Shown here: positions 1-32,000 of the stretch, piece by piece
Position numbering within the stretch: the first letter of the stretch is position 1
Layout: each line of letters begins with the position of its first letter
Assembly: GCF_000400465.1 (NCBI RefSeq)
Contig: NW_008806275.1
Span: 309,656-341,655 of the forward strand
Reading direction: 5' to 3'
Source of the DNA: Wallemia ichthyophaga EXF-994
Lineage: Eukaryota; Fungi; Basidiomycota
Length of the DNA stretch: 32,000 nucleotides
Translations under genes and position numbers: made by a program
The notes under the pieces: model-generated
Databases searched by the model: none
Told to the model about the DNA's origin: nothing
The model's input: only the letters and a program-made list of their open reading frames with translations

Positions 1-40
1 GATTCAGACCAAAATATTCTCTATATATCGAGTCTTCCTG

Positions 41-380
41 CTATAAAGACGAAACACGGGTTTCGTCGCGTGGCGCCCACAGCTCTAAAATCGGCTCCCG
101 AGAGAAAGTAAGATCATTTACATTCATCACACATCTATTGAAAACGATCAACGCAGAGAAAAAGGGGAATCAGCTCAACTCTGAAATCGGGGGTCTGGCT
201 CGAACAGGTGCATTTCAGTATTTGAAATAATGGGCATGGAAGGGTGAACAGGACTGCTTTGAATCGTTGAAATCAGGATAATAGGAATGTGTCCATATAT
301 ACCAAATACTTACCTGGACACATGTCACAACTGTATGGATGAGCACACATCGCTACGAAATTCTAGGTACGGCAAAATAA
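41..380. repeat. Dispersed noncoding repeat, copy A
   Basis: Collinear shared blocks with 21514-21865: CTATAAA plus hairpin, AACTCTGAAATCG (177-189), TGCATTTC, AATCGTTGAA (262-271), GATAATAGGA (277-286), TGGATGA, GTAC..GCAAA. Boundaries are approximate. Confidence 0.8.
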
Positions 381-663
381 CTACCGAACTCTCCAAAACC
401 GCATTCAGTTAATATTCATACTAAAATCGCTCTTGTTTGCAGTACTTAATAAACAAGTAAACGAGAAAGCTCAAGTTCTACGCGAGAAAAGTTTAAAGTC
501 TCCTTCAAATGAGCCCTTCTCACACTCTGGACACCGGCTAGAGTTGGCAGTATTTGTAGGTCTGCTGGGGCTATTGCGGCTACCTGTCGTGACAGCGGTA
601 CACTCAAATTGATAGTGTTTTAATAATTATACATGTCATCGGTTTGGAATCGTTAGGCATCGC

Positions 664-1527
664 TCAAGCATCCTTTGTGCTGTATTTGAGGAATTGTGGC
701 CTTTTGAGGGAGTTTAAAATGGAAATGGCGTTACAGAGGATGATTTTGTCTAGGTTCATGATGCGGTATGGGTGCTCGTCGGGTATCGCTTGTCTGCATT
801 CGGGACTGTCGCACAACCTGAGCCCGTCAATTATTCCATACGCATCAGGGTCATTGCAGTCAACCTTAAAAGTGCTTCGGTCTTGTCGTGTTGCCCAGCA
901 AGTTTTAAAAACGCTATGGCAGATGTTGCACCTCGTCGCGGTCTTGTAGCCGTTTATTTCGACGAGTTCGTAGCCAATTTTGCTAATTGCGCGCGGTACG
1001 TTTACGTCCTGAGTAGCGTGATTAATTTGGTTTTGATGTGACGATAAAAGAAAAACACCCACCTTGGCCCACGGAGGTTTGGTCTGGGGGGCAGAAGCGC
1101 TGTCATCATCCCCCACCCAAGCGAACACGAGTCGCTTGCCCTGCATCTTTGCCCTAGGGAGGTACTTGTTATAGCAGAGCCTGAGGGCATCAGCGAGCGC
1201 TTGGCGGGATATGTAGAGATACTTTTTGTCCATCCTTTTACAATCCCTGTTGTAGGCTTGTAGCGTGTAGTCACTGTCGTACGGACGTTTGGACAGGGCA
1301 TAGCTGACGTCCTCGCGCAACTGCTGCTGCTCATCTGCATACCTCTTATCGCCCGACCTGTGGGCATACTCTTTGTAAGTGTAGTGGAAGTAGTCGTAGC
1401 TTGCACGTGGATCGCCGTCTTGAGGGAGCGCATAAAGCAGATCGGCAATACCGCTTTTGAGGGCCACGAAATACCTTTTGCTGCGTTGGTATGGAGTGAG
1501 ATCGTAGAATTGGGTGATAGGGGTCAT
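664..1527 (-). CDS. Fanzor1/TnpB-like RuvC + zinc-finger protein, predicted nuclease-dead and N-terminally truncated
   Basis: Motifs occur in Fanzor1 order: FVALKSGIADLLY (RuvC-I, canonical V.IDPG..DLLY), YFHYTYKEY..RSG.KRY, KYLYISRQ, VFAWVGD, KIGYELVEINGYKTATRCNIC (canonical GY.V..IDEY.TS..C..C), GLRLCDSPEC, IMNLDKIILCNAISI (canonical NRD.NAA.NI), KRPQFL (canonical RP..L). Consensus motifs are recalled from family knowledge, not from a database search. Confidence 0.8.
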   Translation of the reverse strand: MTPITQFYDLTPYQRSKRYFVALKSGIADLLYALPQDGDPRASYDYFHYTYKEYAHRSGDKRYADEQQQLREDVSYALSKRPYDSDYTLQAYNRDCKRMDKKYLYISRQALADALRLCYNKYLPRAKMQGKRLVFAWVGDDDSASAPQTKPPWAKVGVFLLSSHQNQINHATQDVNVPRAISKIGYELVEINGYKTATRCNICHSVFKTCWATRQDRSTFKVDCNDPDAYGIIDGLRLCDSPECRQAIPDEHPYRIMNLDKIILCNAISILNSLKRPQFLKYSTKDA

Positions 1528-1842
1528 AAGAGTGCATTTCTAACGATATTAGGCCTTTTTATGCTATTTTCATTACAATGCACCCGGGCAAGCATTGAGC
1601 GTTCGCCGACCGACCAATGAGATTCGAGGAGGGGCTGGATAGGGGCGGTTGGAGTGGGGCAGGTGTGATAGTTGTGCAGTGTGTTGCGCTGATGCTAAGT
1701 TTATTTCCCGCTGTGTTTGCTTCAAACTGCTTTTCTTCGGCGCCCCGAGTGATTCACCCATCGGATACGATAGCGCATCGCACAAAGACAAACAAGGTCA
1801 CACAAAATGACAAGCATTGTGGAATTGTATAACCGCACAATA

Positions 1843-2076
1843 AGAAATATCGTATCGATTACGTACAGCGCTTACGAAGTTTAGATTCCGCAAACGATCT
1901 TGGCCTTTTTCGGACGAGACGCAGCAGCGAGCCAAGTAGCCAGGGGAGCAAGCCAGCAATGGTCAGCTCAGCAGCAGCATCTCAGCGCTGCGTGCCAAAT
2001 CCACCTTCCGGAAAGAGCAAAATAGTATCATCAGCTGACTCGGGTAGTTCCCGGGGCTACGTGTCGAGTATTTTTT
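1843..2076 (+). ncRNA. Candidate structured ncRNA, possibly SRP RNA-like
   Basis: Several stems are possible: 1855-1865 with 2058-2067, 1866-1872 with 1984-1990, and 1899-1904 with 1931-1936. CAGG-GGA-GCAA-GCC-AGCA at 1941-1958 resembles SRP helix 8. A T6 run lies at 2071-2076. There is no convincing ORF. An internal T5 at 1906-1910 argues against Pol III read-through. Confidence 0.35.
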
Positions 2077-2250
2077 GATGCGCGCATTCCGCTGTTGCTC
2101 CATAGCGTTGAGGTTTGTGAAGAGCGAGTACAGCGCAGCACCCACGCTAACGCATCCACAGCTAGTTTATGTTCTCGAGAGGACTCGTATCGATACACAA
2201 CGCACACGCCGGTGACCACACAGAAGTAGGATCAATAATAAAGCTCTAAA

Positions 2251-3901
2251 ATGGAATTCAACGATCAAGATATAAAGAATCTTCCAATTCATCCCACAGC
2301 CGCCAGACTCGATGGCGGGTTTAAAGTCGACTCACCTCATGTCAGGTACGATGACGCGGGAATACACACGACATACACCCAGACCACATCCTCCGTCCAG
2401 CAGACTCCCCACGGTGTCCGCGTTACTCCACAATCCAAGGCCTGGAAGTTTGACACTTGCACAAAGCCAAAGAAGACCGGGTGAGTGATTTTTGTTGGTG
2501 TCTGCTGGATATCTGTGGTGACAGGCGCTAACACGCACTAGACTCATGATGGTTGGTATTGGCGGCAACAACGGCACGAGTCTCGTTGCAACCATCCTCG
2601 CAAACCGTCATAACATTTCTTGGCACACTAAGACAGGCGTCCAGTCTCCGAACTACATCGGCTCACTTACTATGGCATCTACTGTTCGTGTGGGTACCGA
2701 TGACAAAGGCAAGGACGTCAACCTCCCTTGGGGTGAAATTCTTCCTCTCGTACACCCAAATGACATTGTTTTGGGCGGGTGGGACATTTCAAGTGCTCCA
2801 CTCGATCAAGCTATGCGCAGAGCAAGTGTTCTCGACTGGGACCTCCAAAGACAGGTTGCGCCTTACATGAAAGATTTCAAGCCGTTGCCCTCTATCTACT
2901 ACCCAGAGTACATAGCTACAAACCAGTCTTCGCGCGCAGACAACGTAATTAACAAGGATGCATTCCCCAACAAGAAGGACCACCTTGAGAAGATCAGAAC
3001 GGACATACGCCAATTCAAGGCTGAGAACGATTTGGACACAGTTATTGTCTGTTGGACAGCCAACACTGAACGCTTCTCTAGCATTGTCAAGGGCAAGAAC
3101 GACACTGCAGACAATCTCCTCAAGAGTGTTGATGAGAATTATGAAGAGATCAGTCCATCGACCATCTTCGCACTGGCATCTATTCTCGAGGATGCACCAT
3201 TCATCAACGGAGCACCACAAAACACACTCATCCCATCAGTTGTAGAGTTTGCTGAGCGCAAAGGGGCCTTCCTTGGCGGCGATGACTTGAAGACAGGCCA
3301 AACTAAAGTCAAGTCAGTCCTTGCTGAGTATCTCGTCAACGCTGGTCTCAAGCCGCTTTCGATAGCCTCATACAACCACCTTGGCAACAACGACGGGCAT
3401 AATCTATCTGAAGATCCGCAATTCAAATCCAAGGAGATCTCCAAGAGGAGTGTGGTTGATGATATGGTGGATGCTAACGGTCTGCTCTACCAGCAAGGCG
3501 AGCATCCGGATCACATAGTAGTGATCAAGTATCTCCCCGCCGTCGGCGATGACAAGCGTGCGGTTGATGAGTACAACAGCGAGATCATGATGGGTGGTCG
3601 CAACGTAATCTCACTATTCAATGTGTGCGAGGATAGTTTGTTGGCTACGCCGCTCTTGCTCGACCTTGCTATCTGGACTGAGCTCTTCACGCGCGTCAAG
3701 GTGACACCACCTGGTAAAGACCAAGGACAGCGCATGCATTCCGTTCTCAGCCTCCTGTCATACATGCTCAAGGCCCCGCTGACTAAACCGGGCCACGACG
3801 TCGTTAACGCGCTAGGAAGACAGAGAGGCAGCCTCGAAGCCTTCGTGTTGGCTCTGGTGGGACTCAACTCTTTCAATCTCAACTTGGATGCTGTTGTCTA
3901 A
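2251..3901 (+). CDS. INO1: Myo-inositol-1-phosphate synthase (2 exons, 2251-2480 and 2542-3901)
   Basis: Motifs [56 protein letters not shown] and [17 protein letters not shown]...CTAAC...TAG intron at 2481-2541 keeps the frame. Confidence 0.97.
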
Positions 3902-4242
3902 CTGTACACGTTCCCATCTTGTAGCTAAAGCTGTTTCTGTTTCTAAAAAATTCAATTCACTTCGTGCGTCGATATCGAAAGGTGCGCGAGTGTGCATTAG
4001 AGCAAAGACAGGTGTCTCATATATACGACCGTATGTTAATGTGGTAGAAGCACATGCACGAGCATTATAAATGAATAAGACAGATTGTATAAATATATAT
4101 AAATACATGGGATACGGCTAGTGCTTGCGTGTTGCTTAGAGTAGAAGCAGGAGTGAAAAAGAGAGCCCGAATAAGAAATGAAATAACGTAACGAGTTGCT
4201 CGAGTAAGGCAGGAAATGGATGGATTCAGAGAGCCTGTGAGT

Positions 4243-4726
4243 CTAGCAGCCGTGCTCGCGGTCGCAAAAACCCCAAGTGATCGGCACGCGACCAAGACCC
4301 AGCTGACCACCGCAAATGCTGGAGAAGAGGGCAGGAGACATATCTAAGCTACCCCAGAGGCATTCCGGGCACTACTCGGCGTGTCAGCGTGAGTGGAGGT
4401 GGGGAATGAGTATGAGTACATACCTTGTCAACGACTCTAGCCACTTGAGTCTCACCATTGGTGATATTCGTAACCCAGACTTGACGGTTACATTCGGCTG
4501 TGTCGCCCATCTGGGGCGCGTTGAGGGCAACAACCATCATGCCGTCATTAAGCCACTCCCCGCACGAACCTGGACGACCTGTCTCAGTGGTGTACCAGGT
4601 GCCATCACCGAGGAAATTTCCACGGGTTTCCAATTGAGAGACTTGGTTGTCTGCTGGCTTGGTTATGGCGGCAGAGGACGCGTACGTAGCGAGCAATGTG
4701 ATTGTTGCGAGGAATAGCTTGTACAT
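4243..4726 (-). CDS. Secreted RlpA-like double-psi beta-barrel (loosenin/expansin-like) protein, 143 aa
   Basis: Signal peptide MYKLFLATITLLATYASS, then GDGTWY..GRPGSCG and VVALN. Splicing intron 4372-4423 gives VVDKCPECLWGSLDMSPALF, ending ITWGFCDREHGC*. Confidence 0.85.
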
Positions 4727-5163
4727 GTTGTTGCCTTGTTGAGACTGTAGAAAGTAGTTGAGTAAGTTGAGATTGTATGTAAATTAACTTTTTAGTACAA
4801 ATTTGAATTATTCGCGTCTTGAAGATTATAATCTTTGAATATGAAATTTTTATTCCCTTCAATTATTCCCTTATTCGGCAGCTGGTTTTGCCTTTAAAGG
4901 ATATTGGAAGAATATAGAATGGCATGGACTTCAATAATATTTGAATGCATATTATATCATGTACTTTGCTTTGTTTGCTTTGTGAAGATTGGAATGTTAA
5001 AGGCAATAAAGCTGTCATAACCATACCGAGCTAAAACATGCATAACACACGCACAACGCACGCACAACATTCCAATATTTTATTTTGGAATGTCCGCTGT
5101 CATACGCATATCTCACAATGACATATGCTCAGCCACAATGGGTTCCCTTGGACTCAATCAACG

Positions 5164-7544
5164 ATGGGAGATACGCAATTGAAGCTGAAAATTAATTTGA
5201 TTGGCCAGCAGTCAGTTGTGAGGAAATGCCTATTCAATTCAATACCCGAATATGATTATCTCAAGAGAGTTGTAAGTCTATTCACGGCATGTTGTTGAGA
5301 TCTGATAACGGCGATTAAGATTCGGAATCTATTCGAAATCGACAGCAATGTGGATATCGACATTTTCGACGTTAAATTGTCTGTTGTCGATAAAATTGGT
5401 TACCCCACTTTCAAAACGATCGACGAGTCTATCTGGAACTTAATCAAGAATGACCTCGTAAACCAGAAATCTGAAATGAAATGCAATCTCATTATACAAT
5501 ACTTGCACTACGCTACGATACCACAGCAGCAGGTGCAGCAGCAGCCACAACCACAACAACCACAACAACCACAGCCACCACCTGCTCAGCCTCAACAACA
5601 ACCACCACAACCACAACAGCCTCTCGACAGGAGAAACTCAAAGAAGCTCAAGAAGAATCAAAAAAACAGAGAAAGCAATCGTTTCTCCTTCCTAAATGTC
5701 TTAACTGCTGCAAAGGAGGCTCCGAGATCGGCATCAATTGATAATCTCAAGCAATACGACATCAATCACAATCCAGTTGAGCAAATTAGACAGTCTGAGA
5801 GTCTTATTCCGCCTTCTCAGCAGTTCCTCAGACCTCCTTCACCCTCACTTCCTCCGCAACCTCAACAAATCCCTTCACATCAATCTTTACCTCAATTAAA
5901 CTCTCAGTATTCAAACTCTTACCTCGGGCCTGATGTCAGCCAGCAACCGCTGACTCCTGCACCCCCTCTGCCCTCAAAATCTCCCTCCGCTCCCTGGTAC
6001 ACAAACCTTGACGCTCGTTTGGAAACAAAAAATGAACTCAAGTCTCTTATGGAGGGCTTTCTATCAAAACTCACCGGTACTATGAATTCTTTCGATCAAG
6101 ACGCTCACTTGGATGGTCTTGCCACCTTGGCAAAGTCTCAGACAGCTTTGGCTGTTCATGAAGCAGTTTGCGATGGCTGTGCTAATCGTATTCAAGGCGT
6201 AAGAATCAAGTGCACTACTTGCAGGGACTACGATTTGTGCGTTGGCTGTTTCTCCGTTGGCACACACGAACATGACACCTTCCATCGCATACGCGATCCT
6301 TCACAACCACTACCTGCTGTCCCAAAGGCAACTGATACAACAAAAACTCCTGTCCTCTCTTCAATACCAAGCCTGCACTCTTCAAACACAAAGCAAAACG
6401 TTCAGCACTCTGCTAGTTGTGACATGTGCAAGTCTAACATAGTAGGTACTCGTCATAAATGCACTATATGTCCTGATTACGTGAGTGCTCGTTAATCATG
6501 CGCATCATTCTCACACTCCCTCCCCAGGACGTCTGCGATAACTGCTTTGACCGTACACGCCTAGAGCATCCACTACACGAGTTTGCAGATCTCACAGATC
6601 CAAAGCTGATCAGAGTACCTGAGGAGTTGCAGACAGTACACCCAGGCGTTGTCTGCGATGGTTGTCAGAATGATGTTGTTGGATACAGGTTCAAGTGCAG
6701 CCACGCCGAATGTTTCGATCTCGATCTATGCGGTAACTGTGAATCCCATCCAATTGCGAAACACGACAAATCGCATATCATGCTGAAAATAAGACACCCA
6801 GTTATGCAACCTGAGGCTTTGAATCAAGCTTTTGCCGGTGGTATTAATCAAGAGTCGCTACCTTACGTCGATCAGCCACATCACACCAATGTCGAAAGGC
6901 AGAAGTCTGCAACAAATTTGACGACGATCAGTGAACGCTCCTTTGAAACTTCGAAACTTGATATGCACGGAACGCCTGAGTTTAATGTGCCTCCTTTGCA
7001 TGAAGCAATCAATCAAAATGACGTTACAAGCTACATAAAAGCTAATCACGACAATCCAAAGTCGAGGATAATCGAGAACTTTAACGGCGGTGAAGAGAAA
7101 GAGAAAGATTCAATTCTCAAGATGGCAGGTGGTACTCAGTTTAGTCATATCTTTGAATTCAATGGGTCGTCCAAGATATCAGCATCAAATCTATCGAGGC
7201 TGACACCACAAGCAATATTTGGAAACAGCCTAACGATATCCCAACCAAACCATCATCTTATAAGGGTTGATGGCTTCCGCGCACCTGAAGAAAGAGGAAT
7301 TCACTCAGAGACATGGTCATACATTGATAACATGATTGAAAAGACATTCAAGCTGGTGTTGTTTGTGGAAGATCTCATCAACGCGTCTGGAGATACATTG
7401 CCAAGCTCAGCGTTGATGATACCAGCAAAAGCCCAATCTTCGCAAGGAGCAAGTGAATTTAAGGATTATGAAACAGAATTTGGCACAGAATCTGCTAATG
7501 CTGCAGATGACTATGATTTTGAACTGGCTAAGAGGAATGCTTGA
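5164..7544 (+). CDS. NBR1-like selective-autophagy receptor: PB1-like N-terminus, Q/P-rich linker, three ZZ zinc fingers, degenerate FW/Ig-like domain
   Basis: Exons 5164-5271, 5320-6480 and 6528-7544 join in frame. N-terminus LKLKINLIGQQSVVRKCLF is PB1-like. ZZ fingers: CDGC..CTTC.DYDLC, CDMC..CTICPDYDVC, CDGC..CSHAECFDLDLC. GGTQFSHIF and PEERGIHSETW are FW-like. An alternative in-frame ATG lies at 5125. Confidence 0.75.
5524..5620 (+). repeat. CAA/CAG/CCA-rich low-complexity coding repeat (poly-Q/P)
   Basis: cagcagcaggtgcagcagcagccacaaccacaacaaccacaacaacc... encodes QQQVQQQPQPQQPQQPQPPP. Confidence 0.85.
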
Positions 7545-7824
7545 TTTTTATCTTTTGGATCTTCATCTCGACAATACCGCGACTCTCATTCACATCTTAG
7601 AATAGTTTAGGTATTTTAATAGTGACAACCACCCTCGTTTTTTTTTGTTTCTTTTTAATTTTCTCTTTCAATCTTTGTCGAATCCACGCAATAATACATA
7701 TATTTATCAATTACGCTATCTCGATCACCTGTGTGGTATCTCTCCCGCCAATCGCTTCTTGGACAGCGACGATCATCCACGCGTCCACTTGAAGCATCTT
7801 ACAGGCTTAATTTTGTTATCAACC

Positions 7825-10109
<2,285 letters not shown>

Positions 10110-10263
10110 AGAGTATTAGATATGAATATTGTTGTTGACGTAAGCATTGAGTTGATAGCGTGGTGAAGGTGTGTTTGTGTGCGTGGTAGTGATGGATTCT
10201 ACAGAGTAAAACTTTGTTTTGCACCGATAAGCCGACTCGAACATATTTTCAAGTGCTGACATC

Positions 10264-11345
10264 ATGAGCGATTTCCAAGTGCAAGTAGATCCAAAAAACA
10301 AAGTACGTCGATCATCTAACCTACGCAAACCTAATAGAAATTCAGATACTCAACGAGGATGGAGAGCCAGTCGTCGAAATACGAGAAGATGTCGCAGAGC
10401 CCAAGAAGAAGATAAAGACAGGGGTGACAGAGCCACTGGATTACGATAGAGACGATGAGAAAGTCAGCAGGCAGCGTATAGAGCGGCTGAAGGGAGTTTT
10501 GGGTGATGATTTTCAGGTGAATTCAGAACCGGAGAAGACGAGTAGAAAGAGCGTACGCTTCAATGAGTCTGTAGAATTAAATGAGGGGGATTCTGAAGCA
10601 CGCGAGAAGCCATCCAACAAGACAAGCGCATATAAAGGCGCTGTTGGTGATAATGTGATTGAGAGAGAAGCCCAGCCACAGCCACAGCCACAGCCATCTA
10701 GGCGGAGTAAAGAGCCAGACGAAGAAACCTCAACGAGTGACGAAGACTTGGATTTCTACGAGGATGACGATGACGCGCTTGATATCGAAGCAGATCTCAT
10801 CCATCAGCAGCTAGCGGTGGCTTATCACAGTAAGCGAAATAGTATGATGGATTATAGTAGCGATGCTTGGAACCAGGAAGTGGGTTTGTGTGGATAGCGG
10901 CTATCACTCAGCTCACACCTCCCAGGTTGTCCCCGATAACGCCAATTTGGTTGGAAATGCACCGCCAAAATCAAGATTTGAGCCATATTCAAGGCGATCT
11001 TACAGCGATAAGATGATAAATGAGCAAGGCGATGAGGAGCAGGTGTCGATAATGATACCAAGGCTCATTCCAGGCATGAAGATGGGCAAGTATCAGCATG
11101 ATCAAGGTGTGATTACAGCAGACGAGCCAGATGACTGGGATGAGCATACAGAGGAGGCTAAGCAGATGCTTGAGCAGTTGAGAATGGGCAATAGAGAAGA
11201 ATTGCCGCAGATCGTCAAGCCTGAGTCGAGGGAGCGTGCGCAGGTGGAGAATAGACCACCGGTAGTTGAAACCACAGCAGAGAAGTCAGAGAATTCACAG
11301 CCAAAGATATCACGCTTCAAAGCAGCTAGAATGCAGAAAATGTAA
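10264..11345 (+). CDS. URI1/Bud27-like protein (introns 10303-10345 and 10880-10925)
   Basis: Spliced ILNEDGEPVVEIRE resembles the URI/Bud27 NEEGLP..EI.E motif. It has an acidic middle, an IA..Y...R-like LAVAYHSKR segment, and C-terminal ISRFKAARM. Confidence 0.65.
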
Positions 11346-11715
11346 AATGAAATGTAATTTCATATCTAAACGCGATACATTCCCCTTCCCCTTGTCCACC
11401 AGCAGCCATCAGTTGCCTCACTAAAGTCACAAACTCCGAATATAAATATTAATGTCTGGTGGGTGATATTTTACGCGTGATAAACCCTAGCCAACCAGTA
11501 CTAGCTGTTTATTCAGGTAATTGGCCGCTATCAAGTACGCGTCCATCTAACGCGTAGCAGTCTACACGAATCGTACGCACCAGGCAGCTCCAAAGCATTT
11601 ACCAACGATATCAATAACCCCACATGGCCATCCTCACCGCGTTTTATACAACTTTGTTCACACTCAGCTTGTTAGTTGACGCGGGGTAATTGTTTGGAAA
11701 TCACTAACGCGCCAG

Positions 11716-12800
11716 CAGAACGCCGAGAACTATCTCTTGACCCCTTCAAAAAATGGCGATCTTTGCGTGGCTAAATTGAGCCTCGGAAGCGACAACAGAA
11801 GCGTCAGCTGCGAGGCCAGTAGAAACCTCAAATGGTTCATTTCAAACGCAGGTGTTATGAACCCTGTATACAAAGTCAGCCTTCCAAACCCCAGTTTAGA
11901 CGGCGATGACTTACCCTTGTTCCAAATAAGCAAGCCTAGTATGTCTACTTGTCGTCATTAGCCTCAGCTAATTGAGTTCCAGATCCCAATGCAAACTTTT
12001 GGTCTCTTTTCTATTTTGTCTTTGGTGGCTATCAAATACCTCCGAAAAGAATCGAGGTGAGTCTCTTTTCCTGCGGCAGACATCATTTTAAGTTTTAGTT
12101 TGGCAAAATTACGAAATCCACCAACAAAGATAAGCAAAATGAGTTCAAGATTGCAATCACAGGTAAGACATCCGAGGAGAAAGCTGTGTGGCAGACACTC
12201 GGTGAAGGAAACGAGGATGCCGTTGAATGGGTTATTCTCTGCACCATTCTCAATCTATTAGACGATGAGATCAAGAAGTCTCCTTCCGAGATTCCAATTA
12301 TGCAACCGCAATCCAAGACAAGTTCGCTTAACAGGAAGCCATCGCAGGCACCTTCGGCTGCGTCTACAACATCTGCAACGTCTGCTGCTTCGGCCACTTC
12401 TTACATGGGAGCACCAGGTCATTATCAGCAACCAGGAGCACCTTCAGTTATGACGCCTCCAAGACCAGTCGTATCTCCACGACCAATGGTATCTGCAAGG
12501 CCAGTAGCTCCCAGGCCAGTAGCTCCAGTTGTAGCAGCCGCGCCTCCACAAAACTCACGCATGGTATCACAAAGGACGCCACAGCTTGCACCAATTGGAT
12601 TTGCACCAGGAGGAATGCCTATGCCGATTCCAATGCAAATGCCGGTATCAAATCATTCAAAACATTCACAGCATTCACAGCATTCACACCATCCACACCA
12701 TCAGAACCCCCCGCATCCACACCCCCAGCAACCCCATAGGATGCCACAACAAGCAATGCCACCGAGAATGCCTTCTAGGGAACTCTACAAATCGAGATAA
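11716..12800 (+). CDS. Conserved hypothetical basidiomycete-type protein with P/Q/H-rich tail; 5' exons unresolved (possibly from ATG 11452)
   Basis: Spliced product QNAENYLLTP...LFQISKPNPNANFWSLFYF..IPPKRIEFGKI..ITGKTSEEKAVWQTLGEGNEDAVEW is in frame across two canonical introns. Confidence 0.7.
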
Positions 12801-12873
12801 ATGAACAAGTGTATATATTTGTATTTTAGTCGTCCTATTTATTGTTATCTCCAACACTCGTCTTTTATGCAGA

Positions 12874-15053
12874 ATGGGATCGTTAACGAAGCTGCCTTCC
12901 GAGCTGTGGTCTTGTGTACTAGAGCAGCTGGAGCCACGTGACCAATCATCGAGCACGGCTGCGCTAATGATTGCGTTCCCGAAGGCTCCCGTTGACTTCA
13001 AGCACGTGTGGACGCATATACACTTGAGGAATGAGCTACAAGTGAAGGCGCTCAATTTGAAGCTTGTAAATGATAAGGAGATGAAGATCAGTCTACAGCG
13101 CGAGCCGTTCCTCGGCCAGTCTCTGCGTCATTCGGCTCTTTTGGGCGATCCGTACTATCTGATTAATGTATACGAGGTGCTCAAGCAGGCGCACTTGCTT
13201 TCTTTATTCGTTGGACCAGCATTCGCACCCGAGCATCTCGCAGAGTTGTTTCGCAAACCGCGTCGTAATCTCAAGACGCTCAATATACACTTCCGCCCTT
13301 ATTTGAAGCGGAGGTCTTACTACCAGTGGGTTTGGCCATCTGTGTGAGTCGTGGCGTTCCTCACATGCGCACAGATTCCTCAAAGGCGCTTACTTCGACT
13401 CGACGTTGGAAGAGCTAGCGAGAAGGTGGCCAATCAATGCGAATCTCACGCGAGTGTCATTTATACAGGATAACCCACCTAGCATTGAGTACAAGGCTAG
13501 TAAAGAGCGGCTTCCAATTGAGGAAGAAGAATCGGTGGAGCTCGTCGATCACTCGACATACCTCAACAGTTACTCAGGTGGCCCATCGACTATGTTTAGG
13601 AATAAACTTCTAACTGAAGATTTACCAAAGAAGTTCGCACATCCTATCGTTTTCTTTAACCTTAGTCACTGTCTCACTCAATTTGCTTCGAGTGACTTTG
13701 CATCGAGCGTGGAGCATTTCAGACTACGAGTACCGCAAAGAGATGTGAGTGGAGTGTTTAATTGATTTGGTGGTAGCTAATGAAATATTTTGTTTTCGCT
13801 ATCGCTAGGTCGCGACTTCACTATCAGTGCAAGGGTCACTACCGCGCGTAACCAGTCTCGATCTGTCAACAACAACCATCAGAGTTGGTGGACCTGATGC
13901 TAACCTCGCCAGTCTGCTCAGAAGACTCAGCAAATTGCAGTATCTCGTACTCGACCAGACGGATGTTCTCGGTGCGGATAGGAAGTTCATCAACTTGGTC
14001 GCTAGAGATAGGGCGAAGAAGGCAGCGCGAGCAATTGGACAGCTGTGTGCAACGACGGGGCTGGTACGTGCAAAGCTACTTCAGGCTCGGATCAATGAAT
14101 GGGTTGCTGAACAGAGGGCAACGTTTGTCGGTATGAATGAGGCTATGATGAGACAGGTAAATATTCAAGATATTCAAGAAAATCAAGGCAGACGCGACCA
14201 GATACCAGAGCAAAGTACTTCATCTAGACGGAGAATTAACACAGGGAGGAGAGCATTCCAGGCAAATTTCTCTTTAAGAGAACAGACAGAGACTGGGAGC
14301 GCACCAAGGCTGTCCAGTGCTGCTAGAGCTTACTTGAAACATGCCCCAGTGGAATATGTCGTCCTGGCTGAGTTGCCTTGCTTGAAGGCTATCACAGTTG
14401 GTGTGCGCGACTGCGTCAAGCAGGCCAGACGCGATGAATGGCAGCGCGATTTCGAAAAAGGCTGGAAAGAAGGTTGCAGCAAGGTTGTTGAGAGTATCAA
14501 CAGTTCGTACAGAGGCTGGATCAAGAGCCGCGAGGATGAAGACAGAGCGAGGGATTTGAGAGAGAGGAGAGAAGGTAGAGAAGGTAGAGAGACAGATAGC
14601 CACAGAGACAGAGGAAAACAGCAGCAGAAGTACAAGAAGTATGGTAAATCTAGCAACAACGTTTCCCAGAATAGAGGAGACAGAGGAGAAGAGAGGAGGA
14701 AGAAGGTCGAGTTGATCAGGATTGACGAAGAGGGGGACATAGTGACCAGTGAAGATAGGATAAGAGGTTCAACCCTACCTAATGGGTTTGCAGAGGAGTT
14801 CCAAGGCATGAGAGCGTGTCTGAGCGAGGAAGAAGTGCTCAAGATGATATCACGCGGATCAGACAAGATGTTCCAAGTGCCCAAGTTCTGCAGCGTAGGC
14901 AAATGCGAGCATCCTGCCGAAATGAACGACAGCGACAGCGATGAGGATGAAGATGATGACGATGATAATGATGTCGATGATGTCGATGATGTCATGGGGT
15001 GTCCTCGAGGGTGTGCCCACGAGTACATACGCAGAGTCTGGAGTGATATTTAG
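12874..15053 (+). CDS. F-box-like protein with LRR-like segments and a charged low-complexity C-terminal half
   Basis: N-terminus LTKLPSELWSCVLEQL fits the F-box pattern. Intron 13326-13374 gives RSYYQFLKGAYFD, and a second intron lies at about 13746-13808. LPRVTSLDLS and LSKLQYLVLD are LRR-like. Confidence 0.65.
14935..14994 (+). repeat. Imperfect GAT-rich coding repeat (acidic tract in F-box-like protein)
   Basis: Encodes DSDEDEDDDDDNDVDDVDDV. Confidence 0.8.
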
Positions 15054-15180
15054 AGCCAGTCTTTATACATACATTTGCTTTATTCAAAGGAAGAAATAAA
15101 ATGAAAAAACAAAATTTTGAGATAAATTAAACTGCTCAAGCTCTTCAATGTTCGCTACCTCACTGAGAAACACAGCAAAA

Positions 15181-15763
15181 ATGAGCAACGTATTCTTCGA
15201 TGTTAGCGCGGGCGGTAGCCCATTAGGTGGGTTGGCTTGTGTGTGCGTTTACGACAGCTAAACGCGACAGGCCGTATTGTATTCCAACTCGCGGACAATG
15301 TCGTACCAAAGACAGCAAGAAACTTCCGTGAATTGTGTACCGGCCAAAATGGATTTGGATATGCGGGATCAGGATTCCACAGAGTAATCCCATCATTCAT
15401 GTGAGTGGGAGTATTTGTGTTTACCTGAATGGGTTTATTAACAAATATAGGTTACAAGGTGGTGATTTCACCAACCACAACGGCACTGGCGGTAAATCCA
15501 TCTACGGCCAAAAGTTCGAGGACGAGAACTTCACGCTGAAGCACACCAAGCCAGGTCAATTGTCAATGGCTAACGCAGGTAAGAACACCAATGGATCTCA
15601 ATTCTTCATCACCACCGTTCCTTGCTCTTGGTTGGACGGCGCTCACGTCGTCTTCGGTGAGGTCGTCGAGGGATTGGACATTGTCAAGAAGGTTGAATCA
15701 TTGGGCTCTGGCTCTGGTAAGCCAAAGACTGAGATCAAGATTACCAACTCTGGCACTGTCTAA
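15181..15763 (+). CDS. CPR1: Cyclophilin A-type peptidyl-prolyl isomerase (2 introns)
   Basis: [64 protein letters not shown] and [10 protein letters not shown]. Confidence 0.96.
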
Positions 15764-15959
15764 GACTATTCAATTGGAAATGTATGAATGAAAATTTGAT
15801 GAATTCAATTATAAAAGATACAAGAGACTTGTATGAGTGTGGGTCAGCGATATACGTGAAAAGATTATGTATAATGTTTAAATAAAATTTTGATAGATTT
15901 TGTTGAAATTTGAATGAATGATAACAGCGTCTCGTATCACAAGACAGAAGAAATTGAAA

Positions 15960-16254
15960 ATGCATTTAATGTTCACAACGAATGATGAAGGGAAGAGGGT
16001 TTATTCTTTGAAGGTTTGTCCTGTGCTTCTGGTATATTCTCAGTCTAACATATTTACGCAGAAGATAACCACATCAGGCAAGATAACCAAATCCGCACAT
16101 CCAGCTAGATTCAGCCCAGATGACAAGTTCTCCCGTCACAGGTAAATTGATTTTTAATTAAAATACCGCTCACATACTCATTCTCCTTAGGGTGACAATA
16201 AAGAAGAGATATGGTATCCTGCCAACGCAATTACCAAGGAATAGAGCATTTTGA
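15960..16254 (+). CDS. NOP10: H/ACA RNP subunit Nop10 (3 exons)
   Basis: Spliced product [60 protein letters not shown]. Confidence 0.95.
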
Positions 16255-16521
16255 TTGGTTAATTAGTTTAATTGCTGTTTACCTGATTAATTTATATATA
16301 TTTTATTAAAATTACTATTTACGGTTCGAATTAAATGCCTTAACTGAGTTATCTGCAATGTCTGTATACCAACTACGACCACACATTTATAACGCATTTT
16401 ACGCGTTTTATATTCTATTGAACCAATTTTAATCTTCTATCGACTTATATTGGTTATATATTCACTCTCCTCTCTTCATTCCCCGCTTTTCACCTCTTTT
16501 CAGCCTAAAACATTCTCTTAA

Positions 16522-19500
16522 ATGGCTGATAACTCGAGGCCACCATTGAAGCACCTGTCTTCTTCTTTCAAGTCTGGTGATGACAGCGATCCCAATCTCA
16601 ATATCAACGATCAGCCCATCCTCGCTCCTACTGTCAGCTTTCAATACACCAACGATCAAGACCCTGAAGCTGCCTATAAAATACACACCGATTCAGCCTT
16701 CAAAAGGAAACGCTCCCTCGTCAAGCCTGAACGCGAACGCCCTGATCCCAACCACAGACTGTTTCACTATCGTAACAGAGCCGCACATCTAGATCAGTCT
16801 GGTCACGGTGGCGTTAAAGCTTCTTGTGAGCTCTGTTTCTCTTTCTCAATCACTTCCCTCTGACTTACACTTTCAGCCACCGGCGCTTACCCCCAGCAAT
16901 CCTCCTCTCCAGGCGTACGCCGAGGCAAATCCGTTCTAGGCAGACAAGACCCCGGTCCTGGTCTCTTGCGGAGGCAGACTAAAAAGTACAACTCTATTAT
17001 TGCTCCCGTCGAAGCTGAGAATGCCCCGACTGGAAAAGAACCCACGTCAACCTCCACCTTCGGCTACGCTTCTATACCTGGCCCAAAAGGTCCGTGGATG
17101 CTTTATTGCTTCATTATCACATGCTTCATTCCCAATTTCCTTCTCAAATTATGCGGTATCAACACTCCAGAGCGTCAAAGGGCTTGGCGTGAAAAAATTG
17201 GCTTGTTGGGTGTTATTGGTTGTTTGATGGCTTTAGTTGGTTTTATTACTTTCGGGTTCACTCAGACTGTTTGTGGTGTACCTCCTCATCGTTATCAAGT
17301 TGGTCACATCGATAATGGTAACCTCGTTGTGAACGGTATATCGTACAGTCTCAATACCTGGAAGCATCCTCAAGTTAATGGCTGGTTTGATAGTGATGAG
17401 AATTCAAACGTTCTCTTTAATGGTCCCATGCCTGCTTCTGGAATGGACGCCTCCTTTCTCTTTCAAAGAGTGAATGAAAACTGCAAAGATATCATTACTC
17501 CAGCAGATAATACTGGCATTGATCACTCCGGTAATGATATGTCATGGTATTTCCCTTGTCAACTTTTCAGCCCTAATGGGACAACCACCCCCAATCTTTC
17601 CAACTATACCGATGATACTCTTTGTCATACTTCTTCCACGGCTAGAGACGCTTTCGACTCCCTTGGTTCAAATGAAGATGTTACCACTGGTCAAATTTAC
17701 TTTACTTGGGATGATTTACGCGATCCAAACAGAAATTTAATCGTTTATGAGCAAGATGTTTTAGATTTAAGTTTGTTAAATTGGTTGGACAGTGCTCAAG
17801 TCAATTGGCCTTCGGAGTTTGATGAGTTAAAATCTCCCACACCGGAAGACAAGTTTAAAGGCAAAGATATAACGATGACAATGCAAAGAACTGGCAGAGA
17901 TGATATCGGTAAATGTCTGCGTGACATTGTTAGAGTTGGTTTCATCGATACTGACACTGTTGGATGTGTTGCTTCTAACGTGGTGTTATACTTATCTCTG
18001 ATATTTATTATCGGGGTTGTTTCGTATGTTTATTTACTGCGTTGTTTATCCTTCTGACAAATGATTTTAAGCATCAAATGGGCTATGGCGGTCTTCTTTG
18101 GTTGGTTCTTATCCTGGAGACTCGGTGTAGGATTCAAAGAAACAAGAGAAGAAAGACACGCGCGAATGAATGCCATTGAGAACTGGTCAGATGATATTTA
18201 CAAACCAGCTCCAAATAAATACAGGCCTTCAGCACCTCCTAACAACTCCAAATCCAATCCTTTTAGTAAAACTACAGCAAAGTTATTACCAAAGTCTAGC
18301 AGATTCACTCCTGCGCAAGAGAAACCAACATTCGTACCTGAGTTGAACAAACGCGCGAATAACTTTACTACATCAAATTCAAAAAGTTTTCTTGGCTCTT
18401 CAATCTATAGCCCTCCAGACTCTCCAAACATACGAGGCACACAAAGCTCAAGTAGTTTGCCATTCGCTAGCTCAAAAGAGTTTGTTGACTGGAACAGATC
18501 TTCGTCATTAGCTTCTGGCAGTTCAGGTGGATGTCCTTATCCTTTGGTTCAGAATGTTGTCCCACAACCACCATCAGACTATGAACCTCACAACTTCCCG
18601 TTAGCTCATACTATATGTCTAGTCACCGCTTATTCTGAAAGTGTTGAAGGTTTGAGAACTACTTTGGATTCCTTAGCTACGACAGATTATCCTAACAGTC
18701 ACAAGCTTCTGTTGATTATTGCAGATGGTATTGTCAAAGGATCTGGAAACGACATGTCGACACCAGACATATGTCTTAGTATGATGAAAGATTTGGTTTT
18801 ACCCAAGGATCAAGTTGAAGCCAACTCTTTTGTTTCAATAGCTGATGGACATAAAAGACACAACATGGCTAAAGTTTTTGCAGGATTTTACGATTATGAT
18901 GAGTCAACAGTCGAGCAAAACAAACAACAACGTGTACCGATTATTCTCGTCGCAAAAACTGGTAATCCACTTGAAGCTAAGGAGGCTAAACCTGGTAATC
19001 GTGGTAAACGTGATTCACAAGTATTGCTCATGTCTTTCCTTCAAAAAGTCATGTTCGACGAACGCATGACGACATTTGATTTCGATTTCTTTAACACTAT
19101 TTGGAGACTTACAGGTGTTTGTCCCGACAGATATGAAACTTGCTTGATGGTTGATGCTGATACGAAAGTTTTCCCTGATTCACTCACAAGAATGATGGCA
19201 TGTATGGTAGTCGATCCCGAAATCATGGGTTTATGTGGTGAAACTAAGATTGCAAACAAAGCACAAAGCTGGGTTACTATGATACAAGTATTTGAGTATC
19301 ACATTTCTCATCACTTGGCAAAGGCTTTCGAATCAGTTTTCGGTGGTGTTACTTGTTTACCTGGTTGCTTTTCTATGTACAGGATTAAGGCTCCAAAGGG
19401 TGGTCAAGGCTATTGGGTACCAGTTATCTGTAACCCGGATATTGTTGAGCACTACTCTGAAAACATCGTCGATACACTTCACAAGAAAAATTTACTGCTC

Positions 19501-20824
19501 CTCGGTGAAGATAGATTCTTGACAACGTTAATGCTTAGAACTTTACCAAAGCGCAAGATGATGTTCTGTCCACAAGCAGTTTGTAAAACTGTTGTACCGG
19601 ATGAGTTCAAGGTCTTATTATCACAAAGAAGGAGATGGATTAACTCAACCGTTCATAATCTGTTTGAGCTCATATTGGTTAGGGATTTATGCGGAACGTT
19701 TTGTTTCTCCATGCAATTCGTCGTCTTTATGGAAATGGTCGGTACGATGGTTTTACCAGCTGCTATTACGTTCACCGTTTACATCATTGTCCTCGGAATG
19801 TGGGTGAGGACTCATTAGATTTGCATTACTGACACTTTTTAGTATTCCATCTGAACGTACCCCAACGATCTCACTTATTTTGCTCTTGATCATTCTCGGT
19901 TTACCAGGTCTTCTTATTGTTCTGACATCGCGAAGACTAGCCTACGTTGGATGGATGATAATCTATCTTTTCTCGTTGCCAATATGGAACGCTATCTTAC
20001 CAGCTTACTCGTTCTGGCATTTTGATGACTTTTCGTGGGGTGCAACTAGACAAATTGAGGGTGAAGGTGCCGAAGAGTCGCACGGAGATAAAGAAGGAGA
20101 ATTTGATCCATCACATATCATTATGAAACGTTGGGCAGAATTCGAACGTGACAGAAGATATAGAACTGGTACAAACTCGAGAGATTCTACAGATGATGTC
20201 AGTAGATCTGCAAGGAGGCATGATTATAGAAGATCGGTGAACAGTAATCACGATGGTGGTGGGTTGACGTTGGATGCTTTGAGAAATCCGCCATCTTCAG
20301 CATCAAGAGGTAGTTTGACTGGACCTCCTCTAATTGAATTACCTCAACCACTTTCGACACATTTGAATGAAGCATCTGGTTCTACACCGCCACCCGTATC
20401 AAGAATTCCAGAAAATTTAGCAAATTTTGACGAATCAAGTGGAGCAAACAGTGTAGAACAGAAGCCAATGTTATCTTTGAGTCATATTGATTCACCTTTA
20501 CACGATCAAGATAGTCATCAAAGACTAGCTTCAATACCTCAAAGCGAGTTCTATCAACCACAAGCACAGTCAAATGAAAAGGAATCATTCTTAGAGGATA
20601 ACAGCCATCTCAACAGACCAGCACTCGGGATTACTCTAATGGATCAAGGGCCTATTGGCGAATCACCCCGAAGAGTAGTCAAACCAGCTCACAAAAGGAG
20701 ACAGCCAAGCTCGTCATTGGCGCTTGAACAATTGAATCAATATAGTCAACAAAGACGAGATGAAAGGGTGGGTAGCTCGGAGGATATTGATTTAGACGAA
20801 TCAACTCGTGCATCACAATCTTAA
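16522..20824 (+). CDS. Chitin synthase, division 2 class IV (Chs3-like), 3 introns
   Basis: [92 protein letters not shown] and HFDDFSWG. Confidence 0.95.
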
Positions 20825-21155
20825 TCGACAAATGCAAAGCAATATGATTTGTGAGTCGTCGTATGTGGTTAATGAGCTGAGATAACTTAACTTACGAAAC
20901 AGACTTCTACTTTATTTAATACTGACAATGTACCACTACTTCTAGTCAGATTTTGCACTCTATTAGCGATTATTTTACAATTTCATCTGGCGTTTTGAAC
21001 ATTAGTCAGGCAAACAGGCTACTTTTGTATTTTTGTTAAATTATGTATCTTCTCAGATATGGCGGAGTATTGCTAAGCTGCGTTGATCATCTCCAATGCT
21101 TGATGACTTCAAGATGTGATTAGAGATGGCAAGACAATTTCGCAAGACGATAGTG

Positions 21156-21406
21156 TCCGAAATCGCTCAAGCATTAAAAATACATCCTCATATCAACCCT
21201 CCGCTCTCTATCCACCGAGTTGGATTTCTCTCTTAACACCTATCTCATTTCAGATGGTGATTTGCGACTTTTGATGATCTCCATATAAAAGAGCTTGAAT
21301 GATAGCTCTGACAGAAACGAATATGATTCTACCTGATTTGTATCCCTGGCGCTCCAGAATTGAGCCCTGCACGCTGATCGGAAGCAATTATCCGAAATCG
21401 CTCAAG
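21156..21406 (+). repeat. 16-bp exact direct repeat TCCGAAATCGCTCAAG at 21156-21171 and 21391-21406
   Basis: Exact match read directly from the sequence, with starts 235 bp apart. Confidence 0.85.
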
Positions 21407-21513
21407 AGCACGCTATAGGATGAACATCGACATTTAAGCGCTTAATCCATGAAAGTAAAATTTCCGCGATTTATAGAGATCCTAAGTACCTAAGATAATC
21501 AATTTTCCGGGCT

Positions 21514-21865
21514 CTATAAACACGTAAAACATTTTACGTTGCGTGTCGTCTACAGGACTTACTTTTGGTATTAGGGAAAAATATCACTACTCAGCATCAC
21601 TTTACACTTGAAAGAAGCGATTTGGGTATAGAAAAGGAGGGGTCAGCATAACTCTGAAATCGCGACTTTGGCTTCACTTGATGCATTTCGAGATTTTAAG
21701 TAATTGGGGATTTGAAGGCACTTAAGGGTCCTTTGTAATCGTTGAAGTCAAGATAATAGGAGTTTGTGTTTTTAATACCGAATTGCACTCTTTGCAGCAT
21801 CTAACATTTAGGTGGATGAATGCCGAGTACATGCTGCGTTATCCATGAAAATCGTACCTGCAAAC
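21514..21865. repeat. Dispersed noncoding repeat, copy B (diverged homolog of 41-380, same orientation)
   Basis: CTATAAA (21514-21520) plus hairpin (21522-21539), AACTCTGAAATCG (21650-21662), AATCGTTGAA (21737-21746), GATAATAGGA (21752-21761). Confidence 0.8.
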
Positions 21866-22079
21866 GTCTCAATTAGCTGATGATTACAGAATTTTGATAA
21901 GTGTGCTCGAATTGGCAGCATTCACTGTGCTATAGCGAACTTAAGCACGTCATTTTATAAGATTGCAGCGTCATTCCAACTCTAAAAGCTTAACTATTGT
22001 ACCCAATAATACATCAGAAAAGATATCACACCCAAATTATATACGTTTGGATTCACCTCCCTATAAACCCAACTACCAC

Positions 22080-22858
22080 ATGTCTTTTATCAAGTACGAA
22101 ACCAATTTCAACGAGAACGAATTGAAGGGGAAGACGTTGATTTTGCCATCGATCAGTATAGCGAATGTACCGCAATTAGCTATCGAGCTGCTGCTGAACA
22201 ACCATTCGAATGAGTTAATTGGTAGGTTCAACAACGACGGCTTCATCCAAGTTGCGGGTGGATCTGCTAGTGGCTTGGTAACTCCCTTGGAATTGCGTAG
22301 GCTGCAAAAGTGCAGCGATGTCTTCATAATCGACCAGCGATCACCGATACTCAAAGTAAGCACTCATTATCTGTTAAACGGAGCTGACGAGTACAGAGCC
22401 ATAAGAGTACATTCGTAGATAATCTTAAGGTTTGGGCAGAGAGGCTGGAGCTCGACGTAGTCGTTCTATCTTCTGCAGATTCAGCTGCGAGAAGCGACAA
22501 TGAGATCATGTCAAGCCAGCTGAAGCAACTGTCTAATAAGGAAGCGAAATACGATAGCAGGATAAGCGTTTTCGAGCCGCTTGAATTAGGCAGCGCTAAT
22601 GGATCTGGCCTGCTCAAGTCTTACTATACCAACATGAAGAAAGCGTGTGCGTTGTGTCTGTTCACAACTGAAGGAGACAACAGGCCTGATGCCCATCTCC
22701 TCGTAAAGGCGATTTCAAACGTACTTGGCTTGGAAGGTATGTGAGCTCAGCGATAACGTCAGATTTGTGTTAACGCAGCTACAGCGGTTGAATTAAAGGA
22801 TCCTGGGCATTGGGATGGGCTTTTTGGACGCTTATATGATATTAAATTATTTGGCTGA
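22080..22858 (+). CDS. Proteasome assembly chaperone 2 (PAC2/PSMG2 family), 2 introns
   Basis: KGKTLILPSISIANVPQLAIELL, TPLEL, QRSP, EGDNRPDA and a terminal P..W.GLFG. Confidence 0.85.
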
Positions 22859-22920
22859 GATGTTTGTTCCTTGTATTTTCCATGTCTTCTCTTTTGCTTG
22901 AGAACTACGAATATTACGAT

Positions 22921-25900
22921 ATGCCCAAAAAGCGCTCGCTGAAACCAGTGAACCGTGGCTTTGCAACTACATCCGTACAAAAGAAGCCTGAAGATCCTAA
23001 ACCTGTCGTTGAGGCCCCGCAAGCTCCCGCGCCCGAAGACAGGCCGTCGACACCGCTTTCAACGAGCCAGCAACCCATCAACGACGATATCGTGCAGCAG
23101 TACTACTCCAAGGTACTCAAGGATGTTGAGAGGAACGTTAAAGGTATTGATTATGATAGAAAGCTCGCGAAACAGCTCCCAACTCTTCAGCTTAATGATA
23201 TCAACTACAAAGAATTCGTACCGACATTCAGCTGCGACGATAGCCACATAGACAGTAATGACAAGATATTTCACAAGCTTGGAGTTACTTACAATACTTT
23301 GAAGAGGCTGGGATTCACCCATTCGCTAGTAGTTGACTCTTTTAACGCTACAAACTCATTTGACCTGCAAAACGCTTTGGTATGGGTGAGTACTACGTGC
23401 TGCAATTACAATAACTTCTCACTAATCTCCGCAGCTTGCATTCAACGTCTCTGATGAGCAACTCAACGATACTGCGTACACGACAATTCCGCCTTCTCCT
23501 CCGAAACCACTCCCAACGCCTACTCCGCCAGCCTCTTCAACGCCCAAAAAGACTTCTGGTACTGCTAGTCCCTCGTTGACCCCTTCCAAGCCCAGCAAAC
23601 CCGCCTTCGATGTTCCTCAAATTACCCTGTCCGATGACGACCAACTCGAGCCTACACAAGCATACGTCCGCTTCAAGCTGGAGCTCGACGATGCAGAGCG
23701 GGCTGCAGGTATCGTCAAGAAGAAGAAAAAGTCTAAGGCCGATGACTGTTCTGATCCGCAAGTGATAGCTTTAAGGGCAGTTGTCGATCAGTTGCAAGGA
23801 ATGTATCTATTTGATAAGAAAGACGCCGACAATGCTTACAGGGAACAAAGAAATGAGCTCGACAAGGAGCTTCTCCAAGAACGACTGAAACAACCGCAAC
23901 CACAGCATCAACAGCAACCACCTTCACCCACGCAGGAGAATAAAAAATCTGCTGATCCTGTTGAAGAAGACATGGGCGATCTCTTCAAGGAAGAAGAACA
24001 AGAAGAGCTCACACCTAGCGGTAATCCTATGCCTGTCATTGACATGACTCTTCCAAGACAAATATCTGCGCGCTCAATGCCAAAGACTATCGTTGAAGAA
24101 ACAATCATCAAGATCGACAAGTCTGCTCAGTCTTACTTTTTGATCGTATCTAAGGGATCTCGTGCTATCAGAGCATCAGGTTTTGTTCAATGGGGTTTAG
24201 AGTTTCAATACGCACGTGATGAGCACGAGATGGTTGACGTCGGCTGCCAGAATGACACACAGGCTATTAATTACGTCGCGTTGATGCTACTTCACAAGGT
24301 TTATCTCAAGCATCCAGCGGCATGTACTTTCAAGCACTCACAATTCCCACTTTCATTCCAGGAGCTGTGGGCAGAAGTTGAGAACAAGCGTAAAACTGAG
24401 GAAAGCGCTAAACAGAGCGAGGAATACCTAATGCTGAAGCAATACTTTGATGAAAAGATGGAAAGTGCACCATCTAAATACAAATCGACACCAAAAGCGA
24501 CCAAAACCAACGCAACTGATGGAGAATCTCTTTCACACTCCCAAAAGAACTCTGTATCGAGAAAAGACAGCAAGTTGCAGGAAATCTTTGAACAAAGGCA
24601 GCGAACAGAAGCTTATCAAACCATGTTACAGTCGAGAAATACACTTCCAATAGCTTCCTATCGTGAGGAGATCCTTAACACAATCAACTCCTCACAGGTC
24701 ATGGTCCTCAGTGGTGAAACTGGCTGTGGCAAGTCTACCCAACTTCCTGCGTTCATTTTAGAGGATGCTCTGAGCAAGGGCGAAAAATGCAAGATCTACT
24801 GTACCGAGCCTAGGCGTATATCTGCCATATCCCTTGGATCTAGAGTTTCTGCTGAGTTGGGTGAAAAGCCGGGTACTTTAGGTGGACCGGAGTCTCTTGT
24901 CGGTTATGCCGTACGATTGGAGAGCCATATTGGTAAATCGACGCGACTGGTATATGCCACGAACGGTATTGCATTGCGTATGCTTGAATCAAGCAATGGT
25001 CCAGACGGAAAGAGTGCCTTTGATGATCTCACTCATATTGTCATTGACGAAGTACACGAGCGCTCTATTGAGTCAGACTTTTTGCTCATCGTGCTGAAGT
25101 CTTTACTTCAGCAACGCAAAAACCTCAAGATTATTCTCATGAGTGCGACTGTTGATTCCAAAAAAATTAGCTCGTACTTTGGTGGATGTCCTGTTATTAG
25201 CGTACCAGGACGTACTTTCCCCGTAGATGTTTGCTATCTCGAGGATGCCATCGAATTTAGTGGTTTCAGAATCGATGAAACCTCGCAGTATGCTCGTAAC
25301 CAATATGACCGAATTGCTAACAAGGGAAAATCACAAATAGCGGAGTGGAACGAGGATGAAGACGATGAAGAGAATAACAGTGGAACATCTACACCAAAGG
25401 ATCAAAGCGTTTCATCGGCTTTGCCTAAGCTGAGCCCAGACACATTCACGACTCTCAATCTTCTCAACGAGTATTTGATTCCGTATGATCTGATATTAAA
25501 GACTTTGGAAAGGCTCAGTACGGATGCTCAATGGATTCATTATTCTAGCGCAACACTCATTTTCATGTCTGGTATGGCAGAAATAAGACGTATGAATGAT
25601 ATGCTGCAAGAGCATCCGCTGTTTGGTGATAGCTCACAGTTTAACATTTACCCGTTACATTCCAGTATTGCCTCTGACAAGCAGGGTGCAGTTTTTGACA
25701 TACCACCACCAGGAGTTCGTAAAATTGTCATTGCTACAAACATTGCCGAGACTGGTATCACCATTCCAGACGTGACATGTGTCATTGATACTGGTAGACA
25801 TCGCGAAATGAGATTCGACGAGAAGAGACAGATCTCACGTCTTCTGGATTGCTTCATCGCCAAGTCGAATGCTAAGCAGAGAAGAGGTAGAGCCGGTAGA

Positions 25901-27337
25901 GTAAGAGAAGGTCTTTGTTTCCACCTTTTTACTCGTGATAGGTTTGAGAATGGGCTTTCCGATCATCCTTTGCCCGAAATGACTCGTCTTTCATTGCAAG
26001 ATCTCGCTCTCAGGATTAAAATAATGAATGTTCAGATAGGATCATCGATTGAGGACGTACTTATGCGCGCACTGGATCCACCTACCTCGATCAATATCCA
26101 AAGAGCGATTTCGTCCCTTATTGAAGTCAAGGCGCTTAAGTCCAATGAAGAAATCACTCCGATGGGTCGCATATTGTCAAGACTGCCAGTCGATGTTCAT
26201 ATTGGAAAGTTTTTATTATTTGCGGTTATATTCGGTTGCCTCGACTCTGCGCTTACAATTGCTGCAACTCTTAACTCGAAGTCACCATTTGTTACGCCGT
26301 TTGGTCATGAAACTGAGGCTATGAATGCCAAGAAGGCTTACAACGAAGGTAGTCAGTGATTGAGCTTGCTGTAGCTTTTGCTGACGAACTTTGACCAGGT
26401 AACTCTGACTTTGTTATTATTGTCAAGGCATACAATGGTTGGAGACAGGCATTAAAAAATCAAGGATGGGCATTTATGAAGAGGTATTGCGATCAAAATT
26501 ACCTGAGTTTGCAGGTGAGTGTTGATTTTTCATCATGATTACAACTAACGTGTACCTCAGAACCTCCAATCAATCGAAGAATTAAGAATACAATTAATGT
26601 CTTATTTGATTGACGCAAACTTTGTTAGTCTGAATCATAAGCAAATGCGAGAGCTTAATGCGTAAGTAGGATCAGATAAAGTAATTCGCCTCTAACAGCA
26701 CAGTGCTCGCATGGTTCGCACAGGAAGAGGGTCATTAAAGTTTTTCGATATCCCCGAGGAGCTTGACTATAATGCAGGAGATTATTCCATTCTCCATGCA
26801 GCCATTGCGGCTGGACTATTCCCCAAGATGATATCATTAGACTGGTATACGAAGACGATGAAGACGATTCAAAACAATGCGGTAGTTTCTATACACCCTT
26901 CATCGCCTAATTTCAAAGTAAAGTGAGTGAGGTAAAAGAAATATCTCAATGAAACTAACTGGGAACAGATGGCAAGAATTTGGGTCGACATTCCTTTGCT
27001 ATTTCACACTTTTGCAATCGAGGAAGCTTTACGCTCATGAGGTTGCACCTATAGATATCATGGCATTGATACTGTTGTGCGGAGATATAGATTTGAAGGT
27101 GAGGAGGGATCAGAGCATGTGAAGAAATCAACTGATAATGTACAGATGACTTCAAACACGATACAAGTACATAACAAAGTGAAAGTATCACTTGATCTAC
27201 GCACTTGTGCGCTTCTTGCAAGTCTGCGTGAAGGGTTGCAGTCGGCAGCAAACGCAACGATCAGAGGAAAGGAGTGGACGTCGTATCAAACGCACGCATT
27301 TAGAACTGCATTAGACGTTTTGAAAGGCACACATTGA
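22921..27337 (+). CDS. DEAH/RHA RNA helicase, DHX29/DHX57-like (multi-exon)
   Basis: MPKKRSLKPVNRGFATTS, GETGCGKSTQ, TEPRRISA, DEVHER, MSAT, PLHS, ATNIAETGITIPDV, QRRGRAGRV, and the HA2 domain TPMGRILSRLPVD. Confidence 0.92.
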
Positions 27338-27569
27338 TGTATTTATCGAGCACAATTTACATATAGATGGTATTTATAATATAAATTGCGTATGAGACCT
27401 ATCGGTGAGCAAATTTTAAAAAGCAAAGATAGCAAATGAAAGATAGAGGGATGCTAGAATGAGTACCATAGAATGTATTCGGAGCGCCGCTATTGACATA
27501 TTCAAGCAATTTTTACTCGGAAAAAGAAGAGCCCGCGACTTGAACTTGCACCATCATAAGGAATTGGAC

Positions 27570-29287
27570 ATGTGCGGTATAATTGGTCTGGTATTACAAG
27601 ATACCAACGTAGCTGTGTCACCAGAGCTGTAGGGTGCTTATACTTATTCCGCCTCAGCTGACGGACTCAGTGCTGAAGGCTTGTCGCTGTTACAGCACAG
27701 AGGACAAGACGCATGTGGAATAATAACATGTGGACCACGCGGTAGACTCAACCAAGTCAAGTCGAATGGCATGGTACGTGATGTCTTTGACAACCAAGCC
27801 ATTTCAACTCTCCGCGGATGTATGGGCATTGGTCATGGTGAGTTTTATGGAATTGGCAGTCTCAATTGCTCATTACCGCTATTACAGTTAGATACCCTAC
27901 TGCAGGATCATCTGCTCAAGCTGAAGCTCAGCCTTTCTACGTCAACAGCCCATACGGTATCACATTCGCTCATAACGGCAATTTAATCAACACAGAAGAA
28001 CTTAAAGAATTTCTTGATCAAGATGCACACAGGCATATTAACACAGATTCTGATTCTGAGATGTTGCTCAACATATTCGCTGACAACCTCCAACAAACTG
28101 GCAAATTCCGTATCAACGAGGAAGATATTTTCACTGCCGTCAGAGACCTCACTCGTACATGCAAAGGTGCATACGCTTGCGTTGCGATGATCGCTGGTTT
28201 CGGTATCGTTGCTTTTAGAGATCCAAACGGTATTAGGCCCCTTGGTTACGGTGTTAGAGCTGCTGGAGAGCCAGTCGATGGAATGAAATCACCTCAAGGC
28301 GATAAACAAAAGACTGGTCTTGATTATGTCTTTGCTTCTGAATCTGTCGTTTGTGATGCGTTAGGATTCACTGATTGGGTGGATGTTAAGCCAGGTGAAT
28401 GTATGATCGTTACTAGACATTCAGTATCTAGAAGGCAAGTTGCCGAACCAGCAACATTCGCACCAGATATATTTGAATACGTTTACTTTGCCAGACCTGA
28501 TTCTGTACTCGATGGTATCAGTGTCTATCGTAGTAGAATGGGCATGGGAGACACACTTGCGGATGGGGTCAGAAAGCAACTTCTCGATAAATCTTTGCCA
28601 GACAGTAGTTCAGTAGATGTCGTCATACCTGTTCCAGATACATCGAGAGTAGCAGCATTGCAATTGGCACAGAACCTTCGCATCCCTTACAGAGAAGGTT
28701 TCGTCAAGAATCGCTACGTAGGTCGTACTTTTATCATGCCAGGACAGCAACAACGTCGTAAGAACGTTCGTCGTAAATTGAACGCTATGGCACTCGAGTT
28801 CTCTGGAAAGAATGTTTTGCTTGTTGATGATTCGATAGTGAGAGGAACAACATCAAAGGAAATTATTCAAATGGCGCGTGATGCGGGTGCAAAGAACGTG
28901 TTCATGGCATCTTGTGCACCAGCTATCAGATATTCCAACGTATACGGAATAGACATGCCAAACCGTAAAGAGTTGGTTGCACATGGCCGTACAGAGGAGC
29001 AAGTGGCAGAATACATTGGTGCAGACAAGGTAATATTCCAGACACTGGATGGACTGGTAAAGTCATGCAGCAGTCTAAATGAAGATATTCAACACTTCGA
29101 TTGCTCAGTATTTACGGGCAAATATATCACGGGTGGTGTTGATGTTGCCTACTTGGAGCATCTCGAGAACTTGCGCGCGGATAATGTGAAGAATAAGGTT
29201 ACGACAGAGGAGGCAGTATCACCAGCCTGTTCTGGACCAATGAATGGAGCGGATGATAACATAGGGCTTGCGAATCAACGTCGTTAA
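27570..29287 (+). CDS. ADE4: Amidophosphoribosyltransferase (2 introns near the 5' end)
   Basis: MCGIIG N-terminal Cys, LQHRGQDACG, GIGHVRYPTAG, AHNGN, DIFEYVYFARPDS, LLVDDSIVRGTTS and YGIDMP. Confidence 0.97.
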
Positions 29288-29453
29288 AATTTGCATCTTT
29301 TGGGAAATTAAAAAAAAACCTAGAGATATAGAAAAGGCCATTGATTGTAGTGATAGTATTGATTTGTATAAAAAGTAAAATTGATTAAATCCAATTGCCG
29401 ATTTTCAATTTTCACTGGCTGCGTGCCTTGTTCAGCACTGCCAAGTTGGAGAT

Positions 29454-31959
29454 ATGAAGATAGCGCTGCTTCCGCTGATAGCGCATACGCTTGTACACGG
29501 CTACAATATACCAGCGCAGAAGAACTATCAGACGCATGATTACTACGTGGTACAAAGTCATCTCGACAGCTCAGAGATGTCGTCGGCGTTGGAAGCGTTC
29601 GGAGAAGAATATGGGATGAAATTCGTAGAGAATGTTGGGGAACTGGACAACCACCACTTGTTTAAGGTTGATAAGGGACGCTCGCTCGATGATTTGCACT
29701 CTTCATTATCAAAGAGGGATCATTATCCATTCAGATCACTCACATATCAGCAACCACGCCAGAAACTACACAAGCGTGCCCCGTTACACCCAGATACAGA
29801 TTCTGCCCGTGTGGCTCAGTCGCTCGGTATCAATGATCCAATTTTCGCAGATCAGTGGCATTTGGTTAATGATAAAAAGCCTGAACACTCGATAAACGTT
29901 GCCCCGGTTTGGCAGCAAGGTATCAAAGGTCAGGGTGTTAGAGTCGCTGTCGTCGATGACGGTCTCGATATCCATTCAGAGGATCTGTCTCCTTCTTTCG
30001 TAAGCTGATTCACTCGCTATTATCCAACTAATTCCTCCACTTTCAAAGTTCCCCGAAGGTTCCTGGGATTTCAACGACCACACCGCCTTACCTATACCCC
30101 GCCTGAGAGAAGACTCCCATGGTACTCGATGTGCGGGTGAAATAGCTGCTGCCAGCAATGACGTCTGTGGTGTTGGTGTCGCATATGAATCCAAAGTCGC
30201 TGGTATCCGTATCCTATCAACTCCCATCTCAGACGCAGATGAAGCCACTGCATTGAATTATGCCTACCAGCTAAATGATATTTACTCCTGCTCGTGGGGA
30301 CCTCCAGACGATGGTAGATCAGTTGAAGCTCCCAGTGATCTCATCGCCAAAGCGTTCGTTAATGGTGTACAAAGGGGTAGATCAGGAAAAGGCTCCCTCT
30401 TCGTCTTCGCTTCTGGAAATGGTGCTGCTAGTGACGATCAGTGTAACTTTGACGGTTACACAAATAGTATTTATTCAATAACTGTTGCTGCTATTAGCAG
30501 AGACGGCACACATCCTTATTACTCGGAAGCATGCACAGCAAATTTGGTTGTCACATATAGCTCTGGTAGCAATGACAGCATTCATACCACAGATGTAGGT
30601 GCGAACGCTTGTACATCTAGACATGGAGGTACGTCAGCCGCTGCACCAATAGCAGCTGGTATCTATGCCTTGGTTCTTCAGGTAAGACCAGATTTGGGTT
30701 GGAGAGATCTTCAGCATCTCTCTGTTAATACTGCTGAACCTATTAATCTTGAAGAGGATGGTTGGGCTCCTACCGCTGCTGGTAGGATGTACAATAACCG
30801 CTACGGTTACGGTAAACTCAACACTGAAAAGATCGTTGACGCAGCGCATAATCACAAATTAGTCAAACCTCAAGCCTGGTATGAAGCTCCAATCGTTAAA
30901 ATACCGAATGGAGTGAATATTGTCGGTCAACCGCTAAATGGTCAGTGGTACGAAAGCAATTTCCACTTGTCAGCCAATCGTATGCGTCATCACAACATTG
31001 AACGACTAGAGCATATTACTGCGACTGTTTGGATTGATCATGACAGAAGGGGTGACATTGAAGTAGAACTAATTAGTCCAAACAATGTGAAGAGCGTTTT
31101 AGCTAAACCAAGGAGGTATGATGGCTCTACTGAGGGACTGAATGGATGGAAGTTTATGTCGACGAAACATTGGGATGAGAATCCCGTCGGTGACTGGAAA
31201 ATTAGGGTTAAGGATGGATTCCACCCAAAGAAGCGTGGTAACTTTAAAGCTTGGTCTATAGGATTCTGGGGTGAAGCCGCAGATGCAACAAAGGCCGTTG
31301 ATTATGTTTTACCTTTTGAAAGACCAGAAGGGGATTCAGATAACGGCGATGATGATGATGATGATGATGATGATAATTCTAGCTCAGATATGCCAGAGTA
31401 TCTCGGACCAAGTACAACTTACCAAAGACCAAAGCCAACAGATCATCTTCCTGAAGATCATCATGAAGCAGGCGATGAAATTCCAGAGTCATCATATACC
31501 CCGACACCTGATGAAGGATATCTGGACAACTCAACATTCCTACTAAATCATCAAAGTTGGTTGATAGGCGCTGCACTTGCGGGACTTTCACTCGTTGCAG
31601 CAGTTGGTACAGTGTGGGTGATTAGAAGAAAGAAAGCACAAGAGTTGGCACGTGCTGATGAAGATAGCCGCGGAGTGTATGCATCACTGAATCAAGGAGG
31701 TGGTGATAGTCATAGAATGACAGAATTTTCATCGAATAACGGTGGAAGGACGAGAGAACTGTACGATGCATTCAAACTCGCGGATAGCGATTCGGAGGAA
31801 AGTGATGAGGATAATGGTAAAAATGAGGAGTACAAGGATGAGGATGAGACGGAGCGGGGTGATGAATCACAGGTGCTGTATGACAAAGACGATGGCACTG
31901 GAAATGTACACAATGAAGCCCAAACTAGCTCAAAACCGTGGAATGAAGAAGAACGGTAA
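29454..31959 (+). CDS. KEX2: Kexin/furin-like proprotein convertase (intron 30000-30048)
   Basis: Signal peptide, propeptide ending KLHKR, catalytic VVDDG, HGTRCAGE, GNG and GGTSAAAP, P-domain LEHITATVWIDH..RGD, transmembrane segment WLIGAALAGLSLVAAVGTVWVI, acidic tail. Confidence 0.96.
31348..31374 (+). repeat. (GAT)n coding microsatellite, poly-Asp in Kex2 linker
   Basis: gatgatgatgatgatgatgatgataat. Confidence 0.85.
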
Positions 31960-32000
31960 TAAACCAAACTTAAAGATAAATTTCTTGTATTAGATGATTT

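What the first reader, a model, noticed from the sequence alone, without database searches (positions are those of the whole stretch)
664..1527. Intact Fanzor-derived ORF with inactivated RuvC: candidate eukaryotic nuclease-dead RNA-guided protein
Seen: an open 287-codon frame keeps the Fanzor1 scaffold motifs, the four zinc ligands (C200, C203, C239, C244), D260, N266 and the terminal RP..L. The RuvC-I Asp position is Lys24 (AAA, 1456-1458) and the RuvC-II Glu position is Gly193 (GGC, 949-951). Each is two nucleotide changes from the canonical codon, and the Arg before D260 is Leu. Established: TnpB/Fanzor cleavage needs the RuvC D-E-D triad, and bacterial nuclease-dead TnpB derivatives (TldR) act as RNA-guided repressors. 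Inference: targeted loss of catalysis without stops or frameshifts, inside a housekeeping neighbourhood with no adjacent transposase, fits domestication better than random decay. The protein may act as an RNA-guided binder or another nucleic-acid-binding factor.
Basis: partly seen in the sequence, partly recalled or inferred. Interest (0 to 1): 0.92.

Follow-up and report, generated by a model that had tools for sequence, protein, structure and literature searches.

The report
Domesticated, nuclease-dead Fanzor1 fragment in Wallemia
A small single-copy gene next to INO1 in the salt-loving fungus Wallemia is the back half of a Fanzor1 RNA-guided nuclease, kept under selection with two of three catalytic residues replaced but without the front half needed for RNA-guided DNA targeting.

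Summary
Correction: 1009-1062 is an in-frame 54-nt intron, so the protein is 269 aa, identical to W. ichthyophaga EXF-994 J056_002121.

Fanzor1 descent is supported.
- An exhaustive profile search of 1.84 billion proteins found one non-Wallemia hit, a Fanzor1 RuvC half.
- hhalign gave 97.9% probability, E 4.5e-13, over 236 columns.
- A Fanzor1-only HMM scored the Wallemia proteins 38-46 bits against 5.9 or less for 900 shuffles.
- The structure model's best matches were SpuFz1 and PpFz.

SpuFz1 D383 is K/K/R and E541 is G/G/G in three Wallemia species. D606 and the four zinc cysteines are kept.

Domestication is supported. The gene is single-copy and sits beside INO1 in all three species, with a conserved intron position. 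Synonymous sites are saturated (pS 0.79-0.86) while pN is 0.21-0.30. No repeats or transposase are nearby.

The RNA-guided reading is not supported.
- The protein starts about 15 residues before RuvC-I and has no WED or REC lobe.
- No conserved or structured flanking RNA was found.
- Most well-conserved Fanzor1 nucleic-acid-contact positions are replaced.

Best reading: a genus-restricted exapted pseudo-nuclease. No domesticated Fanzor turned up in the searched literature.

The parts
664..1527 (-). Whole gene, ATG to TGA stop (664-666). Its 269-aa product is identical to W. ichthyophaga EXF-994 J056_002121 (P0101).
1063..1527 (-). Exon 1, codons 1-155. Holds the RuvC-I strands, the long helical insertion, and the strand at the canonical RuvC-II position.
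1009..1062 (-). Intron, 54 nt, GT...AG, in frame by chance. The position is conserved in W. mellicola (50 nt) and W. hederae (43 nt).
664..1008 (-). Exon 2, codons 156-269 plus the stop. Holds the relocated-Glu strand, the CCCC zinc ribbon, RuvC-III and the C-terminal 'KRPQFLKY' tail.
1456..1458 (-). K24 (AAA) at the RuvC-I catalytic Asp position (SpuFz1 D383). It is K, K and R in the three Wallemia species, and D in 72 of 77 Fanzor1 homologues.
1111..1113 (-). G139 in 'WVGDD', the canonical TnpB RuvC-II Glu position. It is already Gly in Fanzor1 ('GNW'/'GDW'), so this is the family state and not a new loss.
949..951 (-). It is G in all three Wallemia species, and E in 69 of 77 Fanzor1 homologues.
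766..942 (-). NUC/TNB zinc-ribbon region, residues about 178-236. The four Cys ligands are C182 (928-930), C185 (919-921), C221 (811-813) and C226 (796-798), conserved in all three species.
748..750 (-). The preceding Arg of 'WNRD' is Leu or Ile. N240 (=N604) and N248 (=N612, 730-732) are also retained.

Best explanation
The gene is a Fanzor1 (eukaryotic TnpB-superfamily) remnant exapted as a host gene in an ancestor of the genus Wallemia. Only the nuclease lobe survives: the RuvC RNase-H-like fold with its long helical insertion, plus the CCCC zinc ribbon. Two of the three metal-binding residues are replaced (Asp to Lys/Arg, Glu to Gly), so it is a pseudo-nuclease. Shown here: the homology, the substitutions, the missing N-terminal lobe, single-copy synteny and purifying selection. 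Inferred: it acts without catalysis, through the folded and still basic (pI about 9) RuvC/zinc-ribbon surface, as a nucleic-acid-binding or protein-docking factor. It does not act as a Fanzor-style RNA-guided DNA-targeting protein, because the TAM-reading and duplex-holding WED/REC lobe is absent and the omegaRNA-contact surface is largely remodelled. My confidence in the shown part is about 0.9. My confidence in the inferred mode of action is about 0.4-0.5.
For: Homology. A profile of three Wallemia sequences searched against 1.84 billion proteins found a single non-Wallemia hit, P0005, at whole-library E 7.4e-4. P0005 is a Fanzor1 RuvC half (PpFz E 1.3e-57, SpuFz1 E 3.7e-33). hhalign of the Wallemia profile against 77 Fanzor1 RuvC halves gave Prob 97.9, E 4.5e-13, 236 columns. 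A Fanzor1-only HMM scored the three Wallemia proteins 37.8-46.5 bits, against a maximum of 5.9 for 900 shuffles. Several Fanzor1 proteins from different clades hit only this gene by tblastn. The AF2 model (pLDDT 85.7) matched SpuFz1 best by Foldseek (E 1e-10, TMq 0.65), then PpFz and Cas12f.
Dead site. K/K/R at D383 and G/G/G at E541, with D606 kept.
Truncation. The alignment starts at residue 8 of 269. The start 'MT..QF(Y/F)DL' is conserved. The upstream intergenic DNA is 531-723 bp and shared with INO1. No Fanzor1 N-terminal half matches it.
Selection. pS 0.79-0.86, pN 0.21-0.30, intact frames and a conserved intron position in three species. INO1 is the divergent neighbour in all three.
No guide RNA evidence.
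Contact residues. R387, R420, N480, Q482, R572 and W603, all well conserved in Fanzor1, are replaced. Net charge is +9 to +13, against a Fanzor1 median of +22.
Against: No expression, localisation or binding data were available. The gene models rest on annotation plus comparative evidence for splicing. The protein evolves fast: 53-64% identity between species, where INO1 is 93-96%, so constraint is only moderate. Some SpuFz1 omegaRNA stem-loop-1 and linker contact positions are kept or stay basic (R414, R415, K483, R601, N604, L583, N612). In SpuFz1 the RuvC and NUC domains do supply much of the scaffold-binding surface, so RNA binding of some kind is not excluded. The good AF2 model depended on putting Fanzor1 sequences in the alignment; with Wallemia sequences alone pLDDT was 32.7, so the fold match is not independent of the sequence homology. 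Contact-residue mapping at about 20% identity is uncertain in loops.
Confidence: 0.6

Rival explanations
1. One reading: a nuclease-dead, RNA-guided DNA binder analogous to bacterial TldR. It would use a guide RNA, adjacent or encoded elsewhere, to bind complementary DNA, for example to regulate INO1 next door.
For: It descends from an RNA-guided nuclease and has a dead RuvC site. RuvC and NUC provide much of the omegaRNA scaffold interface in SpuFz1, and a few of those positions are retained. The protein is basic. The INO1 neighbourhood is conserved in three species.
Against: There is no WED or REC lobe, so no TAM reading, no unwinding wedge and no duplex channel. No Rfam hit in the window. 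No structure signal at the 3' end or downstream (z = +0.43). Nothing beyond the stop is conserved between species, and in W. mellicola the next gene ends 20 nt after it. The one strongly conserved intergenic block is a peptide-conserved INO1 uORF, not an RNA gene. Most well-conserved Fanzor1 contact residues are replaced.
Confidence: 0.1
2. A decaying Fanzor pseudogene or recent relic with no function, whose open frame survives by chance.
For: Catalytic substitutions also occur in obviously decaying multi-copy Fanzor1 genes, for example E to K or Q in the Rhizopus and Coemansia copies P0031, P0043 and P0060. The Wallemia protein evolves much faster than INO1.
Against: Synonymous sites are saturated, yet three species keep 267-269 codons without stops or frameshifts, with the same intron position, the same start, and pN only 0.21-0.30. 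The gene is single-copy and syntenic. It is present in every W. ichthyophaga and W. mellicola strain cluster listed.
Confidence: 0.03
3. Still a nuclease, DNA- or RNA-cleaving, using a re-wired active site such as D242 with the nearby acidic residues E172 and D141.
For: D242, N240 and N248 are retained. An invariant D141 lies next to the canonical RuvC-II position, and E172 lies three residues before G175. The family has moved its catalytic Glu once before.
Against: The RuvC-I Asp is replaced by Lys or Arg in all three species. In SpuFz1, D383 is one of the residues that coordinate the two Mg ions, and mutating the matching Asp in ApmFz abolishes cleavage (D324A). From general knowledge of RNase-H-fold enzymes, a cationic side chain there would occupy the metal site.
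Confidence: 0.05
4. A transposon-control factor: a truncated, dead Fanzor lobe kept as a dominant-negative decoy that soaks up omegaRNAs or poisons incoming Fanzor1 elements, like truncated transposase repressors.
For: The architecture (the RNA-scaffold-binding lobe only, catalytically dead) is what such a decoy would look like. No typical Fanzor1 from Wallemia or any basidiomycete appeared among the homologues.
Against: The omegaRNA-contact surface is poorly conserved. With no resident Fanzor1 elements detected there is no obvious current target. This is purely speculative.
Confidence: 0.07

Closest known systems
Fanzor1 RNA-guided endonucleases (SpuFz1, PDB 8GKH; PpFz, PDB 9CF0)
   Same: Homologous RuvC fold with the same order of motifs, including the family-specific Gly at the canonical RuvC-II position, the 'xxTSxxC' strand, the CCCC zinc ribbon, the 'N-x-D...N' RuvC-III helix and the C-terminal 'RP..F' tail.
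   Different: It covers only about the last 42% of a Fanzor1 and has no WED or REC. D383 and E541 equivalents are replaced. It is single-copy and syntenic, with no inverted repeats and no detectable omegaRNA. The host is a basidiomycete, whereas all 95 sequence relatives of the bridging Fanzor1 with a named source came from Mucoromycota, Zoopagomycota or chytrids.
TldR (TnpB-like nuclease-dead repressors, bacteria)
   Same: A TnpB-superfamily nuclease exapted from a transposon, with the RuvC active site inactivated and kept under host selection (PMC10705468; PMC13565253).
   Different: TldRs keep the WED/REC lobe and an adjacent guide RNA and lose RuvC/C-terminal parts. The Wallemia protein keeps RuvC and the zinc ribbon and loses the WED/REC lobe, and no guide RNA was found. 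It is eukaryotic.
Nuclease-inactive Cas12 derivatives (Cas12k, Cas12c/Cas12m, exapted Cas12f homologues)
   Same: RuvC-fold proteins that lost DNA cleavage and were reused for binding-based functions (PMC13472631 listed).
   Different: All of those remain full-length RNA-guided effectors with REC/WED lobes and CRISPR or guide RNAs. This one is a lone nuclease lobe.
Domesticated eukaryotic transposon proteins in general (for example PGBD5)
   Same: A single-copy, syntenic, selected host gene derived from a mobile-element protein (PMC12324416 abstract).
   Different: The source here is the accessory RNA-guided nuclease, not a transposase. I found no report of a domesticated Fanzor in the searched library.

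Membership tests
Fanzor1 / TnpB superfamily (by descent) | Significant sequence and profile homology of the RuvC region to Fanzor1 | tested here: met
   Whole-library E 7.4e-4 to a Fanzor1. hhalign Prob 97.9, E 4.5e-13. Reciprocal HMM 38-46 bits against 5.9 or less for shuffles.
Fanzor1 / TnpB superfamily (by descent) | RuvC (RNase-H-like) fold with an inserted zinc ribbon | tested here: met
   AF2 pLDDT 85.7. The six best Foldseek hits are SpuFz and PpFz entries (E 1e-10 to 5e-8), followed by Cas12f. Caveat: the model's alignment contained Fanzor1 sequences.
Fanzor1 as an active RNA-guided nuclease | Catalytic triad D383 / E541 / D606 (SpuFz1 numbering) | tested here: not met
   K/K/R, G/G/G and D/D/D in three species.
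Fanzor1 as an active RNA-guided nuclease | CCCC zinc finger in the NUC/TNB domain | tested here: met
   C182, C185, C221 and C226 are conserved in all three species. The Pfam TNB model itself gave no hit.
Fanzor1 as an active RNA-guided nuclease | N-terminal WED and REC domains (TAM recognition, unwinding, heteroduplex channel) | tested here: not met
   The protein begins about 15 residues before RuvC-I. No upstream coding capacity and no tblastn match of Fanzor1 N-terminal halves in the window, L001, L002 or L007.
Fanzor1 as an active RNA-guided nuclease | omegaRNA encoded at or beyond the 3' end of the ORF | tested here: inconclusive
   No Rfam hit. No fold signal (z +0.43). No interspecies conservation past the stop. 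A trans-encoded RNA cannot be excluded without the whole genome and RNA data.
Fanzor1 as a mobile element | Terminal inverted repeats, multiple copies, associated transposase | tested here: not met
   No meaningful repeats. One orthologue per species. Neighbours are housekeeping genes.
TldR-like RNA-guided repressors | Nuclease-dead RuvC | tested here: met
TldR-like RNA-guided repressors | Retained WED/REC guide- and target-binding lobe | tested here: not met
TldR-like RNA-guided repressors | Adjacent guide RNA with a conserved scaffold, and a target match in a promoter | tested here: inconclusive
   None found in the flanks. The conserved intergenic block is an INO1 uORF. Target matching cannot be tested without a guide.
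Domesticated (exapted) transposon-derived host gene | Single copy, orthologous synteny across species, purifying selection, loss of mobility hallmarks | tested here: met
Domesticated (exapted) transposon-derived host gene | Expression and a host phenotype | not testable with these tools
   No RNA-seq or genetics available here.

The most novel reading that the evidence does not exclude
This would be the first exapted Fanzor in a eukaryote that still works with RNA. The lone, dead RuvC/zinc-ribbon lobe would retain binding to a trans-encoded omegaRNA-like RNA (the RuvC and NUC domains carry the stem-loop-1 interface in SpuFz1). It would use it for RNA-guided or RNA-dependent regulation, alone or with a still unidentified partner that replaces WED/REC.
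Probability: 0.1. Interest if true: 0.9.

Novelty: new variant of a known kind. Interest (0 to 1): 0.6.

Why it matters
Exaptation of TnpB-family nucleases is documented in prokaryotes (Cas12, TldR, dead Cas12f homologues). For the eukaryotic branch, Fanzor, I found no domesticated example in the searched literature, and a 2026 review of the OMEGA system lists only Cas12 and TldRs. This gene gives a concrete and tractable case. It is 269 aa, single-copy and selected across a fungal genus, with the active site specifically disabled. Its architecture is the reverse of TldR: the nuclease lobe is kept and the guide/target lobe is lost. That raises the question of what a free RuvC/zinc-ribbon lobe is good for. 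It also shows that Fanzor1 once reached the Basidiomycota, where no typical copies appeared in these searches. The limits are clear: the function is unknown, the family is restricted to one small genus, and the attractive RNA-guided reading is unlikely.

Tried and rejected
- Direct searches with the single protein found nothing relevant: Pfam, NCBIfam and PDB phmmer, a three-sequence profile against PDB, and Pfam again on the spliced protein. The homology is visible only through an intermediate sequence and profile-profile comparison.
- AF2 with the three-sequence Wallemia alignment failed (pLDDT 32.7), so I ran no Foldseek on that model.
- Search for a guide RNA: Rfam on the whole window gave none. 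Folding the ORF 3' end plus 220 nt downstream gave z +0.43. blastn of the flanks against W. mellicola and W. hederae showed conservation stopping at the stop codon.
- The strongly conserved 95-nt block in the shared intergenic region looked like an RNA candidate. It is a peptide-conserved uORF abutting the INO1 start.
- Terminal repeats: only two weak 16-nt inverted pairs, judged chance.
- Lower synonymous divergence in the last 29 codons (pS 0.55 in two of three pairs, 0.75 in the third) is not consistent enough to claim an overlapping RNA element.
- dN/dS as a ratio could not be computed between species because pS exceeds the Jukes-Cantor limit. I report pN and pS, with pN/pS of 0.28-0.39 as an upper bound. 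The single within-species comparison has only 2 synonymous and 2 non-synonymous differences.
- I ran no further search on Fanzor1 N-terminal halves. Its word-index sensitivity would make a negative result weak.

Full report
**1. What is in the sequence**

The minus-strand ORF 664..1527 is real, with 287 sense codons and a TGA stop.
- K24 AAA at 1456-1458
- G193 GGC at 949-951
- C200, C203, C239, C244
- L259, D260, N266

One correction is needed. The stretch 1009-1062 (GTGGGT...CTCAG, 54 nt) is an intron that happens to be a multiple of three.
- NCBI models of the gene are 269 aa.
- The window's spliced product is identical to W. ichthyophaga EXF-994 J056_002121 (P0101).
- At the same codon position W. 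mellicola has a 50-nt GT..AG segment and W. hederae a 43-nt one. Read-through runs into a stop on the W. hederae-type contig L003.

**2. Organism and orthologues**

The window is from Wallemia ichthyophaga, a halophilic basidiomycete.
- The word-indexed search of 5.8 billion proteins returned only Wallemia sequences.
- Cluster look-ups show the gene in many W. ichthyophaga and W. mellicola strains and in W. hederae (267 aa, P0114).
- In all three species it lies head-to-head with INO1. The wider block ZZ-finger gene, small ORF, INO1, this gene is shared.
- In W. mellicola and W. hederae the downstream neighbour is a convergent methyltransferase, which is absent from window 1-663.

**3. Is it Fanzor-derived?**

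Direct searches fail: Pfam, NCBIfam, PDB phmmer, and a three-sequence profile against PDB. Four further lines of evidence then agree.
- **Exhaustive search.** An hmmsearch of 1.84 billion representative proteins with the three-sequence Wallemia profile found exactly one non-Wallemia protein, P0005. The whole-library E-value was 7.4e-4, aligned over query 17-255. P0005 is unmistakably the RuvC half of a Fanzor1: E 1.3e-57 to Parasitella PpFz (9CF0) and 3.7e-33 to SpuFz1 (8GKH).
- **Profile against profile.** P0005 has 95 relatives; every one that carries an organism name is from Mucoromycota, Zoopagomycota or chytrids. hhalign of the Wallemia alignment against 77 of their RuvC halves gave probability 97.9%, E 4.5e-13, over 236 columns (Wallemia residues 8-265).
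- **Reciprocal test.** An HMM built only from those 77 Fanzor1 sequences scored the three Wallemia proteins 37.8-46.5 bits. The maximum for 900 shuffled versions was 5.9 bits. Fanzor1 proteins from several clades hit this gene, and nothing else in the window, by tblastn.
- **Structure.** With Fanzor1 sequences in the alignment, AlphaFold2 gave a confident model (pLDDT 85.7, pTM 0.77). Its best PDB matches were SpuFz1 (E 1e-10, TMq 0.65), PpFz, then Cas12f and GtFz.

The fold match is not independent of the sequence evidence. The Wallemia-only alignment gave pLDDT 32.7.

**4. The active site**

I rebuilt SpuFz1 residues 321-633 from the alignment printed. All 31 residues named in Saito et al. 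2023 (PMC10432273) then fell on the right letters. In SpuFz1, two Mg ions are held by D383, N385, E541 and D606.

| SpuFz1 residue | Role | W. ichthyophaga / W. mellicola / W. hederae | In 77 Fanzor1 homologues |
|---|---|---|---|
| D383 | RuvC-I Asp | K / K / R | D in 72 |
| E541 | relocated Glu | G / G / G | E in 69 |
| D606 | RuvC-III Asp | D / D / D | D in 73 |

- The Arg before D606 is Leu, Ile and Leu in the same species order.
- The Gly at the canonical TnpB RuvC-II position ('WVGDD') is the normal Fanzor state (PMC10530073). It is not a new loss.
- The four zinc cysteines are conserved.

The losses predate the split of the three species.

**5. What is missing**

- The protein starts about 15 residues before RuvC-I. 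That corresponds to roughly SpuFz1 residues 366-633 of 638.
- The start 'MT..QF(Y/F)DL' is conserved.
- Upstream there are only 531-723 bp before INO1. Apart from INO1-proximal blocks, this DNA is unalignable between species.
- No Fanzor1 N-terminal half matches the window or the orthologous loci.

In SpuFz1 the WED and REC domains read the TAM, begin unwinding and form the heteroduplex channel with RuvC. The RuvC and NUC domains carry much of the omegaRNA scaffold interface.

I mapped those nucleic-acid-contact residues onto the Wallemia proteins.
- **Replaced:** R387 to A/V, R407 to Y/H, R420 to Q/T, K440 to D/E, N480 to P, Q482 to A/S, K562 to W, W570 to T/K/N, R572 to V/T/A, W603 to M/L. 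Of these, R387, R420, N480, Q482, R572 and W603 are well conserved across Fanzor1.
- **Kept or still basic:** R414, R415, K483, R601, N604, L583, N612.

Net charge is +9 to +13 (pI 9.0-9.4), against a median of +22 for the same region of Fanzor1.

**6. Guide RNA**

- Rfam finds nothing in the window.
- The ORF 3' end plus downstream DNA folds no better than shuffles (z +0.43).
- Interspecies conservation stops at the stop codon. In W. mellicola the next gene ends 20 nt later.
- There are no terminal repeats.
- The one strongly conserved non-coding block, next to INO1, is a peptide-conserved uORF.

**7. Selection**

- Between species pS is 0.79-0.86, which is saturated, while pN is 0.21-0.30. 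So pN/pS of 0.28-0.39 is an upper bound on omega.
- All three species keep intact frames, the same start and the same intron position.
- Amino-acid identity is 53-64%, against 93-96% for INO1. Constraint is real but moderate.
- Random decay is seen in some multi-copy Rhizopus and Coemansia Fanzor1 genes. It does not explain a single-copy syntenic gene of this age.

**8. Interpretation**

Shown:
- This is a Fanzor1 nuclease lobe (RuvC plus zinc ribbon).
- It is catalytically disabled.
- It is fixed as a host gene in Wallemia.

Inferred: it acts without catalysis, as a nucleic-acid-binding or docking module. It does not act as a Fanzor- or TldR-type RNA-guided DNA binder, because the lobe that makes targeting possible is gone and the RNA-contact surface is remodelled.

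Rivals considered, with my estimated probability:
- TldR-like RNA guidance: about 0.1
- A decoy against Fanzor elements: about 0.07
- A re-wired nuclease: about 0.05
- A functionless relic: about 0.03

**9. Novelty**

No paper in the searched library links Fanzor with Wallemia or Basidiomycota, names these locus tags, or describes a domesticated Fanzor. A 2026 OMEGA review lists only Cas12 and TldRs as domesticated forms.

I rate this a new variant of a known kind: an exapted, nuclease-dead TnpB-superfamily protein. It is new in being eukaryotic and in keeping the opposite half of the protein from TldR.

Noticed in passing
window 2169-2249 (+): A 26-codon upstream ORF (MFSRGLVSIHNAHAGDHTEVGSIIKL*) ends 1 nt before the INO1 ATG at 2251. 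The peptide is conserved in W. hederae and W. mellicola with synonymous codon changes, although synonymous sites elsewhere are saturated. This suggests a conserved-peptide uORF regulating INO1 translation.
   Followed up: partly
window 2040-2108 (INO1 upstream region): Short blocks are conserved in all three Wallemia species in otherwise unalignable intergenic DNA: reverse complements of GGAACTACCCGA (2040-2051), GACACGTAGC (2056-2065, with an E-box-like CACGT core), GCGCGC (2080-2085) and ACGCTATGGAG (2098-2108). They are likely INO1 promoter elements.
   Followed up: no
window 1-663; L002 3865-4951: The downstream neighbour differs from the other species: the convergent methyltransferase of W. 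mellicola and W. hederae is not there. In at least five W. ichthyophaga annotation prefixes the gene carries locus tag _00001, i.e. it is the first gene on its contig. Assemblies therefore seem to break about 0.7-1.1 kb beyond it, which suggests a rearrangement or a repeat-rich or chromosome-end region.
   Followed up: partly
window 1009-1062 (-): The intron is in frame and free of stops in W. ichthyophaga only. Automatic ORF callers therefore produce a 287-aa read-through protein (P0106 from Logan assemblies) alongside the 269-aa annotated one.
   Followed up: yes
L006 1147-2755: The bridging Fanzor1 (P0005, from Logan run ERR10900016, organism unknown) is called as two overlapping ORFs (1147-1821 and 1769-2755). 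Its N-terminal half is probably separated by a frameshift or an unrecognised intron.
   Followed up: no
Fanzor1 homologues P0031, P0043, P0060 (alignment A2): Some Rhizopus and Coemansia Fanzor1 copies carry substitutions at the relocated Glu ('LLDKFRTS', 'LLDQLRAS', 'LLDKNRTS'). P0060 also has RuvC-III 'WDQD'. These look like ordinary decay in multi-copy elements and make a useful contrast with the Wallemia gene.
   Followed up: no
window 16966-20824 (+) and 5350-7544 (+): A class IV/V-type chitin synthase (CHS4-like domain plus Chitin_synth_2) and a ZZ-finger protein are each split over adjacent ORFs, presumably by introns. This is ordinary fungal gene structure.
   Followed up: no
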